A stretch of DNA of 64,000 nt from Acutalibacteraceae bacterium. Lineage in GTDB: Bacteria > Bacillota > Clostridia > Oscillospirales > Acutalibacteraceae. The stretch lies in NCBI GenBank assembly GCA_045601885.1, contig JAZSAN010000005.1, positions 21,851 through 85,850 on the forward strand, read 5' to 3'. The position numbers were made by a program, and so were the translations under genes. Under the pieces are notes generated by a model. That model saw only the letters and a list, made by a program, of their open reading frames with translations. It had not been told where the DNA came from and did not search any database. This document shows positions 1-64,000 of this stretch, in pieces; within the stretch, counting starts at the first letter, position 1, and each line of letters opens with the position of its first letter.

Positions 1-1
1 G

Positions 2-493
2 TTTAGACGACGATTTGGTAATTGTGAGTACATAAATGCTATCGAATATCAGAACCGCGGAGCACTACATTGTCACTTAATAGTAATTTTTGATGAAAAT
101 CCAACATTTACAATAACTAATGATGATATCAAAAAGTGTTGGAAACATGGTAGTTCTAATATCGGTCCGGTAACATCAGCGGAAGCTGATGCAAAATATC
201 TTACAAATTTTCTTTTTGAATATAAAGTAGAAAAAGAAGATTCGGACTACATATTGAAAACTAAAAAGCAACGTAAAGGTGAAAGAGTCTGTTATTATCC
301 AAGCCATAGCAGACTCTTTAATTGTTCTCAAGGTATTAAACGACCAGAAGTTATTAAAAATATTCCTTATAGTGAAGCATTATCGATGTTTAATTCAATT
401 GAATTAACAAATGCATTATCTATATATAACGACGATGGTAACATTGTTACAATCGAAAATTATAAAATAAAAAATGAAAAGGAGGTCTGCTGA
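2..493 (+). CDS. Rolling-circle replication initiator / relaxase-like HUH endonuclease, C-terminal part (5' end truncated by the window)
   Basis: The frame is open from position 2. It shows an HUH-like motif (GALHCHLIVIF) followed by E-x3-KY (EADAKYLTNF), as in pC194/pUB110-type Rep proteins. Its stop overlaps the next start (TGATG). Confidence 0.55.
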   Translation, partial: FRRRFGNCEYINAIEYQNRGALHCHLIVIFDENPTFTITNDDIKKCWKHGSSNIGPVTSAEADAKYLTNFLFEYKVEKEDSDYILKTKKQRKGERVCYYPSHSRLFNCSQGIKRPEVIKNIPYSEALSMFNSIELTNALSIYNDDGNIVTIENYKIKNEKEVC

Positions 494-681
494 TGCCCCA
501 AATTCGCACTATTAAAGGCGCTGCCGACGAAATTAAGAAAGTTGACCCTAATACCGCAATAACTGAATATCGAATTAGATTACTAGTTAATGAAAAATCA
601 ATACCATCAGTTTCGGTTGGCAATCGAAAACTCGTCAATATGGACGACGTATGGGATTGCTTTAAATTTAAAGTTTCTTAA
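493..681 (+). CDS. Excisionase-like HTH DNA-binding protein (Xis-like)
   Basis: 62 aa, translationally coupled to Rep and immediately upstream of int. It has an HTH_17/excisionase-like pattern (ITEYRIRLLVNEKSIPSVSVGNRKLVN). Confidence 0.5.
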   Translation: MPQIRTIKGAADEIKKVDPNTAITEYRIRLLVNEKSIPSVSVGNRKLVNMDDVWDCFKFKVS

Positions 682-695
682 TTAAAATTGATTTG

Positions 696-732
696 GGGTG
701 GGAAATAAAATTCCCACCCACTAGTGTATAAT
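696..732 (+). promoter_or_regulatory. Operator palindrome copy 1 plus an extended -10 (candidate int promoter)
   Basis: GGGTGGGAA-ATAAAA-TTCCCACCC is a perfect 9-bp inverted repeat (696-719). It is followed 7 nt later by TGTATAAT (725-732). There is no U-tract, so it does not look like a terminator. Confidence 0.5.
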
Positions 733-766
733 GAAGTCATAATCATAAGAAAGAGGTATTAATTAA

Positions 767-2134
767 ATGGCTTCTGTTGAAAAGCGAAGTAACGGTTATC
801 GTATTACAGTTTATGACGGTTATAATGATAGTGGCCGTCAAGTAAAACACCATAAAACCTGGAAACCTTCTGCCGATATGACCGAATATCAAATTAAAAA
901 AGAACTTGAAAGACAGTGCGTTGCTTTTGAGCAAGAATGTAAGAGCGGTCAAACATTATCCGGCGCAATAAAATTAAAAGAGTATATAGAACTTTGGTTT
1001 GATAAATATGCAGTATCTCATCTCAGACAAACAACACTTGATAATTATCACGATTTAAGTAAAAGAGTTTACAAAGAAATAGGACATATCAGAATAGATA
1101 GATTAAATCCTAATGACCTTAATAAATTTTATGCCTCATTGATGGGCTACACTCCGCAAAATCATAACAACTATGCTCTCAAATTTGACTTCAAATCAAT
1201 TTTATCCGAAAGAAACATTTCATATAGGAAGTTTGCCGAAATGTCAAATGTGGGTATCAGAACAGTAAATTCAATCGCTTCTGGCGATAATGTTTCTTTA
1301 CAAACAGCACATAAAATCGCTGATTGCTTAAAGCTCGATTTTGAAAAACATTTTAAACCTGCAAATAATCAAAAAGGCATATTATCTTCTAAAACCGTTA
1401 AACATTATCATAGTTTCTTATCATCAGCATTATCCAAAGCGGTAAAATGGGGTTATATTAAAGACAATCCTTGTGATAGAGTTGACCCGCCGCGAATCCA
1501 GCATAAACAAATAAAATGTTTCACGACAGATGAAGCAAAAATATTTTTAAAAGGATTATCACAAGAATGTTTAAAGTATCGCGTAATGTTTTCAATCCTA
1601 ATTTATACTGGACTTAGGCGCGGCGAACTATTAGGTCTTGAATGGTCTGATATTAACTTTGAAAAGAAAACAATTTCAATAAGTAGAACATCAGTACATA
1701 TACGTTCAAAAGGTATTGTTACAGATACTACAAAAAATGAATATTCAATCCGCGAAATTTCTATTTCAGATGAATTAATTGAACTTTTGAAATTATATTA
1801 TCAAGAGCAGCAAGAATTAAAAGCAAAGCTTGGAGATATGTGGGTTGAAACAAATAGAATTTGCATAAGAGATGATGGCAGCCCAATGGGTGTAGGCACG
1901 CCTTATAACACGTTACAAAAGTTACTAAAAAAATACAAATTGCCTGATGTTTCATTACATAGTTTAAGACATACTAACGCTACTATAATGATTGAATCAG
2001 GAACGGATTTAAAGACTACATCTACACGCTTAGGGCATTCTCAGGCAAGTACAACAATGAATATTTATGTTCATCAAATTAAATCATCAAATGAGCATGC
2101 AGCAGAAAATATATCTAAAGCATTAGCTATATAA
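767..2134 (+). CDS. int: Tyrosine site-specific integrase with an internal XRE-like HTH insertion
   Basis: It has an N-terminal arm-binding type start (MASVEKRSNGYRITVYDGY), a catalytic region with LRRGELLGLEW, HSLRHTNATIM and LGHSQASTTMNIYVH, and a good SD. Confidence 0.9.
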   Translation: MASVEKRSNGYRITVYDGYNDSGRQVKHHKTWKPSADMTEYQIKKELERQCVAFEQECKSGQTLSGAIKLKEYIELWFDKYAVSHLRQTTLDNYHDLSKRVYKEIGHIRIDRLNPNDLNKFYASLMGYTPQNHNNYALKFDFKSILSERNISYRKFAEMSNVGIRTVNSIASGDNVSLQTAHKIADCLKLDFEKHFKPANNQKGILSSKTVKHYHSFLSSALSKAVKWGYIKDNPCDRVDPPRIQHKQIKCFTTDEAKIFLKGLSQECLKYRVMFSILIYTGLRRGELLGLEWSDINFEKKTISISRTSVHIRSKGIVTDTTKNEYSIREISISDELIELLKLYYQEQQELKAKLGDMWVETNRICIRDDGSPMGVGTPYNTLQKLLKKYKLPDVSLHSLRHTNATIMIESGTDLKTTSTRLGHSQASTTMNIYVHQIKSSNEHAAENISKALAI

Positions 2135-2143
2135 ACAACGAAT

Positions 2144-2170
2144 ATCCCTACAGAGCAAAACTGTAGGGAT
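2144..2170. terminator. Bidirectional hairpin between int and the convergent 167-aa gene
   Basis: ATCCCTACAG-agcaaaa-CTGTAGGGAT is a perfect 10-bp stem. Confidence 0.6.
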
Positions 2171-2176
2171 ATAATT

Positions 2177-2680
2177 TTAATCATCGAAGGTATAACGGTA
2201 ATGCAAGTTATTATCATATATAAATTTGACAGACTTAATACCATTATAACCTTTTTTGAATTTTAATTTTGCAAGAATCATTTTGCGGTATTTTTCCTCT
2301 GCGAAAAAAGTGCTGCAATAAATAATAATCTTTTTATCCTTGCGTATCTCATATCTACCTCTTGGAAAGTAATAAAAAGACTTATTTTGAGTAATTGATT
2401 TATCGAAATCTTTCCATACATTTTCGTGGGAATATTTGTGTTTATCAAAAATTGCCTCTAACGAATTAAAGGAATACTTATATGTAATAAGCCGCTCATT
2501 ATTATATTTATCTTTTATTAACCAAAATACCCCTTTATTTAGGAAGTTCAAATCTTCATCCAAATATTCGCCGTCGGTGGTAATATCGGATTTTTCTTGT
2601 TTTTCTTCAATAATACTTTCAATGTATTCTGCAAGTTCTTCTCTCGTTCTTAAATTTTCGGTTAAAAAATTATAATCCAT
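2177..2680 (-). CDS. Hypothetical protein (167 aa), last gene of the minus-strand run
   Basis: Long ORF with an SD. It has an acidic N-terminus and an FYYFPRGRYEI motif. I do not recognise the family. Confidence 0.5.
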   Translation of the reverse strand: MDYNFLTENLRTREELAEYIESIIEEKQEKSDITTDGEYLDEDLNFLNKGVFWLIKDKYNNERLITYKYSFNSLEAIFDKHKYSHENVWKDFDKSITQNKSFYYFPRGRYEIRKDKKIIIYCSTFFAEEKYRKMILAKLKFKKGYNGIKSVKFIYDNNLHYRYTFDD

Positions 2681-2759
2681 CTATAACAATCCTTATTTAA
2701 TATAATAATTGAATAACTCTGCCAAATTTATAATTAAATAACAATAAATTAAGCTTAAA

Positions 2760-3986
2760 TTATCTATTAATTATTGTACAATTAGGATAATTTATTTCAT
2801 ACCAAGCCATAACACATTTTAATTGTAATCTACTAATACAAGGTGCCACCGACCATAAGCTATTTACCTCACTAAAATAATTTTTAATCCACAATGGAAT
2901 ATTATATTCATCTAAAAGATATTCATATTTATTATGCTTGTTATTATGACTCCAAAAAGCATGTTTTATAAAATCAAAGGCGATATCATCGGACATACCA
3001 TATGAAGTTAAAACTTCAAAAAATTCATCTTTAGAAACAAAAAAATCGGGTTTATATATGTTTTCTAATGATTTTTTATGAGTAAATGAACCATTTAGAT
3101 AAGCATATATTCGGGTTAATGTTTTAAAATCACATTCGGTAATCGTTTCAATTTCTTCAGTAAAAGCTCTTCCTCTAGCATATTCTTTTTCACTTATAGA
3201 TTTATTTTCTATAAATTCAGCCAACATTTCATTCGAATCTTTTGCAATGTATTTTAAAACCTCAATATACACATCTTTTTTATATTGTTCTGAGGTAGGA
3301 AAAACTCCTGTTTTTTTAGCAATTATTCCAATGTTTTCACATATCTTAGAATCTGCGATTATGATTTCCTTGTATATTTTTTTATTACTATTAACCGTAC
3401 CAAATTTCGCATTTAATCGTTTTTTAATTAAATGTTTAATTGATGCCGCAACACTTAATGAAAAATCTGGAATTTGCGGATTATAAAACGAACCCCATAC
3501 AATTTCAAATGGTATATAAAAGCCATCTTTTTTTATTTCCCCTTCGTTTTTCTGACAAATTTTATCTGGCATATCTATTCCAAAACCACTTGTAGATATT
3601 TTAGTATCAAAACAAAATGTACAAATCGAATCAGAACAACGATAATGTGCTTTCATTGGATTGATATATGAAACTCCAAGCAAATAAGCGATTACAGAAC
3701 CAGAAAGCGCGCCTTGAATCATAACAGGATAACCTTCCTCTCTTGATAAGTCTGTAATTTCTTTTATCAGAGCGAAATGAAAGGCGGTACCCGTCTTTTT
3801 CATTAATTGAAGTTCGGTTTCTAATCGTCCGACAATAAAATTCATACCATAAAGTTCACCGGCTTTTCCACGGCATAGTTTAATAATTTGTTGCTCAATA
3901 TTCTTTATTTCTTCTTCAGTCGGACAGGTAAAACTCAACTTGCAGTAATTTGTATTTTTACCCGCTGATATAATTTTAATGTTCAT
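2760..3986 (-). CDS. PolC-like (DNA polymerase III alpha, Gram-positive type) palm/fingers fragment, apparently catalytically degenerate
   Basis: It matches PolC landmarks: HY-C...C, GFGIDMPDKIC...KDGFYIPFE, and a C-terminal PLWIKNYFSEVNSLWSVAPC...AWYEINYP resembling PolC's VP.WYI.SC.KIKYMFPKAHAAAY...AYFK. PolC's PDIDLNFS is PDFSLSVA here, and the central catalytic segment is missing. Confidence 0.6.
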   Translation of the reverse strand: MNIKIISAGKNTNYCKLSFTCPTEEEIKNIEQQIIKLCRGKAGELYGMNFIVGRLETELQLMKKTGTAFHFALIKEITDLSREEGYPVMIQGALSGSVIAYLLGVSYINPMKAHYRCSDSICTFCFDTKISTSGFGIDMPDKICQKNEGEIKKDGFYIPFEIVWGSFYNPQIPDFSLSVAASIKHLIKKRLNAKFGTVNSNKKIYKEIIIADSKICENIGIIAKKTGVFPTSEQYKKDVYIEVLKYIAKDSNEMLAEFIENKSISEKEYARGRAFTEEIETITECDFKTLTRIYAYLNGSFTHKKSLENIYKPDFFVSKDEFFEVLTSYGMSDDIAFDFIKHAFWSHNNKHNKYEYLLDEYNIPLWIKNYFSEVNSLWSVAPCISRLQLKCVMAWYEINYPNCTIINR

Positions 3987-3998
3987 TTTGTTGCTCCT

Positions 3999-4673
3999 TT
4001 ATTTTACATAATATTCCTTGAAATCATTTAAACAAATACAACCCAAAATTCTACCAAAAACCGCCCCACAATCAATAGCAATATGATTATTTTTTATATA
4101 AATTTTTCCATCATATTTAGGGCCAATAAATATTGTTGGGGTGTGCCCGGTTACTATATATTTATTATCATAATATTTTTTATCATATTCAGGGGCGCCG
4201 GCAATAAAATCTTCACGCTCTAAATTGCAATCGAGCAACATTCTATCCTTTTGAGGTATAGTATGAGAAAGCCAAAATTTATTACCATCAACACTTATAT
4301 CTTTAAATATAGTAAACCGACTAATGTAGTTTATTATTTCAAATTGTTCACGCTCAGATAACTCTAGAAACGCATTATTTGTCGGTTCCCCGCCAATCAT
4401 CATCCACATTTTATATCCTAAATCAAGATAATCAAATTCTTCTCTGTTATATATCTTTTTAAACATTCTAAGCGCGGTATAATCGTGGTTACCTAATATA
4501 GGAATAACATTTTTTCTTTTCATCATATCTTGATATATTTTTATGCCGTCAGGTCCTCTGTCAACTATATCACCTAAAATATATAAAGTATCTTCATCAC
4601 TAAATTTTATCTTTTCAAGCATTTTTATATACAAATCATAACATCCGTGTAAATCACTCATTGCGTAAATCAT
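3999..4673 (-). CDS. PPP-family metallophosphoesterase (lambda phosphatase / PrpE / ApaH-like)
   Basis: Motifs present: SDLHG, GDIVDRGPDG, GNHD, GHTP. Confidence 0.85.
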   Translation of the reverse strand: MIYAMSDLHGCYDLYIKMLEKIKFSDEDTLYILGDIVDRGPDGIKIYQDMMKRKNVIPILGNHDYTALRMFKKIYNREEFDYLDLGYKMWMMIGGEPTNNAFLELSEREQFEIINYISRFTIFKDISVDGNKFWLSHTIPQKDRMLLDCNLEREDFIAGAPEYDKKYYDNKYIVTGHTPTIFIGPKYDGKIYIKNNHIAIDCGAVFGRILGCICLNDFKEYYVK

Positions 4674-4780
4674 AATTTAAACCTCTCAATAGTTATTTTT
4701 TATTATTGTATTTCTTGTAATTTAACGGCATTTTCCTACCTTTACTTACATAAAAAACACATACTGTTTTATTCTTAGCC

Positions 4781-5296
4781 TTAAACACATATTTCGTGAA
4801 TTAAGTTTCTATAAAAATCAATTTGATTTATTTTGGAAAAGTCTGTTTTTCTCTCGAGTTTTTCTCGAATGGGTTTAATCTCTTCTTCACACATATCATA
4901 ATAGGTCATATGATATAGTATTCCACCTAATATAGCATCAACGCCATATTTTTCAATACTACACTCATGAACAGGAATACCTAATGCCTGACCCCAATTC
5001 CAACCAAATTCAGTTATACCTTTTAAACTATAATTATTGGCAACAACTTTATCCATATCCGCAAGTGCAACATAAGGAAAGTTTTCATATTTTTCATGCG
5101 GTACAGCAATATAACCAAAATCTTCACCGCACAAATAACACCTTGTGGGAAGATACTCCTTGATATCATCTATTATTAAGCGATATCTTTCTATCAAAGT
5201 GTTTAAATCATCTTCCGGATATTTAGCCAACTTACAAATTGCTTTCGCAACACCTTCGACAGTGCATTCATAAATCAAATTCTCTGCATAGTACAT
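4781..5296 (-). CDS. Hypothetical protein (about 171 aa)
   Basis: The ORF-track start is 5311, but GAGGAG-7nt-ATG favours 5296. I recognise no family with confidence. Confidence 0.5.
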   Translation of the reverse strand: MYYAENLIYECTVEGVAKAICKLAKYPEDDLNTLIERYRLIIDDIKEYLPTRCYLCGEDFGYIAVPHEKYENFPYVALADMDKVVANNYSLKGITEFGWNWGQALGIPVHECSIEKYGVDAILGGILYHMTYYDMCEEEIKPIREKLERKTDFSKINQIDFYRNLIHEICV

Positions 5297-5364
5297 AAAA
5301 ATTCTCCTCACACAGTATTTTTATTTAAACTTTTTTAAGTTTTAATTTGTACCAATCACAGCAA

Positions 5365-5640
5365 TTAGAAATTTCGTCTATATCCTCGCGAATCTGTGAT
5401 GATATTCTTTTCTTTCCAATCGCACAAATTAATCCGAGCTTTATCTCTAGCGGTATATATTGTAACATTCTCATATGCTATTTCTTCAAGCAGGAATTGA
5501 ACCGCTGCAGCAACACCGTAGCAGTCGCCAATTATTATTTCATTACCTTCTTTACAAAGGTTCATAATGTAATTTATCGCTTCAATAGGCAGGCCGCTTA
5601 ATTCTTTACTGCCAAATATGTATACCTTCAAAAGTACCAC
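5365..5640 (-). CDS. Small Rossmann-like protein, possibly SLOG/DprA/DUF2493-like
   Basis: The pattern KVYIFGSKEL...NEIIIGDCYGVAAAVQ..L....NVTIY resembles SLOG/DprA-type folds. It has a GTG start and a weak SD. Confidence 0.35.
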   Translation of the reverse strand: MVLLKVYIFGSKELSGLPIEAINYIMNLCKEGNEIIIGDCYGVAAAVQFLLEEIAYENVTIYTARDKARINLCDWKEKNIITDSRGYRRNF

Positions 5641-5650
5641 TTTCTATAAT

Positions 5651-6439
5651 CTAAATGATTGTTTTTTTAATAAAATCACTAACAGGATACAACGCTATAT
5701 CTTTACCGGTTAGTTCTTCTGTGTAGTATTTTAAATTGGTGAAAAATAAAACATAATCTTTTTCGAGAGTTTTACCATCATCAGAGACATAATAGCAAAT
5801 AGCGCCCATATCATTTGGTGAAACGCTTTCTAATATGACTATTTTTTCTTCAATTAAATCATATAAAATATCGCCAGATTTAAAAGGAGTAGGCAGTTTA
5901 ACATAGTCTTCGGCCATCCCAAAAAAGGCGCTTAATGGGTTCCATTCGCTACATTTGTGAATAGAAATTAGTTCGCCATCAATATATTCCGCTTTAATTG
6001 TATCATCATACGTATTAAACGGTATTTTATGTATTTTATATCCCTTAACAACACGTTTTGTATTAATAATGTTTTCTTTAATATGATTTAAGCAGGATTC
6101 ATAATCTTTAAAGTAAATTGCCAAATGTGAAGTGTGTTCTTCATAATCAATAAATCCTGTATAAAATGAATTATCATCTTTTTCGGTGAGTTCCTGCTTT
6201 ATTAATTCAAGATAATCAAAGTATTCTTTTATAAATGTATGAACACTTTTGCCATCTGAACGTGCGAATTCAAAATCCGACATTGTTAAAATACATTCTA
6301 ATGCCTCTGTTTTTTCTTTTAATTTTAGATTTTCATTTTGTAATAATATCCATAAACAGTCTTGCGAACTCAATTCATAATTGATTTTTCTTAAATGCTC
6401 CGCTACATCTTTCGAGTGAATATATTTGTAAAAATCCAT
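5651..6439 (-). CDS. Hypothetical protein (262 aa)
   Basis: Long ORF with an SD (AGAAAGGA). No motif recognised. Confidence 0.5.
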   Translation of the reverse strand: MDFYKYIHSKDVAEHLRKINYELSSQDCLWILLQNENLKLKEKTEALECILTMSDFEFARSDGKSVHTFIKEYFDYLELIKQELTEKDDNSFYTGFIDYEEHTSHLAIYFKDYESCLNHIKENIINTKRVVKGYKIHKIPFNTYDDTIKAEYIDGELISIHKCSEWNPLSAFFGMAEDYVKLPTPFKSGDILYDLIEEKIVILESVSPNDMGAICYYVSDDGKTLEKDYVLFFTNLKYYTEELTGKDIALYPVSDFIKKTII

Positions 6440-6559
6440 TTTTAAAATTCCTTTCTTGAACCATTCTTTAAAATACTATTCTATTTCTTTCTATATCTAG
6501 TTTTATGGACTCAAACAGAAAATTGTACTATTTATTCCGTAAACTCGATATGGTTGGTT

Positions 6560-7021
6560 TTATGCGACATTGAAATCGTCGGCAAATTGAAATTTAAAAT
6601 CCAAACTTACGGCATAACGAGTAATAATCATGGCGTCAATTAGTCTACAACCTTCGCAATCAATTACACATTGTGGTGCTCCGAGCTCAAAAAGTCTGAA
6701 TAATCTTCTCACTCTGCATTCAACCATTTCATCTTCTAATTGCAGCTCTAAACATTGAACAACACAATCAGTCTCATATATTCCCACATTATCTTCTAAT
6801 TGAGAATATAATATTTCAAAATCATCAATTACGTTCTGCAAATCGTTTTTATCCCAATTCATAGTATAGGATTCAAAATGTTGCTTCTCATATTCATCTG
6901 AGAAAGGGTCTTCATTTCTACGTGACAAAGTCAGCATATTTTCATTTGTGTTTTCAAACAAAAGTTTTGCATACTCAGTCGGGGTAAACTCATAACCATC
7001 ATTAAAAAATTTAATCTCCAT
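6560..7021 (-). CDS. Hypothetical acidic protein (153 aa)
   Basis: Long ORF with an SD (AAGAGG). It is rich in D/E and has several Cys. Confidence 0.5.
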   Translation of the reverse strand: MEIKFFNDGYEFTPTEYAKLLFENTNENMLTLSRRNEDPFSDEYEKQHFESYTMNWDKNDLQNVIDDFEILYSQLEDNVGIYETDCVVQCLELQLEDEMVECRVRRLFRLFELGAPQCVIDCEGCRLIDAMIITRYAVSLDFKFQFADDFNVA

Positions 7022-7128
7022 TTTATTACCTCTTAATTCTTTATTCTAAAATTAAAAATAAACTTTTATATTTCACGGATGGTATTGCTCGTTTTATGGG
7101 TTTTCGTACATTAGTAACCACATCTTAC

Positions 7129-7890
7129 TCACAAAGAATCATAAAATTTAATAACCTTATCTATAAACTCTTTTACCATAGATTTATCAATCAACGCTTT
7201 GTGTCTTTGATAATATTCTTCAATTTTCCTTAAAGTGCGTATAAACTGCGGAATCGTAAGTTCCGTTTCTGTTAGAAGCATTAATGCTTCATTTTCAATT
7301 TTCACGCAAGAATTTTCTAAAAAGTTTGTTACCATTTCAATACGCTTTTCTTTGGCGGTAAAACCTGTATCAGCAAAAAGTGCCTCTCCAAAAATAAGTT
7401 TATATAAAACTTCTAATTCATGAGGATAACAATTTGATGCCAACAACACCTTCAGTCCATTTGAAACTTTTTTTAAAATCAATTTTGCAATTTCTTCTTG
7501 TGTTGTGGTTTTATTTAGCAAATAATCAACATCATCAATTATTAGAAGTTGCACTTCTTCAATTTCGTTTAGTCGTGTTTTTCGCTTGAATATAAAACTT
7601 AGATATTCTTCGCCCAATTCTTTGGCGTTAAGCGAACAAACACTGTGTTTTGTTTTGAATTGATTTTCCGTAGCTCTAAGAAGATGAGTTTTGCCTCGTC
7701 CAATTGGACCATATAACCATAATATCTTTATATCGTAAGGCAATGCTGAAAAAAATTCTTTACAAGCTACAACTGCAAAACGGTTAGTAGAATCTTCTAT
7801 GAATGTATCAAATGTAAATTCCTTTATGTCCAATTTCGCACAATCTACAGGTGACATACTAATATCGCCACTACAATTTTTAATCTCCAT
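7129..7890 (-). CDS. DnaA/Hda-like AAA+ ATPase lacking the DnaA DNA-binding domain
   Basis: Walker A is LYGPIGRGKTHLL and Walker B is LLIIDDVDYL. A DnaA domain-III-like TTQEEIAKLILKKVSNGLKVLLASN follows. At 253 aa it has no domain IV. Confidence 0.75.
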   Translation of the reverse strand: MEIKNCSGDISMSPVDCAKLDIKEFTFDTFIEDSTNRFAVVACKEFFSALPYDIKILWLYGPIGRGKTHLLRATENQFKTKHSVCSLNAKELGEEYLSFIFKRKTRLNEIEEVQLLIIDDVDYLLNKTTTQEEIAKLILKKVSNGLKVLLASNCYPHELEVLYKLIFGEALFADTGFTAKEKRIEMVTNFLENSCVKIENEALMLLTETELTIPQFIRTLRKIEEYYQRHKALIDKSMVKEFIDKVIKFYDSL

Positions 7891-7956
7891 TTTTATTGCC
7901 TCTCAATTATCAATATTTTTAAAAATTAATCTTCCTTTCTTATGGGCTCTATTTCT

Positions 7957-8004
7957 ATTATACTATTTACGTGGGCGAAATTTTTCCCACGCAAAGAGTA
8001 TAAT
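7957..8004. promoter_or_regulatory. Back-to-back promoters centred on operator palindrome copy 2
   Basis: The plus strand reads ATTATA-8nt-GTGGGCGAAATTTTTCCCAC-8nt-TATAAT. This places a TATAAT 8 nt from each side of the palindrome, one facing each way. Confidence 0.55.
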
Positions 8005-8060
8005 TAAATTAACGCAAAAAATAAATTTCACTAACCACTATAACAATTCTAACAGAAAAG

Positions 8061-8095
8061 GTGGGAAAATTATTTCCTACATTATGCGATATAAT
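8061..8095 (+). promoter_or_regulatory. Operator palindrome copy 3 plus a -10 immediately upstream of the WYL gene
   Basis: GTGGGAAAATTATTTCCTAC (8061-8080) is followed 9 nt later by TATAAT (8090-8095). Confidence 0.5.
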
Positions 8096-8145
8096 GGTTG
8101 TGTAAATCAAAGATTTACGTTATAATATTTAAGAGGTGTTAAATT

Positions 8146-9696
8146 ATGGTTCCGGAGTTAAAAAGGCTAAAAGTACTATATGTTTATGAAATTCTTTCAA
8201 ATTCGGGTGAAGAAATGTCCCGAGCAGAAATTAACAGAATTTTATGGGACAAATATAAGATAAAAGAAACACCAAAAACCTTAAAAAAATTATTAGATGA
8301 TATGGTTTACGCAGAACTTATCGAAACCGGAGAACAGAAAGATAGAAAAACCAAAAAAATAGATGAAAACGGTAAATTGATAGAAGAAGATACAACAATG
8401 ACCATGGGATATTTTGTTGAGAAAGATTTTTCTGATGATGAGCTGTTATGGATTATACATAACACTATTTTTTCTAAGCAACTTACCGAAAACAAATCTA
8501 ATAATTTAGTTAAAAAACTTCTTAAATTAGGAACTAACGGCTTAAAGCAAAAAGTTGGTAGCGTTGAAGGTATGAAACAGTTTTACCATACCCCTAATCC
8601 CGCAGTATCTAATAATATTGAAACTTTAAGTGATGCAATTCACGAAGATAAAACCGTTCAATTCATTTATACTGAATACAAAAAAGATAAACAGTTACAT
8701 CCGCTATCTGAAGAGCCGATTACTGTTAAACCTGCGCGTATGGTTCCGCTTAATGGATTTTATTATCTAATAGCCTATGAAACAGAGAGCGAGACTATCC
8801 AGCACTACCGAATAGACAAAATTAAAAATCTTAAAAAGACTGATATAAAAACCGATTTCAGTTCCAAAAACAGTCGCATAAACATTGATGAATATTTATC
8901 TTCACATTCTTTTATGTTTGCAGGTAAACCTATACCGGTAAAAATCAAAGTCCCCGAAGATAAAATCGGTCTGGTTATTGATAGGTTTGGTGATAAAATT
9001 CATATTTATCAGGATGATAGCGACTATGTATCAATAGGTTTTAATTCTAACGAATCAGACCTTTATGTATGGGCGCTTGAAAATGGTGATTATGTCGAAG
9101 TAATCGAACCGCAGCATTTAAGAAATAAAATCAGAAATACCGTACAATCAATGACAAGATGTTATTTACAATCAAATGAAGACATTTATTTTAATGCTAT
9201 AAAAACCGCAAGAGAAACCCAAATATTTTATTGTGAAAATTTCAATTTTGCTAACAGAGAAGAATGGCTTCAACTTACAGATATTGAAAGCCTTGACCTT
9301 GACAATAATGGTTTTACCGATATTTCTATATTAAAACGCTTTAAAAAACTTGAATTTTTAAAAATTCAAAATGAACATATATCAGATATTTCTGTAATAA
9401 AAGAGTTACCCTCTTTGGGAGATTTATGTTTGCGAAATACAGATGTTGATAGCATTGAAGGTTTGCGCAATAGCAATATCGGATTTGTGGAATTATTAAA
9501 TAATAAAAACATTACAGATTATAGTCCGCTTTATGATATTAAGAAATTAAGATTGCTCACCATCGATAATAAATCTGCAGAGAAAATTGATACAGAAAGA
9601 TTACTTAAAAAATATGACCCACTTGAAATTGTAATAGAATATCCGGATAGAGAAGATAAACATTTATTTTCCAAATCACTTTTAGAAGAAAATTAA
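8146..9696 (+). CDS. WYL-domain transcriptional regulator (wHTH-WYL-WCX) with a C-terminal leucine-rich-repeat domain
   Basis: It has an N-terminal wHTH. The WYL-type core is VQFIYTEY...NGFYYLIAYETESETIQHYRIDKIKNL. The C-terminus has about five 22-aa internalin-type LRRs (LDLDNNGFTDISILKRFKKLEFLKIQNEHISDISVIKELPSL...). Confidence 0.75.
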   Translation: MVPELKRLKVLYVYEILSNSGEEMSRAEINRILWDKYKIKETPKTLKKLLDDMVYAELIETGEQKDRKTKKIDENGKLIEEDTTMTMGYFVEKDFSDDELLWIIHNTIFSKQLTENKSNNLVKKLLKLGTNGLKQKVGSVEGMKQFYHTPNPAVSNNIETLSDAIHEDKTVQFIYTEYKKDKQLHPLSEEPITVKPARMVPLNGFYYLIAYETESETIQHYRIDKIKNLKKTDIKTDFSSKNSRINIDEYLSSHSFMFAGKPIPVKIKVPEDKIGLVIDRFGDKIHIYQDDSDYVSIGFNSNESDLYVWALENGDYVEVIEPQHLRNKIRNTVQSMTRCYLQSNEDIYFNAIKTARETQIFYCENFNFANREEWLQLTDIESLDLDNNGFTDISILKRFKKLEFLKIQNEHISDISVIKELPSLGDLCLRNTDVDSIEGLRNSNIGFVELLNNKNITDYSPLYDIKKLRLLTIDNKSAEKIDTERLLKKYDPLEIVIEYPDREDKHLFSKSLLEEN

Positions 9697-9723
9697 TGTA
9701 AACAAATATTTACAAACAAAAAA

Positions 9724-9768
9724 ACCGATAGATAATGCAAAATCGCAAAATCTATCGGTTAATTTTTT
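9724..9768 (+). terminator. Rho-independent terminator of the WYL gene
   Basis: ACCGATAGAT...ATCTATCGGT stem followed by TAATTTTTT. Confidence 0.65.
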
Positions 9769-9770
9769 GT

Positions 9771-9790
9771 GTGGGAAAATTTTTTCTTAC
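9771..9790 (+). promoter_or_regulatory. Operator palindrome copy 4
   Basis: GTGGGAAAATTTTTTCTTAC is followed by TATGGT (9795-9800). It points into the 3' end of the convergent XRE gene. Confidence 0.4.
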
Positions 9791-9818
9791 CTACTATGGT
9801 AAACTATTTATAAAGAAA

Positions 9819-10118
9819 TTAATTCTTGTTTTCAAGGGCTTTTATAACATTTATAACTACGTCAATTTCATCTTCTGAAAGGTTAGAAACGTCAAGCATA
9901 CGAACCTTTTCTATATCAAGAAGATAATCGGTTGTAACGTGGAACAGGTGCGCCATTTTTACCAAAACATCATAAGATGGGTATCTGTCCCCAGATTCAT
10001 AATATGAAATAACAGACTTAGCAACTCCAAGTCTTTCGGCTAATTCTCGCTGTGATAATTTTTGTCCTGTTCTAAGCATCTTTAATTTTTCACCAAAGTT
10101 CACTTTATTTGTACCCAC
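9819..10118 (-). CDS. XRE-family HTH transcriptional regulator
   Basis: LSQRELAERLGVAKSVISYYESGDRYPSYDVLVKMAHLFHVTTDYLL. Confidence 0.9.
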   Translation of the reverse strand: MGTNKVNFGEKLKMLRTGQKLSQRELAERLGVAKSVISYYESGDRYPSYDVLVKMAHLFHVTTDYLLDIEKVRMLDVSNLSEDEIDVVINVIKALENKN

Positions 10119-10156
10119 CTTTCAATATCAGTCAACATTATTTTACTATTGTATCG

Positions 10157-10186
10157 TTGACAATTGGATATTTATTATGATAAAAT
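10157..10186 (+). promoter_or_regulatory. Sigma-A-type promoter for the 10250-13107 operon, embedded in GTCAAC/GTTGAC repeats
   Basis: TTGACA (10157-10162), then an 18-nt spacer ending in TG, then TAAAAT (10181-10186). GTCAAC/GTTGAC inverted copies and further GTCAA/TGAC elements flank it and are likely XRE operators. Confidence 0.55.
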
Positions 10187-10249
10187 AGTGGACAAGACAG
10201 TCAAAAACTATTATACTGACATTATAAATAACCGATTGGAGTGTTTGTA

Positions 10250-11260
10250 ATGTCAAAAAAAGTTTTTTTGGAAATGTATCAAGAGTTTATAGTAGAAATG
10301 GGTAAAGGTGAAGGTACAGCTAAAAGCTATGTATCATATTTAAACGGTGCTTGTAAAAATCTTCCTGAAATTGAAGATAATGCAATAGATAATATTGCTG
10401 ATATGACACAAGATGTTCAAGAAATATTTTGCGAAAATTTAATGAGAGCAATAGCTTCGGCACAAAAAAATAATAATACGTCTGTGTCAAATAAAACACT
10501 AGACAATTATCACAGTGCTGTTAATATGTTAATAGCATTTATAAATAGTAACAATGCACCTGCAAGTACAAAACCGGTTGTTAATATATTGTCTCTATCG
10601 GGTGAAGAAAGTTATTATTCTAAAGAAGATATTAAGAAGAACTTTTTAGCTCGTTTAAAAACACAAGACCGTTTTTATAATGAGTTTGGTTGTTTTCCAA
10701 TCAGGCTAATTAACAAAATAGCAACAGCAAATGGTAAGATTAAATTATTTGATAAATTAATTAATAATACAAGTTTTATATATAGTCTAACTGATGATAA
10801 GAAATCTCAATTAAGAATCATACAGCTTAAGGATATTGACGGTGTCTACATAAAAGATAATAAAGCATATGTTTCCATAAATAACAACAATTATCCAATT
10901 TTCACCGAAGAATATACCGATGGAAAGAAATCAGGATACGTAGTTGCTACCGTTAATACTTTTGGTGATTTGTCGTTAGACCACGATACTCCTATGTTTA
11001 CAGCTTTGTCCGGATTTTTCTATAGAGGAGCAACTACATTTGAGCAACTTTCGGTTAGTGCTTTAAAATACGTCAATAAAAAGCAATGGAGTAACAAAAA
11101 ACGAGCTAATAATCTTTCAAAAGAATATCTACATAGTCAGGAATATAAAGATTTAAAATTATCAGAAGAATCACTTTTGAACGAGGTTTTAGCCTTCATC
11201 AATACATTATCTTTAACTGTCATGCAAAGAAGTTTTAACAGTTCTAAAAATAAAAATTAA
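10250..11260 (+). CDS. Hypothetical protein (about 336 aa), with weak HNH-like hints
   Basis: GGAG-8nt-ATG at 10250 is preferred over the track's GTG at 10241. SLDHDTPM and a C-terminal QRSFNSSKNKN are only loosely HNH-like. Confidence 0.5.
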   Translation: MSKKVFLEMYQEFIVEMGKGEGTAKSYVSYLNGACKNLPEIEDNAIDNIADMTQDVQEIFCENLMRAIASAQKNNNTSVSNKTLDNYHSAVNMLIAFINSNNAPASTKPVVNILSLSGEESYYSKEDIKKNFLARLKTQDRFYNEFGCFPIRLINKIATANGKIKLFDKLINNTSFIYSLTDDKKSQLRIIQLKDIDGVYIKDNKAYVSINNNNYPIFTEEYTDGKKSGYVVATVNTFGDLSLDHDTPMFTALSGFFYRGATTFEQLSVSALKYVNKKQWSNKKRANNLSKEYLHSQEYKDLKLSEESLLNEVLAFINTLSLTVMQRSFNSSKNKN

Positions 11261-11278
11261 AATATAGGAGGAATGGAA

Positions 11279-12202
11279 ATGGGTGTAAATTTTATAGATG
11301 ATTTTATTGAAGATAACACATTGAATGATACCGCTTTTTATGAATTAAAATCTACTTTAATGGAAGCAATTAAAACATCAAAAAAATCAAGCATAACTGT
11401 GCATTATCCTAGAAATAACTATGGAGAGGCAGATTACCGATTACATATCAAAGCAAATTTAAATGCAATTAGACAGAATATTAACAATGAAAAAGCAATT
11501 AAAATTTATCTAGATTTCATTTTAAACGATGGAACATATTCCTCCGATATCAACCCTAATATTGCAAAAACGGAAATGTCATATGCAAAATTTTCTAATC
11601 TAATCTGTTATGAATTTGTTTATTATGTTATTAAACCATTATTAAATAAGTTAAAATCTTTGGATGACAAATATGGAATTTTAAGCGGCCAAACTGACGC
11701 AGTTGTCGGTATTTCTAAGAAAGCAACAACTAAAAAAGCCCCTGTAACACTTAAATGCGAAGTAAAACTTGAAAGCGTTGATGAATCCGGTGATGGCGAA
11801 ACTGTTGTCGAACCAACCAGACAGAAAATGAGGTCAATGTTTTTGAAGGCAACTACAAATAAAAATAAGTATAAATTTCTTATTAAGTCGACCTTAGAAA
11901 ATAAAAAGTATGATTATGTTGAAGTTAATTATAATAAAGACGGTTTAATCGTTTCGCTTATAAAGGACGAAAATGTTGAACAATCAAAATCGGTTAATAG
12001 CACCGTTGCTTATCGTGTTGTTAATGAATACATAAAGTGTGAAGACATAAATATTGATTCTATAGAGCAGGATGTTCTTTCACAACCGCCTAAACCAAAA
12101 CCAGTGCAACAAAGCAACAATTCATCTGGAGCAGGATGTTTAACGGCAGCTATTCCTATTGTCTGTTTTCTTATATACATAATACTTAAATTTTTTGATT
12201 AG
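11279..12202 (+). CDS. Hypothetical tail-anchored membrane protein
   Basis: AGGAGG-7nt-ATG at 11279; the track start at 11273 is too close to the SD. There is a single C-terminal TM helix (CLTAAIPIVCFLIYIILKFF). Confidence 0.5.
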   Translation: MGVNFIDDFIEDNTLNDTAFYELKSTLMEAIKTSKKSSITVHYPRNNYGEADYRLHIKANLNAIRQNINNEKAIKIYLDFILNDGTYSSDINPNIAKTEMSYAKFSNLICYEFVYYVIKPLLNKLKSLDDKYGILSGQTDAVVGISKKATTKKAPVTLKCEVKLESVDESGDGETVVEPTRQKMRSMFLKATTNKNKYKFLIKSTLENKKYDYVEVNYNKDGLIVSLIKDENVEQSKSVNSTVAYRVVNEYIKCEDINIDSIEQDVLSQPPKPKPVQQSNNSSGAGCLTAAIPIVCFLIYIILKFFD

Positions 12203-12218
12203 TGAGGTGAATCAATAA

Positions 12219-12425
12219 ATGGCAGATAAATATATTGTTGAAAGCGTAGTACATAATCGCGCTGTAAAGACAGAGGTATGGGCTCACACACCCAAAGAGG
12301 CCCAGGCATATGCAAAAAAGACATATGGTGACGCATATTCACATTCTTTTAGAACTACCAGGGTTTCTGGGACAAACGGTACTGAAGAATTTAAATGGCG
12401 TCGCGATAGAGGTATGCTTAAATAA
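12219..12425 (+). CDS. Small hypothetical protein (68 aa)
   Basis: It has a GAGGTGA SD and shares a PKEAQAYAKKTYG-like motif with the next small ORF. Confidence 0.45.
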   Translation: MADKYIVESVVHNRAVKTEVWAHTPKEAQAYAKKTYGDAYSHSFRTTRVSGTNGTEEFKWRRDRGMLK

Positions 12426-12473
12426 TCTCTTAATGAGCTTGTTTTAGAAAATAAAAGAAAGGAGTTTACAAAA

Positions 12474-12638
12474 ATGCATGAATTTCTTGTAAGATTTACC
12501 CTTAACAGAAAGACTGTTGAAGAAGTTGTAAAAGCAGTAAGCGGTTTTGAAGCTAAAGAGCAAATCAAAAACAAATATGGTAGCAGTAATGTTACTATTA
12601 TTAACTGTAAAGATTTAAAATTCGGTTGGATGGTTTAA
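12474..12638 (+). CDS. Small hypothetical protein (54 aa), not in the ORF track
   Basis: AAAGGAG-8nt-ATG start. Translation is MHEFLVRFTLNRKTVEEVVKAVSGFEAKEQIKNKYGSSNVTIINCKDLKFGWMV. It resembles the preceding 68-aa protein. Confidence 0.4.
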   Translation: MHEFLVRFTLNRKTVEEVVKAVSGFEAKEQIKNKYGSSNVTIINCKDLKFGWMV

Positions 12639-12651
12639 GGAGATGGTTTAA

Positions 12652-13107
12652 ATGTTGAAAAAGTTAACTGCTTTAGTTTTAGTACTATTATTATGTATGG
12701 CTTTTGTAGGTTGTGGAGAATCAAATAATCAAGATGAAGAAAAAACAAAAAATAATGTTTCTTCAGTTGAAAGTGATTCTTTAGACGCAGAATCAAATTT
12801 ACTAGAATCAAATATTGAATCTAATGTCGAGTCGGAAGTAGATAATTTGACAATATGTGTTTCTTGCGGAAACCGATTCGAATCATTGCGTGGATTCAAA
12901 TATTGTAATTCATGTAGATGTTGGACAACCACTTGTGAAAATAAAAGAGTAGATGGTTCGTCTTTTTGTGCTGAACATAAATGTTTGATATGCGATAGTA
13001 TTGCGTACGATTATTCCCCTTACTGTAATCAACATCGTTGTCGTGAATATGGTTGCGATTCTCCCGCGATATCGGGAGAAGAGCGTTGTATAGCTCATTT
13101 AAAATAA
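12652..13107 (+). CDS. Lipoprotein with Cys/His-rich repeats
   Basis: The signal peptide carries a lipobox (LCMAFVGCG). The C-terminal half has repeated C-x9-11-C-x2-H-x-C units. Confidence 0.65.
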   Translation: MLKKLTALVLVLLLCMAFVGCGESNNQDEEKTKNNVSSVESDSLDAESNLLESNIESNVESEVDNLTICVSCGNRFESLRGFKYCNSCRCWTTTCENKRVDGSSFCAEHKCLICDSIAYDYSPYCNQHRCREYGCDSPAISGEERCIAHLK

Positions 13108-13119
13108 TATTAAAAAATC

Positions 13120-13162
13120 AAACCGAAATTACTATTAAAAGTAGTGATTTCGGTTGTTTTTT
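13120..13162 (+). terminator. Rho-independent terminator of the 10250-13107 operon
   Basis: AACCGAAATTACT...AGTGATTTCGGTT stem followed by a T-run. Confidence 0.6.
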
Positions 13163-13259
13163 AGCATAATAAGCCCCAAATAAGCCCCCAAATGCACCAG
13201 AGAGCAAAAAAGAAAATCCCTAAAACCTTATAAACAAAGGCTTTAGGGACTCTTTAAGT

Positions 13260-13342
13260 TGGTGCGGGTGACAGGACTTGAACCTGCACGAATGCTCACC
13301 AGATCCTAAGTCTGGCGCGTCTGCCAATTCCGCCACACCCGC
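13260..13342 (-). tRNA. tRNA-Leu (anticodon UAG), long variable arm, encoded CCA
   Basis: The reverse complement GCGGGTG..CCAGA-CTTAGGA-TCTGG..GGTTCAAGTCC..CACCCGC-A-CCA folds as a class II cloverleaf. Confidence 0.9.
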
Positions 13343-13353
13343 AAGTATTAATA

Positions 13354-13382
13354 ATTTTAATATATTAATCTGATAAAGTCAA
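13354..13382 (-). promoter_or_regulatory. Promoter of tRNA-Leu
   Basis: On the minus strand: TTGACT, 17 nt, TAAAAT, ending about 11 nt before the tRNA 5' end. Confidence 0.6.
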
Positions 13383-13484
13383 GGAAATAATTGTTTATTT
13401 TAAACTTTTGTGATATAATATTATTAAAATATATCACTGATTACATCGCGCTTTCGTATTATGATATTGAAGGTGCGTGAATAT

Positions 13485-14141
13485 ATGAAAAAAAGAAGAA
13501 AAAAGTGTTTTTATTTTATTTTATTTGTGCTTTTGTTTTTAATTTTAGTCGTTTTTATTTTTTTGAAAACGGATAAAAATCTACGAATTTTGATTCTTGA
13601 AAGCGCAGAAAGCAAGGTCGGCCTTATTATGTCTGACTGTGCTAACACATCCGTTAATAAAGCGATTAACGAAAATGATATTACATATTCGGATATTATC
13701 CGTGTTAACCGTGATGAAAATAATAACATAACATCCTTGCAAACTGATATAATAAATCTTAACAAGATAAGAACGGAAATCGACCGCTTTTTCTCTAAGG
13801 AGATGGAAAAAAACTCCATAATTAATTTAAATCTGCCAATTGGCTCTGTAATCGGCAATGAATATACAATAGGCAGAGGTCCTTGCATTAATTATGAACT
13901 TGAGGTCTCTGTCAACACTTCAACCGACTATAACAGTAAATTTTATTCCGCGGGTATTAACCAAACGCTTCATCAAATAACCGTGCTTGTTTCAGGCGAT
14001 GCTTATATAATGTCGCCTTGGTATAGAAACACAATAAAATTTTCAACCGAATATATCGTTGCCGAAACAGTTATAACCGGTGTAGTTCCCGAGACAATCG
14101 CAGATTTTGATGTTAAAAAAACAGGTGATTTTAATGAATGA
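13485..14141 (+). CDS. yunB: Sporulation protein YunB
   Basis: N-terminal TM segment, YunB-like AGINQTLHQITV...GVVPE, and AGGTG-9nt-ATG at 13485. Confidence 0.7.
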   Translation: MKKRRKKCFYFILFVLLFLILVVFIFLKTDKNLRILILESAESKVGLIMSDCANTSVNKAINENDITYSDIIRVNRDENNNITSLQTDIINLNKIRTEIDRFFSKEMEKNSIINLNLPIGSVIGNEYTIGRGPCINYELEVSVNTSTDYNSKFYSAGINQTLHQITVLVSGDAYIMSPWYRNTIKFSTEYIVAETVITGVVPETIADFDVKKTGDFNE

Positions 14142-16113
14142 AACAACTGCAAAAAATAGAATAGAACAGATTAGCGCAGAGCTTAGATATCATAGCATAC
14201 GTTATTATGTTGACGACAATCCCGAAATCGAGGATTTTGAATATGATATGATGATGCGCGAATTGCGTCAGTTAGAAGCTGAGTTTCCGCAGTTTGCAAG
14301 TGAAGATTCTCCAACAAAGAACGTTGGCGGAATTGCGTCTGAACAATTTTCGCAAGTTCGTCACTCGGTACGAATGGAAAGCCTTCTTGACGCCTTTAGT
14401 TTTGAAGAATTATTGGATTTTGATAAAAAAATCACCGATGAGTTTGGAAATATAGTATATTCAGTTGAACCTAAAATTGATGGCCTTTCAGTATCACTTG
14501 AATATAAAAACGGCGTCTTTGTAAAAGGCTCAACACGTGGTGACGGCGATGTTGGCGAAAACGTTACCGCAAACCTTATGACCATTAAAAACATACCTAA
14601 AAAGATACCATTTTCAGGCGATTTAGAGGTCAGAGGTGAGGTTTATATGCCTCATGACAGCTTCTTGAAACTTGTTGAAAAACAAGAAAATTTAGGCGAA
14701 AAGGTTGCCAAAAATCCGCGTAATGCTGCTGCGGGCTCACTGCGTCAGAAAAATCCTAAAATCACTGCCGAGCGTGAGCTTGATATTTTCGTATTTAACA
14801 TCCAAAAAATTAGCGAAAATGCGCCAAAATCTCACATAGAATCTCTTGATTTTCTAAAATCACTCGGTTTTAATGTATTGCCGAGCTATAAACTATGCAA
14901 CGGCATTAGCGAAGCAATTAACGAAATCAAAAAAATTGGCGAAAATAGGGGAGAGCTCTTATTTGATATTGACGGTGCGGTAATAAAGGTTGATAACATT
15001 TCAATCAGAAACAGCATCGGCAGTACATCAAAATATCCAAAATGGGCTATTGCATATAAATATCCGCCCGAAGAGAAAGAAACTGTTCTTAATAATATTT
15101 CTATTAATGTTGGCAGAACGGGTGTTTTGACACCTACGGCAGAATTTAAACCGATACAGCTTGCCGGAACTACGGTCAGCCGTGCCGTTTTGCATAACGA
15201 GGATTTTATTGCTGAAAAAGGCATTTGCATTGGCGATACCATTATTGTCAGAAAAGCCGGAGACATAATTCCTGAGGTTGTTGCCGTGTCATCACACAGC
15301 GAAAATTCCGTGCCGTTTTCGATGCCGAAATTTTGTCCTTCGTGCGGTGCTGCAGTCAGCCGCGACGCCGATGAAGCCGCAGTTCGTTGCACTAACACTA
15401 ACTGTCCTGCACAGCTTCTGCGACATCTCATTCACTTTTCTTCAAGGGATGCAATGGATATTGAAGGATTGGGACCTGCAGTTCTTAAGTTGTTACTTGA
15501 TAACAAGCTAATTGCCTCAACACTTGATTTATACAGTCTCAAAAAATCAGATATAAACACCCTTGAAGGCTTTGGCGATAAATCTGCCGATAATTTGATA
15601 TCTAATATTGAAAAGTCGAAAACAAACGATTTTTATCGTTTTATATATGCTTTAGGTATCAGGCATATTGGAAACAAAGCGGCAAAATTACTTGTTTCAA
15701 GATTTAATAACATAGATTCTATAATGAATGCAACCGCTGCTGATATTGAGGAAATTGACGGATTTGGCAGCGTTATGGCCGAGAGTGTCGTTGAATATAT
15801 GTCACTGCCGCAAACGCGTGAAATGCTTGAAAAATTCCGCACTTTAGGGCTTAATTTGTCTTCAGAAAACTCCGAAAATCAAGATAGTCGCTTTATGGGA
15901 AAAACTTTTGTTTTAACGGGTTCGCTCGAAAAATTCACACGTAACGAAGCATCAGAAATAATAGAAAAGCTTGGGGGAAAGACCTCTTCCAGCGTTTCAA
16001 AAAATACTGATTTTGTTCTTGCGGGCGAAAATGCAGGCAGTAAGCTTAACAAGGCAAATGCCTTGAATATTAAGGTAATCAGCGAAGATGAGTTTTTGGA
16101 TTTAATTAAATAA
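14134..16113 (+). CDS. ligA: NAD-dependent DNA ligase LigA (host)
   Basis: It has an Ia domain (KNRIEQISAELRYHSIRYYVDDNPEIEDFEYD), KIDG adenylation motif, Cys4 Zn finger, HhH and BRCT. The start at 14134 overlaps the end of yunB. Confidence 0.95.
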   Translation: MNETTAKNRIEQISAELRYHSIRYYVDDNPEIEDFEYDMMMRELRQLEAEFPQFASEDSPTKNVGGIASEQFSQVRHSVRMESLLDAFSFEELLDFDKKITDEFGNIVYSVEPKIDGLSVSLEYKNGVFVKGSTRGDGDVGENVTANLMTIKNIPKKIPFSGDLEVRGEVYMPHDSFLKLVEKQENLGEKVAKNPRNAAAGSLRQKNPKITAERELDIFVFNIQKISENAPKSHIESLDFLKSLGFNVLPSYKLCNGISEAINEIKKIGENRGELLFDIDGAVIKVDNISIRNSIGSTSKYPKWAIAYKYPPEEKETVLNNISINVGRTGVLTPTAEFKPIQLAGTTVSRAVLHNEDFIAEKGICIGDTIIVRKAGDIIPEVVAVSSHSENSVPFSMPKFCPSCGAAVSRDADEAAVRCTNTNCPAQLLRHLIHFSSRDAMDIEGLGPAVLKLLLDNKLIASTLDLYSLKKSDINTLEGFGDKSADNLISNIEKSKTNDFYRFIYALGIRHIGNKAAKLLVSRFNNIDSIMNATAADIEEIDGFGSVMAESVVEYMSLPQTREMLEKFRTLGLNLSSENSENQDSRFMGKTFVLTGSLEKFTRNEASEIIEKLGGKTSSSVSKNTDFVLAGENAGSKLNKANALNIKVISEDEFLDLIK

Positions 16114-16367
16114 ACGGTTTATAAGGGAAAAGCTATACTTTGTTAAAATAATAACAAAGCATAGCTTTATTTTTGTTTTATATTCATATATAAATGCATA
16201 CAGGGATTATAGCGCAATATATGATTCATAAATTATGAGCTTTTCTCGGGAAAACATCCATAAAAACAATAAAACAAATTCCTTTAAAAAAATTTGATTA
16301 TTTTAAGGCTTAAACTATATATAGTAACAAAAATTATTTAAATTCAGAAATTTAGCGGCAAAATATA

Positions 16368-16460
16368 TTTAAATGAAAAAATTTTGTCTTTTAATTTTTT
16401 TCGCTGAATACCTAGGGTATGGAAAATAAATTTCTATTCGATAAAATTTTTTCATTTAAA
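16368..16460. repeat. Perfect 18-bp inverted repeat flanking 57 bp, inside a roughly 570-bp non-coding AT-rich gap
   Basis: TTTAAATGAAAAAATTTT (16368-16385) pairs with AAAATTTTTTCATTTAAA (16443-16460). Confidence 0.6.
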
Positions 16461-16682
16461 TTAATTTATAAGAGAACAAATAATAATTTGGATTTTAAAA
16501 TTAGAGCATTTTATTAAATTTAAAATAAAGCATATAAAAAAGGCAAAAAGCCGACCTAAACACCATAATATTAGTTTAAATCCCGATTTTGCCTATTTTT
16601 GCTTCCCCGAATTATACAAAATATTCATTTTGTATAATTAAATCAAATTTTCACAGGGTGTTTTCCCTGAAAAAGCTTTATA

Positions 16683-17324
16683 TCATTTTTTATCAATTAT
16701 GCTTTGGACATCTGATTTAAATAATTCCCATTCGTCTTCGTTCTCTACAAAATATAGCGGACACAGCTTTTCCGTTATATCATAATGTCTTATAACATCC
16801 TTTGCATCAAGCTTGCAAGTTTTACAAAGCCATGCGGTTAATTCTTTTAGCGATTTTAAAGTAACGTCATAAAATTTTCCCGACTTATCAGGATGACACA
16901 CTTCAATAGAAATTGTATCTTTATTTCTCCAGTTGCTTGCCGAAGAGCGCTCGTAAAGCGGAATGCACTGTATCACTTCCCCATCGAGTCCCACAACAAA
17001 GTGCGAATTAACCTCGGTGCCGCTTGAAGCAAAGTAATCATGATTTTGCTGCGCGGTTGTATTTGGATTCCCAACATAATGAATAACGATATTTTTAACA
17101 TCACTCAATTCGATAGCACTGCGCGAGTGTAATAAACCCTTTGGTATGTACTGAACATCCACATACTCCGGCACCGCGGTATTATAAAGCTTCTCGACAA
17201 CAGACACTCTATTGGCATTTATATGCATAAATATTCCGAAAACAACAAGTAAAAATGCAAAAATCAATATAAAATAGCGTCTTTTGGCTTTGTTTCTCCT
17301 TGTTTTTTTCAAGCAAATCACCAC
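16683..17324 (-). CDS. N-acetylmuramoyl-L-alanine amidase (Amidase_2/PGRP fold), membrane anchored
   Basis: N-terminal TM segment, then IVIHYVGNPNTTAQQNHDYF...SIEVCHPD...RHYDITEKLCP. Confidence 0.85.
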   Translation of the reverse strand: MVICLKKTRRNKAKRRYFILIFAFLLVVFGIFMHINANRVSVVEKLYNTAVPEYVDVQYIPKGLLHSRSAIELSDVKNIVIHYVGNPNTTAQQNHDYFASSGTEVNSHFVVGLDGEVIQCIPLYERSSASNWRNKDTISIEVCHPDKSGKFYDVTLKSLKELTAWLCKTCKLDAKDVIRHYDITEKLCPLYFVENEDEWELFKSDVQSIIDKK

Positions 17325-17379
17325 CTATAATAAATATATCATAGTAAATATAAAAAGTCGAGCATTGCTCGACTTTTTA

Positions 17380-18405
17380 TTATAAATCACTTATGAGTTT
17401 ATCAACACTTTCTTCGCTTGTTGCCCAGCTTGTGCAAAAACGAACGGCTGTATGTTCATCATCAACCTTTCCCCAAACGGAAAAAGCATAATCTTTTGAA
17501 AGCCGCTCAAGCGTAACATTTGACATTATCGGAAACTGCTGATTTGTATAAGAATCATAGCGCAATTTGTAGCCCTTTGCAATGAATGCATCTCTTAGCT
17601 TCATCGCCAAGCGGTCAGCTTCCTTTGCGAGTTCAAAATACATTCCATTTTCAAGCATAACACAGTATTGCAGACCTAAAAGTCTTCCCTTTGCCAACAT
17701 TCCGCCATGCTGTTTTATCATATATCTAAAATCTTTATTAATAAAATCATTGGTAATAACAAGCGCTTCACCAAAAAGTAAGCCCTGCTTGGTACCGCCG
17801 AGATAAAAGACATCACAAAGCTCTGCTAAATCAGAAATTGTGACATCATTTTTCTCACTCATAAGACCGTAGCCGAGACGCGCACCATCCAAAAACAAAG
17901 GCAAACTATATTCCCTGCACACATTATGTATATCTGTAAGCTCCTGCTTTGAATAAAGTGTGCCGTTTTCGGTAGGAAATGATATATAAACCATTCCGGG
18001 CTGTACCTCATGTTCGTGGGTCGAATTATTATAGTGCTCTTCTACGAGTTCTTTTATCTCCTTTGCAGAGATTTTTCCGTCGTCTGAAGGTATTGTGAGC
18101 ACCTTGTGGCCGCTAGCTTCAATTGTTCCGGATTCGTGAACTGCAATATGGCCGGTTGAGGCACTGATAACCCCTTGATAAGGGCGAAGTGTTGCTGCAA
18201 TAACGGTAGAATTTGTCTGTGTTCCGCCCACCAAAAAATGAACGTTTACGTCTTCCCTGCCACACAGTTTCTTTATGTAATTTCTAGCTGTTTCGCAATA
18301 ATCATCAACACCGTAGCCAACGGTTTGTTCATAATTTGTTTCTATTAATTTTTGTAGTATTGAAGGATGTGCTCCTTCAGCATAATCACATTCAAATCTA
18401 ATCAT
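17380..18405 (-). CDS. ltaE: Low-specificity L-threonine aldolase (PLP enzyme)
   Basis: Beta-eliminating-lyase pattern: DYAEGAHP, VGGTQTN, GGTKQG. Confidence 0.8.
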   Translation of the reverse strand: MIRFECDYAEGAHPSILQKLIETNYEQTVGYGVDDYCETARNYIKKLCGREDVNVHFLVGGTQTNSTVIAATLRPYQGVISASTGHIAVHESGTIEASGHKVLTIPSDDGKISAKEIKELVEEHYNNSTHEHEVQPGMVYISFPTENGTLYSKQELTDIHNVCREYSLPLFLDGARLGYGLMSEKNDVTISDLAELCDVFYLGGTKQGLLFGEALVITNDFINKDFRYMIKQHGGMLAKGRLLGLQYCVMLENGMYFELAKEADRLAMKLRDAFIAKGYKLRYDSYTNQQFPIMSNVTLERLSKDYAFSVWGKVDDEHTAVRFCTSWATSEESVDKLISDL

Positions 18406-18413
18406 ATGTACCT

Positions 18414-19304
18414 CTATTTAGCCATCGGATGAAAACGACTGTATGAACGCGCATACTTGTTCTTCATCAATTGTGCATACACCTGTGTTGTTGAAATGTC
18501 GGAATGACCTAGCATTTCCTTTATATCTTGCAACTGTGCGCCATTTTCAAGCAAATGCGCCGCAAAGGAATGACGAAGCGTATGCGGTGTTATATCCTTA
18601 TTTATCTTTGCGGATTCTGCATACTGTTTAATAATCTTCCAGAAGCCTTGTCTTGTCAATGGTTGTCCATTCATATTCGTAAACAACATCTCTTCATTAC
18701 GGTCATTAACAAGAACTTCACGAACACCAATTAAGTAGTTATTAATTGCCTTTACAGCATCGGGATAAATTGGAATAATTCTCTGACTTGTATCAGTATG
18801 GAGATGCAAAATTCCAATCTGAAGATTAACATCACTTACCTTAAGGTCGATAATTTCCGAAACCTTAATTCCCGTAGCATATAAAAGTTCAAGCATCGCC
18901 TTATCTCTGCATCCCTTATAGTTTGAACAATCGGGCTGAGATAAAAGCAGCATAACCTCTTTATTTGAGAGAATTTCAGGCAGCTTTTTTTGTTTTACTG
19001 TGGTGTTTTTAACCGAACTGACAGGGTTATCTGTTATAACATCAATATTACACAAATATGTAAAGAATGAGCGCAAAGAAGCCATTATACGAGCTATTGT
19101 AGAATCAGATTTTCCGAGTGAGCGCACAAATTTTAAATAACGGTATATTGTATCGGTATCAATGTCATTTGCAGAATGTATATTATTTGCAGAACAATAT
19201 GCGAAAAACTGCCCGATGTCGCGCATATACGACTCAAGCGTGTTTTTAGAGGATTTTTTTTCATTTTTAAGATATTTTTCAAATCTTAAAATCAAGTCCT
19301 GCAT
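18414..19304 (-). CDS. xerD: Tyrosine recombinase XerD
   Basis: TLESYMRDI..., HTLRHSFAAHLLENGAQLQDIKEMLGHSDISTTQVYAQL. Confidence 0.85.
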   Translation of the reverse strand: MQDLILRFEKYLKNEKKSSKNTLESYMRDIGQFFAYCSANNIHSANDIDTDTIYRYLKFVRSLGKSDSTIARIMASLRSFFTYLCNIDVITDNPVSSVKNTTVKQKKLPEILSNKEVMLLLSQPDCSNYKGCRDKAMLELLYATGIKVSEIIDLKVSDVNLQIGILHLHTDTSQRIIPIYPDAVKAINNYLIGVREVLVNDRNEEMLFTNMNGQPLTRQGFWKIIKQYAESAKINKDITPHTLRHSFAAHLLENGAQLQDIKEMLGHSDISTTQVYAQLMKNKYARSYSRFHPMAK

Positions 19305-19318
19305 TTAAAACGTTCCTT

Positions 19319-19954
19319 TTATGTTAATTTAACCATTGTTCCAAACGATGTGTAAAACAATGCATTAATAAGAGCTGATAATATCGTTATTAATAGCAAT
19401 AAAACAAATTTTTTGCAATATCTTGCGAGATGTGGATACATATTACCTGCCATCTTAGGCATAGGCATAAGTTGTTTTGCAAGGCATAGTGAAAAACCAA
19501 ATGAGTTTTTACCGGTAAAAAACAATCCAAAAGCGGCAATCAATGTAGACGGAATTATGAAAATTAATGAATAAATTATTCCATTAAAGAAATAATTAGT
19601 GTACAAAAATCCCGCAACAATTCCATAGCAATACCCTTTATACGCAATAATCAAGGGTGAAACAGCCATTCCTACCGCAGACGTTCCGCTAATAAAAATC
19701 CCTAACATAAACGGCAACCATTCAAAAAACGAAGAAAAAAACTTGTTCATAAATTTATCGTCCGCATTAAAAACATAGTTTTTTTCAAACAGTTGTGCCG
19801 CAAAATCTGCCGTATTTCCGTTTTGTTCAAAAAGAAGCACTCCCAATACAATACCAATAATATATACCGTGTACATAATAAAGAATGCATACCCTTCACG
19901 TAACACATCAAACAGGTTTTTTGAGCTAAAAATTAGTACTTTTGATTTTTGCAT
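19319..19954 (-). CDS. spoIIM: Stage II sporulation protein M-like polytopic membrane protein
   Basis: It is multi-TM, about 210 aa, and adjacent to xerD as in Bacillus. Confidence 0.55.
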   Translation of the reverse strand: MQKSKVLIFSSKNLFDVLREGYAFFIMYTVYIIGIVLGVLLFEQNGNTADFAAQLFEKNYVFNADDKFMNKFFSSFFEWLPFMLGIFISGTSAVGMAVSPLIIAYKGYCYGIVAGFLYTNYFFNGIIYSLIFIIPSTLIAAFGLFFTGKNSFGFSLCLAKQLMPMPKMAGNMYPHLARYCKKFVLLLLITILSALINALFYTSFGTMVKLT

Positions 19955-20063
19955 ATCTTGTCCCTCCGTTCATAAAAATATATGAACAAAAGAAAAAAAT
20001 AATGCAAAACAATATGTAGTTACTATGTATTTTTTACTCACTATATGTTGTGATTTAAAAGAT

Positions 20064-20250
20064 ATTATGTAACCTTATATACTGCGCAGAAAAAATAGAG
20101 GCAATATTTAACAAATAAAAAAAGCCCCGTAATAATAGTTATACAACATTTAAGGTATTATGTCAACATAATATTTTGAGTTTTTAAAATATTATGTAAA
20201 CTTATTATGTAAACCACATTATATTGAGACAACACGACTTTATGTAAACC
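20064..20250. repeat. Five copies of ATTATGTAAAC-like motif in the spoIIM/SDR intergenic region
   Basis: Copies lie at 20064-20074, 20158-20168 (inside the palindrome TATTATGTCAACATAATA), 20191-20201, 20205-20216 and 20239-20250. Confidence 0.6.
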
Positions 20251-20333
20251 ATACATTGTGTTATAAATTTTTATTTCAAAAAAATATTTAAATTAATTTA
20301 AATTGATGTTATAATGGTTTGGGTGATTAATAT

Positions 20334-21068
20334 ATGAACAAAACCGTTTTAATAACGGGCGCTTCAAAAGGGATAGGCGCCGCAACCGCAATTTTATTTG
20401 CTCAGAATGGTTATAACGTTGTAATAAACTATAACTCCTCAGTTGAATCTGCTATACTTCTTGAAAAATCACTTAACGAAAACGGCTTCTCTGCCCTATC
20501 GTATATGGCTGATGTTTCAAAATCAAACGATGTTAATCGTATGGTAAATGATGTTATAGCAAAGTTTGGCAAAATCGATGTTTTAATCAATAACGCAGGT
20601 ATTGCACAGCAAAAGCTCTTTACCGATATAACCGACGAGGATTGGAACAGAATGATTTCCACTAATCTGACAGGCACTTTTAACTGTTGCCGCGCTGTTA
20701 TACCCGGAATGGTTTCTAGAAAGTGCGGTTGTATAATCAACACATCTTCCATATGGGGAATGGTTGGTGCTTCTTGCGAGGCACATTACTCTGCGGTAAA
20801 AGCAGGTATAATCGGTTTAACCAAAGCCCTTGCAAAAGAGCTTGGTCCTTCGGGAATCAGGGTTAACTGCGTTGCACCCGGCGTTATTAACACGAGAATG
20901 AATTCTAACTTATCTGTTAAGGATTTAGAAGGTCTTGCAGACGACACACCTCTTGGAAGGCTTGGCAGCACAAATGAAGTAGCTTCCACTTCCCTCTTCT
21001 TAGCATCAAACTCTGCAGAATTCATCACAGGTCAAGTAATCAGCCCAAACGGCGGATTTGTAATATGA
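20334..21068 (+). CDS. SDR-family oxidoreductase (FabG-like 3-oxoacyl-ACP reductase)
   Basis: TGASKGIG, NNAGI, S...YSAVKAG catalytic pattern. Confidence 0.85.
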   Translation: MNKTVLITGASKGIGAATAILFAQNGYNVVINYNSSVESAILLEKSLNENGFSALSYMADVSKSNDVNRMVNDVIAKFGKIDVLINNAGIAQQKLFTDITDEDWNRMISTNLTGTFNCCRAVIPGMVSRKCGCIINTSSIWGMVGASCEAHYSAVKAGIIGLTKALAKELGPSGIRVNCVAPGVINTRMNSNLSVKDLEGLADDTPLGRLGSTNEVASTSLFLASNSAEFITGQVISPNGGFVI

Positions 21069-21069
21069 A

Positions 21070-21102
21070 AAAACACCTTGCCGAAAAGCAAGGTGTTTTT
21101 AT
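21070..21102. terminator. Bidirectional terminator
   Basis: AAAAACACCTTGC-cgaaaa-GCAAGGTGTTTTT. Confidence 0.7.
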
Positions 21103-21109
21103 TTTAATT

Positions 21110-21298
21110 TTAATGAGCGTTTGAGCTAACATTTCCGTTATTGCCGTCTAACATACTTTCGGTATTATCGACTATACTGGAAACATCTGATGTAACTTTT
21201 GAAGTCATATCATCAGTTTTATTTCCGCCGCAACCCGTGAGTGTTAATATAATGGTAATTGCGGATAAAAACAAAAACAATATTTTTTTCATATGCAT
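21110..21298 (-). CDS. Small lipoprotein (62 aa)
   Basis: Signal peptide with lipobox LTLTGCGG. Confidence 0.5.
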   Translation of the reverse strand: MHMKKILFLFLSAITIILTLTGCGGNKTDDMTSKVTSDVSSIVDNTESMLDGNNGNVSSNAH

Positions 21299-21345
21299 AC
21301 CTCCCTGAAAATAGTATTACAAAAAAGCATACACATATACAAATT

Positions 21346-21789
21346 TTAAATTATTTGTTTTTTCTTTGTATTAACGCCACAAATTCCGCCAATCCCGCCC
21401 GATAAGAGCATAATTGCAGCGTGTAAAAGCGATAATATTCCAAAGGCTTTTCCACCTAAAATAAGTGAAATTATAAAAATTAACGCAAAAAAGCAGCCTG
21501 AGATTGTAAGTCCGTTTATAAGCCCGTTGCATTTTTTGATTTTTGAAGCAATAAACGAACCAAAAAAGCTCCCTATACCTAAGGCAAGCGACGCCAATGT
21601 ACTCACAAAATTTGACTGTGCGTTTGTTATATACATAAAAATAGAAATCAAAATAAGTGAAATTGCCGTGGCAATAAATTCCACAACAAAACCGACAATC
21701 AGATATTTATATTTTGACGATGTTTTGTTTTTTAACAAAATTATCCCCTCCCGATAAATTAATATTCGGGAGGGGACGAGAATATACAA
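21346..21789 (-). CDS. Small polytopic membrane protein (TIGR04086/YrzE-like); start uncertain
   Basis: It has four predicted TM segments and lies upstream of yajC, as is common in Clostridia. Confidence 0.5.
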   Translation of the reverse strand: MYILVPSRILIYREGIILLKNKTSSKYKYLIVGFVVEFIATAISLILISIFMYITNAQSNFVSTLASLALGIGSFFGSFIASKIKKCNGLINGLTISGCFFALIFIISLILGGKAFGILSLLHAAIMLLSGGIGGICGVNTKKKQII

Positions 21790-21799
21790 AATTTATATT

Positions 21800-22135
21800 T
21801 TACTTTGCAACATCATCATGAATGGTAAGATTCTGCTGAATTGCCCACTTTGCAATACGCTGCTTTGAGTGGTCACCCAAAGACTCAATAATCATACTGT
21901 CTTCCTTGACAGACATAACGCGACCATAGATTCCGCCGATGGTGAGTATTTCATCGCCAACCTGGATGTTATTGCGCATTGCTTCTTCCTTCTTCTGCTT
22001 TTTCTTCTGGGGTCTGATAAGAAGAAAATACATTACAGCAAGAATAACGACGATATAAATAATCATAAATAATGAGTTGCCCTTCTGAGCTTCTTGCCCT
22101 GCCGGTGTATCAAGCAATAAGTTAAAATAATTCAT
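21800..22135 (-). CDS. yajC: Preprotein translocase subunit YajC
   Basis: LIRPQKKKQK...VGDEILTIGGIYGRV. Confidence 0.85.
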   Translation of the reverse strand: MNYFNLLLDTPAGQEAQKGNSLFMIIYIVVILAVMYFLLIRPQKKKQKKEEAMRNNIQVGDEILTIGGIYGRVMSVKEDSMIIESLGDHSKQRIAKWAIQQNLTIHDDVAK

Positions 22136-22197
22136 TTTTTTACCTCCAAAATTTTATAATGTTATTATACATTCTTTACCATATTTTTTCAAGTGAA

Positions 22198-23328
22198 TTA
22201 TACTCTTTTTCCATAAAACTGCTCTTTTTCTTTTTTATACTGCTCAAAGCAACCGTTTTGCAGCGCTTCGCGAATTTCCTCCATAAGAGTATTATAAAAA
22301 TGCAAGTTGTGCAATACGAGAAGTCTCTGTGCCAACATTTCCCCACTTTTGAGAAGATGACGAAGATATGCTCTTGAATAACGCTGACAAACCGGACAAT
22401 CACAAACAGGGTCAATCGGCAACATATCATCTTTATATTTTTCGTTATTAAGATTGATTATGCCAAATGTTGTAAAAAGCTGTCCGTGGCGGGCATTTCT
22501 GCTCGGCATTACACAATCAAAAAGGTCAACACCGCGTTCCACACCATTTAATATATTCAACGGTGTTCCGACGCCCATAAGATAACGTGGCTTTTCTTTA
22601 GGCATATACGGCTCAACCGCCTCAATAACGCGGTACATATCCTCAGTAGGCTCGCCGACCGCCAAGCCACCAATTGCATATCCGTCTAAATCAAGTTCAC
22701 GTATTTCCTTCATATGTTCAATGCGCAAATCGTCGAAAGTACAGCCCTGATTTATACCAAAAAGCATTTGTTTTTTGTTAATAGTATCTTCAAGGGAATT
22801 AAGCCTATCCATCTCAGCCTTGCAGCGTATGAGCCATCTCGTTGTTCTTTTGCAGGATTCCTTTGAATAGGAATGCTGTGCAGGGTTTTCAACACACTCA
22901 TCAAAGGCCATAGCGATGGTTGAGCCGAGATTCGACTGAATCTGCATACTCTGTTCGGGTCCCATAAAAATACGCTTGCCGTCAACGTGCGAATTGAATG
23001 TTACGCCCTCTTCTTCAATTTTTCGAAGCGAAGCCAAAGAAAAAACCTGAAATCCGCCACTATCGGTCAGTATTGGTCCATCCCAGGTGGAAAACTTGTG
23101 AAGTCCGCCAACCGATTTTATTAAATCATCTCCAGGTCTCACGTGAAGATGATATGTGTTGCTTAGCATTACCTGACAATGCACTGTGCGTAAATCCTCA
23201 GCCGAAACGGCACCCTTTATGGCAGCACTGGTAGCAACATTCATAAAAGCAGGGGTTGAAACTGTGCCGTGAACCGTCTGAAGCGTACCAAGTCTTGCGT
23301 TTTTTTCTGTTTTTAAAACCTTAAACAT
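22198..23328 (-). CDS. tgt: Queuine tRNA-ribosyltransferase
   Basis: ARLGTLQTVHGTVSTPAFM, DSGGFQV, and the CxCxxC...H Zn site. Confidence 0.95.
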   Translation of the reverse strand: MFKVLKTEKNARLGTLQTVHGTVSTPAFMNVATSAAIKGAVSAEDLRTVHCQVMLSNTYHLHVRPGDDLIKSVGGLHKFSTWDGPILTDSGGFQVFSLASLRKIEEEGVTFNSHVDGKRIFMGPEQSMQIQSNLGSTIAMAFDECVENPAQHSYSKESCKRTTRWLIRCKAEMDRLNSLEDTINKKQMLFGINQGCTFDDLRIEHMKEIRELDLDGYAIGGLAVGEPTEDMYRVIEAVEPYMPKEKPRYLMGVGTPLNILNGVERGVDLFDCVMPSRNARHGQLFTTFGIINLNNEKYKDDMLPIDPVCDCPVCQRYSRAYLRHLLKSGEMLAQRLLVLHNLHFYNTLMEEIREALQNGCFEQYKKEKEQFYGKRV

Positions 23329-23348
23329 AATAACCTCTAAAATATAAT

Positions 23349-24368
23349 TTATGAAATAAACATTGCATCGCCAAACGAGAAAAATCTATACTTTTCTTCG
23401 ACGGCAGTTTTATAAGCGTTCATAGTATTCTCATATCCGGCAAAAGCGGAAACAAGCATTATAAGTGTGCTTTCGGGGAGGTGGAAGTTTGTTATTAAAG
23501 CATCCATACATTTAAACTTATAACCCGGATATATAAAAATGGATGTATCGTCGCTACACTCACAAATTTCACCCTTTTGAGCCGCACTTTCGAGAGTTCT
23601 GCAGGAGGTTGTGCCAACGCAGATTACTCTGCATCCGTTTTTCTTTGTTTGATTAATCAAATCTGCAGTTTCTGCAGGAATATGATAATGCTCTGAATGC
23701 ATTTTGTGGTCGGTTATATTTTCAACCTTCACGGGTCTGAAGGTTCCAAGTCCGACGTGCAATGTGACGAATCCAATATTAATACCTCTGTTTTTTAAGT
23801 CTTCAAGCATTTCGTCGGTAAAATGAAGTCCTGCAGTTGGTGCCGCGGCAGAGCCAAGTTCCTTAGAATAAACAGTTTGATAGCGTTCCTTATCTTCGAG
23901 CCGCTCTGTTATGTAATGCGGCAAGGGCATATTACCTATTTTATCTAAAATTGAATAAAATTCGCCGTCATAAGAAAATTCGATTATTCTGTTTCCGTCA
24001 TCCAAAACATCGGTTACAACTGCTTTAAGCTCATTTGAAAAAACAAATTCGCAGCCGACCTTTGCTTTTTTGCCCGGTCCTGCAATAGTTTCCCAAACGT
24101 CACCGTTTTTGTGTTTTAACAAAACAAACTCAACAACCGCACCTGTATCAACCCTTGTGCCAAAAATACGAGCGGGTAATACACGGGTGTTATTAAGAAT
24201 CAAGCAGTCCCCTGCCTTCAAATAATCGGCAAGATTTGAAAAAACCGAATGTTCAATTTTCCCTGAATTTTTATCAAGAAGCATCAGTCTTGAAGCGTTG
24301 CGCGGCTCGATTGGATGCTGCGCTATAAGTTCTTTTGGTAAATCGTAATAAAAATCGCTCTTTTTCAT
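23349..24368 (-). CDS. queA: S-adenosylmethionine:tRNA ribosyltransferase-isomerase
   Basis: [19 protein letters not shown] is a typical QueA N-terminus. The track's upstream start at 24404 is less likely. Confidence 0.9.
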
Positions 24369-24413
24369 AGAAAATTTTGTTCTCTCCACTAGTTGTTTTA
24401 GCATAAAATATAT

Positions 24414-24442
24414 TTGACAAATATACTCTGCAATGATAAAAT
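24414..24442 (+). promoter_or_regulatory. Consensus sigma-A promoter of asd-dapA-dapB
   Basis: TTGACA, 17 nt, TAAAAT. Confidence 0.65.
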
Positions 24443-24522
24443 TAAATGAAATATTGATAAATTATATTATATTGCAATTTTCGGTTATATTCAACTGTTT
24501 TTTGCACGAAAGGAAGTTCTTT

Positions 24523-25617
24523 ATGAAAAAGTATAACGTTGGTATTGTTGGTGCAACCGGTATGGTTGGTCAGCGCTTTGCGCTTTTGCTTGCCAATCAT
24601 CCGTGGTTTAATGTAACCGCACTTGCTGCTAGTCCGCGCTCTGCAGGTTTGACATACGAAAAAGCTGTAGAAAACCGTTGGGCTATGACCGACCCCATTC
24701 CTGAATCACTTAAGGATATGGTTGTAATGGACGCAGTTGGCGATATTGAAAAAGTAACTTCATTGGTGGACTTTGTTTTCTGCGCCGTCGATATGAAAAA
24801 GGATGAAATTCGCGCTCTTGAAGAGAATTATGCAAAGCACGAATGCCCCGTTATTTCAAACAACAGCGCTCACAGAGGCACGCCAGATGTTCCGATGGTA
24901 ATACCGGAAATCAACTCTGAACATATAAATATTATAGACGCACAACGCAAGAGACTCGGCACAAAGCATGGCTTTATTGCTGTTAAATCCAACTGCTCTT
25001 TGCAGAGCTATGTTCCCGCAATATATCCGCTTGATAAGGAATTTGGTATTGAAAATGTACTCGTATGTACATATCAAGCAATTTCCGGCGCAGGTAAAAC
25101 TTTTGAAAGATGGCCCGAAATGATTGATAACGTTATCCCCTTCATCTCGGGTGAGGAAGAGAAATCTGAGCAAGAACCGCTTAAGATTTGGGGTAAAATC
25201 GAAGGCGATGTTATTGTAAATTCTGACAGCCCCAAGTTCACAGCTCAATGCTTGCGTGTTCCCGTTTCTGACGGTCATATGGCTGCTGTATTTATGTCAT
25301 TTAAAAAGGCTCCCACAAAGGCAGAAATTCTTAAGGCTTGGAGCAATTTCAGCGGCAGACCGCAAGAACTCGAGCTTCCCAGCGCTCCCAAGCAGTTCCT
25401 CAACTATTTCGAAGAAGACAATATGCCGCAGACAAAGCTTAACCGCAATCTTGAGAATGGTATGGCTGTATCAATCGGTCGTCTTCGCGAAGACAGCCAA
25501 TACGACTACAAGTTTGTTTGTCTCTCACACAACACACTTCGCGGTGCTGCCGGCGGTGCTGTATTGCTTGCTGAGCTTCTTTGTGCTGAAGGTTATATTG
25601 AATCCTCTGTGCGTTAA
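24523..25617 (+). CDS. asd: Aspartate-semialdehyde dehydrogenase
   Basis: The start MKKYNVGIVGATGMVGQRF follows an AAAGGAAG SD. The track's start at 24433 is upstream read-in. Confidence 0.95.
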   Translation: MKKYNVGIVGATGMVGQRFALLLANHPWFNVTALAASPRSAGLTYEKAVENRWAMTDPIPESLKDMVVMDAVGDIEKVTSLVDFVFCAVDMKKDEIRALEENYAKHECPVISNNSAHRGTPDVPMVIPEINSEHINIIDAQRKRLGTKHGFIAVKSNCSLQSYVPAIYPLDKEFGIENVLVCTYQAISGAGKTFERWPEMIDNVIPFISGEEEKSEQEPLKIWGKIEGDVIVNSDSPKFTAQCLRVPVSDGHMAAVFMSFKKAPTKAEILKAWSNFSGRPQELELPSAPKQFLNYFEEDNMPQTKLNRNLENGMAVSIGRLREDSQYDYKFVCLSHNTLRGAAGGAVLLAELLCAEGYIESSVR

Positions 25618-25639
25618 TAACGACAATTGGAGTGATTAA

Positions 25640-26521
25640 ATGAAAAAACTGATTTTCAAGGGCGCTGCCACTGCCATTGTTACACCTATGCACGATGACA
25701 GGACTATAAATTTCGAGAAATTAAAGGAATTAACTGAAAATCAGATTTTAAAAGGCATTGATGCTCTTGTCGTTTGCGGTACCACGGGTGAATCCGCTAC
25801 CGTGAGCGATGAAGAACACAGGGAAATTATAAAAACCGTTGTTGATACTGCGGCAGGTCGTGTGCCCGTTATTGCAGGTACCGGTAGTAACGACACCTCT
25901 CACGCGCTATATTTATCTCAAAGCGCTACAGAGGTTGGTGCTGATGCTTTGCTGCTTGTTACACCTTATTATAATAAAGCTTCCCAAAGTGGTTTGATTG
26001 AGCATTACAATTACATTGCAGACCGCACTTCTTTGCCAATAATTCTTTATAACGTTCCGTCCAGAACTGGAGTTAATATCAAACCAAAAACATATAAAGA
26101 ATTATCAAAACATCCTAATATCGTTGCGGTTAAGGAAGCGAACGGAGACGTATCAGCACTTTGCGAGAGCATTTCGCTGTGTCAGGATGACCTTGCTTTT
26201 TACAGCGGAAATGATGACTGTATTGTTCCATTTCTTTCTTTAGGTTGCAAAGGTGTTATTTCGGTTGCATCAAACATACTACCTTATGAAATTCATAAAA
26301 TTTGTGACGACTATTTTAATGGAAAGACAGATGAAGCTGTTTTGTCACAAATGAAATATATAGCTCTTTTCAAAGCGCTATTTTGTGATGTTAATCCAAT
26401 TCCAATAAAGGAAGCTATGAATATTTTAGGAATGAATGTTGGCCCAACTCGACTCCCCTTATCGCCCATTGATTATGACTTAAAAGATTATCTCATAAAA
26501 GAATTAAACAAGATATTATAA
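25640..26521 (+). CDS. dapA: 4-hydroxy-tetrahydrodipicolinate synthase
   Basis: GTTGES, the YNVP-type motif, and the expected length. Confidence 0.95.
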   Translation: MKKLIFKGAATAIVTPMHDDRTINFEKLKELTENQILKGIDALVVCGTTGESATVSDEEHREIIKTVVDTAAGRVPVIAGTGSNDTSHALYLSQSATEVGADALLLVTPYYNKASQSGLIEHYNYIADRTSLPIILYNVPSRTGVNIKPKTYKELSKHPNIVAVKEANGDVSALCESISLCQDDLAFYSGNDDCIVPFLSLGCKGVISVASNILPYEIHKICDDYFNGKTDEAVLSQMKYIALFKALFCDVNPIPIKEAMNILGMNVGPTRLPLSPIDYDLKDYLIKELNKIL

Positions 26522-26541
26522 AAAATTGGAAGTGAAAAAAG

Positions 26542-27297
26542 ATGTTGAAAATATTATTAAGCGGTTGCTTTGGCAAGGTTAGTTTAGCAGTTGCTAATGT
26601 TATCAAAAACAAACCCGATTTAGAGGTTGTAGCGGGTGTTGACATTTGCCGTGATATGACTGCCGACTTCCCCACATTCACAAATTTTGACGATGTTAAC
26701 ATCATTCCCGATGTTATTATTGATTTTTCAAACCCGTCAAATCTTGATGATTTGTTAAGTTTTTGTCTTAAAAACAAAGTCCCCGCAGTTATCGCAACAA
26801 CAGGATATACCGATGCTCAGATTATCAAAATCAAAGATGCCGCAAAGGAAATTCCCGTCTTTTTCACATTTAATATGTCAATCGGTGTTAATGTTCTCGT
26901 TTCCCTTGCAAAGAGCGCAACAAAAATTCTTGGCGATGACTTCGATGTTGAAATTATTGAAAAGCATCACAACCAGAAAATTGACGCTCCGAGCGGAACC
27001 GCAATTATGATTGCTGAAGCCTTAAATGAAACCTTTGATGAACAAAAAAATTACACCTTTGACCGCCATTCTTACCGCGAAAAAAGAAACAAAAATGAAA
27101 TTGGTATTCACTCGGTTCGTGGTGGTACAATTGTGGGCGAGCATGAGGTTATTTTCGCAGGAAACGACGAGATTCTTACAATTTCTCACACAGCATTATC
27201 AAAAGGCTTATTCGCAACAGGTGCTGTTAAAGCAGCAGAGTTTTTAGCGAAATGTGAAAAAGGCATCTATGATATGAACGCATTGATTAATAACTAA
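26542..27297 (+). CDS. dapB: 4-hydroxy-tetrahydrodipicolinate reductase
   Basis: EKHHNQKIDAPSGTA motif, and it follows dapA. Confidence 0.9.
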   Translation: MLKILLSGCFGKVSLAVANVIKNKPDLEVVAGVDICRDMTADFPTFTNFDDVNIIPDVIIDFSNPSNLDDLLSFCLKNKVPAVIATTGYTDAQIIKIKDAAKEIPVFFTFNMSIGVNVLVSLAKSATKILGDDFDVEIIEKHHNQKIDAPSGTAIMIAEALNETFDEQKNYTFDRHSYREKRNKNEIGIHSVRGGTIVGEHEVIFAGNDEILTISHTALSKGLFATGAVKAAEFLAKCEKGIYDMNALINN

Positions 27298-27309
27298 AAT
27301 TTTATAAAT

Positions 27310-27344
27310 AAAAAAGGATTAGCCGTCGGCTAATCCTTTTTTTA
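27310..27344. terminator. Bidirectional terminator between dapB and tyrS
   Basis: AAAAAAGGATTAGCC-gtc-GGCTAATCCTTTTTTT. Confidence 0.75.
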
Positions 27345-28565
27345 TTACATAGTTGCTTTATGATAAACCTTTTTACCCTTTTTAATTATGAGCGAAGCTT
27401 TAAGCTCGTCTGCGCTGTAACGCTTGCTCGGGTCGGTAACCTTTTCGTCGTTAACCGAAACACCGCCCTGAACAACAAGTCGGCGTCCTTCACCCTTTGA
27501 AGCGGCAAGACCGCATATTACCATCAAATCAAGCAAGCCAATTGTTCCATCAGCAAGTGCTGAATCTTCAACGACTGTTGTTGGCATATTTTCAGTATCT
27601 CCACCACCGCCGAAGAGCGCACGTGAAGCGTTTTGTGCTTTTACTGCCTCTTCTTCGCCGTGAACAAGCTTAGTAAGTTCAAATGCAAGAATATCCTTTG
27701 CTTCGTTAAGCTGACTTCCCTCCCACTTGTCCATCTCATCGATTTTTTCAAGCGGAATAAATGTTAACATACGAATACATTTTAATACGTCATTATCGCT
27801 GACATTACGCCAATACTGATAAAACTCATACGGCGATGTTTTTTCTGCATCAAGCCAAACTGCGTTGCCTGCAGTTTTACCCATTTTCTTGCCTTCAGAG
27901 TCTGTAAGAAGCGTGATTGTCATTGCGTGTGCATCCTTGCCAAGCTTGCGACGAATAAGCTCGGTACCGCCAAGCATATTGGACCACTGGTCGTCTCCGC
28001 CAAACTGCATATTACAGCCATATTCCTTGAAGAGATGATAAAAATCATAGCTCTGCATTATCATATAGTTAAACTCAAGGAAGCTAAGTCCCTTTTCCAT
28101 ACGCTGCTTGTAGCATTCGGCACGGAGCATATTGTTAACCGAGAAACAAGCGCCGACCTCACGGAGCAAATCAACATAGTTAAGATTAAGGAGCCAATCG
28201 GCATTATTAATCATCTTTGCCTTGCCCTCACCAAACTCAATAAATCTTTCCATCTGACGTTTAAAGCATTCTGCATTATGGTCGATATCCTCTTTGGTGA
28301 GCATTTTTCTCATATCGGTTCTGCCTGAGGGGTCACCAATCATAGTGGTACCGCCGCCGATAAGTGCAATCGGCTTATTTCCCGCCATCTGAAGACGCTT
28401 CATCAAGGTGAGAGCCATAAAATGTCCTGCCGTAAGGCTATCTGCGGTGCAGTCAAATCCGATATAAAATGTGGCTTTACCTGCATTTATCATCTCACGG
28501 ATATGTTCTTCGTCGGTTACCTGAGCAATAAGACCTCTGGCAACAAGTTCTTCATAGATTTGCAT
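27345..28565 (-). CDS. tyrS: Tyrosine--tRNA ligase
   Basis: Class I motifs (HIGH-like TAGH and KMGKT) with a C-terminal S4 domain. Confidence 0.95.
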   Translation of the reverse strand: MQIYEELVARGLIAQVTDEEHIREMINAGKATFYIGFDCTADSLTAGHFMALTLMKRLQMAGNKPIALIGGGTTMIGDPSGRTDMRKMLTKEDIDHNAECFKRQMERFIEFGEGKAKMINNADWLLNLNYVDLLREVGACFSVNNMLRAECYKQRMEKGLSFLEFNYMIMQSYDFYHLFKEYGCNMQFGGDDQWSNMLGGTELIRRKLGKDAHAMTITLLTDSEGKKMGKTAGNAVWLDAEKTSPYEFYQYWRNVSDNDVLKCIRMLTFIPLEKIDEMDKWEGSQLNEAKDILAFELTKLVHGEEEAVKAQNASRALFGGGGDTENMPTTVVEDSALADGTIGLLDLMVICGLAASKGEGRRLVVQGGVSVNDEKVTDPSKRYSADELKASLIIKKGKKVYHKATM

Positions 28566-28588
28566 TTAATTTCCTCCGTTTATATAAA

Positions 28589-30235
28589 TCAATTATTAAG
28601 CATTTCTTCGGCGCTTATAAGATTTTGCTCGGTTAGTTCACCGCCGATAATTCGAGCAATTTCGCGCTTTCTTCCCTCAAAATCAAGCAGTGTTATATCG
28701 GTATATGTTCTGCCGTCTTTAACATTCTTTTCAATATAAAAATGAGAGTCCGCCCTTGCAGCAATCTGCGCGAGATGTGTCACACACAAAACCTGTTTTC
28801 CGCGTGAAACATTTTTAAGCTGAATACCAACCTTTTGTGCCGCGCGTCCGCTGATACCGGTATCAATTTCGTCAAAAATCAAGGTGCCGATTTTATCGCG
28901 GTCCGAAAGCACGCTCTTGATAGCAAGCATTATTCTTGAAAGTTCACCGCCCGAGGCGATTTTCGAAAGCGGTTTTGGGTCCTCACCGACATTGGCAGAA
29001 ATCAAAAATTCCACAACATCGCAGCCCGTTTTTGTATACTTCCCCATAGTAAAATTAACTTTGAATTTTACATAGGGCATATCAAGTTCAGCAAGTACTT
29101 CGCAGACATTTTTCTCGAAAATTTGTGCTGCTGTTTTTCGTGATTTTGAAAGTTTGTCACCATATTCTACAAGATTCTCGGTGCATATGTCAAGTTCACG
29201 CTCAAGTTTTTCAATTCTTTCTTCCGAAAACTCAATATCTTCAAGCTCTTTTTTGGCATTTTCAAGATATTCTAGCGCCGATTTTTCACTGTTTCCGTAT
29301 TTATAAAAAAGCTCGTGCAAAAACGCAAGTCGTTTTTCATCTCTTTCAATTTGCGCCGCATCAAAGTCAACGTCATCAATAAAAGCTTTTAATTCCGCTC
29401 TCGTTTCATCAAGTTCAAGACCTAAATTCAAGAGTTTTGATGAAATTTCACCAAGTTTTCCAACCTCGGTTTTTTCAATAATTCTCGCAGACCTGTTCAC
29501 TAAATTCGCAATGCTGACCTCGTCAACGCTCAAAATTTCATACGCTTCGGTTATATTGCGCATAAGCTTGTCATAATTGCGGTAAATTGCCGATTTTTTC
29601 TCAAGCTCGTCAGTTTCCCCTTCTTTTAAAAGAGCGCTCTCAAGCTCATTAATCTGATATTTCAGCAAATCAATTCTGCGTCTTTTTTCTTCTTCGTTTA
29701 TTGTTAACTCTTTTATGTTTTTGTTTATTTCTTTGTATTTCTTGAATTCGTTTAAATAATTCTCTATCTCTTCATTGTTATTTGCAACAATATCAATAAA
29801 CGAGTAATGTGTTTCAGGATTCAGAAGCGACTGACTGTCGTGCTGACCGTGAATGTTAACAATAAGCGGTGCCAATGTTTTTAGAACAGCCGATGTAACG
29901 GGTTGTCCGTTGATTTTAATACTTCCGTTTCCTGTGTTGCTAATGGTACGCTGAATTATGATATTACCATACTCATCGGGATAGTATGAATTTTCAGCAA
30001 GCGCATTCAGAGCCTCGTCATCAAGCTCACAGAACATTGCATTGACAATGGCACGCTCTGCGCCGTTTCTAATCAAATTCTTAGAAGTTCTTTCGCCTAA
30101 AACTGCATTCAGAGCATCAATAACGATAGACTTACCGGCACCGGTTTCACCCGTCAGCACGTTAAATCCATCATTAAACTCAATATCTGATTTTTCAATA
30201 ACAGCAATATTTTCAATATGCAGATATTTAAGCAT
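28589..30235 (-). CDS. recN: DNA repair protein RecN
   Basis: GETGAGKS Walker A, long coiled coil, and a C-terminal SGGE signature. Confidence 0.95.
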   Translation of the reverse strand: MLKYLHIENIAVIEKSDIEFNDGFNVLTGETGAGKSIVIDALNAVLGERTSKNLIRNGAERAIVNAMFCELDDEALNALAENSYYPDEYGNIIIQRTISNTGNGSIKINGQPVTSAVLKTLAPLIVNIHGQHDSQSLLNPETHYSFIDIVANNNEEIENYLNEFKKYKEINKNIKELTINEEEKRRRIDLLKYQINELESALLKEGETDELEKKSAIYRNYDKLMRNITEAYEILSVDEVSIANLVNRSARIIEKTEVGKLGEISSKLLNLGLELDETRAELKAFIDDVDFDAAQIERDEKRLAFLHELFYKYGNSEKSALEYLENAKKELEDIEFSEERIEKLERELDICTENLVEYGDKLSKSRKTAAQIFEKNVCEVLAELDMPYVKFKVNFTMGKYTKTGCDVVEFLISANVGEDPKPLSKIASGGELSRIMLAIKSVLSDRDKIGTLIFDEIDTGISGRAAQKVGIQLKNVSRGKQVLCVTHLAQIAARADSHFYIEKNVKDGRTYTDITLLDFEGRKREIARIIGGELTEQNLISAEEMLNN

Positions 30236-30247
30236 TAATGCACCTTC

Positions 30248-30703
30248 CTAAAGCAGTTTCTTTAAACTTTCAGTTAATTTATGAGCGTCTGATTGACTCT
30301 CGGTAATGATAAAAATTGTATCATCTCCCGCAAGTGAGCCAACAATTATATCCTTATACAGATGGTCGACCGCAACACACGCACTCGAAGCCATTCCCGA
30401 ATGACAACGAATAACAACATCATTCATAGAATATCTAACAGAAATTGCGGAATTAGAAAAAATATCAACATATTTATCGATATTTCCGTTAGAATTTGAA
30501 AAATTATCAGTCGGCGCGATATAGCGGTAATTTCCCGATTTATCGAGAAGTTTTGTTATTCTCAGTTCTTTAATATCGCGGGATATTGTAGATTGAGTAA
30601 CCTTAAAACCTAAGTCAAGCAGCGCGTTTGTAAGGTCTTCTTGTGTTGAAACGCTGTTTTCACTGATAACTTTAAGCAACGCCTCATGTCTTTTGTTTTT
30701 CAT
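30248..30703 (-). CDS. argR: Arginine repressor
   Basis: wHTH (QEDLTNALLDLGFKVTQSTISRDIKEL) plus an ArgR C-terminal domain (GTLAGDDTIF-like). Confidence 0.9.
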   Translation of the reverse strand: MKNKRHEALLKVISENSVSTQEDLTNALLDLGFKVTQSTISRDIKELRITKLLDKSGNYRYIAPTDNFSNSNGNIDKYVDIFSNSAISVRYSMNDVVIRCHSGMASSACVAVDHLYKDIIVGSLAGDDTIFIITESQSDAHKLTESLKKLL

Positions 30704-30706
30704 ATA

Positions 30707-31501
30707 TTATCCTCGCATCTTTTCAGACAATGTTTTATAGAAAGAACGATTGTGAACTCTCATTAGTTTAGCAGATAAATCTGCGCGCTTAATTTCTATT
30801 GTATCGCTCGGCTTTAGTTTGATGGATTTTTCACCGTCAAGAGTCATATACGCTTCGGTGTTTTGCGGGCATGAAACCGAGATGTTTATTATTGAATTAT
30901 CGTTAAACAAAATCGGTCGGTCAAAGAGAGAGTTTGAGCATATAGGGGTTATAACAAACAACTCAAGCTTCGGGTCAACAACGGGACCGCCTGCAGACAT
31001 TGAATATGCCGTGGAGCCCGTTGGTGTTGCGGCAATCAAGCCGTCGGCACGATAGGTTATTATGCTGTCATCAACAGTAACATTTATATCAATCATACGT
31101 GATAGCGAACCTTTTGATATAACCGCATCGTTAAGACAATAATATTTTTTACCGTTAACTGCAACCTCTAAAAGCATTCGTTCTTCGATAATATAGTCAC
31201 CCGTTATTATGTTTGAAATATTTTCAATTTCATCGGGCGTTATATCAGCAAGATACCCGAGCCTTCCGTTATGTATGCCAAGTATGGGAAGACCTGTTTT
31301 TGCGCCTTTTTTTGCAGCATGAATGATTGTTCCGTCGCCGCCGATTGTGATTATAAAATCACACTTTGAAAGCTCCGAATCTCTTTTTGGAATTATGTAT
31401 TCTATTTTAAGCTCATCAAGTTTGCTTTTTAAACGGTTTAATATTTCCAAAGCTCCATCTTTATCATAGTTAGGAATAATAGCCGTTTTCAAAATAATCA
31501 C
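30707..31501 (-). CDS. nadK: NAD kinase
   Basis: GGDGT and TPTGSTAY motifs. Confidence 0.9.
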   Translation of the reverse strand: MIILKTAIIPNYDKDGALEILNRLKSKLDELKIEYIIPKRDSELSKCDFIITIGGDGTIIHAAKKGAKTGLPILGIHNGRLGYLADITPDEIENISNIITGDYIIEERMLLEVAVNGKKYYCLNDAVISKGSLSRMIDINVTVDDSIITYRADGLIAATPTGSTAYSMSAGGPVVDPKLELFVITPICSNSLFDRPILFNDNSIINISVSCPQNTEAYMTLDGEKSIKLKPSDTIEIKRADLSAKLMRVHNRSFYKTLSEKMRG

Positions 31502-31504
31502 ATC

Positions 31505-32317
31505 CTACAGCACGGTATGAGAAGCATGAACAACATTCTCAACCGAAATATTTTCATTAAGCTCAGGGGTGTCGGAAGGTTTAATATACGCTAAATATTC
31601 AATATTTCCCTCCGGTCCCTTTATGGGCGAATAATCAAGTCCCAAAACCGAATAACCCAATTCAAGTGTAAAAGCAATAACCTCATTTACTACATCAATA
31701 TGAATTGATTCCTCACGCACAACACCCTTTTTGCCAACTCTTTCTTTTCCTGCCTCAAACTGAGGTTTTATTAAGCACACGGCAGTTCCGTCTTCTTTTA
31801 AAATGGTCTTAAGCACGGGCAAAATCAATTTTAATGATATGAAAGAAACGTCGACCGATGCAAAATCAAGTTCGTCAGGCACCTGCTCCTTTGTAACATA
31901 TCTGAAATTTGTGCGCTCTAAATTAATAACTCTTTGGTCGCTTCGAAGCTTCCAAGCAAGCTGACCGTATCCGACGTCAATCGAAAAAACCTTTTCTGCA
32001 CCATTTTGAAGCATACAATCAGTAAATCCACCTGTTGAAGCGCCAATATCAGCACACACACATCCATCAAGCTTAATTGGAAACTGCTGCATTGCCCTTT
32101 CAAGCTTAAGACCACCGCGACTTACATATTTGAGCGGATTGCTGCGCACCTCGATATTATCGGTCACTTTTACAGTTGTACCCGCTTTATCAACCTTTTC
32201 GTTATTAACATATACAACGCCCGCCATTATATATGCCTTTGCTTTTTCGCGGCTTTCAGCAAGTCCGCGTTCAAAGACAGCTATATCAAGTCTTAATTTT
32301 TCCGACAAGTTATTCAC
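31505..32317 (-). CDS. tlyA: TlyA-family rRNA 2'-O-methyltransferase
   Basis: S4 domain plus an FtsJ-like DIGASTGGFTD motif. Confidence 0.85.
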   Translation of the reverse strand: MNNLSEKLRLDIAVFERGLAESREKAKAYIMAGVVYVNNEKVDKAGTTVKVTDNIEVRSNPLKYVSRGGLKLERAMQQFPIKLDGCVCADIGASTGGFTDCMLQNGAEKVFSIDVGYGQLAWKLRSDQRVINLERTNFRYVTKEQVPDELDFASVDVSFISLKLILPVLKTILKEDGTAVCLIKPQFEAGKERVGKKGVVREESIHIDVVNEVIAFTLELGYSVLGLDYSPIKGPEGNIEYLAYIKPSDTPELNENISVENVVHASHTVL

Positions 32318-34142
32318 CCTTGATTACCTTAATTATGGATTCAACATCTAAATTATGTTTTTTTAGTTGTGAGTCAACCGTTGCGGCCCCGACAAACTTG
32401 TTATCAACCGCAATATTTTTATAAGAGCAGTTAATACCATTATCATGAATCAGTTGACTTATATGCTCTCCTATTCCGCCTGATTTAATGCCTTCCTCTA
32501 CAAAATAAATCCTTTTATAATTTTTAAGTTGATTCGCAATACTTGTATCAATCGGATTTATTTGATTCAACTTAATAACTGCAATATTTTTCGAAATGTT
32601 TGCCACCTCTAACGCAACACTTATAAGGCGACCATAAGAAATGATTGCTGTCTCTCCGTTGCCGAAAATATCATATGAAGAACCTGAATATTTCAAATTC
32701 GAAATCTCTGTTTTTTCAAGTCCTCGCGGATAACGCACAACCGAAACGCCATCTTCATAAATTGCTTTTTTGAGCATTATTTCAAGCTCATTATAATTTG
32801 AGGGCGCATAGATATTCACGTTTGGAATTTGTGATAAAAACGCCGCATCAAAAATGCCCTGGTGTGTTTCGCCATCTTCACCGACAAAACCTGCCCTATC
32901 AACACAAAGAGTAATCGGTAAATTGGCAATCGCTGCATCGTGTATTATCTGGTCAAATCCACGCTGCAAAAATGAGGAATATACTGCAAAAACAGGACGC
33001 ATACCACCCTTTGCAAGTCCTGCGGCAAAGGTTACTGCGTGTTGTTCCGCAATGCCAACATCGAAAAATCTATCAGCATATTTTTTGCTAAATTCGAGGA
33101 GTCCCGTGCCGGTCTCCATTCCCGCAGTAATTGCACAAATTTTTTCATCCTTTTCTGCAATCGAACAGAGCGTTTTTCCAAAAATCTCAGAAAAGTCTTG
33201 TTTTTTGGATATACAAACCCCCTCTTGCAAATCAAAGGGAGCAACACCATGATAAGCATCGGGGTTTTCTTCAGCAAATTTATAACCCTTCCCCTTTACG
33301 GTCATAACATGAACAACAACCGGCTTATCTTGATTTTTTGCAATTTTTAATATTTCTTCAAGTCGTTTTTCGTCATGACCGTCGACAGGTCCTAAATAAT
33401 GAAACCCTAAATCTTCAAAGAAATTGCTGTTATATATAAAGTTTTTCAGAATTTTTTTGGATTTGAAAATTCCGCCGAATAAATATTTACCAATAAGTGG
33501 TATCTTTTTAAGAAAACTAGAAAAATTATCTTTGAATTTATAGTATTTTGGTCTGGAACGCACATTGGTCAAATATCTTGCGAGGGCACCAACATTGCGG
33601 CTTATTGACATTTCGTTATCGTTAATAACTACAATGAAATTTCCGTTTTCCTCACCCGCATTATTAAGCGCTTCATATGCCATGCCACCTGTTAAAGCTC
33701 CGTCGCCCACAATGGCAACAGCGCAACCGGGCTCATTTAAAATGCGTTTTGCTTTATAAATACCATATGCTGCAGAAATGGAATTACTGCTATGACCTGT
33801 TGTTATTGGGTCATAAATACTTTCATCGGGACGCATAAATCCCGAAACTCCACCCTCCTTGCGAAGAGTGTCAAAACGGTCAAATCTGCCTGTTAAGAGT
33901 TTATGAGCATAACACTGATGACCAACATCGAATATAATAGAATCGGTCGGTGCGTCAAAAACTCTATGAAGCGCAACCGTTAATTCAACCGCGCCCAAGC
34001 TTGACGCCAAATGTCCTCCGTTTTTTGAAACGGTGTTTAATATGGTATCTCTTATCTCACTGCAGAGCAAATCTATTTGATTTTCGTTAATTTTTTTTAC
34101 ATCCTCGGGTGTTTTTATGCCCGTTAGAAGCTTATAATTCAA
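32310..34142 (-). CDS. dxs: 1-deoxy-D-xylulose-5-phosphate synthase
   Basis: GGHLASSLG, GDG...GMAYEALN TPP motif, and the expected length. Confidence 0.95.
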   Translation of the reverse strand: MNYKLLTGIKTPEDVKKINENQIDLLCSEIRDTILNTVSKNGGHLASSLGAVELTVALHRVFDAPTDSIIFDVGHQCYAHKLLTGRFDRFDTLRKEGGVSGFMRPDESIYDPITTGHSSNSISAAYGIYKAKRILNEPGCAVAIVGDGALTGGMAYEALNNAGEENGNFIVVINDNEMSISRNVGALARYLTNVRSRPKYYKFKDNFSSFLKKIPLIGKYLFGGIFKSKKILKNFIYNSNFFEDLGFHYLGPVDGHDEKRLEEILKIAKNQDKPVVVHVMTVKGKGYKFAEENPDAYHGVAPFDLQEGVCISKKQDFSEIFGKTLCSIAEKDEKICAITAGMETGTGLLEFSKKYADRFFDVGIAEQHAVTFAAGLAKGGMRPVFAVYSSFLQRGFDQIIHDAAIANLPITLCVDRAGFVGEDGETHQGIFDAAFLSQIPNVNIYAPSNYNELEIMLKKAIYEDGVSVVRYPRGLEKTEISNLKYSGSSYDIFGNGETAIISYGRLISVALEVANISKNIAVIKLNQINPIDTSIANQLKNYKRIYFVEEGIKSGGIGEHISQLIHDNGINCSYKNIAVDNKFVGAATVDSQLKKHNLDVESIIKVIKGE

Positions 34143-34153
34143 AATAGCACATC

Positions 34154-35038
34154 CTAATTTTTTCTGCTTATAAGTTGCTTTGCCAACTCCTTGAGTGCAC
34201 AGGCCTCATCGCCAAAAATTTCGAGAGCATCAATAGCGGCATTTGTAAGTGTTACTACTTCCTCTTCCGCTTTTTCAATACCGATTTTTGAAACATATGT
34301 GGATTTATCATTTTTGTCATCGCTTCCGACAGGCTTACCAAGTTCCTTAGCATCGCCCGTTAAATCCAGCAAATCGTCAACTATTTGAAATGCAAGTCCG
34401 ATATTTTCTGCGAATGTACGAGCCGAAGCTGTCTTATCGTCAGAAGCACCTGCCAAAATACAACCAATTTCACATGAAGCCTTAATTAAAGCACCCGTTT
34501 TCATTGAATACATTTTTTTAATTAAATCGGCATCGACATCCTTGCCTTCAATAGCAAGGTCAATGACCTGACCGCCAACCATACCACCTATACCCGCATA
34601 TTCAGATAACTTGTTAATTGCCGCCAATACAAGTGTCGGGTTTGTGTCAACACACTGTGATGCTGAGAAAAAAGCAAGCGTTAACAGTGAATCTCCCGCA
34701 AGCAGTGCAGTATCCTCGCCAAATGCGATGTGACAAGAGGGTTTTCCCCTTCGCATATCGTCATTATCCATACAAGGAAGGTCATCATGAATTAAAGAAT
34801 ACGAATGAATAAATTCAATAGATGCGGCAAAGTTTGCAACATCACATGGGTATTTACCGCCGCACAAGCGATAAAACTCGAGCATAAGCGAAGGGCGAAG
34901 TCTTTTTCCGCCTGCGGCAACACTATAATCCATTGCCTTAAGCAAAGTATCATAGCCCTCGTTTTTTTCAAAGAGCAGTTCTTTGCATTTTTCGTCAATA
35001 ACGCGTTTTCCGTTATTTAAAATTTCAAGTGCAGTCAT
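34154..35038 (-). CDS. ispA: Farnesyl/geranyl diphosphate synthase
   Basis: DDLPCMDNDDMRRG and FQIVDDLLD motifs. Confidence 0.9.
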   Translation of the reverse strand: MTALEILNNGKRVIDEKCKELLFEKNEGYDTLLKAMDYSVAAGGKRLRPSLMLEFYRLCGGKYPCDVANFAASIEFIHSYSLIHDDLPCMDNDDMRRGKPSCHIAFGEDTALLAGDSLLTLAFFSASQCVDTNPTLVLAAINKLSEYAGIGGMVGGQVIDLAIEGKDVDADLIKKMYSMKTGALIKASCEIGCILAGASDDKTASARTFAENIGLAFQIVDDLLDLTGDAKELGKPVGSDDKNDKSTYVSKIGIEKAEEEVVTLTNAAIDALEIFGDEACALKELAKQLISRKN

Positions 35039-35238
35039 TATTCTTCACCATTTTCTTTATCGGAAAAAATTGTAAGTTTCTGTTTTGCATTTTCGAGTGT
35101 TTCATTGCAGGATTTTGATAATTTAACACCCTCTTCGAAAAGTGACATAGACTCTTCAAGAGTGCATTTTCCCGACTCAAGCAAGGAAACGATTTCTTCA
35201 AGTCTTAACATATCTTTTTCAAAAGTTTTAACTGACAT
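35038..35238 (-). CDS. xseB: Exodeoxyribonuclease VII small subunit
   Basis: 66 aa, FEKDMLRLEEIVSLLESG, downstream of xseA. Confidence 0.85.
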   Translation of the reverse strand: MSVKTFEKDMLRLEEIVSLLESGKCTLEESMSLFEEGVKLSKSCNETLENAKQKLTIFSDKENGEE

Positions 35239-35241
35239 ATA

Positions 35242-36447
35242 TTACCTCTCATTTAATCCTATAACATTACAAGTAGCATCGCCGTCAGAGAATTTTACAT
35301 TTATTGTATCTCCAACTTCCAAAGCATCTGTAGAATTAATTACATTTTGCCCTTTTGTTGCAACGCTGTATCCACGTGATAAAATATTTAGCGGACTTAA
35401 TGCGTTCAGCTTTGCGACGCGTTCTTTGAATTTAAATTTATTTGACTCAATAGCTGTATTATAAACATTTACTAACGCTGTCTCTGCACGTTCAAGACGA
35501 TGAACTGTATTTAGAACAAGTCGCTCGCCATTGGATAAAACCGACCCTTGAATCAAAGAACTCAGACTTGAATATTTATGCATAAGTAAGTTTTTATATA
35601 AAAACAGTGTTCTCTCAAATAAAGAATCAATATTAAGTTTAAGCTCGTTTATATCGGGAACCGCCAACTCTGCCGCTGCAGACGGGGTTGGTGCGCGCAG
35701 GTCTGCAACAAAATCGCAAATTGTAAAATCGGTCTCATGACCTACTGCCGAAATAACCGGTATTTTACAATCAAAAATTGCCTTTGCGAGTTTTTCATTG
35801 TTAAATGCCCACAAATCCTCAATTGAGCCGCCACCACGTCCAATAATTACCGTATCAATGTCATCTAAGCTTTGTACAGTGTTTAACGCTCTGACAAGGT
35901 CATCGGGCGCGCTCTCACCCTGCACCAAAGCAGGAATGAGCACAACCTCGCAAACAGGATATCGGCGCTCCAAAATATTTAAAATATCTCTGACCGCAGC
36001 ACCTGTTTCGGATGTTATAACACAAATTTTTTTAGGATATTTCGGTATCGGTTTTTTATGAGAAATATCAAAATATCCAAGCGCATCAAGCTTTTCTTTA
36101 ATCTGTTCAAAAGCAACAGCCAAATCACCGATTCCTTCAGGTATCATCTCGTCGGCGTAAAACTGATATGAACCGTCGCGTTCATAAAGAGAAACACGGC
36201 CACGGCAGATAACGCTCATACCGTCTTTTGGCTCAAACTTTAAATACTGTGCACTGGAGCGGAACATAACCGCTTTTATCACCGCATCTTTATCCTTCAA
36301 GGAAAAATAAAGGTGGCCACTTTGATAATGGTTTTTAAAGTTTGAAATTTCTCCCTTTAAATAAAGCGAAGAAAGACGGTAATCGCCTTCAATTATTGAT
36401 TTAACGTAACTGTTTAGCTGCTTAACGGTTAAAACAGTCGGCTGCAT
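35242..36447 (-). CDS. xseA: Exodeoxyribonuclease VII large subunit
   Basis: OB-fold N-terminus (GEISNFKNHYQSGHLYFSLKD) and RGGGS. Confidence 0.95.
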   Translation of the reverse strand: MQPTVLTVKQLNSYVKSIIEGDYRLSSLYLKGEISNFKNHYQSGHLYFSLKDKDAVIKAVMFRSSAQYLKFEPKDGMSVICRGRVSLYERDGSYQFYADEMIPEGIGDLAVAFEQIKEKLDALGYFDISHKKPIPKYPKKICVITSETGAAVRDILNILERRYPVCEVVLIPALVQGESAPDDLVRALNTVQSLDDIDTVIIGRGGGSIEDLWAFNNEKLAKAIFDCKIPVISAVGHETDFTICDFVADLRAPTPSAAAELAVPDINELKLNIDSLFERTLFLYKNLLMHKYSSLSSLIQGSVLSNGERLVLNTVHRLERAETALVNVYNTAIESNKFKFKERVAKLNALSPLNILSRGYSVATKGQNVINSTDALEVGDTINVKFSDGDATCNVIGLNER

Positions 36448-36450
36448 AAA

Positions 36451-36852
36451 TTACCTGCTTTCGATTGATTTTGCGATTGAACCTAAAACTCCATTAATAT
36501 ACGAAGCATCATCCTTGGTTGAATATTTTTTCGCCAATTCAACCGCCTCGTTTATTGAAACGCTTATGGGAACCTCGTCAATAAAATGCATTTCATATAT
36601 AGCTACACGCATAAGCGCGAGGCTTACTTTTGACAATCGGTTGATTTTCCAACCACGCAAATTTTCGGTTATTGTATTATCAATACTTTCTATATTTTCA
36701 AAGACACCGCAGAAAACCTGCTCAACATAATCGTTATATTCAAAATCACGCGCTTCAATCGCATCCTTAATTATACAATCAACCGTTTCATCTCTGAAAT
36801 ATTTTTCAAAAACAAGTATAAATGCATTTTCTCTTGCAGCTTTTCTGTTCAT
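36451..36852 (-). CDS. nusB: Transcription antitermination factor NusB
   Basis: MNRKAARENAFILVFE..., with the start at the internal ATG 36852. Confidence 0.9.
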   Translation of the reverse strand: MNRKAARENAFILVFEKYFRDETVDCIIKDAIEARDFEYNDYVEQVFCGVFENIESIDNTITENLRGWKINRLSKVSLALMRVAIYEMHFIDEVPISVSINEAVELAKKYSTKDDASYINGVLGSIAKSIESR

Positions 36853-37013
36853 AAGGCACCAACTCTCATAAATATGCAATTATATAATATACTATATATG
36901 CAAATTTTTCAATAAAAAACTATGATTATTTTATATTAATATTAAAATACTTGTAAAATCGACAAAAGGGTGTTATAATATTTTCCACAAATCTAATTTG
37001 AATTTGGAGGATT

Positions 37014-37571
37014 ATGATGTCTGCAGGATTCAGAAAAAGTTTTTTAGGATTTAATTGTGACGATGTCATTAACTACATAGAGGCTTCTCAAGCCAAATTT
37101 ACAAGACGCGAAGCCGAGCTTAATTCAAAGATTTCCGAGCTTGAAGCTCAGCATCTTGAAGCTTTATCACAAATAGAAGCTATCAACGCTCAAAAGGCTC
37201 TTGTTGAATCCGAGCTCGCCACATACAAGGCAAAATGCGACGAAATTGAGCACCTGAGCGATAGCATTGGAAAACTGTATTTGGTTTCACAAACAAGCGC
37301 AAAAAATATTATTAACAACTCGGTTGAGTCTTCAAAGCTTGCTAACGAAGAAATCTTTAAAAACATTGATTCAATTGATACCGCGCACGGTGCTTTGCTC
37401 GAAATAAGGGCACAGATTGAAGAGACAACAAGAAACTTTATCAACAAGGTTGATTACCTTTCTTCCTCTCTTGAAGCAACAAAGGGCGCTCTTGTAGAGC
37501 GTGGCATTGATTCTGACAAACAACTCGAAGAATTTAACGCTGTATTCAACAAAATTAATAACACCATATAA
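37014..37571 (+). CDS. DivIVA-domain coiled-coil protein
   Basis: FRKSFLGFNCDDVINYI N-terminus followed by a long coiled coil. Confidence 0.55.
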   Translation: MMSAGFRKSFLGFNCDDVINYIEASQAKFTRREAELNSKISELEAQHLEALSQIEAINAQKALVESELATYKAKCDEIEHLSDSIGKLYLVSQTSAKNIINNSVESSKLANEEIFKNIDSIDTAHGALLEIRAQIEETTRNFINKVDYLSSSLEATKGALVERGIDSDKQLEEFNAVFNKINNTI

Positions 37572-37572
37572 C

Positions 37573-37601
37573 AAAAACCACCGCAATCGCGGTGGTTTTT
37601 T
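37573..37601. terminator. Bidirectional terminator
   Basis: AAAAACCACCGC-aat-GCGGTGGTTTTTT. Confidence 0.75.
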
Positions 37602-38466
37602 AAAGTTCTAATAAATATTTTTTTAGGATAATTTCGGGATAATAGGATAATTTTGCTTTGCGAAGGCCCTCAATACCTAAGTCGTCTTCCCTATTGACAA
37701 GGCTATAATTTTCCAATTCGTTTTTAACAAATTCATTGTTAATAACCGAATATGCACCCTGATATTCATTCAGCGCTTTTTCGATATTCACATCGAAAAC
37801 TTCGTCATTAAGCGCCGTGCCAAAAGAGTATGCAACCGGCTCGTCCTCTACATAAATAATTCCGCCAACTATTTGAAGCTCTTTAAAATACGAAAGTGCT
37901 CTTTTTATTGCGCTGTTTTCGTGTAACAGAGATTCATCAAGAATGTCTGCGCGTTCTTTAAGCCACAAATCCGAAACTTTTATAACATCACATATATTCT
38001 CTTCGCTCATTGTCTCATAATGCCAACTATATTTTCTCGAAAAGGCGGATAAGTGATTTCTTTTTTGATGATATTTTTTCCCCGAAAGATTAAACAATGC
38101 CTCTTTGCTATAAATATATTCAAAATTCTCAGGTATTGGTTTAAGCCCGTATTTACCTTTGTAAAAATGCAAAAATTTATCCAATCGTTCACCCTTAGAC
38201 ACGCAAAAAACAGGGTGGCCATTTTCTGCCTTTAAAATTTCATCAAAGGCTAACTGAAAATCATTTCCCAACGGCAGAAAATATATATTATTTTTTCCTT
38301 CGCTCAGTCTTATAACAAGCGAATCGCCACACAAAGAATATCTATAATTATAGCGGTCCTTCCAAATAATAGCATTCAAATATGAATTTTCGCACGTCAT
38401 TTCGTTGTTGGATAAATATTTTTTATATTTTAAATATTCGGTCTCTTTTGGCTCAAAAAATTGCAT
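37600..38466 (-). CDS. DUF2156-like (lysyl-PG synthase C-terminal-like, GNAT fold) protein
   Basis: Length, plus YHQKRNHLSAF and N-terminal patterns typical of this family. Confidence 0.55.
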   Translation of the reverse strand: MQFFEPKETEYLKYKKYLSNNEMTCENSYLNAIIWKDRYNYRYSLCGDSLVIRLSEGKNNIYFLPLGNDFQLAFDEILKAENGHPVFCVSKGERLDKFLHFYKGKYGLKPIPENFEYIYSKEALFNLSGKKYHQKRNHLSAFSRKYSWHYETMSEENICDVIKVSDLWLKERADILDESLLHENSAIKRALSYFKELQIVGGIIYVEDEPVAYSFGTALNDEVFDVNIEKALNEYQGAYSVINNEFVKNELENYSLVNREDDLGIEGLRKAKLSYYPEIILKKYLLEL

Positions 38467-38560
38467 TTTTTCACTTCTAAACTATTATTTTTTTAGATTA
38501 TTATACCACTTTTGCACCCAAATGCAACAAAAAAACCCTTCTTTTTGAAGGGTTTTTTGT

Positions 38561-40090
38561 TTAACAAGACACTAACAGCATTTTATTGCAATCAATAATT
38601 TCGCCAACAGAATTTACGCTCATTATATCACTCGGTGAGGCATTAAAGCGTTTTGCAATATCCCAAACTGATTCGCCTTCGGTTGCAAAATAGACCATTA
38701 ACGAACACTCATTTGTGCATTTTTCAACATTTTCCTGCGGTATTTGAATATCCGTTAATATATTAATTTGTTTTATTTCATAAAGCGAAGCACTTACATC
38801 CAAAATAACCTGAACATCGATTGAATTATTCCCTACCAATGTATAGCTTGAACCCTTACAAAAAATCTGTGGTTGGCATTTTATGTTTTGAGGCATATCA
38901 TTTACCGCACACCTGCACTCAAAATCAATCGGCCTCTCAAAATAATTAATATCATTTTCTTGGTTTTTAGCAAACATACATACGGTTACGGTACCTGTAA
39001 ATATGATATTGTTATCTTCACATCGATAACCTTGTAATGCGCAATTACACCACATGTCTATGATATTTGAGATATCTCCATCTGAAAACTCAAGTTTTTT
39101 CTTGCAGGTAAAATTTTCCGAAATTTTATCAATCATTTTTTCAAAAACTGTATTTTCATTTTTTAGATTAAGATTAACTTTTGGCGAATATGCATCATAT
39201 ATAACCGCAACGTTATTATTGCAAACAGCACATGCTGTGATGCAGATTTTTGCATCTAAAGAAAAAGCACGAACGTCGCCGTCATATGCGCTACACGGCT
39301 TTAACTCGAAGGATGCAACATCCATCGAAATATCGCATTCACAATCCTCAGTTACACCATCAACATCTAAAATCTGACTGAAAGGAACTGTTGCGCTGAA
39401 TTTTTCAATACCTGCATCATTTACACAGGTATACAAAATATCAAGTGCCAACTCACCTTTTACAATTACTTTATCATTTATTATTTTATGATTTATCAAT
39501 GTTAAAACAGCATTATGCCTTAAAATATTTTCCACCGAGTGCTGTGACGGACCAAGTTCCAATTTTTCATCGATTATTGTGTTTTTTTCAACACAGTTAA
39601 CAAGCGATGTTGATGGCGCCTCTCCTCTGTTTACAAAAACTTCCGGGTTATCAATATCGCATATAATTTCAGAAGCTTTTTTACAACAGCCGCGAAGCTG
39701 TATATCGACAACACCGTGAACATTAATTCTTCGCTGATTTGATGCTTTTGCGTTAAGATAACTGCATTTTGCTTGTGCAGATATATTACAGTTTTCAAAC
39801 GATGCGCCTAAATCTATATTTTTTGCAAAAGGTATCATCTGTTCATACGAGCAAATTTTTCCGTTTTCATCCAAATAAACAATGTTAAAGCAGGCGTTTC
39901 CGTCTATTGTCAGCGTTTGTCCGCTAACGCTTTTTGAAGAAATTCTTGGCACGAGATAAGAACGAAGAATTTTTTGAATTTCGCCATAATAATCGGGGAG
40001 ATTTACATCAAAATCCAAACTCTGCTCAACACTTTGATTAAAGCAAAGCTCATTGGTGCAAACCTGCTGACGAGTTATATTAAGCTCCAT
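38561..40090 (-). CDS. DUF3794/SPOCS-domain protein with a C-terminal LysM
   Basis: The C-terminal GESVWDIAKRFNASPSDIMSVN is a LysM. The repeated beta-rich N-terminal region is typical of sporulation-associated DUF3794 proteins. Confidence 0.6.
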   Translation of the reverse strand: MELNITRQQVCTNELCFNQSVEQSLDFDVNLPDYYGEIQKILRSYLVPRISSKSVSGQTLTIDGNACFNIVYLDENGKICSYEQMIPFAKNIDLGASFENCNISAQAKCSYLNAKASNQRRINVHGVVDIQLRGCCKKASEIICDIDNPEVFVNRGEAPSTSLVNCVEKNTIIDEKLELGPSQHSVENILRHNAVLTLINHKIINDKVIVKGELALDILYTCVNDAGIEKFSATVPFSQILDVDGVTEDCECDISMDVASFELKPCSAYDGDVRAFSLDAKICITACAVCNNNVAVIYDAYSPKVNLNLKNENTVFEKMIDKISENFTCKKKLEFSDGDISNIIDMWCNCALQGYRCEDNNIIFTGTVTVCMFAKNQENDINYFERPIDFECRCAVNDMPQNIKCQPQIFCKGSSYTLVGNNSIDVQVILDVSASLYEIKQINILTDIQIPQENVEKCTNECSLMVYFATEGESVWDIAKRFNASPSDIMSVNSVGEIIDCNKMLLVSC

Positions 40091-40150
40091 AGTATCTTAC
40101 TCCTTAAAATAAATGTGGTAATAAATACTATGAAGCTTTAAAAATAAATA

Positions 40151-41044
40151 TTACGATTTACTTGTTTTTTTGAAGATTGATAGTGGCACCTGAGCCATAA
40201 TCACAGCCACGAACATTAAAAAACAGCCTATATATTCTTTATATGTCAATTTGTCGCCAAGAACAATTGCACCCGCAATCACGCTGAAAACCGATTCCAA
40301 ACTTAATAAAAGGGTTATTACAGTTGGGTTTGAATTCTTTTGTGCCATTATTTGAAGAGTATACGCAATTCCGCTTGAAAAAATACCGACATATAAAATC
40401 GGCATCGCACAACTAATTATTGCAGAAAAATCGAATTTTTCAAAAATTAACATACCGAGTGCAGATAAAACACTAGCCGTTGCAAACTGAACACACGAAA
40501 GCTTTATGCAGTCAACCCTTGATGAATAATGGTCGACAAATAAAATCTGCACTGAAAATACGAAAGCGCACAATATTAAAAATATATCACTTCTATTTAC
40601 CGAAAAATCGCCCTTGACACACAAAAAATATAAACCAAAGACTGCAATAACTACACTTAGCCAAACTGTAATAGGTGCTTTTTTATGTAAAAAAATACTT
40701 AAAATCGGCACAATTACTATATAGAGTGCAGTAATAAATCCTGCTTTTCCCGCTGCAGTATCAGAAAGACTGGCTTGCTGCAATGCGGTTGCAACAGTTA
40801 ATACAGTTCCACACAAAATGCCGCCTGTGAGCAACTGCTTATTGTTCTTTGGTGCGGTCTTTTCTTTTGTTTTTTTAGATAATGAAAGCACTAAAACTAT
40901 GATTAACAAAAAGACCGTTGCAACAATAGAACGCGACATATTAAAAGCAAATGGAGATACGGTTTCTGCACTTACGCTTTGTGCAACAAAAGCAGTTCCC
41001 CAAATAAAAGCGGCCAACACCGCATATATATTTTGTTTTTTCAC
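40151..41044 (-). CDS. DMT-superfamily (EamA) transporter
   Basis: Ten TM segments arranged as two EamA halves. Confidence 0.85.
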   Translation of the reverse strand: MKKQNIYAVLAAFIWGTAFVAQSVSAETVSPFAFNMSRSIVATVFLLIIVLVLSLSKKTKEKTAPKNNKQLLTGGILCGTVLTVATALQQASLSDTAAGKAGFITALYIVIVPILSIFLHKKAPITVWLSVVIAVFGLYFLCVKGDFSVNRSDIFLILCAFVFSVQILFVDHYSSRVDCIKLSCVQFATASVLSALGMLIFEKFDFSAIISCAMPILYVGIFSSGIAYTLQIMAQKNSNPTVITLLLSLESVFSVIAGAIVLGDKLTYKEYIGCFLMFVAVIMAQVPLSIFKKTSKS

Positions 41045-41920
41045 CTATACACCCTCACAGTCGAAAATTGGAATGTATTCCTCGCTCGAGCTTGACCTTT
41101 CCTGAATATATGAATTATAAAAATTTTTATTTAACAGATGGTTTACAACTTTTTCGTATTCCCTATCGGTCACGCGTCGTGATAATTCTTTGAATTTACA
41201 GGCATCGCCATAGGGCAAATATTGAGACATAAGAGAAAACACTGCATTCTTACAGTTTTCACTTGCCCAATCAATTATTTTTATCGCATCATTGGTTGCA
41301 GACGGCAAGAGCAGATGCCTTATAATTACGCCTTTTTGCATTATTCCGTCTTTAGAAAATTCCGGTTTTCCTATTCTGTCATGTGCCTTCTTAATAACCT
41401 TGGCAGCGATTTCAAAATAGTTTTTTGCTGCCGCATATTTTAAGGATTTTTCGTCATCGTAAAATTTCAAATCAAAGAGATATACATCGACAAAATCGAG
41501 ATTTGCAACCGACTCGTCATCATACCCGCCACAGTTATAAACAATCGGGATTTTGGGGGTATAAATTTCTAAAGCTTTTTTAATTGCATCAACATAATGC
41601 GTCGGATTGACAAGGTTTATATTATTAGCACCTTTTTCTTCAAGCTCTCTGAATATTTCCGCAAGTCTTTGATAGGAAATGGTTTTACCGTATCCGTCGT
41701 GACTAAGCTTATAATTCTGACAAAACACACATCTTAAGCTGCAACCCGAAAAAAAGACGGTTCCTGAACCGTCTTTTCCGCTTATACAAGGCTCCTCCCA
41801 AAAATGAAGACACGCCTTTGCAATCCTTGGTAAAGACGGCATTTTACAAAAACCGCCGATATTTGTGTTTTCGGTTCGCTCTGCATTACACCTTCTTGGA
41901 CAAAGATTGCACTTGTTCAT
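41045..41920 (-). CDS. Radical SAM protein (PflA-like activase family)
   Basis: CSLRCVFCQN CxxxCxxC cluster plus an N-terminal Cys motif. Confidence 0.8.
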   Translation of the reverse strand: MNKCNLCPRRCNAERTENTNIGGFCKMPSLPRIAKACLHFWEEPCISGKDGSGTVFFSGCSLRCVFCQNYKLSHDGYGKTISYQRLAEIFRELEEKGANNINLVNPTHYVDAIKKALEIYTPKIPIVYNCGGYDDESVANLDFVDVYLFDLKFYDDEKSLKYAAAKNYFEIAAKVIKKAHDRIGKPEFSKDGIMQKGVIIRHLLLPSATNDAIKIIDWASENCKNAVFSLMSQYLPYGDACKFKELSRRVTDREYEKVVNHLLNKNFYNSYIQERSSSSEEYIPIFDCEGV

Positions 41921-42779
41921 TTATTTCACCCTTCTTCTTTATAGGCAAAACGAGTCTTTTCGTAACAACATAGTCATAATGCTTTTTAAAGGCAAGTCTG
42001 CCTACGAAAGAATTATTACATTTTCTGCATTTAAAATTTGCACTAAACCAATGGTTTTTATAAACCCATTTTGTTTTGCGCTTTGCGTATGTACCGCATT
42101 TATCACATTTAAATCGCAAAAAATCTTTATCTACCGCATTATCATTTATGCTTGTGATTGCATATGGCTTGAAAATCAAGCGATTAAAGAAATCGGCTGT
42201 TGTAGCATCTTTCGAAACACTCATAAGTCTTTCTTTATCGTATGTTTTCTTTAAAATTTCTGCCGATAACATACTATCATCGCGAGCTGTGTGAAGTTCA
42301 AAGCCTTCGGTATTCAAATGAATCATTTCCGCTGCTGTTTTAAGCGATATTTGCCCTTTAAAATCGTGTCCGCTTCGATGCAAAAAATCCTGAACATATC
42401 CCTGCAAATCAACATAACGGCCGATTTTAAATATTTTATTCTCTCCAAACATACGGCAGTTTTCCACGATGGCATAAAGGTCTGACGTGCTCCAAGTTAA
42501 AGTGATTACATCATTGCCCGCCCAAGCATTATAAATATCAACAGCATCGGGCAAGTACACTCCTGACAACATTTCATCATTTGAAATATTTGTGAGTTGT
42601 TTAAAACGGTTGCTTAAGCGTTTTGTCAACTGCGAATGGACCATAATGGTTATGTCATCAACAAACTCAAGCTTTTCATTTAATTTCACAGCACCGATTT
42701 GCACTATTTCGTTAATGAATTTTTGACATTTTTTGCAGTATGCACTATTCCATTCAAGGTCAAGTATAATGTAATTCAT
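41886..42779 (-). CDS. DEDDh 3'-5' exonuclease with a C-terminal Zn-ribbon
   Basis: ILDLEWN (Exo I), HTARDDS (Exo III), and C-terminal CDKCG...CRKC. Confidence 0.75.
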   Translation of the reverse strand: MNYIILDLEWNSAYCKKCQKFINEIVQIGAVKLNEKLEFVDDITIMVHSQLTKRLSNRFKQLTNISNDEMLSGVYLPDAVDIYNAWAGNDVITLTWSTSDLYAIVENCRMFGENKIFKIGRYVDLQGYVQDFLHRSGHDFKGQISLKTAAEMIHLNTEGFELHTARDDSMLSAEILKKTYDKERLMSVSKDATTADFFNRLIFKPYAITSINDNAVDKDFLRFKCDKCGTYAKRKTKWVYKNHWFSANFKCRKCNNSFVGRLAFKKHYDYVVTKRLVLPIKKKGEINEQVQSLSKKV

Positions 42780-44602
42780 CGGTTTTTTGCCTCGTGTTTC
42801 ATACGAAGTTCCTTGTTGAGAATGCGTTTGCGCAGACGAGTTGCGTTAGGTGTGATTTCAACCAATTCATCGTCCTTTATAAACTCAAGACACTGCTCTA
42901 GGCTTAACTGTGTATGCGGCACTAAACGAAGTGCATCATCAGAGCCTGAGGCGCGTGTATTTGTCATCTGTTTTTTCTTGCAGACATTACAAACTATATC
43001 TTCATTTTTCGGATTTTCCCCGATTATCATTCCCTCATATACAGGAGTTCCCGGTCCAATAAACAGTTTACCTCTGCTTTGGGTATTGAAAAGTCCATAG
43101 CCTGTGGCTTCGCCCGTTTCGTGAGCAACTATTGAGCCTGTGGAACGTTGGTCAAGGTCACCTTTATAAATGTCATAGCGTTCAAACACATGGCTCATAA
43201 TACCGTTTCCGTTGGTGTCGGTCAGAAATTGCGAACGGAATCCAAGCAAGCCTCTTGCAGGAATTAAAAACTCTAAATGAGATGTTCCGTCATCACGGGT
43301 ACCCATATTTTTAATTTCGGCCTTGCGAGAGCCGAGTCGCTCCATTACGACACCGACATATTCTTCCGGAACTTCTATCATCAAAAGTTCAATCGGTTCA
43401 AGCAGATGGCCTTCACTGTCTTTTTTATAAATTACGGTTGGCGGAGATACCTGAAACTCATAGTTTTGACGACGCATTGTTTCTATAAGAATTGAAAGAT
43501 GGAGCTCACCACGGCCCGACACCTTAAACGTATCTGCAGAATCAGTATCTTCAACACGCAGACTAACGTTTGTTTCAACCTCTTTATAAAGACGCTCGCG
43601 CAGGTTTCTTGATGTAACATACTTACCGTCTTTTCCCGCAAATGGTGAATTGTTTACCATAAAATTCATAGAAAGCGTAGGCTCGTCGATTTTTACAAAA
43701 GGCATAGGGTCGATATGCTCGGGGTCGCATGCGGTCTCGCCGATGTTGAGTTCCTGCAAGCCCGAAACCTGAATAATATCGCCAACAGAAGCCATTTCAA
43801 CCTCTTTACGTTTAAGACCATTATACATATACAGATTACCGATTTTTGCCCTTGAAGATGTTCCGTCGGCATGGCAAAGGACAACCTGTTGACCATTCTT
43901 TATTACTCCGCGCTCAACCCTTCCAACGCCAATTCTTCCAACATATTCGTCATATTCAATATTCGAAAAAAGCACCTGAAGAGGACCTTCCATATCGCCG
44001 TTTGGTGCATCGATTTCATTTACAATCATCTCAAAGAGAGGCTTCATATCCTTTTTCTCGTCGCTCATTGGGTCAAAAACAGCATAACCGTCACGACCCG
44101 AAGCGTAAACAACGGGAAATTCTATCTGCTCGTCATCTGCGCCGAGTTCTATAAACAAATCTAAAACCTCGTCAACAACCTCAGCAGGACGCGCCATCGG
44201 TCTATCAACCTTATTAACAACCACAATGGCTTTTTTGCCAAGGCTCAAAGCCTTTTTAAGAACAAATCTTGTCTGCGGCATACAGCCTTCAAACGCGTCT
44301 ACAAGGAGTAAAACACCATCAACCATCATTAAAATGCGTTCAACCTCTCCACCAAAATCCGCATGTCCCGGTGTGTCGACAATATTGATTTTTACGTCGC
44401 CATACATAACGCTGGTGATTTTAGAAAGTATTGTTATACCACGCTCACGTTCAAGGTCGTTCGAATCCATTACTCGCTCATCGACCTGCTCGTTTGCACG
44501 AAAAGTTCCACTTTGTTTCAAAAGTTGGTCAACAAGGGTTGTTTTTCCGTGGTCAACGTGGGCAATTATTGCAATATTTCTAAGATTATCGATTTTTGGC
44601 AT
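42776..44602 (-). CDS. typA: Translational GTPase TypA/BipA
   Basis: NIAIIAHVDHGKTTLVD, DTPGHADF, and the expected length. Confidence 0.95.
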   Translation of the reverse strand: MPKIDNLRNIAIIAHVDHGKTTLVDQLLKQSGTFRANEQVDERVMDSNDLERERGITILSKITSVMYGDVKINIVDTPGHADFGGEVERILMMVDGVLLLVDAFEGCMPQTRFVLKKALSLGKKAIVVVNKVDRPMARPAEVVDEVLDLFIELGADDEQIEFPVVYASGRDGYAVFDPMSDEKKDMKPLFEMIVNEIDAPNGDMEGPLQVLFSNIEYDEYVGRIGVGRVERGVIKNGQQVVLCHADGTSSRAKIGNLYMYNGLKRKEVEMASVGDIIQVSGLQELNIGETACDPEHIDPMPFVKIDEPTLSMNFMVNNSPFAGKDGKYVTSRNLRERLYKEVETNVSLRVEDTDSADTFKVSGRGELHLSILIETMRRQNYEFQVSPPTVIYKKDSEGHLLEPIELLMIEVPEEYVGVVMERLGSRKAEIKNMGTRDDGTSHLEFLIPARGLLGFRSQFLTDTNGNGIMSHVFERYDIYKGDLDQRSTGSIVAHETGEATGYGLFNTQSRGKLFIGPGTPVYEGMIIGENPKNEDIVCNVCKKKQMTNTRASGSDDALRLVPHTQLSLEQCLEFIKDDELVEITPNATRLRKRILNKELRMKHEAKNR

Positions 44603-44726
44603 TTAAACATCTCCAAGCAAAAGTTTTCCAAATAATTATTATACTTTAGTGATATATTTTTGTCAAGAAAGCACCGCCATTATACGCAGTTTATTGACAT
44701 TATTTTTATTTGGTTTTATAATAATT

Positions 44727-45722
44727 ATGGTGATTGATGTGAAACACGAATTTTTAATTTCTGCGCCGCCCATAATTCGCGATTTTTTGACCTATAGCGA
44801 GAGCATTCGCGGTAAGTCATCTAATTCCATTGATGAATATTATCACGATTTACAGACCTTTTTTCGCTATATTAAAATGCAAAACGGCTTGGCGCGTGAT
44901 GCAAAATCATTTGAAGAAATTGACATTTCTGATGTAGATATTGCGCTTATTAAAACCGTTACCCTTTCGGATATTTATGCGTTTTTGGTTTATTGTAAAA
45001 ATGAGCGCGATAACAATGCAGCCACAAGAGCCCGAAAAGGCTCGACACTACGCATTTTCTTCAGGTATCTTACATCACATATGCATCTTCTTGAAACTAA
45101 CCCTGCAGAGCTTTTAGAATCACCAAAACTCAAAAAATCTTTGCCAAAACATCTCACGCTTGACGAAAGCAAAAAACTGCTTTCCTGCATTGACGGAAAC
45201 AACAAAGAGCGTGATTTTTGTATTGTCACCTTATTTTTAAACTGTGGAATGCGTCTTTCCGAACTTTGCGGATTAAACCTTACAGACATCGGCTCTGACG
45301 GTTCTTTACGCATACTTGGTAAGGGTAATAAAGAAAGAATTATTTACCTAAACTCTGCATGTGTAGAAGCGCTTGCAGCCTATCTTCCCCACCGACCCGT
45401 TGATAACGTTCCCTTTACCGAAAAGAACGCACTGTTTTTAAGTCGCAATAGAAAAAGAATCAGCAATAAAACAGTTCAGCATCTCGTATATACATATCTT
45501 GAAAAAGCAGGATTTGCCGACCGCGGATTATCTGTTCATAAGCTCCGTCACACCGCAGCAACTCTTATGTATCAACACGGAAATGTTGATATTAGAATTT
45601 TAAAAGACATTTTGGGGCATGCAAATCTTGGAACGACGCAAATTTATACCCACGTTTCTGACGAACAAGTGAAAACCGCATTAGAAGCAAATCCGCTTTC
45701 AAATATTTCACCAAAAAAATAA
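44727..45722 (+). CDS. xerC: Tyrosine recombinase XerC-like
   Basis: RDFLTYSESIRGKSSNSIDEYYHDL, HKLRHTAATLM, LGHANLGTTQIYTHV. The start is at the internal ATG 44727. Confidence 0.8.
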   Translation: MVIDVKHEFLISAPPIIRDFLTYSESIRGKSSNSIDEYYHDLQTFFRYIKMQNGLARDAKSFEEIDISDVDIALIKTVTLSDIYAFLVYCKNERDNNAATRARKGSTLRIFFRYLTSHMHLLETNPAELLESPKLKKSLPKHLTLDESKKLLSCIDGNNKERDFCIVTLFLNCGMRLSELCGLNLTDIGSDGSLRILGKGNKERIIYLNSACVEALAAYLPHRPVDNVPFTEKNALFLSRNRKRISNKTVQHLVYTYLEKAGFADRGLSVHKLRHTAATLMYQHGNVDIRILKDILGHANLGTTQIYTHVSDEQVKTALEANPLSNISPKK

Positions 45723-45725
45723 AAC

Positions 45726-45752
45726 AAGGCACTCTCATTTGAGAGTGCCTTT
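45726..45752. terminator. Bidirectional terminator
   Basis: AAGGCACTCTC-attt-GAGAGTGCCTT. Confidence 0.7.
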
Positions 45753-45761
45753 GAACATATA

Positions 45762-47042
45762 TTAGAGTGTTTTTGCCCATTCATCAATGTCAACCATTTT
45801 ACCGCCGTTGAGACGAGAATATTCTGCGCCATACGCGTGCAAATGATTAAGATAGGATGTGCGAACATCGCAAATTGACTTTGTAACTTCTTCGCCGTTG
45901 CAAGCAGCAAGCAACTCATCCATAATTGCATAGTCGCCGCCGCCATGTCCGCCTGCGATACTGTCATCAAGCAATTCAACCTGTACAGTTGTCCATTCCT
46001 GTGTTGCAAAGGAATAAACCTTAATTGTGGCTTGATGCATACTTGCTTCAATAAATCCATCTGTACCATAAATTCTTGTATATCTGTCACCGGGAGTGAA
46101 AGGAACCATGGTGAGTGTTACAGTGATGCCATCTTCATATTCCATATTAACAATCTGACGGTCAACAATGTTCTGGCCGCAATTGTAAATACACAAACCA
46201 AATTCAGTATCTCTCATTGCTTGCATTACTTGCTCGTCAGTTGGCGGGAAAATTGTGTTTGCAGCAGCACGTCTCCACATATCATTAACCGGGTCATTGG
46301 GGTTAAAGTAAAACTTCATAGCATTATAATAGCAGGTATCACCATGAGGACAACCATCAATACAACGCTCAGGTGCGCCCTCAGGTTTGTTTTCAGGAGT
46401 CAACACATTATATGTACCAAAAGACTGTACCTTTTTACACTGCTTACCAACAATCCACTGAAGAATATCAAAGTCATGACAAGTCTTAGCAACAATCATA
46501 GGACATGCAAAATCAGTATGGCGCCATTTACCTCTTACAAAGCTGTGCATATAGTTTGGAAGTCCAACATCTTCATAGTGAGAAACAGACACGATATTTC
46601 CAACTGCTCCGTCATCAACAAGATCTTTTAGTGCTTTATAGAACTTTGTGAAGCGAAGAACATGACAAACGATTACCTTAACGCCCTTTCTTTCCGCTGC
46701 TTCAGCAATTCCCTTACACTCACTTGCGGTGAAAGCCATGGGTTTTTCGAGCAAGAGATGATAACCTTTTTCAATCATTGCCAAAGAAGGCTCATAGTGC
46801 TGATCATCCTGTGTTGCAATAATTGCAATATCAGCCAACTTCTCTTCCTTTGCCAAATCACGCCAATCTAAATAAAATTGGTCATCGGTAAGATTATGCA
46901 ATTTTTTTGCGCTCTCACGTTTGATTTCTTGAGGGTCAGCAACTGCAACAATTTCCAATTTTTCAGGAAAATTAACTGCATACTCAGCATAGGTTGCACC
47001 TCTGCCGCCATAACCTATAACTACTGCTGTCATTTTTTTCAT
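45762..47042 (-). CDS. Gfo/Idh/MocA-family oxidoreductase
   Basis: N-terminal Rossmann motif (VVIGYGGRG) and EKP motif (LLEKPMA). AGGGAG-8nt-ATG at 47042. Confidence 0.8.
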   Translation of the reverse strand: MKKMTAVVIGYGGRGATYAEYAVNFPEKLEIVAVADPQEIKRESAKKLHNLTDDQFYLDWRDLAKEEKLADIAIIATQDDQHYEPSLAMIEKGYHLLLEKPMAFTASECKGIAEAAERKGVKVIVCHVLRFTKFYKALKDLVDDGAVGNIVSVSHYEDVGLPNYMHSFVRGKWRHTDFACPMIVAKTCHDFDILQWIVGKQCKKVQSFGTYNVLTPENKPEGAPERCIDGCPHGDTCYYNAMKFYFNPNDPVNDMWRRAAANTIFPPTDEQVMQAMRDTEFGLCIYNCGQNIVDRQIVNMEYEDGITVTLTMVPFTPGDRYTRIYGTDGFIEASMHQATIKVYSFATQEWTTVQVELLDDSIAGGHGGGDYAIMDELLAACNGEEVTKSICDVRTSYLNHLHAYGAEYSRLNGGKMVDIDEWAKTL

Positions 47043-47111
47043 AATTAACACTCCCTAAGGAATAATATATAATGGCTAAAGCCAAAATTTAACATAAATT
47101 TTTGCAGGAAA

Positions 47112-47243
47112 TTAAAGTCCCTGCCACGGGTTATAATCGCCTTCGTCCTCATCACGTTTAATTTCCGAAAGGTCCATAATTTTGTAATTCAGTTCAAATA
47201 AAAGTTTTTCTAATTCAGGTGAATTATATTCTTTTTTCTGCAT
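47112..47243 (-). CDS. Small hypothetical protein (43 aa), not in the ORF track
   Basis: AAGGAGG-5nt-ATG start. Translation is MQKKEYNSPELEKLLFELNYKIMDLSEIKRDEDEGDYNPWQGL. Confidence 0.35.
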   Translation of the reverse strand: MQKKEYNSPELEKLLFELNYKIMDLSEIKRDEDEGDYNPWQGL

Positions 47244-47463
47244 AATGCAACCTCCTTATTATACAAGAAAAATGTAACATATATTATATATAAAGTCAAG
47301 TGATAATTAATTAATAATTAAAATATAAAACAAATTTTTCAACCAAGTTCATTATATTTTGAAAATTTAAAAATGTAAATGCAAAAAAAGTATATAAAAT
47401 ACAAAAAACTTTTTGAAATTTTATTTGCAATAATATACTTATTTTAAGCATTATTCAAAAAAA

Positions 47464-48819
47464 CTAAAATGTTCTCAAACCTTTGGGATAATGGTTTTTG
47501 GCGACCGAATTTACAACCTTTGCGCCGCCCAAAGCACAGCCTTCGACCATCACAACCGCCCAGCCGTTTTGACAATTGCAACTTATTTCTTCGCCGTGAA
47601 GATATTTTTGCAATTGCTCACTATCACTCGAAAGTTCAATTTTCCTCTTGAAATTTTTACCCAAAGACATAAAAAACTGATGGTGAGGCTGAATATAGTT
47701 TTTTCGCACTTCTCCTATTGTAACTCCGCAAGAAAAAGCCATTCCGTCTTTAATTTTAAAATTGGGTGTGAAATATACAGGGTTACCGTTATATATTCTT
47801 ACCTTTTCTTTATCGTAATCCAGCAAAACATCATCCAAAAACTCAAATACTGTATTGTCAATTTTTGTGTCTGCTTCGGCTTTTGCTGACGTAAATGAAA
47901 CGGCAGGATTTGTGTTATGCAAAACCGCCATAAACTGTCCTTCACCTTTTGCCTTGTGCGGATAAAAACGCCTTGCGTAATGGATATTGTTGCATTTGCA
48001 TCCATCAAAAAATACTCCGTCTGAAGTATATTTTCTGACAGATTCCTTCACAGGTACAATTTCAAATTCGGGGTGATTTTGCAAAAATAAGTCAATTACT
48101 TTTTCGTTTTCTTCTAAGGAAAAAGTACAGGTGGCATAAATAATATAACCGTCATTTTTAAGACATTGTACTGCATTTTCTAAAATTTCAGTTTGTCGCT
48201 CTGCACATTTTTTTACATTTTCAAGGTCCCACTCGGTAATTGCGATTTCCTCTTTTCTAAACATACCTTCGCCTGAGCACGGTGCATCAACCATTATCAA
48301 ATCAAAGGTTTCGGAGAAATTTTTTGCTAACTTTTGTGTGTCCATACAGGTTGTAACGGTATTCAAAAGTCCTAGTCTTTCAATATTACCCGTGAGAATT
48401 TTGCAGCGTGAAGGAATAATTTCGTTGGAAACAAGCAAACCGTTTTCGTTTAGTTTATTTTTTATCTGAGTGCTTTTCCCACCGGGCGCGGCGCACATAT
48501 CAAGCACCTTCCACTCAGGGTTTATATCAATACATTCTGCGGGCGCCATAGCGGCAGGTTCTTGAACATAAATCATTCCGGCATGATGGAACGGGTGATT
48601 GCCCACCTTTTCGAAATTTAAATAGTAACCATTTTCAACATAAGGAATTTTTTCGTCAGAAAATATATTAATTTTTTCAAAATCTTCTATCGAAATTTTA
48701 TCCGTATTAACCCTGAACGCTTTCACAGGCGGCATATTTAGCGCTTTTTCATATTCGACATATTCGTCTTTTAAAAGTGTCTTCATTCTTTCGGTAAATT
48801 GTGTTGGCAGCTGTTTCAT
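47464..48819 (-). CDS. rsmF: RsmB/RsmF-family 16S rRNA m5C methyltransferase
   Basis: DMCAAPGGKST and DAPCSGEGMFRK motifs. Confidence 0.85.
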   Translation of the reverse strand: MKQLPTQFTERMKTLLKDEYVEYEKALNMPPVKAFRVNTDKISIEDFEKINIFSDEKIPYVENGYYLNFEKVGNHPFHHAGMIYVQEPAAMAPAECIDINPEWKVLDMCAAPGGKSTQIKNKLNENGLLVSNEIIPSRCKILTGNIERLGLLNTVTTCMDTQKLAKNFSETFDLIMVDAPCSGEGMFRKEEIAITEWDLENVKKCAERQTEILENAVQCLKNDGYIIYATCTFSLEENEKVIDLFLQNHPEFEIVPVKESVRKYTSDGVFFDGCKCNNIHYARRFYPHKAKGEGQFMAVLHNTNPAVSFTSAKAEADTKIDNTVFEFLDDVLLDYDKEKVRIYNGNPVYFTPNFKIKDGMAFSCGVTIGEVRKNYIQPHHQFFMSLGKNFKRKIELSSDSEQLQKYLHGEEISCNCQNGWAVVMVEGCALGGAKVVNSVAKNHYPKGLRTF

Positions 48820-48823
48820 AAAT

Positions 48824-49570
48824 TTAATCCTTCTGATTCATTTCGGTGTTTAACATACACATTGCAACGGCAGTAACAGCGGCAGTTTCGGTACGCAAAA
48901 TTCGTTTTCCGAGCGAGATAACCTTGCCGCCAATTTCCCTCGCAAATTTTATTTCATCTTCATCAAAACCGCCTTCAGAACCTATTAAAATACCAACGGA
49001 TTTGTAGTCTTTCAAACTATCAAGCACCTGCTTTGTTGCCTTCATTCCCTCTTCATTCTCATAAGGAACAATCAACAAATCAAGTTCCCCTGCCATTTTT
49101 AGTGCTTGGTTATAGGCTAAAACATCAAAAACCTTAGGTATGTAATTTCTTTTACTCTGTTTTGCGGCACTTTCGGAAATTGCCTGCCAACGCGCAACCT
49201 TTGATTTCTTTTTCTTGTCATCAAGCTTTACAACGCATCGGCTCATTTCGGTGGGCACAATAGCATATACACCAAGTTCAACCGATTTTTGAATTATTAA
49301 CTCCATTTTGTCGCCCTTCGGAAGACCTTGAAATAAATAAATGTTCAAAGGAAGCTCGGTATTTTGATAATTTTCTTCTATAATCAACGCCGTAACAGTT
49401 TCACTGTCAAAGCCCTCAATTTTGCACAAATCGCTCTTGCCCTCGGTACTGACGAGAAAGGTGTCACCAACATCCATTCGCAATACGTTAATTATATGAT
49501 TATAATCAGCCCCTGTAATGAAATAACGACTGTCAAATTTTTGCGATTTATCAACAAAAAAATTATGCAT
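48824..49570 (-). CDS. rsmE: 16S rRNA (uracil1498-N3)-methyltransferase
   Basis: MHNFFV start, PUA-like N-terminus, and a SPOUT knot (IGSEGGF...LGKRILRTETA). Confidence 0.85.
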   Translation of the reverse strand: MHNFFVDKSQKFDSRYFITGADYNHIINVLRMDVGDTFLVSTEGKSDLCKIEGFDSETVTALIIEENYQNTELPLNIYLFQGLPKGDKMELIIQKSVELGVYAIVPTEMSRCVVKLDDKKKKSKVARWQAISESAAKQSKRNYIPKVFDVLAYNQALKMAGELDLLIVPYENEEGMKATKQVLDSLKDYKSVGILIGSEGGFDEDEIKFAREIGGKVISLGKRILRTETAAVTAVAMCMLNTEMNQKD

Positions 49571-49679
49571 ACAATCACTTCCCTTTTGGCTAATTATAGC
49601 AAAAAACATCTATAAAATCAACACGAATAAAGTTCATATTTATAAACAAAAAAGCAGATATCCCATTGATATCTGCTTT

Positions 49680-49698
49680 TTCTTTGGCGCGCTGAAAG
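49680..49698. repeat. 19-bp direct repeat (copy 1) of the tRNA-Arg 3' end and its flank
   Basis: TTCTTTGGCGCGCTGAAAG is identical to 49846-49864. Confidence 0.8.
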
Positions 49699-49850
49699 AC
49701 GAGCGTTCTTGAAAACAGTCCAGTGGACTGTTTTCATAGCGAGAGTCCCTTCCAAGAAGTCGAGTCAAAGACGATGACTGATTGGCATATATTGAAATTT
49801 TTATCAAACAAAAAAAGAACAGAACATATCTTGCGACACATCCTGTTCTT

Positions 49851-49900
49851 TGGCGCGCTGAAAGGGACTCGAACCCCCGACCCTCTGCTTAGAAGGCAGA
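49851..49900 (-). pseudogene. Displaced 3' fragment of tRNA-Arg(UCU) (anticodon arm to CCA): prophage attachment-site junction
   Basis: The reverse complement reads TCTGC-CTTCTAA-GCAGA-GGGTC-GGGGG-TTCGAGT-CCCTT-TCAGCGC-G-CCA. No acceptor 5' strand or D-arm follows on the 5' side. Confidence 0.75.
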
Positions 49901-49979
49901 TAAGGTTTTTTCTAAGAATGGCTTAACTAAGCCAAAAACAAAGGGTCTAAATTTTATAATACACACATTATACACACAT

Positions 49980-50207
49980 TTACATTAAAACTTGTTTTCC
50001 TTGATTCATTTTTAACCAATGTAAAAGTGCAGTTTTTTCAACTATAAGTTTTGAATTTAACCTTATGCTTGGGAAACCTTTGGTGTTCATAATTTGATAC
50101 GCTTGTTGTTTTCCGCACCTAAAAATTCGTTGTATGTCATTTGTATTATAAATTATAGGTTCATTGTTGTCAATATCTTTCAGCGTTTCATTGAACGCAT
50201 TTTTCAT
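49980..50207 (-). CDS. Excisionase-family (HTH_17-like) DNA-binding protein
   Basis: DIQRIFRCGKQQAYQIMNTKGFPSIRLNSKLIVEKTALLHWL. It is the first gene inside the att junction. Confidence 0.5.
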   Translation of the reverse strand: MKNAFNETLKDIDNNEPIIYNTNDIQRIFRCGKQQAYQIMNTKGFPSIRLNSKLIVEKTALLHWLKMNQGKQVLM

Positions 50208-50758
50208 TAAATTTTATTTAGCTCCTCTATTAATTTTACTATTTCGTTCCAATCATGAACTCTATGAATCATATTAGTCAACTTAGACTTATCTACATTT
50301 CTATTCCAAGGCTTATCGAATAACACTTTTATATAGCTTCCATGATACAAATTGTGAAGCCCGTCATCTACGAGGACATCACCTTTAACAAGTGATTTGT
50401 TGTTTGCAACAATAACATGAGACCAAGGGATTTCAGGCAATTCTCTTTGTAACCATTCTGCTTTCCACTTAATCGTATCTGGGTGAGCAGAAGTAACTAT
50501 GTATATTTCGTGACCTTGAGATAAAAACTTTTGTATTCCCTCTTTGGCATTCGGCATAATTTTAACACCGTTCCAAAACGTCTGAAGGTGCAAAGGATTA
50601 TAAATCTCATCTTCTGTCAGAGTAGGAAATGCTTTTCGCATATCCCACTCATTAACATCTTCAAAGTTTACAGAAGTTCCGTATACACAATTTAGAGTAT
50701 TAACCCAATGATGTGTCATTGTATTTATTACTTCATCAAAATCAAGTAAAATCTTCAT
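50207..50758 (-). CDS. 5'(3')-deoxyribonucleotidase (NT5C/HAD family)
   Basis: N-terminal LLDFDEV (DxD), size and pattern match SPbeta YorS-type enzymes. Confidence 0.7.
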   Translation of the reverse strand: MKILLDFDEVINTMTHHWVNTLNCVYGTSVNFEDVNEWDMRKAFPTLTEDEIYNPLHLQTFWNGVKIMPNAKEGIQKFLSQGHEIYIVTSAHPDTIKWKAEWLQRELPEIPWSHVIVANNKSLVKGDVLVDDGLHNLYHGSYIKVLFDKPWNRNVDKSKLTNMIHRVHDWNEIVKLIEELNKI

Positions 50759-50763
50759 TTTAT

Positions 50764-51300
50764 TTAACCTCTATATAAATTTTCTTTAATCCATTCGTCA
50801 ATTTTAATTTGAAGCTCATCTATAGAACCCTCGTTATAAATATAAAAGTCTGGACTTACATTGTCTAATGCAGTTTCAGATGGATGATTTTTTTGTTCTT
50901 CTGTTAAAGAACTTTCAAAATTTGGACGAATAACTCTGATGTGTGTGACATCAAAACCGTTAGAAAGTAATTTATCAATCTCGTTAGGAAAACGTGTATC
51001 AGGAATGAGAACATAATCCCAATTTTCATTAAAATATGTTAATACCGACGATACAAAATCAACCCAAAAATCAGGTGCTTGTTTGCGAATAATATCTGTT
51101 CCAACATACTGTAAAATATGTCTTCCGTTTTCATCCTTATTACCGTCCCAATCAAAGAATGTACGGCACATATATTTAAGCAAGTCAGCATAGTGCGTTA
51201 CAAGAACGCTATTGCCGTCTGCTTTAAGGCTATCTCTTAATAATCCGGCAACGGTATCTTTACCGTTTTGTGCGTAGCCTGAAATAGCAAGTATTCTCAT
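50764..51300 (-). CDS. Deoxynucleoside monophosphate kinase (phage type)
   Basis: P-loop SGYAQNGKDT, as in T4 gp1-like dNMP kinases. Confidence 0.65.
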   Translation of the reverse strand: MRILAISGYAQNGKDTVAGLLRDSLKADGNSVLVTHYADLLKYMCRTFFDWDGNKDENGRHILQYVGTDIIRKQAPDFWVDFVSSVLTYFNENWDYVLIPDTRFPNEIDKLLSNGFDVTHIRVIRPNFESSLTEEQKNHPSETALDNVSPDFYIYNEGSIDELQIKIDEWIKENLYRG

Positions 51301-51313
51301 TTAATTCCTCCTT

Positions 51314-52015
51314 TTATGATTCACACATATCCTTGTAGTTATGATAATCTTCAAATATTTCTTCTAATCGAGGATGCTTACCACAACTACGAGACTTCGA
51401 CTCATTGCAAAATCCGAACTGTTTACCATATTTTTCACACTTGGGTACGAGGTAGTCTGCCAGCAAAGGAATTTCCTTAATGACTGCATCTCTCATTTTT
51501 GTCGCCATTTCACGTATTTCAGTTTGTGCACAGGAACATAAGCGCTCGTTCATAAAATTCATAAGTGAGCGAAGATTCATTTTTACTTCAATTGCAGTAG
51601 TGCAAGCATTGGGCAATATCATGCGAGCATCTTCGTTAGAAATACCGATTTCTTGCAATGATTTATATGCATTTTTAATTTTACGAATCGTCGCACCGTA
51701 AACCTCCCAAGCCTCTTTATTGGTGTATATCTTATCTGGAGTTATATATTCAAATCCGTCTTCACTACAATATCTCTGTGAACGCTGTGCATAACTAGCT
51801 ATTCTATGCCTTACCAACTGATGCGATAACGCTCTACTAACTCCTTCAATATGAAAAGTAAAATCACAAAATTCAGTTACACTTGTGTGTCCTGATTTGA
51901 TGCAACGATTCATAATCTTCCCATCACCAGTTGCTTCGCTATTATAACAATTACTTGCTGCTTCTTCGATAGCAAGTATCGGGTCTTTTGTAATTCTTGT
52001 TAATTCAACTTTCAA
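51314..52015 (-). CDS. thyX: FAD-dependent thymidylate synthase ThyX
   Basis: ThyX signature QLVRHRIASYAQRSQRY. TTG start 7 nt after AAGGAGA. Confidence 0.95.
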   Translation of the reverse strand: MKVELTRITKDPILAIEEAASNCYNSEATGDGKIMNRCIKSGHTSVTEFCDFTFHIEGVSRALSHQLVRHRIASYAQRSQRYCSEDGFEYITPDKIYTNKEAWEVYGATIRKIKNAYKSLQEIGISNEDARMILPNACTTAIEVKMNLRSLMNFMNERLCSCAQTEIREMATKMRDAVIKEIPLLADYLVPKCEKYGKQFGFCNESKSRSCGKHPRLEEIFEDYHNYKDMCES

Positions 52016-52206
52016 TAATCTATCTCCTTAATTCCATAATAATCTTTTGCACAATCTTCGGAACAAAACTTATTTCCGTCATCGTCAGTCCAAATTTCAT
52101 ATTCTTCGTATAAATCTTCTCCACATTTATCACACGTTCCTATTTTATGGTATTCACAATTAGGACACTGTGGATGACAAGGGTATTGTCGGCAAATATC
52201 ACACAT
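52012..52206 (-). CDS. Small Zn-ribbon protein (64 aa)
   Basis: CDICRQYPCHPQCPNC...CDKCG...C..C. It overlaps both neighbouring genes. Confidence 0.5.
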   Translation of the reverse strand: MCDICRQYPCHPQCPNCEYHKIGTCDKCGEDLYEEYEIWTDDDGNKFCSEDCAKDYYGIKEIDY

Positions 52207-52705
52207 CTTCTAATACCACCCATACATTTAATTTTTGCTTATTATATGGCATAGGAGAGTTGTGACAATCAGAAATATAAATATCAAGTTTATTGCCCTT
52301 GATTGCTCCGCCTCTATCTTGAACTGTTCTCCAGCCTATTCCCTCTATGTATATTTTACTTCCCATTGGAAATACAGATGTATCTGCTGCTACAGTAACG
52401 CCTTCTTGAACTTTTGCGCCACTTGCAGTTATGCCATTTGTTTTACCACAGCACTTATAACAACTATCATAATAGGTGATTTCAAATTCTCCGCAGTAAC
52501 CAAATAAATATGCTTTTAACACTTCCATATCGCCATTAAGACGAGCAACTTCTTTAGTTAGTTGATTTATCTCTATTGCTTGGTCTATAATATTATCTTG
52601 TGCAACGCTTAATTCTTTAGAATTATCTATACATAAATTACCGAATATAATTGATAAAAGCAAAGTTGTTGCTATAATTATTGTTTTTATTTTTGAAATA
52701 CTGAT
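52199..52705 (-). CDS. 3D-domain (MltA/YorM/YocH-like) protein with an N-terminal membrane anchor; start probably non-canonical
   Basis: 3D motif VAADTSVFPMGSKIYIEGIGWRTVQDRGGAIKGNKLDIY. The track's TTG start (52663) has no SD and falls inside the hydrophobic helix. AAAGGA-7nt-ATC lies at 52705. Confidence 0.7.
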   Translation of the reverse strand: MSISKIKTIIIATTLLLSIIFGNLCIDNSKELSVAQDNIIDQAIEINQLTKEVARLNGDMEVLKAYLFGYCGEFEITYYDSCYKCCGKTNGITASGAKVQEGVTVAADTSVFPMGSKIYIEGIGWRTVQDRGGAIKGNKLDIYISDCHNSPMPYNKQKLNVWVVLEDV

Positions 52706-52709
52706 ATAA

Positions 52710-54626
52710 TCATCCTTTCATCTTTTCAAATTCTTCTTCGCTAATTATCTTAATGCCGAGTTCTACGGCTTTCTTATATTTACTCGAACCAGACTGTTCA
52801 TTCGTAAGTAAGAAATCTGTCTTTTTAGAAACAGAACTTCCCATTTTTGCACCAAGTCGTTCCAATTCTTCTTGAATAGTTGTGCGAGTATAATAGTTTA
52901 ATGCACCGGTAACAACAACTGTTTTACCTGTAAATGGAGAGTTTACAATCTCTTTCTGTTCATTAGCAATATTTAATTCGTATATAAGTGCTGATATTTC
53001 CATTTGATTTTCTCGTTTCCAACCGAACGTTTGAAAACTTGTAATAACGCTTGGAGTAAAAACAGATGTGTCGCTCATATCTATGTCTAATTCTCCAAAC
53101 TCATTAATTTGACAATACTTAGCAACCTCTTTAGCAGTATTCTTTCCTACCATTGGAATACCAAGAGCACAAATAAATTTAGCCATCGTTGTATTGCGAC
53201 TATCTTGAATGCTCTGCCACAATCTATCCCAAGATTTTTGACCAAAGCCGTCTAACGCAATAATTTCATTCTTATATTGTATCAAACGATAAATATCAGA
53301 AAACTTATTTATCCAACCCTTTAAAATAAACTTTTCAAGCGTTGCTTCAGAGAGGCCTTGGATGTCCATTCCATCTTTTGAAACAAAATGAACAAACTTA
53401 TCAAGTATTTTTGCAGGGCAGTGCTCGTTAAGACAGTGCAAAGTCTCACAACCGTTGCTATTACATATCTTTAATTCTGTTGCGCAAGATGTGCATAAAA
53501 GTGGTCTTTTATACGAATTTGTACGAGTTAAGTTATTAGCAACTTTAGGTATAATGTCATTGGCCTTATACATCTCTATCTCGTCACCAATGCCTAATTC
53601 TAATGATTTAATATAGGAAAGATTGTGTAAAGTAGCCTTTGAGATTGTACTACCGCTTATATCAACTTCGTCAAAGATTGCAATAGGATTTACTAAGCCG
53701 GAACGACTTGTGTTCCATTCAATATCTCTTAGAATAGTTGTTGCAGTCTCGTCGTAGAACTTAAAGGCGAGTTGCCCTCTTAAATGATGACTTGTTGCGC
53801 CAAGAGATTCAAGATAATCTACGTCATCAAAAGATACTACAAGTCCGTCAATAGGGTAACTATACTTATCTGCAATTATCTTAAGGAAGTTAATACTTCT
53901 TTCGTCAAATCTATCAAGACGAGGAACAACCGTGAAACCAAGTGTTTCTAACCAATTAAGTCTTTCGCTGAAGGAATTATTCTCATAACCGCTAACAAGT
54001 TTCCAAGCAACGAATTGAATGTGTCGCTGTGCAGCAATTCCACTATCGAGCTGACGTACAGAGCCACTTACAAGGTTGCGAGGATTTTTATATTTCTCAC
54101 CTTCAGGAAGATTTGCATTTATCTTTTCAAAATCTTCGTATGTAATAATCGCTTCACCGTCAACTACCAAATCACCTCTATACGAAATGGTCTGCGGCAA
54201 GTTTGTGAAAACTAAAGCGTTATGTGTTACATCTTCGCCTTCAGTTCCATTACCACGTGTTTCGGCAGATATTAACTTACCCTCAGAATACTTAACACTA
54301 ATTGTCAATCCGTCCATTTTGAGCATTGTGAGGATAGGTTTGTTTCCAATGAATTTTTGCACTTCATCAATACTCTTGGTCTTATCAAGTGAAAGCATTG
54401 GGTGATTATGTTTTACTTTATTTAATTTATCTACAACATCAAATCCAACTGTCATTGTCGGAGAGTTAGCCAACTTAAAGTTGGTTTCACTCTCCAATTT
54501 TTTTAGCTCATCAAAAAGCTCGTCGTATTCGTAGTCGCTCATAGGTGAATTTGAGTTATTGTAATATTCATTACGAGCATTGTTTAAAAGCTCGGTTAAT
54601 TCTTTTATTCTGTTTATCTTTTCCGT
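52710..54626 (-). CDS. NAD-dependent DNA ligase (LigA-type), element-encoded; start probably non-canonical
   Basis: KMDG adenylation motif, OB fold, Zn finger (CTSCATEL...C..C), HhH and BRCT. Ia-domain homology continues 29 codons upstream of the first ATG (54542). Confidence 0.85.
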   Translation of the reverse strand, partial: TEKINRIKELTELLNNARNEYYNNSNSPMSDYEYDELFDELKKLESETNFKLANSPTMTVGFDVVDKLNKVKHNHPMLSLDKTKSIDEVQKFIGNKPILTMLKMDGLTISVKYSEGKLISAETRGNGTEGEDVTHNALVFTNLPQTISYRGDLVVDGEAIITYEDFEKINANLPEGEKYKNPRNLVSGSVRQLDSGIAAQRHIQFVAWKLVSGYENNSFSERLNWLETLGFTVVPRLDRFDERSINFLKIIADKYSYPIDGLVVSFDDVDYLESLGATSHHLRGQLAFKFYDETATTILRDIEWNTSRSGLVNPIAIFDEVDISGSTISKATLHNLSYIKSLELGIGDEIEMYKANDIIPKVANNLTRTNSYKRPLLCTSCATELKICNSNGCETLHCLNEHCPAKILDKFVHFVSKDGMDIQGLSEATLEKFILKGWINKFSDIYRLIQYKNEIIALDGFGQKSWDRLWQSIQDSRNTTMAKFICALGIPMVGKNTAKEVAKYCQINEFGELDIDMSDTSVFTPSVITSFQTFGWKRENQMEISALIYELNIANEQKEIVNSPFTGKTVVVTGALNYYTRTTIQEELERLGAKMGSSVSKKTDFLLTNEQSGSSKYKKAVELGIKIISEEEFEKMKG

Positions 54627-54629
54627 ATT

Positions 54630-56867
54630 TTAATCTCCTAACTGTGTCCATGTATTTCGTCTATTATGGCTTGTTCTAATACAAGTTGAAAATGCTTGAG
54701 GTTCTGCTAATAACAGACATCTCTTTTTTGCTCTGGTTAACAATGTGTAAAGCATACAGTTGTCAAGCAATTTGTAATGAGTATTATCTATAATACCGAT
54801 AACTGTTTGTTTTCCGGCACCTTGTAACTTATGTACTGTCATAGCATAAGCAAGGTCAAGTTGTTCTAATTCTTTTAATTGATATGTAATCTTTTTATTT
54901 TCTGCGAACTTAACATCACAACATTTTGTCTTGCCATTTTCATATATATCAGTTACATATCCTATTTCGCCATTAAAAACATTTTTGTCGTAATCATTAA
55001 CCGTTTGCATTACCTTGGCACCAACTCTAAACTCGGTATCGTTGAGTTTAATAAATCGTGTTTCATCAGGTAATAACTTGTTTTGAATCACTTTGTTTAA
55101 TTCTGATGTACTATTTAAACAATCCTTTTTTCGAGGAACGGCTATTACTACATTGTCTATACCGTCTGTTTCGATTGATTTTAAATATGTATTAACGGCT
55201 ATTTTAAATAACTGTTCTCTGTTATTTCTAAACATATAATACATATCTTGTAATTCCCCGTGAATGATTTTAGGTTGTGCATTTTCGGTGACTGGATTTA
55301 CATTTTCTCTAATGCGATTTGCGTCCGATAATATACCCGATTTAGCCGCCTGTCGCATTGGTTTTGTCAAGTTGTTTACACATTCTTTGTTTAATATATC
55401 TATTAAATCAGAGAATGTATTGCCATATCCTATTGGTGGTAACTGTTTGTGGTCGCCAGATACAATAAATCTTGTGTTTTTACTAAGAGCTTTAACTAAT
55501 GCCAAGAATAAACTTGAACTTACCATAGAACCCTCATCAAGAAAAACAACGTTTGAATATATAGGATTATCTTCGTTAAAAGTAAATTTACCCTCGCCTT
55601 GACAACCCAACATTCTATGTATTGTACTTGCCGAGAAACCAGTTGCTTCTGTAATTCTTTGTGAAGCCATGGCGCTCAAAGCACAAGCAGATATTGAATA
55701 ATTGTTCATTTGATATGCTTTAAGCACAGCTCTCATAATACTACTTTTACCCGTACCGGCCTTGCCAGTGATAAAGCTTACAGTGTTTTGTAAGGTTTTA
55801 TAGATTACCTTTCGTTGTTCTGGCACATATTCAAAACCTTGCTCTTCTTCGGCTACTTTAATAGCATTCTCAATTTGTTCGTCCGTGAATGAAATGTTGC
55901 TGATTTGCTTACTTTTATCAATTAAAAGTCTGTGTATTTTATTTTCAACATTGTAATAATGTTTTAGACCAACTTTTCCGTCCTCGCAATGTAAAAAAGA
56001 ATCGGAAGCAAAAAGTCTGTCCATATGTTCCATGCACTGCGGAACATTGTTGCTGATTGCACTTTTTAATATACTCTCAGACACCCAAGTGTGTCCTTCA
56101 CCGTCGCCAAGTTCACTCAAATAATATCTTGTAAAAGCAACTAAACGCTCCAAAGAATTGTATAATTCAGGTTTAAGCTTCATTGCTAAATCATCAATCT
56201 TTTTAAAACCCAATCCGCTAATTTTTGTCATTATATAAGGATTGTCTAAAAGTTGTTGCTTAAGCAATGCTGCATTCGGTTCTTCGTTTTGCAGTTTTTT
56301 AATCATTGCAAATGTAACACCAAGAGGTTTGAGCATTACAATAATATCTGACATTATATAGTTGTCAAAAATCTTTTCTTTAATTCTATTCCAAGTAAAA
56401 GCCTGAACGCCTTTTACTTTACTGTAGTCAATTTCGTCAACCTTACCACTTACTACGTCTTCAACGATATTTGGGTATGCGGCAAGTAAATTGTTAGCAA
56501 CGTCTTCAGATATTAACGACTTTAAATAAATCATTTGCGATTCTTTGCTTTGAGGAATTAGTGCAGTGATTGAAATCGGTTCGTATTGCCAACCAAAACG
56601 ATTATCTTTTTTAAGTCTACATTTTAGTCCATATTGACCACCGATTTGTAATCTTTGCATCTTTCCAGAAAGAGTGCTTATTTTATCAGTTCTTGTTTTA
56701 TCAGCTTCGTCAAAAGGATTTAAAGATGGTTGAACACCTACCGGCATTTCATCTGCATTACCTGAGAATTGATAAACACCCCAACAAGTATCGTCGCTAT
56801 AATATCTTTCATCAACGATTGTTATTTTTAATTCATAAACTATATCTGTATCAAAATTCTCGATTAT
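54630..56867 (-). CDS. RecD2/Dda-like SF1B helicase; start probably non-canonical
   Basis: GKAGTGKS, VVFLDEGSMV, SGDHKQLPPIG, AMTVHKLQGAG, LYTLLTRAKK. The frame is open for 46 codons upstream of the ATG at 56747. Confidence 0.8.
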   Translation of the reverse strand: MIENFDTDIVYELKITIVDERYYSDDTCWGVYQFSGNADEMPVGVQPSLNPFDEADKTRTDKISTLSGKMQRLQIGGQYGLKCRLKKDNRFGWQYEPISITALIPQSKESQMIYLKSLISEDVANNLLAAYPNIVEDVVSGKVDEIDYSKVKGVQAFTWNRIKEKIFDNYIMSDIIVMLKPLGVTFAMIKKLQNEEPNAALLKQQLLDNPYIMTKISGLGFKKIDDLAMKLKPELYNSLERLVAFTRYYLSELGDGEGHTWVSESILKSAISNNVPQCMEHMDRLFASDSFLHCEDGKVGLKHYYNVENKIHRLLIDKSKQISNISFTDEQIENAIKVAEEEQGFEYVPEQRKVIYKTLQNTVSFITGKAGTGKSSIMRAVLKAYQMNNYSISACALSAMASQRITEATGFSASTIHRMLGCQGEGKFTFNEDNPIYSNVVFLDEGSMVSSSLFLALVKALSKNTRFIVSGDHKQLPPIGYGNTFSDLIDILNKECVNNLTKPMRQAAKSGILSDANRIRENVNPVTENAQPKIIHGELQDMYYMFRNNREQLFKIAVNTYLKSIETDGIDNVVIAVPRKKDCLNSTSELNKVIQNKLLPDETRFIKLNDTEFRVGAKVMQTVNDYDKNVFNGEIGYVTDIYENGKTKCCDVKFAENKKITYQLKELEQLDLAYAMTVHKLQGAGKQTVIGIIDNTHYKLLDNCMLYTLLTRAKKRCLLLAEPQAFSTCIRTSHNRRNTWTQLGD

Positions 56868-59800
56868 ATAAGCACTCCTTTCTGCTTAGTTTGTTGTAAC
56901 CATACCTCGTAAGGCTTTAATTTTTCTAACACTACCCTATCTTCGTTATCTTTTTTAACCAATAGAGCAAGTTGCTGACCAGTCTTAACCATATCTTCAT
57001 ATTCTTTTAATTTTGAATGCCATACAATACATTCAATTAATCCAAAGGAAGAATAGATATTCATAAACGCAAATTGTTTTTTATTTTTATCTTTCTTCTT
57101 TTGTACCTTTGCTACAATGCCAACAATAGTACACTTATTGCCAATTTCAACTTCGCTAAAAGGTTCTAAGTATTCATAAGCTTTGTCAAATGGGTTATTG
57201 TTAAGGAATATTTGCAAACTTTCAAATTCCCAGAACTCTTCGTTTCTTAAATATTTGTCAAAGCACTCCGATTGAAACGCCTTAAGTTTTTCTTGTTCGT
57301 TAATTTCAAAGTTTTGTAATCGCACTTTGTTGTAATCTGTAAGTAAGCGTTCCTTATCGACCTTTTTGCCATCTCTATAATCGTCAACATTTAATCCAAA
57401 TGCTTCAAGTTTACTATACGGTGACGGAACGGAAGAGACAGGTTTAAAATTTCCCTTAGTATAGGTTGACATTAAATATTTCATTAACGCCTTCTTTTTA
57501 TCCTTACAGGGTATTGCTCCAGATTTAATTAACGAAATGATTTGCGTCTTCTTTGGATTTACTCTGTCTATAAAGTCTTGCATTGAAGCGAAATTGCAAT
57601 TTCTGTTATTTAAAATTTCTGTAGCAAAGTTTTCTCCAATACCTTTTATTGCCGATAATCCAAATAAAATTGCTTCATTATTAATTGAAAAATTCATTTG
57701 CGATTTGTTAATATTAGGTGGTAGAACTTTAACTTCAAATTGTTTTGCATCTAAGATATATTTATTAAGCATTCCTGCTTTATCTTTATTAAGGTTAAAT
57801 AATGCCTTAAAGAAGTACATAGGATAATATGTTTTTAAGAATGCAGTTTGGAAGCATATTACGGCGTAACTGAAGGAATGCGATTTGTTAAATAGATATC
57901 CACCTTTTTGAGATAGGTCATCACTAATCATTTTTGCAATTTCTTCACTATATCCGTTATCAATAATCTCTTGATATAACTTTGCCGATTCTTCCTTAAC
58001 CAACTCAATATTCTTTTTACCGATTGCTTTACGGAAAAGGTCGGCACCACCATAACTTCGTCCACCAAATGTACGAACAACATCAAGCAACTGTTCTTGA
58101 TAAATCATACAACCATATGTAGACTTTAAAATAGGTTCCATATCAGGATGAATGTACTTGACTTTACTTGGGTCGTGTTTACATTCTATATATTCTTCAA
58201 GTGCACCCATAGAATCGGGACGATATAGAGCAAGGACTGCCGATAAATCTTCAAGAGAATTTGCTTGAAGTCTGATTAACAAATCTTTCATACCGGCACT
58301 TTCCACTTGGAATACACCATTGGTTAGCGCTTTGTTGAGTAACTCGTATGATTTAGTATCATTCTCAAAAACAGGATTGTTAATATTAATATCGTACTCG
58401 TCGATATTAAGGTCTGTCTGAATTTCCTTAATCATATTTAGGGTTTGTACACCCAAAATATCGAATTTAATAATGCCTATTTCTTCAATAATTCTCTTAT
58501 CAACTTGAATAACGTGTTCGCCATCTCCGCCGAGTTTCATAGCCATATAGTCATTAATATCGGTATCAACAATGCCTACACCACCAGAGTGACAAGAAAC
58601 AGTTTTAATTCTTCCGCTTAATTTACTTGCTATATCAAACAATTCTGCGTACTGAGGATGTTCTGCAACAAATTTTTCATTATTTTCAAGACACTCAGCA
58701 AATGTATCGTAAGAAAATCTCTTGCTCAATTTGTCCATTTCGTTGTAATTAAAGCCAAGAACCTTTCCAACGTCTTTAATTGCAACGACAGGTGTGATAT
58801 ATGAAAAGTTAATTATCTGACAAACACGATTTTCGCCATACTTATTAATTAAATAGTTAATAACCGTTTCTCTATCAGATACATCTGTGTCAGTGTCCGG
58901 CATTGAAATTCTTTCTGGATTTAAGAAACGCTCAAAAATCAGACCGTACTTAATTGGGTCAAGGTCGGTAATATGCAAACTGTAGCAAACTAAACTTCCT
59001 GCACAACTGCCTCTGCCCGGCGCAACCATAATATTTTTTGACCTTGCAAAGTTAATAAAATCCCAAACAATCAAAAAGTATCCGTCAAAGCCCATAGTAT
59101 GAATGGTTTCTAATTCGTAGTTAATTCTTTCTCTATAAATCTCTTGCTTTTCTTTAGGAAATTTATCAAAACCGCGCTCTACCCAACCCTCGTTAACGAG
59201 ATGTTTTAAATATGTATAGTTATCATTAAAACCTTCAGGTAGCGGAAAAGTAGGCAACTTAGGGCTTTGAAACGGCATATTTACCTCTTCAATCATATCG
59301 GCAATAATATTTGTATTTGCCAAACCGACATCAACATTTTCTTTGCCGATTTGATTGTCCATAATGTCGTGAATTTCTTCTTCGCTTTGCAAATAACAAC
59401 CTTCATATGTTTCGCTCATTGTTTCTGAATCGTGAGCGATTTGTACGTGCCTTGCCTGATAATATAAATCTTCTTTTGTAGCAGCATGGCTATCAGTTGT
59501 AATGATATAAGGAGTATCAGTAGCTTTTGAAAGATGAAGAATCTTTTGATTATATATTTCTTGGTCAATGTGATTATGGCTCTGCATTTCTAAATAGAAA
59601 TAAGGAAATATTGATTTGTATTCATTGATATATTCAATACACTTATTCAAATCGCTTTCTCTTGCTATTTTAGAAGCTAAACAAGCTGAAGAAACAATAA
59701 GATTGTTTGCATAAGGTGCAAAGTCACTTAGCTGAACACGAGGCTTGTAATAAAAGCCTTCCAAATTAGATTTAGTAACTAATTTATTGATTGCTTTTCT

Positions 59801-60082
59801 TCCCTCTTCGTTCTTTGCGAGAACAACTAAGTGAAAATACTTACTCTCCTTATCCTTAATTTCAGTATCAAAGCATTCATAAAACTCAACACCATAAATC
59901 ATTTTGATATCTGGGTAATCTTTTTTAATCTTATCAAAATAGCACCATGAATACTCATTTCCGTGCTCTGTGATAGCAAAGGCCTTAAGGCCTATTTTTT
60001 TTGCTTGTTCTAAATACTCTTTTGGAGTTGCATAACCATCTAATAAACTGTAATGTGAGTGGTTGTGTAACGCACTATACAA
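56864..60082 (-). CDS. dnaE: DNA polymerase III alpha subunit, DnaE-type (element-encoded)
   Basis: PHP domain (HNHSHYSLLDG), catalytic GRGSCAGSLVCY...PDTDTDV, and a C-terminal OB region. TTG start. Confidence 0.95.
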   Translation of the reverse strand: MYSALHNHSHYSLLDGYATPKEYLEQAKKIGLKAFAITEHGNEYSWCYFDKIKKDYPDIKMIYGVEFYECFDTEIKDKESKYFHLVVLAKNEEGRKAINKLVTKSNLEGFYYKPRVQLSDFAPYANNLIVSSACLASKIARESDLNKCIEYINEYKSIFPYFYLEMQSHNHIDQEIYNQKILHLSKATDTPYIITTDSHAATKEDLYYQARHVQIAHDSETMSETYEGCYLQSEEEIHDIMDNQIGKENVDVGLANTNIIADMIEEVNMPFQSPKLPTFPLPEGFNDNYTYLKHLVNEGWVERGFDKFPKEKQEIYRERINYELETIHTMGFDGYFLIVWDFINFARSKNIMVAPGRGSCAGSLVCYSLHITDLDPIKYGLIFERFLNPERISMPDTDTDVSDRETVINYLINKYGENRVCQIINFSYITPVVAIKDVGKVLGFNYNEMDKLSKRFSYDTFAECLENNEKFVAEHPQYAELFDIASKLSGRIKTVSCHSGGVGIVDTDINDYMAMKLGGDGEHVIQVDKRIIEEIGIIKFDILGVQTLNMIKEIQTDLNIDEYDININNPVFENDTKSYELLNKALTNGVFQVESAGMKDLLIRLQANSLEDLSAVLALYRPDSMGALEEYIECKHDPSKVKYIHPDMEPILKSTYGCMIYQEQLLDVVRTFGGRSYGGADLFRKAIGKKNIELVKEESAKLYQEIIDNGYSEEIAKMISDDLSQKGGYLFNKSHSFSYAVICFQTAFLKTYYPMYFFKALFNLNKDKAGMLNKYILDAKQFEVKVLPPNINKSQMNFSINNEAILFGLSAIKGIGENFATEILNNRNCNFASMQDFIDRVNPKKTQIISLIKSGAIPCKDKKKALMKYLMSTYTKGNFKPVSSVPSPYSKLEAFGLNVDDYRDGKKVDKERLLTDYNKVRLQNFEINEQEKLKAFQSECFDKYLRNEEFWEFESLQIFLNNNPFDKAYEYLEPFSEVEIGNKCTIVGIVAKVQKKKDKNKKQFAFMNIYSSFGLIECIVWHSKLKEYEDMVKTGQQLALLVKKDNEDRVVLEKLKPYEVWLQQTKQKGVLI

Positions 60083-60086
60083 TTAA

Positions 60087-61847
60087 TCACCATCCTGCTT
60101 CTTCATCATCTTCAGTATCTTCGTCAGTACCCTCTTTAGTACCATTAAAATTAATATCTTTAATATTTACTTGAATCGTTCTTACACCATTAAAATCGTT
60201 GATTTTAGGTTCACCCACCAAGTCAAACATAACAATTTCATTATCGTCCCAACAGTTGTCAAACCATTTTAATAGCTCATTTGCGCCAAATATAATAAAC
60301 TCAATATCATTAAAAGAGAATTGCAATGTATCAGCATTTTTTCCTTTGACTGCAAAATCTTGTTTTCTTAACTCTATGTTTTCAATCGCTATTAAAGGTG
60401 TATCAATGCCTTTAGCCACAATATTTTCTAACTGTGCCATTTCATTAATTAAAACAAAATCAACATCATTCATATCTTTAATGAAATCAACACGGTATGT
60501 AGTGTCATAAATAACGTCTTTTAATCTTTCATTAAGTTCTTGAATGCCATTTTCTACATTATCAGCGTTAATACTTATTCCGGCAGCATTAGGATGTCCC
60601 ATACAGTAATTAAAACTTGGACACGAGTTGATAATGTCTTTAAAACTATCTATAGGACTATTATCAAAGTTTCTCATACTACCACCAAAAACCTTTGTAT
60701 CATCATCGGTTTTCATTTCCTTTAATAAAATACAAGGTTTATTAAAGTGTTCAGCAACTTTAATGGCTACTACGCCAGTTAATCCTTCATCTAAAATTGT
60801 TGTAACATCTGCGACAACAACCTTGTTTTCTGGGTTTTGTTGACCAAGAACTTCGATAATTTTTGCAATACCACTTTTACGACTGTTATCTTGACGTGAT
60901 TTTGCGTTTTTACTTATCCTTGCCGCACGGTCAAAAATATTCTCTTTTATCGTTTCGGTTTGACCACGTTTTTTGTAATCGAACTCTTCATAGTCCCCTA
61001 TCATTGCTCTAAAAACAAGTTCTTTATCTTCGTCCGAACCGATACGAATCATACCATTAAGGACTGGGGTTAAATACCATTGGACATTATGTATGTTAAT
61101 TTTGCCTTTTATACTAAATTCTTGTGCTTTAATTAAAGCCTTTAAGAAATCATTTTGAATATTACTCAAGCCTTTATCAACAATATGTTTTGTCTCATAC
61201 GAACGCATATCCATATCGTCCGAAATGTTTGCCCAAGCACATAAGTCCAAAAACTCGTCAGCATATTCAACCCAAAATTCACTATCTAAAGCAAGTAAAA
61301 ATTTATATACAATTCCTGCGCCGGAGAAATCTTTATTTTCATATTTTTCGCTTGTTTGATTGTTTACAATAATTGCATTAGGGTTATTAAATTCTTTTTC
61401 GTGATGGTCAAGAATTATAATGTCTATTCCCTGTTCTTTTATTTTCTTACATTGTTCGTAATCATTAGTAGATGCATCGGGAATGATGAGCAATTTGGTA
61501 TCTTCAGGGATAATAACGTCTTCGCTTAAACCGTGCGCCTTTGCTTTTTTATGCAGTATATAAGAGACTGGATAATCGCTATCAAGCTTTTTAATATACA
61601 GATACATCATTGCTGCCGAACAATATCCGTCCACGTCAGAATCTACTAAAATTGCAATAGGAGATTTGTTGTTAAAATGCTTTGCAAAACATTCTACTGC
61701 AACATTCATATTTGAAAGCAAACTGTAATTAATAATTTCACTATCTGAAAGGTTTAAATATCTATTTACATCCTTGATACCACGATTTTCTAAAACTCGT
61801 ATCTTAACATTTGCATTATTTGAATTTTTATATAATTTATATTTCAA
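60087..61847 (-). CDS. DHH/DHHA1 phosphoesterase (RecJ-like exonuclease, SPbeta YorK-like) with an acidic C-terminal tail
   Basis: DSDVDGYCS, IILDHHE, DHHA1 GHPNAAG, and the tail ...TDEDTEDDEEAGW. TTG start. Confidence 0.8.
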   Translation of the reverse strand: MKYKLYKNSNNANVKIRVLENRGIKDVNRYLNLSDSEIINYSLLSNMNVAVECFAKHFNNKSPIAILVDSDVDGYCSAAMMYLYIKKLDSDYPVSYILHKKAKAHGLSEDVIIPEDTKLLIIPDASTNDYEQCKKIKEQGIDIIILDHHEKEFNNPNAIIVNNQTSEKYENKDFSGAGIVYKFLLALDSEFWVEYADEFLDLCAWANISDDMDMRSYETKHIVDKGLSNIQNDFLKALIKAQEFSIKGKINIHNVQWYLTPVLNGMIRIGSDEDKELVFRAMIGDYEEFDYKKRGQTETIKENIFDRAARISKNAKSRQDNSRKSGIAKIIEVLGQQNPENKVVVADVTTILDEGLTGVVAIKVAEHFNKPCILLKEMKTDDDTKVFGGSMRNFDNSPIDSFKDIINSCPSFNYCMGHPNAAGISINADNVENGIQELNERLKDVIYDTTYRVDFIKDMNDVDFVLINEMAQLENIVAKGIDTPLIAIENIELRKQDFAVKGKNADTLQFSFNDIEFIIFGANELLKWFDNCWDDNEIVMFDLVGEPKINDFNGVRTIQVNIKDINFNGTKEGTDEDTEDDEEAGW

Positions 61848-61855
61848 TTAATCAC

Positions 61856-62875
61856 CTATCTTAATTTGTAAATATTCTTATTAACTAAATGCTCCCATTT
61901 TTCATAATTATCTGACGGAGATTCTTTTTCATTCAAGATGTTATCTTCGTCAAATATATAATAAAGAGGAATTGTATCAGGAAATCTGTCTGCCAAAGCT
62001 TCCATTTTTTCTTTGTCAATATCTTTATCCATACAAAGAACAATATCTACGCCCAATCTGACAAGCATTGCGATTTGAATGTCAGAAAGTTTTGCACCAC
62101 CTGTGGCTACACAGTTTCTTGTATTGCGTGACCAACTTTGCATAACGCTTTTTTCTGCTTCGAAGACATAAACACGATTTGCATTTTTTATGTATGGAAG
62201 TGTTTTATTTAGTCCGTATAATACTTTGCCCTTAGCGACTGGCTCAAGATATATGTATTTCATTTCATTATCATCAAGTTGCTCTTTAAACAATCTACCT
62301 TTAACTCCCACTAAATCGCCTATTTCAGAATATATGGGAATTGTTATCCGATTACTAAATTCGTCATATGCTATGTCAAAATCTTTCTGAGTTTCGTATG
62401 ATATGCCATCGTCATTAAACATATCATTAACGAATGGCTTGTAATAATTTAATATTGACTTATCTATTGGCTTTAATGGTTCGTCATCCTCATTATCTGC
62501 CGAGCTTGACATTTTATTAAGCATTTCAAGTATTTTAAAACTTTTAGGGACATTCTCGTAAAAATCATGGTAATAAGAAATTCCTATTTGTTCACATATA
62601 TACTTGATACCTTCAGGAAAATCGGTGTTATTTATAAAACAAACCAAGTCTATTAAATCAGAATTTCTGTTTTTGGCAGGTAAGTTTCTTGTATAGTTAA
62701 TCGTGTAAAGATATTCATTTTCATATACGCAAATGGCCGTAACATTGTCACCGTCCGGATTAGCACATTGATAAAAACCATTTTTGTGCTTAATGTGATG
62801 ACAATTCAGCGATTCAAGTATTAACTGGATATAATTGTTGTCCAGAATGTATTTTTTCAAGCTGATTATATCCAT
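61856..62875 (-). CDS. DnaG-type (TOPRIM) DNA primase
   Basis: RITIPIYSEIGDLVGVKGR...KYIYL...LYGL...VYVFEAEKSVM...LCMDKD. Confidence 0.8.
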   Translation of the reverse strand: MDIISLKKYILDNNYIQLILESLNCHHIKHKNGFYQCANPDGDNVTAICVYENEYLYTINYTRNLPAKNRNSDLIDLVCFINNTDFPEGIKYICEQIGISYYHDFYENVPKSFKILEMLNKMSSSADNEDDEPLKPIDKSILNYYKPFVNDMFNDDGISYETQKDFDIAYDEFSNRITIPIYSEIGDLVGVKGRLFKEQLDDNEMKYIYLEPVAKGKVLYGLNKTLPYIKNANRVYVFEAEKSVMQSWSRNTRNCVATGGAKLSDIQIAMLVRLGVDIVLCMDKDIDKEKMEALADRFPDTIPLYYIFDEDNILNEKESPSDNYEKWEHLVNKNIYKLR

Positions 62876-62888
62876 TCAATACTCTCCT

Positions 62889-64000
62889 TTACTTTTCTTT
62901 TTCTCGTTTAATTAAATATCCAATGTTTACCCAAGTATTATAATCAAGATTGATTTCAAACAGCATTACTTTATCCTTATTTCCTGCTCTGTTCTTGTCA
63001 ATTTTGATTGCAAAATAATTCTTATCATATTCCAAATTAGAAACGACGGGTTCACCCCAAGAATCACATTCTGCAACATACTGATATTTATGGTAATCCG
63101 ATTTACTGATACGCTTACCGATTGTCAAGATATCTGTTACATGTTTAATTTGTTTTGCATTGGCAATATTATTACTACTCAAACTAAACACGTCTGTAAA
63201 AACAGTATCGTCAGATAATTGGAACACTGCAAATCCACTCATTTTCAGTTCGTTTGTAAGTTCTTTTAAATCTGTTGCAAACTGTTTAATTACCGACCAA
63301 TCATCAGTTTTGTATCCTTTTAATGTGTCGTAAACATAATAAGTAATATTATCTACTGCTTTAGCTTTTCGTAGTTCAAATTCAATTCGTTCATTGCTAT
63401 AATCAGTAGAAACATCTTTGAAAAGAACTTCGCCCTCTTTATGATTGTCTATCCATTGGGAAACCTTTATAATATCCCAATACTCCGTAGATGTATCTTG
63501 AATGCGCTGAATATATTCTTCGTCAGTTTCAATATAAATGCCGTCATTATTAATTTTTCGGCGAATTATATTACCTTTATCATCGTGATAAACACCAAGA
63601 ACAATTTCTTTTTCAGGTTTATTGCGTCGCACACCATGTAATTCTTGAAATTCTTTATTGTTAACTACTGTAGTTAACAAACAACTTCTTAAATCTTCTT
63701 CAGACATTTCGTTGCTCATAAAAAGAATTTTTTGATGCTTAACTAATGCCTCGTATGCAGATAGTAACATAAGCTTTCTTGTCTTACCTTCGTTAGACAA
63801 AAAGCCTTCAAACATAACCTTGCCCAATCTCATACCTAAAAAGAATTCATTATACATAGCCCAAGGGAACGGCAATCCAAAAGCGGGTTTGGTTAAGTGC
63901 TTGTTTACTAACTGTTCGTTATTCTGTGTTAAATCAACTGCCTCGTCTCCGGAGTTGATTACTGTATGTATTTTATCGGCTCTAATTCTTATAATTCTAT
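62889..64000 (-). CDS. DnaB-like replicative helicase (RecA-fold domain); N-terminus runs off the window
   Basis: P-loop region FLSNEGKTR and a DnaB-like C-terminus (IKIDKNRAGNKD). By my translation, the frame stays open upstream of the track's TTG (63875) to position 64000. Confidence 0.75.
   Translation of the reverse strand, partial: RIIRIRADKIHTVINSGDEAVDLTQNNEQLVNKHLTKPAFGLPFPWAMYNEFFLGMRLGKVMFEGFLSNEGKTRKLMLLSAYEALVKHQKILFMSNEMSEEDLRSCLLTTVVNNKEFQELHGVRRNKPEKEIVLGVYHDDKGNIIRRKINNDGIYIETDEEYIQRIQDTSTEYWDIIKVSQWIDNHKEGEVLFKDVSTDYSNERIEFELRKAKAVDNITYYVYDTLKGYKTDDWSVIKQFATDLKELTNELKMSGFAVFQLSDDTVFTDVFSLSSNNIANAKQIKHVTDILTIGKRISKSDYHKYQYVAECDSWGEPVVSNLEYDKNYFAIKIDKNRAGNKDKVMLFEINLDYNTWVNIGYLIKREKEK

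Follow-up and report, generated by a model that had tools for sequence, protein, structure and literature searches.

A palindromic box between two mirror-image -10 hexamers as a predicted DriD-like activator site in a clostridial integrative element

The intergenic region in front of a WYL-domain regulator gene in the Acutalibacteraceae genome contains, on the plus strand at 7957-8004, the succession ATTATA, ctatttac (8 nt), GTGGGCGAAATTTTTCCCAC, gcaaagag (8 nt) and TATAAT, as established by direct reading and a script check. On balance it is probable that the central palindrome, here called box B, is a DriD-like activator site that works in both directions and to which the WYL-WCX-LRR regulator encoded on the element binds as a homodimer. 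The window, that is the whole stretch of DNA analysed, is 64,000 nt long (G000:C5:21851-85850), and coordinates refer to it unless another locus is named. The parts of the site are the following:

7957-7962, minus strand: leftward -10, ATTATA on the plus strand and TATAAT on the minus strand, of the predicted cargo-operon promoter.
7971-7990, no strand assigned: box B, a 20-bp pseudo-palindrome (GTGGGCGAAATTTTTCCCAC) with an AT-rich centre, lying over the -35 positions of both divergent promoters.
7999-8004, plus strand: rightward -10 TATAAT of the predicted promoter P1 of the WYL gene, with a start expected at about 8011.

With the leftward start expected at about 7950, some 60 nt of leader would precede the ATG at 7890. 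The initial annotation had described the site as ATTATA, 8 nt, palindrome, 8 nt, TATAAT, and its coordinates and both spacers are exact to the base. The genes that it placed on either side, DnaA-like to the left and WYL to the right, likewise agree with the gene coordinates and domain matches.

Box B is an imperfect palindrome in which 8 of the 10 positions per arm match and the mismatches lie in the inner part; its GTGGG/CCCAC cores are perfect and one further pair (C...G) extends it. The mirrored -10 layout around it is not due to chance. When the flanks were shuffled, exact TATAAT hexamers mirrored at 8 nt from the box had a probability of 0.0025, and equal spacing together with exact TATAAT on both sides one of 3e-5. 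If up to one mismatch is allowed, the window contains three occurrences of GTGGG-N10-CCCAC (0.23 expected), a number reached by none of 100 shuffles. Moreover, in the whole 1.5-Mb genome the composite of box, 8-9 nt and -10-like hexamer was found at only three sites, all of them in the island, with box B present in both orientations, and perfect boxes are confined to the element. The -35 positions of both promoters correspond to positions 6-12 of box B counted from either side. Since both fall in its centre, one bound dimer would serve the two promoters, in agreement with the earlier proposal of a single dimer over both -35 regions. The centres of the -10 hexamers are 42 bp apart with 8/8 spacers and 44 bp apart with 9/9 spacers, about four helical turns. 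P1 has no -35 element, the best match being 3/6 and without TTG.

The site belongs to a 17.8-kb integrated element, which is delimited by a pair of 23-bp direct repeats of the tRNA-Leu 3' end (TGGTGCGGGTGACAGGACTTGAA) at window positions 13260-13282 and -4587 (G000:C5:17264-17286). The tRNA-Leu itself (13260-13342, minus strand) was the only RNA family detected within positions 1-14000. The order of genes is Rep, Xis-like, tyrosine integrase (767-2134), leftward cargo operon, WYL-WCX-LRR, convergent xre and further unknowns, the integrase being located in the middle of the element and not at an end. The genes that concern box B are:

7890 down to 2177, minus strand: leftward cargo operon, encoding a DnaA-like AAA+ protein, unknowns, DUF6557, a metallophosphatase and, last, a Pol III alpha-like fragment.
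7129-7890, minus strand: DnaA-like AAA+ ATPase gene, first of the cargo operon (Bac_DnaA, E 6e-21).
8146-9696, plus strand: WYL-WCX-LRR regulator gene, 516 aa (Pfam WYL 4e-11, WCX 1e-8 and LRR_4).
9819-10118, minus strand: xre gene, convergent with the WYL gene.

On the Xre side (10119-10240) inverted repeats CCAATATCAGTCAAC ... GTTGACnATTGG are conserved in all loci and are presumably Xre operators that surround a canonical promoter.

The box sequence is found beyond the 7971-7990 region, as it also precedes int and an antisense promoter directed into xre. The additional copies, and a promoter of the WYL gene which has no box, are:

698-717, plus strand: box A, GTGGGAAATAAAATTCCCAC, 9 nt, TATAAT (727-732); predicted promoter of the tyrosine integrase gene.
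8061-8080, plus strand: box C (P2), GTGGGAAAATTATTTCCTAC, 9 nt, TATAAT (8090-8095); second predicted box-dependent promoter of the WYL gene.
9771-9790, plus strand: box D, GTGGGAAAATTTTTTCTTAC, 9 nt, TAAACT (9800-9805); located 3' of the WYL terminator and antisense into xre.
8098-8126, plus strand: P3, TTGTGT, 17 nt, TATAAT, without a box; directly 5' of the WYL ribosome-binding site (8131-8138), the ATG following at 8146.

At every copy (A, B-left, B-right, C and D) the distance from box to -10-like hexamer is 8-9 nt. Given its placement, box D may cause transcriptional interference with Xre once the regulator becomes active. P2 is kept in L006-L009, L013, L014, L076 and L078, and the position and geometry of box D in L006, L009 and L011-L014. 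Related int promoters have a GTGGG/CCCAC palindrome 9 nt (L013, L014) or 11 nt (L007) from the -10. The int boxes of these loci (L007:4650-4743, L013:4640-4729 and L014:4640-4730) have the 24-nt form GTGGGTG-N10-CACCCAC, in which the outer cores are 4 bp further apart.

A -35 element is missing from all of the box-linked promoters. In 20 flanks of box B-type sites from 10 loci, scored at spacings of 16-18 nt and including one flank without a -10 (the right side of L011), the mean best match to TTGACA was 1.95/6 against 2.58 for random background, and TTG was present in none. Extended -10 elements are equally absent from the box-linked promoters. P3, on the other hand, has the form TTGnnn, exactly 17 nt, TAnnnT in 13/13 loci, with TATAAT as the -10 in 11 of them and TATTAT and TAAAAT in one each. 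The box-linked sites lacking a -35 while P3 is canonical, the element relies on an ordinary promoter where the box is absent and on a -35-less one where it is present. A consensus promoter scanner passes over the box-linked promoters since it requires a -35. The strict co-regulation of sensor and cargo proposed at first is contradicted by this arrangement, because the WYL gene has in addition to P1 both P2, with its own box, and the box-free P3 that is found in every locus. The spacer of P3 holds a small palindrome, GTAAATC-AAA-GATTTAC (8102-8118), which is loosely preserved as G[TC]AAA...TTT[AG]C in relatives and could be a site for another factor.

The regulator family comprises about 33 clusters of WYL-WCX-LRR proteins with 40-90% identity. 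Fourteen loci were read, and the box-anchored set consists of 13 distinct 72-mers from about nine lineages, a small sample of the family. GTDB representatives contributed three close loci and an order-wide search one more. A protein alignment scan found no further relatives in JGI metagenome contigs or IMG/VR, and when the conserved P3 region was used as a DNA pattern the only two matches were unrelated chance occurrences. The loci have a common backbone of replication module, Xis-like protein, Int, variable leftward cargo, WYL-LRR, convergent Xre and variable rightward genes. As the first leftward gene varies by locus, the DnaA-like and PolC-like genes are exchangeable cargo; the operon named in the initial annotation as the target is indeed headed by the DnaA-like gene here, but its place is taken by other genes in relatives. 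Around the box the loci read as follows:

Window and L009: left TATAAT, 8 nt, GTGGGCGAAATTTTTCCCAC, 8 nt, right TATAAT.
L008: left TATAAT, 8 nt, GTGGGCAAAATTTTTCCCAC, 8 nt, right TATAAT.
L076: left TATAAT, 8 nt, GTGGGAAATATTTTTCCCAC, 8 nt, right TAAAAT.
L006 and L078: left TAAAAT, 9 nt, GTGGGAAATTTTCTTCCTAC, 9 nt, right TATAAT.
L007 and L014: left TAAAAT, 9 nt, GTAGGAAAACTAATTCCTAC, 9 nt, right TATAAT.
L010: left TATAAT, 9 nt, ATGGGCAAAAAAATTCCCAT, 9 nt, right TATTCT.
L012 and L060: left TATAAT, 9 nt, ATAGGCGAAATTTCGCCCAT, 9 nt, right TATAAT.
L013: left TAAAAT, 9 nt, GTGTGCAAAACACTTCCCAC, 9 nt, right TATAAT.
L077: left TATAAT, 9 nt, ATGGTCGAAAAATCGGTCAT, 9 nt, right TATAAT.
L011 and L016: left TATCAT, 9 nt, ATGTTCGAAAAAACGGACAT, no right -10.

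The left hexamer (TATAAT, TAAAAT or TATCAT, 8-9 nt from the box) is present in all 13 sequences and thus in all lineages, and the right one in all lineages except that of L011 and L016. Wherever both occur the spacers are symmetric, 8/8 or 9/9, while the spacer sequences themselves have diverged. In addition, half-site changes in relatives are mirrored (GTAGG..CCTAC, ATGGG..CCCAT, ATAGGCG..CGCCCAT), and the symmetric ones, GTAGG/CCTAC and ATGGG/CCCAT, fit a reader with two-fold symmetry. Symmetric spacers together with mirrored half-site changes are the trace to be expected if selection had maintained two genuine promoters on either side of a protein with two-fold symmetry, and this conservation of the layout argues that both promoters are real and coupled. 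Both -10 hexamers are predicted to fire.

Two further observations were made in these loci. In L007 (7700-7745), and likewise in L013 and L014, a strong hairpin (GAGTTTTCGGATT ... AATCCGAAGACTC) separates the leftward -10 from the first cargo gene; it may be an attenuator or a processing site in the long leftward leader of these three loci. In L062 (genome G041, contig C42) the sequence ATGGGACAAAAATGTTCCAT, 9 nt and TATTAT precede a WYL gene of 351 aa without LRR. This short paralogue having the same type of box and the same geometry, the box architecture is wider than the LRR-fused family.

The AlphaFold model of the regulator (pLDDT 82) consists of a winged helix-turn-helix (wHTH) of three N-terminal helices and a wing, three helices at 97-137, WYL, WCX and LRR. 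Pfam, the model and the fold matches agree on the architecture wHTH-3HB-WYL-WCX. The best Foldseek matches are the activators PafBC (9fnd, 6sj9), which comes first, and DriD (8tpk, 8tp8, 9pfq, 9pfv), with E values of 1e-11 to 1e-12, whereas the repressors CapW and BrxR rank lower (E about 1e-7). This ranking and the promoter geometries published for the activators favour activation over repression, so that the regulator is inferred to activate.

The closest likeness is to DriD of Caulobacter crescentus (PMC13004042, PMC10853764), a homodimeric wHTH-3HB-WYL-WCX regulator, the homodimer being a prediction in our case. According to the cryo-EM study of 2026, the promoters regulated by DriD all lack a -35, and its palindromic site takes that place in each of them with the distance to the -10 unchanged; in the didA oligonucleotide the -35 position falls in the centre of the site with the -10 located 8-9 nt past its end (PMC13004042). 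The same is found here: a pseudo-palindromic site, about 20 bp long and AT-rich in its centre, at the -35 place, a fixed distance of 8-9 nt to the -10 that agrees within 1 bp, promoters without a -35, and one site in the divergent intergenic region of the regulator's own gene. However, the box is GTGGG-N10-CCCAC instead of CGAC-N7-GTCG, which indicates the same class of site and not the DriD regulon; it is carried by a Firmicute mobile element rather than forming part of a chromosomal DNA-damage regulon, and the regulator has a C-terminal LRR domain. Moreover, DriD activates its bidirectional promoter in a single direction, whereas in the present case a -10 is equidistant on both sides of one box and activation is predicted. 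From these comparisons box B appears to be a WYL promoter box of the DriD type, found in a new lineage and with a new sequence, the symmetric two-way use being its distinctive trait.

Two other activators can be compared. SiwR of Mycobacterium smegmatis is also a homodimeric WYL activator, which has a 19-bp imperfect palindrome between the -10 and the -35 position of the adjoining operon, in a short region beside the regulator gene (PMC10693628), but it serves one target promoter in one direction, is actinobacterial and has neither an LRR domain nor a mobile element. Promoters subject to PafBC "sigma adaptation" are hybrids that lack a -35 and combine a canonical -10 with a regulator-specific element near -26 (PMC8635444), and the core of the proximal half-site here is at about -21 to -26. 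PafBC is nevertheless a heterodimer that places one wHTH on a non-palindromic element, whereas here the regulator is encoded by one gene and the box is two-fold symmetric, both of its arms being conserved.

The strongest alternative, although we regard it as rather unlikely, is that box B acts as an operator for repression of the CapW/BrxR type, in which case the WYL dimer would lie on the shared -35 and spacer region, block both directions and leave upon ligand binding, resulting in negative autoregulation and in de-repression of cargo and int. CapW and BrxR (of CBASS and BREX) have the same domain order, are homodimers and give significant fold matches, and their palindrome of about 20 bp is situated in the divergent region between regulator and cargo; a WYL gene facing a cargo operon around one palindrome is precisely the capW/CBASS layout, in which CapW represses both ways (PMC9122588). 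It might also be argued that a perfect TATAAT alone may allow some basal transcription in AT-rich Firmicutes. On the other side, CapW sites overlap the -10 (PMC9122588), while each box here ends 8-9 nt upstream of its -10 and touches none. Repression would require neither that five promoters have one fixed spacing nor that the spacers be symmetric (8/8 or 9/9), and target promoters lacking both -35 and extended -10 look weak unaided. Autorepression would also be bypassed by the canonical, box-free P3, the activators are better fold matches by about four orders of magnitude, and no cargo protein had a significant PADLOC family nor was a known defence system found next door. The initial description of back-to-back promoters sharing a central operator can be retained as to the two equidistant outward -10s, a layout kept in relatives, but the word operator implies repression and is doubtful, because no box overlaps a -10, the spacing is fixed at 8-9 nt and the box takes the place of the absent -35. 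If box B were a plain repressor operator, the finding would be an ordinary one.

A second alternative, which we consider improbable, is that just one of the two -10 hexamers works as a promoter, the mirror copy being kept for another reason or the cargo operon being transcribed from elsewhere. The one WYL bidirectional promoter that has been studied, driD/CCNA_03891, is activated by DriD one way only (PMC13004042); the rightward hexamer is missing from L011 and L016, and the WYL gene has P2 and P3 to replace it. No other pair of -10 and -35 was found between box B and the first cargo gene in the window, however, and the left hexamer persists in every lineage at its mirrored spacing in spite of the change in spacer sequence.

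The identity of the protein that reads the box can be approached through a natural swap between loci L011 and L012 (both at 7880-8001). Identity between their backbone proteins is 87-100% (Int 100, Xis 98, Xre 99 and first cargo gene 96), but it falls to 28% in the wHTH of the WYL protein, and the left -10, the box and the right promoter differ, with the breakpoint just to the left of the leftward -10. As box and wHTH change together, the swap points to the wHTH of the WYL protein as the likely reader, and the element's own WYL-WCX-LRR protein is therefore the predicted ligand of box B. The tracking is imperfect, since one box is common to the window (class a) and L009 (class b), whose wHTHs are 44% identical, and the boxes of L014 (class j) are those of L007 (class b). 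K/R44-T45 is retained throughout in the recognition helix, a possible reason for the shared xTrGG core.

Least probable of all is a reading of the box by another protein, namely Xre, the HTH inserted in the integrase, the Xis-like protein or a host factor such as a host WYL paralogue, for which this imperfect tracking, the two host WYL paralogues encoded in the genome besides the element's regulator and the presence of a box before int could be invoked, but which is opposed by Xre, Int and Xis being 98-100% identical between L011 and L012 where the boxes differ, by separate Xre operators conserved everywhere, by the restriction of perfect boxes to the element, and by the different palindrome upstream of a host paralogue. 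Xre itself was rejected as the reader: it is near-invariant across loci (76-99% identical, at least 83% except in L010, with an essentially unchanged helix-turn-helix segment), is 99% identical in the two swapped loci despite their different boxes, and has its own conserved operators, the repeats CCAATAnCAGTCAAC ... GTTGACnATTGG of its intergenic region being conserved in all loci. The perfect palindrome of the host paralogue (TGCACCAAATTTGGTGCA) is found on contig C2 of G000 (about 217370-217582, minus strand).

Two other interpretations of the box were discarded. As RNA, box B would form a short hairpin (z -2.7 on the plus strand and -4.6 on the minus strand), but a role at this level was rejected because the box is upstream of both predicted starts. 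Alternative sigma factor readings, either a sigma-H-like RNAGGAWWW motif or the distal arm taken as a -35, do not fit the spacings, and the palindromy is kept even at sites used in one direction.

Returning to the DriD-like reading, a circuit can be proposed for the element. In two back-to-back promoters with no element of their own other than a -10, the regulator dimer would occupy the -35 place (about -21 to -40) and, once active, recruit the housekeeping RNA polymerase on either side. It might be activated by single-stranded DNA, on the model of DriD, PafBC and SiwR, and/or by something that the LRR domain senses. Basal regulator would be supplied by the box-free P3, and on receipt of the signal boxes A to D would fire. 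The leftward cargo operon would thereby be switched on, more regulator would be made from P1 and P2, the integrase would be expressed, and an antisense transcript across xre should lower Xre.

One dimer serving two divergent promoters is familiar from single-site divergent activation by CRP and from the shared divergent sites of MerR-type regulators. These are unrelated families, and their site is at -41.5 (CRP class II) or in the -35/-10 spacer (MerR), unlike box B. DriD binds its symmetric site in a tilted, asymmetric manner, with its core towards the polymerase on one side (PMC13004042). A dimer on box B could tilt either way, as both sides offer the same geometry, and since the -35 regions overlap two polymerases probably cannot engage together. 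A bolder proposal, which is possible but which we put forward only tentatively, is that box B is a two-faced stand-in for the -35, with recruitment to the left or to the right and never to both, so that cargo and regulator would alternate upon one and the same activation event and, with int driven by its box and an antisense promoter across xre, the WYL-LRR protein would induce the whole integrative element. If this were true, induction would depend on an activator and not, as is usual for mobile elements, on a switch by repressor cleavage.

WYL regulators occur widely as switches of the responses to DNA damage and phage alarm. The -10 hexamers equidistant on both sides of the box in about nine lineages provide a test case for whether one symmetric dimer can serve two promoters, and whether it does so together or in alternation. 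Moreover, the arrangement points to an activator-driven induction circuit, comprising int, cargo and antisense transcription to xre, in small integrative elements of gut Clostridia, whose regulator carries an exchangeable LRR domain.

Follow-up and report, generated by a model that had tools for sequence, protein, structure and literature searches.

A WYL-domain transcription regulator carrying an exchangeable leucine-rich-repeat module in a tRNA-Leu island of gut Clostridia

The gene considered here (8146–9696, + strand), which encodes a protein of 516 amino acids, lies in a low-GC mobile island integrated at tRNA-Leu in gut Clostridia; throughout, the window denotes the whole 64,000-nucleotide (64-kb) stretch of DNA that was analyzed. 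Judged from its fuller relative L049, the island is roughly 17 kb in size, and its GC content is 0.29–0.31 compared with 0.33–0.42 outside. Its right border is formed by tRNA-Leu(tag) (13260–13342, – strand; ARAGORN), the same border being found in five of the six related loci, and no direct repeat of the tRNA-Leu 3' end of at least 14 nt that could mark a second att site was detected inside the related loci. The start of the window cuts a rolling-circle Rep gene (REP_ORF2-G2P; Pfam 6.7e-12), leaving its 3' part (2–490, + strand); a complete homolog is present in L049. It is followed by a 62-aa ORF (493–681, + strand), assigned to the excisionase position by its location and without a match in Pfam, and by a tyrosine integrase gene (767–2134, + strand; Pfam Phage_integrase 2.8e-28). 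A leftward accessory/replication operon (2177–7890, – strand), delimited with the ORF list, Pfam, and synteny with the related loci, encodes a DnaC/DnaA-like ATPase, conserved 153-aa and 262-aa proteins, a 91-aa ORF, DUF6557, Metallophos, and PolIII-alpha-like proteins, and a product of 167 aa. The regulator gene is divergent from this operon.

On its other side, the regulator gene converges on the gene of a 99-aa XRE-family HTH_3 regulator (9819–10118, – strand; Pfam HTH_3 1.2e-16; PADLOC capH/control-protein-like), which is 84–99% identical across all related islands, and between the two lies a hairpin resembling a bidirectional terminator (9715–9768; inverted repeat I19). The XRE gene, with its own promoter, separates the regulator gene from a variable cargo (ORFs of 339, 309, 68, and 151 aa, none assigned to a family; 10241–13107, + strand), the content of which differs between islands and which is preceded by a strong promoter (TTGACA-18-TAAAAT; 10157–10186, + strand). 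PADLOC matches among the neighboring genes are limited to generic HTH/WYL models, and the cargo proteins of the window match no PADLOC or Pfam defense family. Across this island family, an integrase, regulators, and either a Rep or a PolA+D5 primase module are present; genes for a terminase, a capsid, or packaging were not recognized in the island, and IMG/VR contained no match.

The 516-aa protein comprises, in order, a winged helix-turn-helix (wHTH), a three-helix linker, a WYL domain, a WCX domain, and five internalin-type 22-residue leucine-rich repeats (LRRs), as assigned from the ORF list, Pfam (WYL, WCX, and LRR_4), an AF2 model, and Foldseek. No Pfam HTH model matches its N-terminus; the wHTH (residues 1–95; 8146–8430, + strand) was recognized from the AF2 fold of residues 3–86, consisting of three helices (3–20, 26–37, and 43–55) and a beta-hairpin (strands 64–72 and 78–86), from full-length Foldseek alignments with PafBC, DriD, and BrxR, and from HTH_11/HTH_12 matches in relatives. 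In the model, residues 43–55 form the putative recognition helix. The three-helix linker (residues 96–150; 8431–8595, + strand; AF2 helices 97–108, 115–128, and 131–137) is the best-conserved segment of the family and is equivalent to the 3HB of DriD (PMC13004042). The WYL domain (residues 157–230; 8614–8835, + strand) matches Pfam PF13280 above its gathering score (E 4e-11), and the WCX domain (residues 262–336; 8929–9153, + strand) matches PF25583 (E 1.3e-8; 35.5 bits vs. a cut-off of 23.9), while PADLOC WYL models score 1e-27 over residues 153–336. The protein thus has all three structural marks of the wHTH-WYL-WCX regulators, namely an N-terminal wHTH, a WYL domain with its ligand residues, and a WCX domain; these regulators reportedly constitute class A of Mueller et al. 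2019.

The LRR module (residues 341–498; 9166–9639, + strand) is composed of an N-cap helix, five complete 22-residue repeats that begin at residues 380, 402, 424, 445, and 468, and a C-terminal strand, so that caps are present at both ends. Pfam LRR_4 matches three stretches of the protein (E 1.2e-7), and a PDB sequence search returned designed LRR, Roco LRR, and internalin A/B/H structures over residues 375–475 (E 2.5e-24 to 1e-10). In the AF2 model (mean pLDDT 82, above 90 in the LRR part; inter-domain geometry of low confidence, pTM 0.43), short strands at residues 382, 404, 426, 447, 470, and 494 alternate with short helices about every 22 residues, and the tandem LxxLxLxxN-type repeats accordingly form a strand/helix solenoid, as had been expected of the C-terminal repeats. 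Foldseek against the PDB aligned approximately 350–390 columns to full-length PafBC, DriD, CapW, and BrxR (E 3e-12 to 4e-6), and the C-terminus to the internalins InlA and InlH (rmsd 1.8–3.6 Å). The LRR is acidic, with a net charge of –11, which argues against DNA binding by this module. The initial annotation, made from the sequence before these searches, had described a WYL regulator fused to an LRR domain, with the WYL core at 8656–8835 and the LRRs at 9268–9600 (residues 375–485); Pfam, PDB sequence matches, AF2, and Foldseek bear out the fusion, and its coordinates agree with the domain results. The same holds for its assumption of a cytoplasmic, DNA-binding-type protein; the N-terminus is a wHTH and has no signal peptide. 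The gene encodes a wHTH-3HB-WYL-WCX homolog, closest in fold to DriD and PafBC, that has gained a C-terminal five-repeat internalin-type LRR.

To our knowledge, every WYL regulator characterized so far (PafBC, DriD, CapW, and BrxR) reads a single signal, single-stranded nucleic acid. In the protein examined here, Y206, Y207, Y221, R222, and D224 are invariant in the close-family alignment A1; Y206, Y207, and R222 are conserved in all three alignments and invariant in A3; Y178 (beta1) reaches at least 90% in A1 and A2, and Y206, Y178, and R222 reach at least 90% in the broad set. In PafBC, function depends on a Tyr/His in beta1, the WYL-triplet Tyr, and an aromatic residue and Arg in the beta4/beta5 loop (PMC6789036). 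Their counterparts here, matched by position and motif without direct alignment to PafBC, are Y178 (beta1), Y206/Y207 (WYL triplet), and Y221 and R222 (beta4/beta5 loop), and these ligand-site residues of the WYL pocket are kept. By analogy, the WYL domain may sense ssDNA, and the retained hallmark residues make the LRR an added input rather than a substitute for nucleic-acid sensing.

Four 20-bp palindromes of the form GTGGGA-N8-TCCCAC occur in the 64-kb window, all of them intergenic and inside the island, whereas none is expected by chance. The first (GTGGGAAATAAAATTCCCAC; 698–717) lies upstream of the integrase gene (ATG at 767) and is followed after 9 nt by TATAAT. The second (GTGGGCGAAATTTTTCCCAC; 7971–7990) is flanked at 8 nt by TATAAT on either strand, facing the leftward accessory operon and rightward, and the third (GTGGGAAAATTATTTCCTAC; 8061–8080) is followed on the + strand by 9 nt and TATAAT, facing the regulator's own gene, and on the – strand by 9 nt and TGnTAGAAT; the latter site is found at the same position in L001, L002, L003, L049, and L050. 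The fourth (GTGGGAAAATTTTTTCTTAC; 9771–9790, + strand), followed after 9 nt by TAAACT, is oriented antisense into the XRE gene, in the direction of the cargo, and has equivalents in L001, L003, L004, and L006. Two of the sites are thus 90 bp apart, with two more 1.7 kb and 7.3 kb away. Such palindromes recur in L001, L002, L003, L049, and L050, among them sites that precede int and DNA_pol_A, and their distance to the TATAAT-like box is a constant 8–9 nt, often on both strands. In the linked promoters, the best –35 match averages 1.6/6 compared with a background of 2.6/6, and several have a TGn extended –10. The regulator gene has, in addition, a proximal sigma-A-type promoter (TTGTGT, 17 nt, TATAAT; 8099–8127, + strand), which contains an inner palindrome, TAAATCaaaGATTTA (about 8104–8118), and a TTTGCGTTATAAT-like core that is conserved across the related loci.

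Comparable arrangements have been described for characterized WYL regulators. DriD recognizes a pseudo-palindrome, ATACGAC-N7-GTCGTAT, which overlaps the –35 position in promoters without a –35 element and keeps an invariant spacing to the –10 element (PMC13004042); PafBC promoters have a –10 and a –26 element and no –35 (PMC8635444); and the sites of BrxR and CapW are palindromes of about 20 bp located within bidirectional promoters (PMC11662680). The palindromes of the island are regarded here as candidate operators of the WYL-LRR protein.

Comparison of related islands revealed that parts of the regulator have been exchanged. The window and L049 have integrases that are 99% identical, wHTHs that are 100% identical, cores that are 95% identical, and LRRs that are 35% identical; dS amounts to 0.04–0.14 across the wHTH and core and exceeds 2 across the cap and LRR. 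Conversely, P0011 and P0027 are 50% identical in the N-terminal part and 98% identical in the LRR. The recombination breakpoint lies near residue 340. The wHTH falls into at least five allelic classes with 30–44% identity between classes, and dN/dS is 0.17–0.19 within one LRR class. The LRR and the wHTH have therefore been swapped by recombination between near-identical islands, each remaining under purifying selection. Hypermutation of the LRR in situ was rejected in view of the saturated dS across the swapped segment and of dN/dS below 0.35; silent LRR donor cassettes were not found in the window. Within the LRR, variability is highest on the concave face (2.40 bits vs. 1.60 in the rest of the repeat and 0.76 in the scaffold), greater variability at exposed positions being generic among LRR proteins. 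Cassette exchange, purifying selection, and the variable concave face together are in line with the initial view of the LRR as a specificity module. The XRE protein and the conserved 262-aa and 153-aa proteins were rejected as LRR partners, given that the LRR class co-varies with none of them, nor with the cargo.

The fusion is found in approximately 33 close clusters and at least 40 further clusters at 50% identity. The architecture is not unique, being shared by at least 45 clusters at 50% identity. These WYL+LRR relatives are all unnamed, and the literature that could be searched yielded no paper on the fusion; the expectation of an undescribed architecture thus stands, although the fusion is not rare in gut Clostridia. 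Approximately 20 related clusters (585–750 aa) continue after wHTH-WYL-WCX-LRR with a sigma-70 region 4-like or FtsK-gamma-like HTH, a second HTH that is absent from the 516-aa form, and distant WYL-LRR relatives sit in conflict-system-like operons with AAA+/M41 protease, nSTAND3, cREC_REC, and Snf7 genes. Among 50,697 phage records, tblastn yielded partial matches to the WYL-WCX part or the LRR part and the fusion in none. Scanning IMG/VR with the family alignment gave no relative, a BFVD fold search returned LRR proteins of giant viruses and a small WYL protein of a phage, none with the fused architecture, and a word-indexed search with the broad alignment recovered the close family again and nothing further.

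The reading that we tentatively prefer, at slightly less than even confidence, is that of a DriD-like master regulator of the island in which the LRR provides a second, allele-specific, probably protein, input. A dimer would bind the GTGGGA-N8-TCCCAC palindromes 8–9 bp upstream of –10 boxes in –35-less promoters and would thereby control the integrase gene, the divergent accessory/replication operon, and its own gene, while the fourth site would point into the XRE gene in antisense orientation and on to the cargo. On the model of DriD and PafBC, these promoters would probably be activated once the WYL domain binds single-stranded nucleic acid. The LRR would most likely serve as a protein-binding surface for a partner encoded outside the island, by a phage, a rival element, or the host, and the islands would trade this module through recombination. 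De-repression of the regulon, as first proposed, is disfavored relative to activation, since the candidate operators stand in –35-less promoters at a fixed –10 distance, as DriD and PafBC sites do; both the sign of regulation and any LRR ligand are inferred.

There is nevertheless some chance that the protein is a repressor, a functional analog of SaPI Stl or of CapW/BrxR, which would occlude the –35 region in its own promoter and in those of int and replication, and would be released from the DNA upon capture of a phage protein by the LRR and/or binding of ssDNA to the WYL domain. CapW and BrxR, themselves wHTH-WYL-WCX repressors, recognize palindromes of about 20 bp within bidirectional promoters; the gene diverges from the life-cycle operon of the island, which is the classical position of a master repressor; and a single palindrome between two divergent –10 boxes could shut both. 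Moreover, the target promoters with a TGn extended –10 could be active in the absence of an activator, in keeping with a repressor. However, a site over the –35 position, the lack of a –35 hexamer, and the fixed –10 distance constitute the layout documented for the activators DriD and PafBC, and the Foldseek/HMM matches to these two (E 3e-12 to 1e-10) are stronger than those to CapW and BrxR (E 2e-7 to 4e-6); neither layout nor match strength is decisive.

We consider it unlikely that the LRR is a structural module, acting as an arm for a second DNA-binding domain, a dimer-dimer (looping) surface, or an RNA polymerase contact, with regulation passing through the WYL domain alone. The second HTH that follows the LRR in about 20 related clusters would fit such a role, as would the spacing of the operators, which favors cooperative binding, and the intact WYL ligand residues. 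Yet the 516-aa form has no second HTH, and neither a spacer nor a conserved host partner predicts that LRR alleles of about 35% identity are traded between islands that are 95–99% identical, or that the concave face is the most variable. The second HTH in relatives nevertheless keeps a scaffold role for the LRR as a live rival.

Ownership of the palindromes by the XRE protein or another factor appears very unlikely, even though the XRE protein is highly conserved across islands and the palindrome is well conserved in most of them, whereas the wHTH is not. L004 and L006 have int and XRE that are 99% identical and wHTHs that are 30% identical, and the palindromes upstream of their regulator genes differ (ATAGGCGAAATTTCGCCCAT vs. 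CATGTTCGAAAAAACGGACATG); with the same XRE, different regulator alleles, and different palindromes, the operator goes with the regulator and not with the XRE. In addition, the XRE-cargo intergenic region contains GTCAAC/GTTGAC repeats instead of a 20-bp palindrome, and outer half-sites with an 8-bp A/T spacer fit the geometry of DriD and BrxR. The site downstream of the regulator gene in L006 retains the L004-type sequence, and both loci have a half-site alone before int. Divergent wHTH classes (35–44% identical; the window, L050/L003, and L002) have nearly the same palindrome, which indicates a loose correspondence between wHTH and operator. Least probable of all is a BrxR/CapW-type regulator of anti-phage cargo, with the palindromes at int and the accessory operon being secondary: the PADLOC WYL scores, a cargo beside the regulator pair that varies between islands like a defense hotspot, and the distant relatives in conflict-system-like operons point to it, but the cargo has a strong canonical promoter, a dedicated, highly conserved XRE, and no palindrome in that intergenic region, lacks defense-family matches in the window, and is of a type independent of the LRR class.

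The DriD-like master regulator with an LRR input may be carried one step further, to a version that we regard as possible but rather doubtful: the island would be switched on solely when a particular phage or rival-element protein meets the matching LRR allele, perhaps with an additional requirement for ssDNA at the WYL domain, and LRR swaps would re-target the switch. If true, it would represent a bacterial counterpart, coupled to transcription, of immune recognition by LRRs, and a novel way of doing what Stl repressors do for SaPIs. The WYL-LRR family would comprise the first WYL factors with a second, exchangeable input, a protein-interaction domain passed between mobile islands as a cassette in a sizeable, unnamed family. 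The locus, which defines a tRNA-Leu island family in gut Clostridia with a variable cargo slot, is unusually tractable, offering a predicted operator, four predicted target promoters (int, accessory operon, own gene, and antisense to XRE), and natural LRR-swap and wHTH-swap alleles and operator variants.

Among known systems, the internalins InlA/B/H and Roco LRRs share the 22-residue repeats LxxLxLxxNxIxDIxxL (PDB sequence E 1e-18 to 1e-10). In contrast to internalins, the protein has no signal peptide, internalin cap/IR domains, or cell-wall anchor, and its LRR is fused to a cytoplasmic transcription factor; membership in the class 1 internalins of Listeria was rejected, since NCBIfam internalin models cover the LRR part alone (residues 341–474) with 28–35 bits vs. 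cut-offs of 1050–1600, and the N-terminus is a wHTH rather than a signal peptide. NLR/STAND sensors are likewise conflict-related proteins in which an LRR may act as a variable recognition module, but they have NTPase (NACHT/NB-ARC/STAND) and effector domains that are absent here, where the output would be transcription; no NTPase domain was found in Pfam, NCBIfam, and PADLOC scans of the protein, which is thus not assigned to them. Of the features of phage satellites (PICI/SaPI-like), an integrase, a replication module, and regulators were observed, and packaging-hijack genes were not recognized among ORFs of which many have no assignment. Stl proteins are the master repressors of staphylococcal pathogenicity islands, vary between related islands, and answer a specific foreign protein. 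The functional analogy lies in a regulator located in a small integrative island, highly variable between islands and proposed to decide on the induction of integrase and replication; the two differ in that there is no sequence or fold kinship, the regulator described here may be an activator, and a helper phage, packaging genes, and a protein ligand have not been identified for its island.

The CapW (CBASS) and BrxR (BREX) repressors share the core fold, the palindromes of about 20 bp in bidirectional promoters by their own gene, and the tie to mobile or defense DNA. They differ in lacking the LRR and in promoter layout, which in the island is more like that of activators, and the adjacent variable cargo here has its own XRE regulator and promoter; with no recognized defense operon adjoining and the XRE gene in between, the protein was not assigned to the defense regulators of this type. 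DriD (Caulobacter crescentus) and PafBC (mycobacteria), ssDNA-sensing wHTH-3HB-WYL-WCX activators, are the best Foldseek matches and have the same domain order over residues 1–340 at a sequence identity of 13–18%, the WYL-WCX part of DriD also matching at the sequence-profile level (E 1.5e-10). The WYL hallmark residues are kept, and the candidate operators resemble theirs in being pseudo-palindromes that occupy the –35 position, at a fixed –10 distance, in promoters that lack a –35 element. In contrast to both, the protein described here ends in an additional LRR domain of about 175 residues, and it is the product of a mobile island that it apparently controls, whereas DriD and PafBC serve a chromosomal DNA-damage regulon.

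The gene at 8146-9696 (+ strand) encodes a 516-aa protein, exactly the ORF delimited in the initial annotation, and the fusion of a WYL regulator with an internalin-type LRR domain that was claimed there is real and was correctly described, coordinates included, being borne out by Pfam, PDB sequence matches, an AlphaFold2 model, and Foldseek. Pfam recognizes WYL (residues 157-230, E 4e-11), WCX (residues 262-336, E 1.3e-8), and LRR_4 in three stretches (E 1.2e-7). The PADLOC Cas-associated WYL model matches residues 153-336 (1e-27), the match to NCBIfam internalin models is confined to residues 341-474 and lies far under the cut-offs, and residues 375-475 match a designed LRR, the Roco LRR, and internalins A, B, and H in a PDB sequence search (E 2.5e-24 to 1e-10). 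The AlphaFold2 model (33 family members as input; mean pLDDT 82) comprises a winged HTH at residues 3-86 (three helices and a beta-hairpin), a linker of three helices (97-137), the WYL barrel followed by the WCX domain, a helix at 344-358 that acts as a cap, and short LRR strands at residues 382, 404, 426, 447, 470, and 494 alternating with short helices. The C-terminal repeats, for which such a model had been proposed as a check, are modelled as a strand/helix LRR with pLDDT >90. In Foldseek searches against the PDB, the N-terminal ~350-390 aligned columns correspond to full-length PafBC, DriD, CapW, and BrxR (E 3e-12 to 1e-6), and the C-terminus superimposes on internalin LRRs with an rmsd of 1.8-3.6 Å. 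The LRR part is acidic (net charge -11).

WYL-LRR proteins represent a variant, so far undescribed, of a well-known class of regulators and form a sizeable family. Word-indexed searching across 5.8 billion proteins (clusters at 90% identity) found ~33 clusters with this architecture (498-535 aa, 40-90% identical to the query), none with a name attached. In an exhaustive profile search of 1.84 billion representatives at 50% identity, at least ~45 proteins of 490-750 aa among the best 150 matches listed (to E 4e-80) align to the profile over the whole wHTH-to-LRR span, most of them without interruption; Pfam WYL is present in 43, LRR_4 in 39, and WCX in 35 of 45, and none of the 10 broad relatives looked up belongs to a named cluster. 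Among GTDB species representatives the close family occurs in three only, which are Acutalibacteraceae or Eubacteriales MAGs. Full-text literature searches found no published description of the fusion, in agreement with the initial annotation, which knew of no described HTH-WYL-LRR architecture; the architecture is not rare, yet no paper describing it was found. The 2019 census of WYL architectures shows only classes with at least 100 sequences.

A second subfamily (~20 clusters, 585-750 aa, one cluster having 351 member sequences) carries an extra DNA-binding domain C-terminal to the LRR, as seen in P0084, P0099, P0138, P0200, and P0093 and in alignment A5. Depending on the protein, this domain is sigma-70 region 4-like or FtsK-gamma-like (P0092 modelled), so the same site is filled by HTHs of two unrelated types. 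The closest LRR-less relatives of this subfamily are ordinary 336-aa HTH-WYL-WCX regulators from Clostridia. P0056 (623 aa) is a fusion of an ECF sigma factor, with regions 2 and 4, and a long LRR domain; its repeats are similar (39% identity) to those in the window protein. Loci L008-L048, from ~40 genomes of Bacillaceae (Rossellomorea, Cytobacillus, and others), encode a WYL-WCX protein that aligns with residues 99-340 of the window protein at 25-31% identity, the alignments ending near residue 340, N-terminal to the LRR; this is a separate WYL family, apparently chromosomal. Distant WYL-LRR genes repeatedly adjoin a soluble AAA+/M41 protease gene (FtsH-like Peptidase_M41), as at L051 3082-4350, L053 10860-12137, and L054 9462-10739; in L051 they are also linked, in operons, to nSTAND3, cREC_REC, Snf7-like, and RNase_T genes, which points to a conflict system with regulated proteolysis. 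These settings show that the fusion is used beyond the tRNA-Leu island family, in conflict-type loci.

In the window, the gene lies in a low-GC island covering the initial ~13.2 kb (GC 0.29-0.31 compared with 0.33-0.42 beyond) and ending at a tRNA-Leu gene (13260-13342), past which the core genes for YunB and an NAD-dependent ligase follow. From the left, the island contains a rolling-circle Rep gene of which the 3' part is present (REP_ORF2-G2P, within 1-681), a 62-aa ORF, a tyrosine integrase gene (767-2134), and a leftward operon (167-aa ORF, PolIII-alpha-like, Metallophos, DUF6557, 91-aa ORF, 262-aa and 153-aa proteins, DnaC/DnaA-like ATPase), from which the WYL-LRR gene diverges; the XRE regulator gene (9819-10118) is convergent with the latter, and four rightward cargo ORFs have no family assignment. 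The last of these (12652-13107, + strand, 151 aa) has a lipoprotein-like signal at its start (…LLCMAFVGCGES) and a Cys-rich end with repeated CxxC-type spacing. All eight islands compared encode the 262-aa protein (5651-6439, - strand), and five of them the 153-aa protein (6560-7021, - strand); Pfam, PHROG, and PADLOC give no match for either. The layout is common to seven related loci, with tRNA-Leu as the island end in 5 of the 6 scanned for tRNAs. Upstream of the integrase there are two unrelated replication modules, the Rep gene (window; L049, 2353-3389) or DNA_pol_A with a D5-type (D5_N) primase-helicase (L002, L004, L050), and a SUFU-like gene is found at the far left with either. The cargo is island-specific (a 1494- or 1619-aa protein, a radical-SAM pair, or Band_7/LRR_5/DUF6273 genes). 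Since no capsid or terminase gene was recognised in the islands and no relative of the family was found in IMG/VR, the element is considered an integrative island, possibly a satellite or mobilisable element.

The LRR behaves as an exchangeable cassette. Across the close family, identity in the linker-WYL-WCX core is 80-100%; the wHTH and the LRR form discrete classes that combine independently of each other. Relative to the window protein, P0003 and P0004 have a 42% identical wHTH and an 84-87% identical LRR, and P0005 to P0010 have a wHTH of 89-100% and an LRR of only 33-38% identity. Compared with each other, P0011 and P0027 are 50% identical in the N-terminal part and 98% in the LRR. The window island and that of L049 have a 99% identical integrase, an identical wHTH, and an LRR of 35% identity; synonymous divergence between the two rises from 0.04-0.14 over the wHTH and core to >2 past a breakpoint near residue 340, in the cap and LRR, so this segment was replaced by recombination with an old allele. 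No silent LRR donor cassettes were found in the window. Within one LRR class dN/dS is 0.17-0.19 (core, 0.09-0.13), so selection maintains each allele. Variability is highest at exposed concave-face positions (2.40 bits; rest of the repeat, 1.60; scaffold, 0.76), which is suggestive, though generic to LRR proteins; a structural or scaffold function, a main rival, is suggested by the relatives with a second HTH after the LRR. Among the compared islands LRR class does not co-vary with XRE, the 262-aa and 153-aa proteins, or cargo type, so a co-evolving partner inside the island is unlikely.

The WYL domain is probably still ligand-responsive, judging from its residues. PafBC requires the beta1 Tyr/His, the WYL-triplet Tyr, and the aromatic residue and Arg of the beta4/beta5 loop (PMC6789036), whose presumed counterparts, assigned by position and motif, are Y178, Y206/Y207, and Y221-R222. 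Y206, Y207, Y221, and R222 are invariant and Y178 is at least 90% conserved in the close family; Y206, Y178, and R222 remain at least 90% conserved in the broad set. Retention of these putative ligand residues implies that the LRR is an addition to nucleic-acid sensing and not a substitute.

The 64-kb window contains four copies of a candidate operator, the 20-bp palindrome GTGGGAAAA-nn-TTTTCCCAC, always intergenic and inside the island, with a chance expectation of none. The copy at 698-717 lies 9 nt from TATAAT before the integrase gene; that at 7971-7990, in the stretch separating the regulator gene from the divergent operon, lies 8 nt from TATAAT on both strands; that at 8061-8080, before the regulator gene, is followed after 9 nt by TATAAT on the + strand and TGnTAGAAT on the - strand; and that at 9771-9790, past the regulator's terminator hairpin, is followed after 9 nt by TAAACT, antisense into XRE and towards the cargo. 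An equivalent arrangement exists in L001, L002, L003, L049, and L050, L002 also having palindromes before DNA_pol_A and int. The fourth palindrome and its -10 box lie within 9771-9810 in the window and 11593-11627 in L004; an antisense transcript from this site could lower XRE levels and read through into the cargo, in which case cargo expression would be coupled to the WYL-LRR switch. A further small palindrome, TAAATCaaaGATTTA (8104-8118), is flanked by the -35 (TTGTGT, 8099) and -10 (TATAAT, 8122) elements of the regulator gene's proximal promoter. It shows partial conservation in L001, L002, and L003 and could be bound by another regulator, e.g., the XRE protein.

A main rival reading is that the XRE protein itself is the true binder of the 20-bp palindromes. 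Its gene is the best conserved in this family of islands (84-99% identical across all islands, even where WYL-LRR core identity is only 49%), and the wHTH forms at least five classes 30-44% identical to one another; on those facts alone XRE better suits a conserved operator. However, in L004 and L006, which have 99% identical integrases and XRE proteins, 93-95% identical 262-aa and 153-aa proteins, and divergent WYL-LRR alleles (wHTH 30%, core 73%, LRR 36%), the palindrome before the gene changes with the allele (ATAGGCGAAATTTCGCCCAT vs. CATGTTCGAAAAAACGGACATG). Moreover, XRE's own divergent intergenic region (within 9819-10240), with a near-consensus TTGACA-18-TAAAAT promoter (10157-10186) facing the variable cargo, contains GTCAAC/GTTGAC repeats instead of such a palindrome. 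On this basis, the candidate palindromes are assigned to the WYL-LRR protein, against which stand a nearly identical site common to different wHTH classes, an L006 site downstream of the gene that retains the L004-type sequence, and the presence of a half-site only before int in L004 and L006.

The best-supported reading is that the WYL-LRR protein is a DriD/PafBC-like factor and the master switch of the tRNA-Leu island. It would act on the integrase, accessory-operon, and its own promoters by way of palindromes placed over their -35 position, and also via the promoter antisense to XRE; we infer that the LRR adds a further input that differs with the allele, most likely a protein encoded outside the island. 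The protein-sensing regulator initially envisaged is compatible with the evidence. The locus offers a regulatory circuit open to testing, including swap alleles that occur naturally. That the protein regulates defence cargo is another main rival to this island switch. A repressor version of the same switch is likewise a main rival: BrxR and CapW, both repressors, bind ~20-bp palindromes in bidirectional promoters (PMC11662680), a feature shared by the candidate sites, and some of these sites have TGn extended -10 boxes. At 21 palindrome-linked promoters the best TTGACA match at 16-18 nt spacing averages 1.6/6, against a background of 2.6/6 for all TATAAT-like hexamers in the same sequences. 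The DriD site is a pseudo-palindrome (ATACGAC-N7-GTCGTAT) that overlaps the place of the -35 and keeps a fixed spacing to the -10, its promoters having no recognisable -35 (PMC13004042), and PafBC promoters have -10 and -26 elements and no -35 (PMC8635444). Activation at the palindrome-linked promoters is therefore favoured over the de-repression proposed in the initial annotation, as the candidate promoter layout matches that reported for DriD and PafBC, both WYL activators.

Follow-up and report, generated by a model that had tools for sequence, protein, structure and literature searches.

Three consecutive genes of a Clostridia prophage probably start at conserved near-cognate codons behind Shine-Dalgarno sequences

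Three consecutive genes of a prophage of a gut bacterium, which code for a RecD2-like helicase, an NAD+-dependent DNA ligase and a 3D-domain protein, probably start at near-cognate codons placed behind Shine-Dalgarno (SD) sequences. In the best reading, to which we give a probability of roughly 70%, the SD directs fMet-tRNA initiation to these weak codons, probably with the aid of coupling to the upstream gene, and with low expression as the outcome. The window (the whole stretch of DNA analysed, 64,000 nt) contains, from about 49.9 kb to beyond 64 kb, a prophage replication and nucleotide-metabolism operon in a Clostridia host, and close relatives were found in MAGs labelled Acutalibacteraceae; metagenome assemblies are the sole source for the host. 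The three genes follow PolIII-alpha on the minus strand in the order helicase, ligase, 3D (Table 1). Host genes begin at 49609, and the long minus-strand operon ends at the terminator-like hairpin, near the boundary between prophage and host. No strong internal terminator was found on the coding strand, where the only hit, in the ligase gene, is a weak one of 6 pairs, and promoter-like hits are not enriched.

Table 1. Positions in the window of the three genes, their initiation signals and flanking features.
Feature	Position	Strand	Details
Terminator-like hairpin	49814..49851	minus	strong, 17-pair stem; after last prophage gene
3D-domain protein CDS, re-defined	52199..52705	minus	168 aa; Pfam 3D domain
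3D protein, proposed start ATC	52703..52705	minus	7 nt after SD (tgattat); 4 nt after ligase TGA (52712-52710)
3D gene SD, AAAGGA	52713..52718	minus	within last ligase codons (M-K-G-stop)
NAD+-dependent DNA ligase CDS, re-defined	52710..54626	minus	638 aa
Ligase, proposed start ACG	54624..54626	minus	7 nt after SD; 3 nt after helicase TAA (54632-54630)
Ligase SD, AGGAGA	54634..54639	minus	made by last helicase codons (Q-L-G-D-stop)
RecD2-like helicase CDS, re-defined	54630..56867	minus	745 aa counted from ATA; homologues cover extension
Helicase, start candidate 2, ATC	56862..56864	minus	10 nt after AAGGAG
Helicase, start candidate 1, ATA	56865..56867	minus	7 nt after AAGGAG
Helicase SD, AAAGGAG	56875..56881	minus	within 3' end of PolIII-alpha gene
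PolIII-alpha gene	56864..60082	minus	1072 aa, TTG start; Pfam PHP, DNA_pol3_alpha, finger and HHH_6 domains

A scan of every long ORF of the window, on either strand, looked for genes in which the 12 codons next to the in-frame stop offer no canonical start and a near-cognate codon follows an SD of 5 nt or more. Only the helicase, ligase and 3D genes were flagged, and none of the about 45 genes in the 49 kb of host DNA. The class IIA near-cognates (ATA, ATC, ATT, ACG, CTG) account for 9.4% of the codons in the three genes. Retention of ACG and ATC is not explained by codon preference, because both are the rarest synonymous codons here (9.5% of Thr and 13.6% of Ile codons, respectively).

At each of the three junctions the SD lies within the upstream ORF, with stop-to-start distances of -4 or -1 nt for the helicase, +3 nt for the ligase and +4 nt for the 3D gene. 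In the helicase start region, which is overlapped by the PolIII-alpha stop TAA (56866-56864), the hexamer AAGGAG (56880-56875) is followed by tgcttat and ATA; together with the stop, this ATA forms ATAA and the next codon, ATC, forms TAATC (TAATA in L150), one-base variants of the common ATGA (-4) and TAATG (-1) overlaps. At the ligase junction AGGAGA is followed by ttaaaat and ACG. The initial annotation had placed all three codons exactly 7 nt after the SD, which is true of the hexamers it chose; with the aligned GGAGG end as the reference point, the distances become 5, 7 and 6 nt. The spacing of 4-7 nt that it gave for neighbouring genes had to be widened to 3-9 nt for neighbours with canonical starts.

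An in-frame stop closes each frame 1-6 codons ahead of the near-cognate codon. The helicase frame is closed by a TAA six codons upstream of the ATA, which makes AERSAY-I-I the sole codons available before the conserved N-terminus; the helicase TAA lies in the ligase frame two codons upstream of the ACG, with only N-T before the conserved N-terminus; and a TGA four codons upstream of the ATC leaves KDDY-I in the 3D gene. The first canonical codons are found 40 codons (ATG 56747, no usable SD), 28 codons (ATG 54542, no SD) and 14 codons (TTG 52663, no SD) downstream of the respective near-cognate codons, and they are the starts used in public gene calls, where the proteins have 705, 610 and 154 aa. 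The truncated helicase call is common to an 80-member cluster (90% identity).

The residues lost in these calls are coding and conserved, and no canonical codon is available for them; that the genuine N-termini lie upstream of the first canonical codons had been proposed initially. Homologues with canonical starts begin at, or 1-2 residues from, the proposed near-cognate codons, and cellular RecD2 homologues begin at most two residues from the helicase ATA. Ahead of the called Met, the helicase extension has five near-invariant residues (Y29, W35, G36, V37 and F40). The ligase extension aligns to residues 6-34 of the solved LigA structures 3jsl, 4glw and 1tae, and domain Ia ahead of the adenylation domain is present only with the ACG-initiated extension (alignment to 6-76 of 3jsl and 4glw); a match to Nlig-Ia (residues 6-58), likewise seen only with the extension, is weak (E 0.0012) and below the Pfam cutoff. 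Ligase homologues with canonical starts open with MxKI[ND][RK]IKEL, exactly aligned to ACG-EKINRIKEL of the window. Met-initiated peptides predicted from the near-cognate starts include M-EKINRIK... and M-(I)ENFDTDIVYELK. The 3D protein begins with Lys residues followed by a hydrophobic segment, and its reading frame and N-terminal pattern are conserved among relatives. Over the 40 codons of the helicase extension, comparison with the relative L079 gives 13 synonymous against 8 non-synonymous changes, and over the 28 codons of the ligase extension 8 against 1, indicating that both extensions are under purifying selection.

The non-canonical state is retained at the ligase, 3D and helicase sites in more than 25 independently assembled relatives, which come from NCBI MAGs, ENA, Logan and JGI. 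The metagenome scan contributed only three close loci, and a megablast search of the phage collection with a 10 kb query gave no match. Because the IMG/VR relatives are distant (at most 47% identity) and all have canonical starts, they are useful only for placing the N-termini. Among the close relatives, the SD and the near-cognate state are both conserved, with codon changes only from one near-cognate to another.

For the helicase, the SD is kept in L071-73, L079-83, L114 and L150 and weakened to AAAGGGG in L148. The ATA, which the initial annotation took as the start, is unchanged in 10 relatives, and the whole site reads ATA-ATC everywhere except in L150, where it reads CTA-ATA; the second codon (56864) is thus the sole position that is near-cognate in every relative. 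Since L150 reads CTA-ATA, the helicase may start at either ATA 56867 or ATC 56864. What stands of the original proposal is a near-cognate codon behind the SD, with ATC as possible as ATA.

In the ligase gene, relatives have ACG or ATA at exactly the same position, on at least six spacer haplotypes (AAT, ACT or ATT before the codon; TAA or TAG as the stop), and the aligned position is ATG in P0042, P0063 and P0071. The block CAGTTAGGAGA-TAA upstream of the ligase is retained even with an HD/ExoX-like gene as the upstream neighbour. ATG, GTG and TTG starts (the last behind AAGGAGG) are restricted to relatives in which the ligase no longer lies at the junction and another gene stands in its place (L069, L078 and L148, respectively); the inserted ORF has taken over the old ATA or ACG site, which precedes the first canonical codon of that ORF by 76 and 30 codons. 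ATG in orthologues had been named initially as an observation that would speak against near-cognate starts. Canonical codons were found only in such rearranged relatives, and for this reason they do not refute the claim.

At the 3D start site, 20 relative loci have ATC, and L079 and L080 have ATT, while the identity of the downstream protein falls to 37-51%. The SD is AAAGGA in all relatives examined except the same two, which have GAAGGGA. In a sister clade of 3D proteins, a change of TGA to TGG has opened the frame to an ATG further upstream, and therefore this N-terminus is not tied to ATC in every lineage.

These results, including the same near-cognate states in so many independent assemblies, support the proposal of a near-cognate start behind an SD in each gene. 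We infer from them the initiating codons themselves, the level of expression and the contribution of coupling. Ordinary fMet-tRNA would initiate the helicase, ligase and 3D genes at AUA or AUC, ACG and AUC, respectively, with a strong SD at optimal spacing presenting each codon to the P site of the 30S subunit. Near-cognate start codons are proofread by IF3 and so give only a fraction of AUG-level initiation. Such starts would act as a built-in attenuation that keeps the output of the three proteins low relative to their neighbours, and this output could be sensitive to IF3 activity. Of the options listed by the initial annotation, deliberate low-level expression is the best fit; in the same operon, RecJ, PolIII-alpha and ThyX start with TTG.

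Ribosomes terminating at the adjoining upstream stop would probably add initiation through re-initiation. The geometry of all three sites agrees with this second option of the initial annotation, and it is retained where the upstream gene has been exchanged. However, relatives carry further near-cognate starts, among them those of a PD-(D/E)XK nuclease (ATC), an HNH/AP2-like gene (ATA) and an HNH endonuclease gene inside a PolIII-alpha insertion (ATA), and the nearest upstream stop is 32 nt from the PD-(D/E)XK ATC and about 200 nt from the HNH ATA. With these uncoupled starts, coupling is not obligatory in the family. A more distant ligase (L149) is tightly coupled (TAATG) yet starts with ATG, and we rejected a strict requirement of coupling for near-cognate use on both grounds. 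For the same two reasons, the functional role of coupling is one that we infer.

Against the proposed ligase start it counts that ACG initiates very poorly in E. coli, and to our knowledge no natural bacterial ACG start is established; a literature search for such starts returned nothing relevant. Among the genetic-code tables that deal with alternative initiators (11 and 4), NCBI table 11 includes ATA, ATC, ATT and CTG as rare initiators and does not list ACG, so that ATA and ATC of the prophage are formally allowed and ACG is not; automated callers placed no start at any of them, and all three proteins came out truncated. E. coli infC and pcnB have AUU starts that are discriminated by IF3, and, as proposed here, a class IIA near-cognate start limits or regulates their expression. 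Unlike infC, which is autoregulated by its own product, the prophage genes give no hint of a feedback loop, and they encode phage replication and cell-wall enzymes. The infC junction with thrS (UAA GGU AUU, +3 spacing; PMC3592434) matches the helicase-ligase junction (UAA AAU ACG) in its geometry. In E. coli, initiation at AUA, AUC, AUU and CUG reaches 1-2% of that at AUG, and at the remaining 57 non-canonical codons, ACG included, 0.1-1% (bioRxiv 10.1101/063800). Conserved AUA and AUU starts placed behind extended SDs reach 10-30% of AUG in S. aureus and B. subtilis (infC, ccpN and citZ with AUA and cvfC1 with AUU in S. aureus; PMC13009471). The prophage sites share with these Firmicute starts the strong SD, the optimal spacing, the conserved non-canonical state, the interpretation as attenuation and a Firmicute host. 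They differ in belonging to a prophage, in occupying three consecutive genes (and more in relatives), in adjoining an upstream stop at all three sites, in including ACG, which is absent from the documented examples, and in being recognized from sequence alone. The SD inside the upstream ORF and the tight packing of the operon resemble known termination-reinitiation coupling (PMC6728339, PMC12548453); here, in contrast, the restart codon is non-canonical, and other near-cognate starts of the family are not beside a stop. Because AUA and AUU starts behind strong SDs are documented in Firmicutes, we class the prophage starts under this known type, of which they are a new and unusually dense case, with ACG as its rarest element.

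Near-cognate starts were seen in relatives at four genes beyond the three, and the phage family uses ATA, ATC, ATT or ACG as the start of seven or more different genes over about 14 kb. In a further reading, AUA, AUC, AUU and ACG would form a regular, selected class of start codons across the replication module, acting as a translational switch in at least seven genes, with homing endonucleases hijacking the near-cognate sites. The output of such a switch could depend on host initiation proofreading (the level or activity of IF3) or on a phage-encoded modifier. We regard this extension of the SD-directed reading as unlikely; if it were true, ACG would be a natural bacterial initiation codon.

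The density of near-cognate starts in the family is unusual and, with some of them uncoupled, could also point to a global or conditional relaxation of start-codon selection by the host lineage or by a phage product, such as a modifier of the ribosome or an antagonist of IF3, in which case the starts would not be weak. Relaxation encoded by the element, the third option of the initial annotation, gains neither support nor contradiction from the data. A general relaxation seems improbable as well, given that no such start occurs in the about 45 host genes of the window and that most phage genes of the operon begin with ATG or TTG. No special initiator or suppressor tRNA was found in the window, where the only tRNA is a tRNA-Leu in the host part (13260-13342), and no candidate factor was identified. 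Moreover, the efficiency reported for strong Firmicute SDs at AUA and AUU is reached with no special factor (PMC13009471).

That the downstream canonical codons chosen by gene finders are the real starts, with the upstream frames as untranslated remnants, is very unlikely. They are the first canonical codons of their frames, but none has an SD, and the extensions, in which synonymous changes outnumber non-synonymous ones, hold half of ligase domain Ia, the WGV..F motif of the helicase and the charged-plus-hydrophobic N-terminus of the 3D protein. In addition, the first canonical codon of the 3D gene moves among relatives, lying anywhere from 12 to 72 codons downstream.

Recoding would turn the extensions into C-terminal continuations of the upstream protein, and the products into fusion proteins, through read-through of the TAA between helicase and ligase or frameshifting at the PolIII-alpha/helicase and ligase/3D junctions. 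The constant presence of the helicase TAA in the ligase frame, seen in every relative, would allow the former, and ATATAA at the PolIII-alpha/helicase junction of the window could in principle permit a +2 slip; we nevertheless hold recoding to be highly improbable. The slip was rejected because ATATA is not conserved (TTTATAA in L079, ATCTAATA in L150). Read-through was rejected because the stop (TAA or TAG, then A) has a variable next codon and no known read-through context, and because the same ligase junction stands behind unrelated upstream genes (helicase, HD/ExoX or HNH ORF). Stand-alone ligase and helicase genes with canonical starts exist in relatives, and read-through does not explain a conserved SD at initiation spacing. 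The junctions have no match to an Rfam element and no stable RNA structure that would sequester the SD or start (folding z-scores of -0.5, +0.3 and -1.1 in 120-nt windows). Finally, a sequencing or assembly error at the three codons, an alternative raised by the initial annotation for which only the prior rarity of non-canonical starts speaks, is ruled out by identical non-canonical states in more than 25 contigs from independent projects that differ by many linked substitutions.

Initiation by fMet-tRNA at SD-presented near-cognate codons would be a clean case of non-canonical initiation in a Firmicute prophage, backed by comparative genomics, and it provides a candidate natural ACG start. 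Standard gene callers systematically truncate the helicase, the ligase and the 3D protein, by 40, 28 and 14 residues, respectively. The shortened ligase is missing half of domain Ia, which binds NAD+, and this has consequences for annotation, structure prediction and the cloning of the enzyme. One junction shows ACG, ATA, ATG, GTG and TTG; together with the ATAA and TAATA variants and the capture of sites by homing endonucleases, this makes up a natural allelic series, suited to tests of the joint effect that start-codon strength, SD strength and termination-reinitiation have on expression within an operon.

The three genes belong to a single tightly packed minus-strand operon, which spans 49,980 through the end of the window, in the order DnaB-like gene, primase, RecJ (TTG), PolIII-alpha (TTG), RecD2-like helicase, NAD+-dependent ligase (LigA), 3D-domain protein, 64-aa ORF, ThyX (TTG), dNMP kinase, NT5C and an HTH_17/excisionase-like gene. 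A terminator hairpin follows the operon (see table); the only other minus-strand terminator-like match is a weak 6-pair hairpin within the ligase gene. Host chromosome occupies positions 1 to about 49.6 kb (rsmE, rsmF, typA/bipA, the SipL sporulation protein gene, an EamA transporter and others), and the prophage-host boundary falls within 49610-49980. In relatives, integrase, holin and endolysin genes, or host genes directly, come after this module, which identifies the element as a temperate phage; the nearest genome records are MAGs bearing the label Acutalibacteraceae. The host part also holds an integrase-like gene surrounded by host genes, and a single tRNA-Leu, separated from the prophage end by about 36 kb and unrelated to the near-cognate starts.

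We scanned all long ORFs on both strands of the window for genes with no canonical codon (ATG, GTG or TTG) within 12 codons of the in-frame stop and with a class IIA near-cognate (one-mismatch) codon behind a Shine-Dalgarno sequence (SD) of at least 5 nt. Exactly three genes were flagged, those for helicase, ligase and 3D protein, in agreement with the initial annotation, which had placed near-cognate codons behind SDs at these consecutive genes. The near-cognate codon follows the in-frame stop by 6, 2 and 4 codons, respectively, and the first canonical codons lie 40 (ATG 56747), 28 (ATG 54542) and 14 (TTG 52663) codons downstream, none of the three with a usable SD. Near-cognates make up 9.4% of the codons of these genes; within them ACG encodes 9.5% of Thr and ATC 13.6% of Ile, each the least used codon for its amino acid. 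For the helicase, either ATA 56867 or ATC 56864 could serve as the start. A relaxed start-codon selection, host-based or phage-induced, is an unlikely explanation, since no near-cognate start is seen in about 45 host genes of the window, and ATG or TTG begins most of the phage genes.

Selected features (L numbers, DNA loci of relatives; other coordinates, window)
Feature	Coordinates or loci	Strand	Sequence or context
Terminator hairpin, 17-pair	49851-49814	minus	3' of operon
Last phage gene, HTH_17/excisionase-like	49980-50207	minus	operon
Host rsmE	48824-49609		beyond 17-pair hairpin
Host rsmF	47464-48819		after rsmE
Integrase-like gene	44649-45722	plus	host part
tRNA-Leu (anticodon TAG)	13260-13342	minus	host part
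PolIII-alpha/helicase junction	stop TAA 56866-56864, ATA 56867-56865	minus	AAAGGAG-TGCTTAT-ATA-ATC-GAG; overlap ATAA
Helicase/ligase junction	stop 54632-54630, ACG 54626-54624	minus	CAG-TTA-GGA-GAT-TAA-AAT-ACG-GAA-AAG
Ligase/3D junction	stop 52712-52710, ATC 52705-52703	minus	ATG-AAA-GGA-TGA-TTAT-ATC-AGT
RecJ and PolIII-alpha starts	60082-60095, 61847-61860	minus	GGTGATTAA-TTG in both
ThyX start	52012-52015		TTGA overlap with 64-aa ORF
Putative ligase start ACG	window, L024-26, L074-77, L079/80, L150, L151
Putative ligase start ATA	L071-73, L081-83, L114, L147
Putative 3D start	20 loci; L079/80		ATC; ATT
Putative helicase start	ten loci; L150		ATA-ATC; CTA-ATA
Displaced ligase	L069/70		ATG, 19 nt downstream of HNH gene
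Displaced ligase	L078		GTG behind GGGGTGA
Displaced ligase	L148		TTG behind AAGGAGG
PD-(D/E)XK nuclease	L024:421-1521, L025/L026:313-1413, L074:226-1326		ATC 8 nt after AGGAGG; first canonical codon as far as 78 codons downstream
HNH endonuclease	within PolIII-alpha insertion		ATA 8 nt after AAGGAG
HNH/AP2-like gene	relatives		ATA start
Homing-endonuclease-type insertions	L148:3175-4008; L078:624-1430; L069:5250-5981; L074:7827-8627; L069/L076 thyX region

Homologue alignments and substitution counts bear out the suspected N-terminal coding sequence upstream of the canonical codons, and indicate that all three extensions are translated. Ligase relatives with canonical starts (52-79% identity) begin MQKIDKIKEL, MIDKINRIKEL, MHKNRIKEL or MNKINRIKEL where the window ligase reads (ACG)-EKINRIKEL, and more distant viral homologues start 2-7 residues ahead of the (EK)INRIKEL-type motif. 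The ligase extension aligns to residues 6-34 (domain Ia) of the S. aureus, S. pneumoniae and E. faecalis LigA structures, and a weak Pfam Nlig-Ia match is seen only when it is included. A Tyr-His pair of LigA is reportedly needed for reaction with NAD+; we take the YY in NEYY of the extension to be its counterpart, so the 610-aa ligase lacking it should be defective. Cellular RecD2 homologues of about 64% identity cover the helicase extension, their Met starts align within 2 residues of the ATA, and Y29, W35, G36, V37 and F40, all upstream of the called Met, are near-invariant. The 3D extension contributes Lys residues and an 18-20-residue hydrophobic segment; its frame and pattern are kept despite sequence divergence, while the first canonical codon lies anywhere from 12 to 72 codons downstream. 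Against L079, the most divergent close relative and our reference for these counts, the helicase extension has 13 synonymous and 8 non-synonymous changes and the ligase extension 8 and 1. Both this selection and the functional content of the extensions contradict the downstream canonical codons as the real starts, which we consider quite improbable. In public annotation of this contig and its relatives, helicase, ligase and 3D protein are called at 705, 610 and 154 aa rather than 745, 638 and 168 aa. In a sister clade of 3D proteins (P0278, P0291, P0294, P0309, P0289, P0277), TGG or an Arg codon stands in place of the in-frame TGA. As read from the proteins, the ORF then reaches back 7-11 codons to an ATG (MKRWKDDYISI...) and overlaps the 3' end of the ligase gene, which apparently gives the same N-terminus by a different, canonical route.

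Rearranged relatives bear on the junctions themselves. Where another gene separates the ligase from the old junction, the ligase starts at a canonical codon behind an SD of its own. The inserted ORFs of L148 (LAGLIDADG-type) and L078 take the old site as their start, an ATA or ACG located 7 nt after AGGAGA and 76 and 30 codons before their own first canonical codon. The block CAGTTAGGAGATTAA plus start stays with the ligase even when an HD/ExoX-like gene replaces the helicase upstream. A read-through or frameshift fusion with the upstream protein is very unlikely: junction motifs are not conserved, upstream genes are exchangeable and stand-alone homologues exist. Homing-endonuclease-type genes (LAGLIDADG, HNH_3, HNH/AP2-like, SegE GIY-YIG) are inserted at or near gene junctions of the module in various relatives; two capture the resident ACG or ATA start with the first ligase codons, and one is fused to the last 11 ligase codons. 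PolIII-alpha, uninterrupted in the window (56864-60082, 1072 aa), is split into 396-aa and 624-aa parts in L071-L073 and L079-L083 by an insertion of about 1 kb (e.g. L071:823-1802), which resembles an intron or a mobile insertion and carries an apparently ATA-started HNH_3 ORF. In L151:5780-5900 (GCA_052849335.1) the 3D gene is lost, the ligase C-terminal tail differs and the 64-aa ORF comes directly after.

The near-cognate state is kept at intact junctions across more than 25 independently assembled loci (NCBI, ENA, Logan, JGI), as the orthologue comparison proposed in the initial annotation reveals; this excludes the sequencing or assembly error that it had raised, the chance of which is negligible. 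Around the ligase start the preceding codon (AAT/ACT/ATT) and the stop (TAA/TAG) vary, and the ACT background carries both ACG and ATA; a two-step change between these would most simply pass through ATG. The 3D ATC is kept in L074/75 despite an inserted HNH-type ORF fused to the last 11 ligase codons. CTA-ATA in L150 changes the ATAA junction to TAATA; ATAA and TAATA (in the window, TAATC) each differ by one base from ATGA and TAATG, respectively, the two commonest coupled overlaps, and a more distant ligase (L149) is coupled as TAATG and uses ATG. No lineage among the loci compared has reverted to ATG at an intact junction, from which we infer selection keeping the starts weak, not mere tolerance.

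The simplest mechanism would be ordinary initiation with fMet-tRNA at class IIA near-cognate codons, to which the SD directs 30S subunits or 70S ribosomes. No stable RNA structure was found at the three junctions, no Rfam element, and no special tRNA in the window. The suggested coupling or re-initiation fits the geometry: a stop lies 0-4 nt from all three starts, and ribosomes terminating there probably reinforce initiation. Run on relatives, the ORF scan yields further near-cognate starts, in a PD-(D/E)XK nuclease, an HNH endonuclease and an HNH/AP2-like gene (see table). The nearest upstream stop is 32 nt from the PD-(D/E)XK ATC and about 200 nt from the HNH ATA, so tight coupling is no general requirement. 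The PD-(D/E)XK frame in L024-L026 is open for 78 codons up to the first canonical codon, TTG, and gene callers cut this nuclease short; a homologue in this prophage, if present, lies past the window end. The TTG starts of RecJ, PolIII-alpha and ThyX fit a general design for modest translation; at the first two, the preceding gene's stop (TAG or TGA) lies inside the SD.

In E. coli, AUA, AUC and AUU give 1-2% of AUG, and the remaining 57 non-canonical codons, ACG among them, 0.1-1% (bioRxiv 10.1101/063800); with extended SDs, AUA and AUU reach 10-30% in S. aureus (PMC13009471). The genes here share the sequence-level defining features of SD-directed near-cognate starts. The closest known cases are Firmicute infC, ccpN, cvfC1 and citZ (AUA/AUU behind strong SDs, conserved there), together with infC and pcnB of E. 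coli; in the latter species the thrS-infC junction UAA GGU AUU (PMC3592434) has the same +3 geometry as UAA AAU ACG between helicase and ligase. New here are the occurrence in a prophage replication operon, the density of putative near-cognate starts (three consecutive genes, at least seven in the family), a candidate ACG start codon and an evolutionary series at one junction, including site capture by homing endonucleases. The practical consequence is that public gene calls shorten all three proteins.

Follow-up and report, generated by a model that had tools for sequence, protein, structure and literature searches.

Bacterial and phage operons are known to couple translation where the stop and start codons of successive genes overlap or adjoin (ATGA, TAATG), and ACG lies outside the start codons of NCBI table 11. 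Among the Bacillota, conserved near-cognate starts are described in Staphylococcus aureus, where infC (AUA), ccpN (AUA) and cvfC1 (AUU) follow strong or extended Shine-Dalgarno (SD) sequences, and where conserved AUA/AUU starts behind strong extended SDs reach ~10-30% of AUG (PMC13009471). The AUU starts of Escherichia coli infC and pcnB are cited in the same paper. In E. coli reporters, ACG initiates with an N-terminal Met in the class of 0.1-1% of AUG and AUA at 1-2%, with some Thr in one culture of the ACG reporters; this very weak ACG initiation is a systematic measurement in E. coli, not in a Clostridia host (10.1101/063800). For the NAD+-dependent DNA ligase LigA, domain Ia is stated to be needed for the reaction with NAD+ in a passage of PMC1920237 that cites Sriskanda and Shuman 2002.

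The ligase-helicase junction

The window is the whole stretch of 64,000 nucleotides that was analysed, and the element carrying the genes described here is integrated in the bacterial chromosome (a prophage). On the minus strand, a RecD2-like helicase ends in ...TQLGD-TAA, with its stop at 54632-54630, and the first ATG, GTG or TTG in the frame of the NAD+-ligase is the ATG at 54542. After the helicase TAA the frame reads AAT ACG GAA AAG ATA AAC AGA ATA ... CCT and then enters ATG 54542. The 29 in-frame codons from stop to ATG translate to NTEKINRIKELTELLNNARNEYYNNSNSP, and no ATG, GTG or TTG occurs among them. A preliminary description had given these coordinates, this sequence and the lack of a canonical start, all of which hold on the minus strand. 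By a rough estimate, 29 codons without a canonical start have a chance of ~0.2 at ~5% start codons per codon, which is not improbable alone. What is beyond chance at the junction is the protein-level conservation of the stretch together with the ribosome-binding site ahead of it.

54633-54641, minus strand: ribosome-binding site TTAGGAGAT, core AGGAG at 54639-54635, inside the last helicase codons and 8 nt before the ACG
54630-54632, minus strand: helicase stop TAA (TAG in relative L135)
54627-54629, minus strand: spacer triplet AAT, probably untranslated (AAT/ACT/ATT among relatives)
54624-54626, minus strand: ACG, near-cognate to AUG and proposed as the start, aligned with the initiator Met of homologues
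54543-54623, minus strand: 27 codons (EKINRIKELTELLNNARNEYYNNSNSP), helix 1 of ligase domain Ia with the Tyr-Tyr pair
54540-54542, minus strand: internal ATG (Met29), from which gene callers begin the ligase; homologues have I, V or M here
52710-54626, minus strand: proposed full NAD+-dependent DNA ligase CDS, 638 aa plus stop (Pfam, PDB homologues, family alignment, AlphaFold2)

Upstream codons within ligase domain Ia

The ligase consists of domain Ia, an adenylation domain (KMDG), an OB fold, four Cys, a partial HhH and a BRCT domain. Pfam matches cover DNA_ligase_aden (E=2.8e-50), the OB fold (E=9e-22), BRCT (E=2e-13) and, weakly, HHH_2 (E=3e-4), and the best PDB matches are LigA adenylation domains (E=3e-44). 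K103, D105 and G106 of the KxDG lysine motif (LKMDG) are invariant in the family alignment. No Pfam ZBD match is found in the ligase, yet C378, C381, C398 and C403 are also invariant. With its adenylation domain, domain Ia and OB/Cys4/HhH/BRCT modules the protein classes by sequence as a LigA, and a domain Ia of the LigA kind is present only when the ORF is extended to 54626.

Comparison with the ligase family places the upstream codons as protein-coding and as part of domain Ia. In tblastn and phmmer searches with the extended protein, the alignments to phage, genome, metagenome and PDB ligases start at query residues 1-8, and solved LigA structures align from residue 5-8. The domain Ia homology claimed in the preliminary description stands on the family alignments and on residues 3-22 of the family member P0071 (17/20 identities with the 29-mer); the alignment with the host LigA in the window, on which it had been based, is not significant alone (7/22 identities, E=0.2). 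The Pfam Nlig-Ia match to residues 7-59 is sub-threshold (E=0.0012, 19.9 bits vs a cut-off of 27).

Five invariant family columns fall within the extension: L10, N15, Y21, Y22 and N23. In an ungapped alignment to S. aureus LigA (3jsl), Y21/Y22 lie on residues 22/23, and D31, Y34 and D35 lie on D32, Y35 and D36. The Tyr-Tyr pair, the counterpart of E. coli Y22/H23, is encoded upstream of ATG 54542, as had been predicted for the aromatic pair, and D31, Y34 and D35 are encoded downstream of it. Y21, Y22, D31 and D35 are invariant and Y34 is nearly so. In the AlphaFold2 model (mean pLDDT 82 for the extended ligase), residues 2-24 are predicted as a confident helix (block pLDDT 89 and 80) ahead of helix 31-48.

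A candidate ACG start

Among 16 distinct junctions from different samples the start triplet is ACG in 12 and ATA in 4, a count drawn from proteins called at 610 aa, from which the frequency of ATG at this position in the wider clade is therefore not readable. ACG and ATA are each one base from ATG, and each is found in the two ligase sub-lineages alike and with either kind of gene upstream. This upstream gene is the helicase in some relatives and a 244-aa HD/ExoX-like protein in others (L027-29, L141, L144, L155 and L156). Homologues with ATG, GTG or TTG begin M-x-K-I-x-R-I-K-E-L where the window reads [ACG]-E-K-I-N-R-I-K-E-L; the N-termini of P0096 (MEKINRIKEL) and P0071 (MNKINRIKEL) align their Met with ACG 54626. 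Relatives whose ligase has its own ribosome-binding site carry TTG, ATG or GTG in the corresponding place, ~7-8 nt after the SD, and relatives with a gene inserted upstream likewise have a stand-alone ligase with a canonical start there. Gene calls begin at the internal Met in 55 of the 70 closest protein clusters (63-100% identity); the missing canonical start is therefore a trait of the clade, not a one-off lesion. Purifying selection acts on the first 24 codons after the ACG (pN/pS 0.087); the minimum changes at the three codon positions number 4/4/18, most of them at the third. The spacer codon after the stop varies among N, T and I through second-position changes while the next codons are conserved.

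The sequence TTAGGAGA is invariant in the 16 junctions, the ninth base of the ribosome-binding site being T, C or A. From 47 to 64 kb this strand has only 10 copies of AGGAG, 6-7 of them ahead of gene starts, and the chance of one lying 5-10 nt ahead of a given site is ~0.002. Bona fide starts in the window have the same geometry (62875 ATG and 52015 TTG, each AGGAG plus 8 nt). ATG 54542 has no SD core ahead of it (upstream sequence TTACAATAACTCAAATTCACCT). Structure prediction leaves the bases between the SD and +40 unpaired, with z about -0.5 vs shuffles. Alignment of the junctions thus shows a ribosome-binding site that is present and conserved, and an ACG/ATA position that matches the Met of homologues. 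In one relative (L147) this ribosome-binding site stands ahead of ATA and an ORF of 276 codons for a LAGLIDADG endonuclease, in which the HTH and the first LAGLIDADG motif are encoded upstream of every canonical start; an independent gene therefore sits on the same initiation module.

It is likely, judged from these comparisons, that the gene encodes a stand-alone 638-aa ligase whose synthesis starts with Met at ACG 54626-54624, directed by the SD, probably with coupling, and kept at low output. A strong SD at functional spacing precedes this ACG, and no canonical in-frame alternative preserves the conserved ligase N-terminus. The AGGAG, 8 nt upstream, would place the 30S subunit on the ACG in an unstructured A-rich context, where the initiator tRNA would read the near-cognate codon as Met. 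The ACG follows the helicase TAA by 3 nt with the SD inside the upstream cistron, a restart geometry in which ribosomes that have just terminated would probably assist initiation. The weak codon would hold ligase output low and tie it to translation of the upstream replication gene. ACG as the initiating codon, the insertion of Met, a contribution of coupling and attenuation as the purpose are what we infer, the last two from geometry.

The preliminary description had left three options for the start: ACG 54626, ATA at 54617 or 54608, and read-through of the TAA. The comparative data favour the ACG and disfavour the others. Initiation at the in-frame Ile codon 54617-54615, ATA here and ATT in several relatives, would use a recognised rare bacterial start that table 11 allows, and no codon other than ATA or ATT occurs at this place. 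GAA-AAG, the pair of codons ahead of it, is invariant in 16/16 junctions and so gives no synonymous-change evidence of its translation, which leaves this start its formal standing. It is nonetheless unlikely: it lies 17 nt from the SD, against the usual 5-10 nt for real starts in the window, and 54608 lies 26 nt away, both too far. ATA/ATT at 54617 reads as synonymous variation at the conserved Ile of homologues (M-x-K-I), which retain 2-3 residues ahead of it, and a start there leaves the ACG/ATA alternation at 54626 unexplained. A start at ATG 54542 would give a ligase lacking helix 1 of domain Ia (MSDYEYD...), with the upstream stretch, including EKINRIKELTELLNNAR, as a remnant. This ATG is the first canonical start, is used by gene callers and NCBI records, has a Met at its position throughout the clade, and may yield a truncated isoform besides the full-length ligase. 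As the start of the gene it is quite improbable. The upstream codons are under strong purifying selection in the ligase frame, which is open in all 16 junctions; there is no SD ahead of the ATG, whose position is I, V or M in homologues, and the shortened protein would be without the invariant Y21/Y22 and helix 1 of a domain that the cited passage of PMC1920237 describes as needed for the NAD+ reaction.

In the window, and in every HEG-less relative examined, only a single TAA interrupts the shared frame of helicase and ligase, which would suit a helicase-ligase fusion made by read-through as the sole source of a complete domain Ia. This in-frame link, emphasised in the preliminary description, is probably incidental. 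The 15-nt block CAGTTAGGAGATTAA closes both unrelated upstream genes, and its conservation would account for the in-frame relation; read-through would thus fuse the same ligase to two different proteins. The post-stop codon is not constrained at the protein level, the stop itself is TAG in one relative, and where homologues have a ribosome-binding site of their own, the ligase begins at this position as a separate protein. RNA folding predicts no stimulatory structure beyond shuffles (z=-0.53, region unpaired). TAA, TAG and TGA all end genes in the module, which gives no sign of stop reassignment, and we know of no efficient TAA read-through in bacteria. Read-through as the source of domain Ia is thus very unlikely, and a programmed fusion was rejected, with neither a constant partner, nor constraint across the stop, nor a stimulatory structure found. 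Least probable of all is a decaying gene that lost its start in a defective prophage, or an assembly error at the ACG, for which the integrated state of the element and the single transition from ATG to ACG may be cited. The same state recurs in independent assemblies from many samples, in ligases differing by up to ~34% in protein sequence; the full-length frame is intact and constrained with invariant catalytic motifs, and no frameshifts or stops occur in the ligase frame of relatives across the 16 junctions.

Adjacent genes and comparison with known systems

The ACG start favoured for the ligase lies between two further genes with candidate near-cognate starts, and at the ligase, helicase and 3D-gene junctions alike stop and restart lie within a few nt.

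54630-56864, minus strand: RecD2-like helicase, probably with a near-cognate start (called ATG at 56747)
52199-52705, minus strand: 3D-domain protein, possible ATC start at 52705-52703 (called TTG at 52663)

The helicase probably begins at a near-cognate AUA/AUC. Its candidates, ATC 56864-56862 and ATA 56867-56865, overlap the DNA polymerase III alpha stop TAA (56866-56864) behind the SD GAAAGGAG at 56882-56875. About 40 in-frame codons upstream of the helicase ATG are conserved at the protein level down to 78% nt identity (L153), and the sole canonical start among them in relatives is a GTG in L153, 1 nt downstream of the SD. The N-terminus MFDEDEILKF...RYYSEDTTWGVYGFS of ATG-started homologues corresponds to (I)ENFDTDIVYEL...RYYSDDTCWGVYQFS. 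A weak OB_YrrC match indicates that this domain begins ahead of the called ATG. The 3D gene possibly starts at its ATC, on evidence weaker than for the ligase and the helicase. The ATC (ATT in L153) lies 7 nt after AAAGGA and 4 nt after the ligase stop TGA (52712-52710), in a frame open from 52717; TTG 52663 lacks an SD. With the extension, the hydrophobic segment again has a Lys-rich N-region ahead of it, and ATGATTATATC at this gene is conserved in most relatives.

Systematic near-cognate initiation as a design of the whole operon in this lineage of Acutalibacteraceae prophages, with a naturally selected ACG, is a tentative and rather doubtful extension of these observations. It would comprise the helicase (AUA/AUC), the ligase (ACG/AUA), the 3D protein (AUC/AUU) and the inserted homing endonucleases (AUA), with every start lying a few nt from the end of the preceding gene and following a strong SD. 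Bacteria would then have, in ACG, a naturally selected start codon that the accepted table-11 set lacks, and module expression would depend on coupling and perhaps on IF3 stringency in the host. Such a series of tightly coupled cistrons with weak starts would be a simple means of grading the output of replication enzymes, and any homing endonuclease inserted at the same site would likewise be weakly expressed. If the ACG starts the ligase, bacterial gene finders and table 11 disallow a start codon that is natural and conserved, and that serves an enzyme dependent for its function on the N-terminus so encoded. At least 55 ligase protein clusters, some NCBI-sourced, would be recorded ~28 residues short and without half of the NAD+-binding domain; these records probably also truncate the neighbouring helicase, by ~40 residues.

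Like the AUA/AUU starts of S. aureus, the proposed start is a conserved near-cognate codon at the homologous Met position behind a strong, correctly spaced SD, with attenuation as the expected effect. Unlike them, its commonest form is ACG, a second-position mismatch alternating with AUA, and the genes belong to a prophage replication operon in which several adjacent genes appear alike, as read from sequence. The ACG reporters of Hecht et al. (10.1101/063800) share the ability of bacterial ribosomes to start at ACG and insert Met; they are artificial substitutions at 0.1-1% of AUG, whereas the ACG here is natural and conserved and its product needs the encoded N-terminus. As at coupled junctions, the upstream stop lies 0-7 nt from the downstream start with the SD embedded in the upstream coding sequence, and the helicase junction TAATC (TAATA in L140) is an analogue of TAATG, but the restart codon is near-cognate and not ATG. 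The ligase shares domain order and catalytic residues with LigA and its phage homologues, including that of Clostridium phage c-st (CST032, 42% identity); c-st and most homologues have an ordinary start before domain Ia, unlike this clade. In conclusion, attenuation by a weak start is known already, and a conserved ACG start in bacteria or phages would be an unusual variant of it.

Reading frames across the helicase-ligase junction

Two prophage reading frames meet at the junction:

Minus strand, ending at 54632-54630: RecD2-like helicase, a 705-codon ORF closing with ...TQLGD-TAA; Pfam AAA_30, SH3_13 and HHH_RecD2
Minus strand, from ATG 54542: NAD+-dependent DNA ligase as called, 610 codons; adenylation, OB and BRCT domains

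After the helicase TAA, the same frame continues as AAT ACG GAA AAG ATA AAC AGA ATA AAA GAA ... TCA CCT before reaching ATG 54542, and the 29 in-frame codons between stop and ATG contain no ATG, GTG or TTG. Re-reading the minus strand returns the coordinates and translation of this stretch found in the preliminary description. That description had also matched the stretch to the N-terminus of the host LigA (14134-16113); the alignment keeps a homologous register but is weak taken alone, with 7 of 22 identities and E=0.2. The stretch is identical at 17 of 20 positions to residues 3-22 of the ligase family member P0071. Comparison with phage LigA-type records bears out the upstream homology, as matches begin at query residues 1-8 when the extended protein is aligned by tblastn and phmmer; the same holds in MAG genomes, metagenomes and solved LigA structures. 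The host LigA lies at 14107-16113 on the plus strand (659 aa when read from ATG 14134, with every Pfam module above threshold), and a mechanical ORF list places its start at TTG 14107, probably too far upstream. Together with the prophage ligase, it gives the cell two NAD+ ligases.

The extended protein of 638 aa is numbered from ACG 54626, with the called start as Met29. A 40-sequence family alignment shows no variation at L10, N15, Y21, Y22 and N23 and almost none at R6, E9, L14 and R18, all of which precede Met29. An ungapped alignment with S. aureus LigA (3jsl) places Y21/Y22 at residues 22/23, and D31, Y34 and D35 at D32, Y35 and D36. The AlphaFold2 model (mean pLDDT 82) contains a helix at 2-24 (block pLDDT 89 and 80) followed by a helix at 31-48, a pair predicted to form the helical hairpin of domain Ia. 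This domain is described as present only in NAD+ ligases and as needed to form ligase-adenylate from NAD+, in a passage of PMC1920237 citing Sriskanda and Shuman 2002. Because the helix 1 residues and Y21/Y22 are encoded upstream of Met29, a protein started at Met29 would lack half of domain Ia. In all, the protein is an ordinary LigA-type ligase.

Conservation of the junction and the candidate ligase start

The internal Met is also the called start in 55 of the 70 closest protein clusters (63-100% identity), which read MSD[YAF]EYD there. At least 55 public clusters (among P0001-P0070) are thus recorded, some of them NCBI-sourced (P0027, P0029), and helix 1 of domain Ia is consequently absent from these records. 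The missing canonical start appears to be a property of the clade. At the DNA level, the window is compared with another 15 distinct junctions, which come from different samples and from MAGs labelled Acutalibacteraceae. Genome and metagenome scans yielded only five close loci (L027-29, L102, L135), and the other junctions came from exact-protein look-ups. The public phage collection holds no close relatives, all matches being below 60% protein identity and usable only for N-terminal alignment; IMG/VR viral contigs likewise hold none, with a best match of 47%.

The ligase frame is open in all 16 junctions, the ribosome-binding site TTAGGAGA is invariant, and the upstream gene stops with TAA, or with TAG in L135 only. 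The triplet that follows the stop varies between AAT, ACT and ATT (Asn, Thr, Ile) and seems to behave as a spacer. The next triplet, at the start position, takes two forms: ACG in 12 of 16 (the window, L027-29, L140, L141, L144, L151, L152, L153, L155 and L156) and ATA in the remaining 4 (L102, L135, L136 and its duplicates). GAA AAG AT. comes directly after it in every junction. Over the 24 codons that follow the start triplet, pN/pS is 0.087 across 13 distinct sequences, and the minimum number of changes is 4 at first, 4 at second and 18 at third codon positions; this ratio and position bias indicate that protein-level constraint sets in at the ACG/ATA triplet or immediately downstream of it.

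ACG 54626 is likely the ligase start. The motif AGGAG (54639-54635) sits 8 nt upstream of it, and the same motif with the same 8 nt precedes two undoubted starts in the window, ATG 62875 and TTG 52015. AGGAG occurs 10 times on the minus strand between 47 and 64 kb, 6-7 of these being ribosome-binding sites, and the chance of finding it 5-10 nt before a given site is ~0.002. No Shine-Dalgarno (SD) sequence precedes the called start ATG 54542. Homologues with a canonical start open with M-x-K-I-x-R-I-K-E-L (MEKINRIKEL in P0096), and [ACG]-E-K-I-N-R-I-K-E-L is the corresponding reading in the window. A single base separates ACG, and likewise ATA, from ATG; both are found in both ligase sub-lineages, ..NSNSPMSDYEYD and ..NSDSVMSDAEYD, and each is seen behind both types of upstream gene. 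In the predicted fold, no pairing involves the stretch between the SD and +40, and the junction RNA has no more structure than shuffles (z=-0.53). In E. coli reporters, ACG gives 0.1-1% of AUG initiation, with Met at the N-terminus, and AUA gives 1-2% (10.1101/063800), and conserved AUA/AUU starts behind strong extended SDs in S. aureus reach ~10-30% of AUG and attenuate expression (PMC13009471).

A different route, from an upstream out-of-frame ATG followed by a frameshift, was rejected: the sole candidate, the ATG in ACATGGACAC, opens a 26-codon ORF in another frame and is missing where the alternative gene precedes the ligase. No tRNA able to serve as a special initiator lies within the prophage portion of the window, beyond which the element continues. 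In a promoter and terminator scan of 52-61 kb, counts are at or below shuffle expectation and no terminator lies between genes; this outcome is consistent with a single operon and uninformative on an internal promoter.

Genes exchanged and inserted before the ligase

Read-through of the helicase TAA, an option in the preliminary description, would exploit the shared frame to produce a helicase-ligase fusion. It is unlikely, since in L027-29, L141, L144, L155 and L156 the gene before the ligase encodes not the helicase but an ExoX-like_C protein (244-260 aa; with a weak HD match in some relatives), and a functional fusion would need two unrelated partners. The ExoX-like_C gene closes with the same CAGTTAGGAGATTAA (..KQLGD*) as the helicase, and the identity of this end behind two upstream genes indicates that the in-frame block travels with the ligase start region rather than with the helicase. 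Also against read-through are a triplet that varies directly behind the stop, the TAG seen in L135 and the absence of downstream RNA structure; with all three stop codons ending genes in the module, nothing points to stop reassignment.

Upstream of the ligase, two alternative cassettes are thus seen, one with the RecD2 helicase and one in which an ERCC4 gene precedes the ExoX-like_C gene, both ending in CAGTTAGGAGATTAA (..QLGD*; window 54630-54645, and around 2900 in L027-29, L141, L144, L155 and L156). The shared end marks a recombination boundary at which cassettes swap before the ligase.

In three relatives, a further gene is inserted at the start of the ligase, separating it from the upstream gene:

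L147:2178-3008: LAGLIDADG endonuclease with HTH, at the ligase start; ORF open from an ATA exactly behind TTAGGAGATTAAAAT
L148:2250-2981, also in L149: HNH endonuclease with AP2 domain, inserted directly after AAT ACG G
L150:627-1430: 237-aa ORF, sharing its frame with ACG and the seven ligase codons that open the gene

The insertion point of these free-standing genes is either the ligase start codon itself or one of the first seven ligase codons. A canonical ligase start is found in 3/3 cases with an inserted gene versus 0/16 without insertion, in a comparison where the canonical-start cases were chosen by protein length and the insertion loci are not phylogenetically independent. In all three, the downstream ligase has its own SD, a TTG, ATG or GTG at the equivalent position, and a diverged (recoded) 5' coding sequence. 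The L147 endonuclease runs for 77 codons before its first canonical start, and this stretch covers its HTH (residues 6-45) and its first LAGLIDADG motif (the domain starts at residue 70). It appears to be an independent gene on the old ligase ribosome-binding site, starting at a near-cognate ATA. Elsewhere in the same module lie further genes of homing-endonuclease type (SegE-like GIY-YIG; NUMOD4-containing) at L141:5592-6233, L148:5701-6342 and L156:1685-2146, and in L141 and L148 the ThyX-like ORF beside the endonuclease gene looks shortened or split. The replication module thus looks like a hotspot of mobile endonucleases.

Neighbouring starts in the operon and known near-cognate systems

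The integrated element covers at least 49.98-64 kb of the window and, judged from 47464-50207, seems to end between the RsmE-like gene of the host at 48824-49609 and an excisionase-like HTH_17 gene at 49980-50207. In relatives, a tyrosine integrase or serine recombinase lies just beyond the HTH_17 gene; in the window no recombinase follows, and the element may carry its own at the opposite end, which the window does not reach. The replication operon runs DnaB-like, primase-like, RecJ-like, PolIII alpha, RecD2 helicase, LigA, 3D protein, ThyX, dNMP kinase, NT5C and HTH.

The RecD2-like helicase is probably annotated ~40 residues short. No SD precedes its called ATG 56747, and the ~40 in-frame codons upstream (IENFDTDIVYELKITIVDERYYSDDTCWGVYQFSGNADE) encode a conserved protein sequence, L153 included, where nucleotide identity is 78%. 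Across this extension (window 56747-56885, minus strand; around 640-800 in L102, L136, L140, L151, L152 and L153) a canonical start is absent, the one exception being a GTG in L153 that lies 1 nt past the SD. The helicase SD GAAAGGAG (56882-56875) is followed by ATA 56867 after 7 nt and ATC 56864 after 10 nt, the two candidate first codons of the extension, both overlapping the DNA polymerase III alpha stop as ATAATC (CTAATA in L140); the classic TAATG overlap is here mirrored by TAATC/TAATA. Helicase homologues with an ATG start open with MFDEDEILKF...RYYSEDTTWGVYGFS, in a search with the 250-aa N-terminal fragment that returned 13 proteins, mostly fragments, enough to place the Met and too few for statistics. 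A weak OB_YrrC match implies that the OB fold starts upstream of the called ATG.

The 3D-domain gene is a possible third near-cognate start. Its called TTG 52663 has no SD, and the frame is open back to ATC 52705 (ATT in L153), 7 nt after AAAGGA (52663-52720, minus strand); a start there would restore a Lys-rich N-region ahead of the hydrophobic segment. The evidence is weaker here than for the helicase: the N-terminus varies, and an in-frame TTG is present in some relatives. In a frame other than that of the 3D gene lies a small ORF, MIISVFQK* (52686-52713, minus strand; 8-12 codons in relatives), whose ATG overlaps the ligase stop (ATGA) and whose first codons, not its end, are conserved. 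A -1 slip on its CAAAAAT as a route into the 3D gene was rejected, the A-run not being kept in L136, L148 and L153.

In conclusion, at least two, perhaps three, consecutive cistrons appear to start 0-7 nt from the preceding stop, at codons one base off AUG and with the SD inside the upstream gene. Terminating ribosomes, or 30S subunits recruited by the SD, would start inefficiently at these near-cognate codons, and helicase and ligase would reach a fraction of the level of the upstream product, with their synthesis confined to the time of its translation. The data show that the extensions are coding, and they show the ribosome-binding sites and the codon pattern; we infer which codon initiates, which amino acid is inserted, and the coupling and its purpose. 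The ligase start is well supported by comparison, and the gene is, on this evidence, probably mis-annotated in public data.

Weak non-canonical starts are already established as a general phenomenon. No example of a natural ACG start in bacteria or phages was found in the literature searched, which is absence of evidence only. The proposed initiation of the ligase resembles the AUU starts of infC/pcnB and the AUA/AUU starts of S. aureus ccpN/cvfC1. It differs from them in that the ligase would use ACG, a codon outside NCBI table 11, that its start position alternates between two near-cognates, and that near-cognate starts here appear clustered in one operon.
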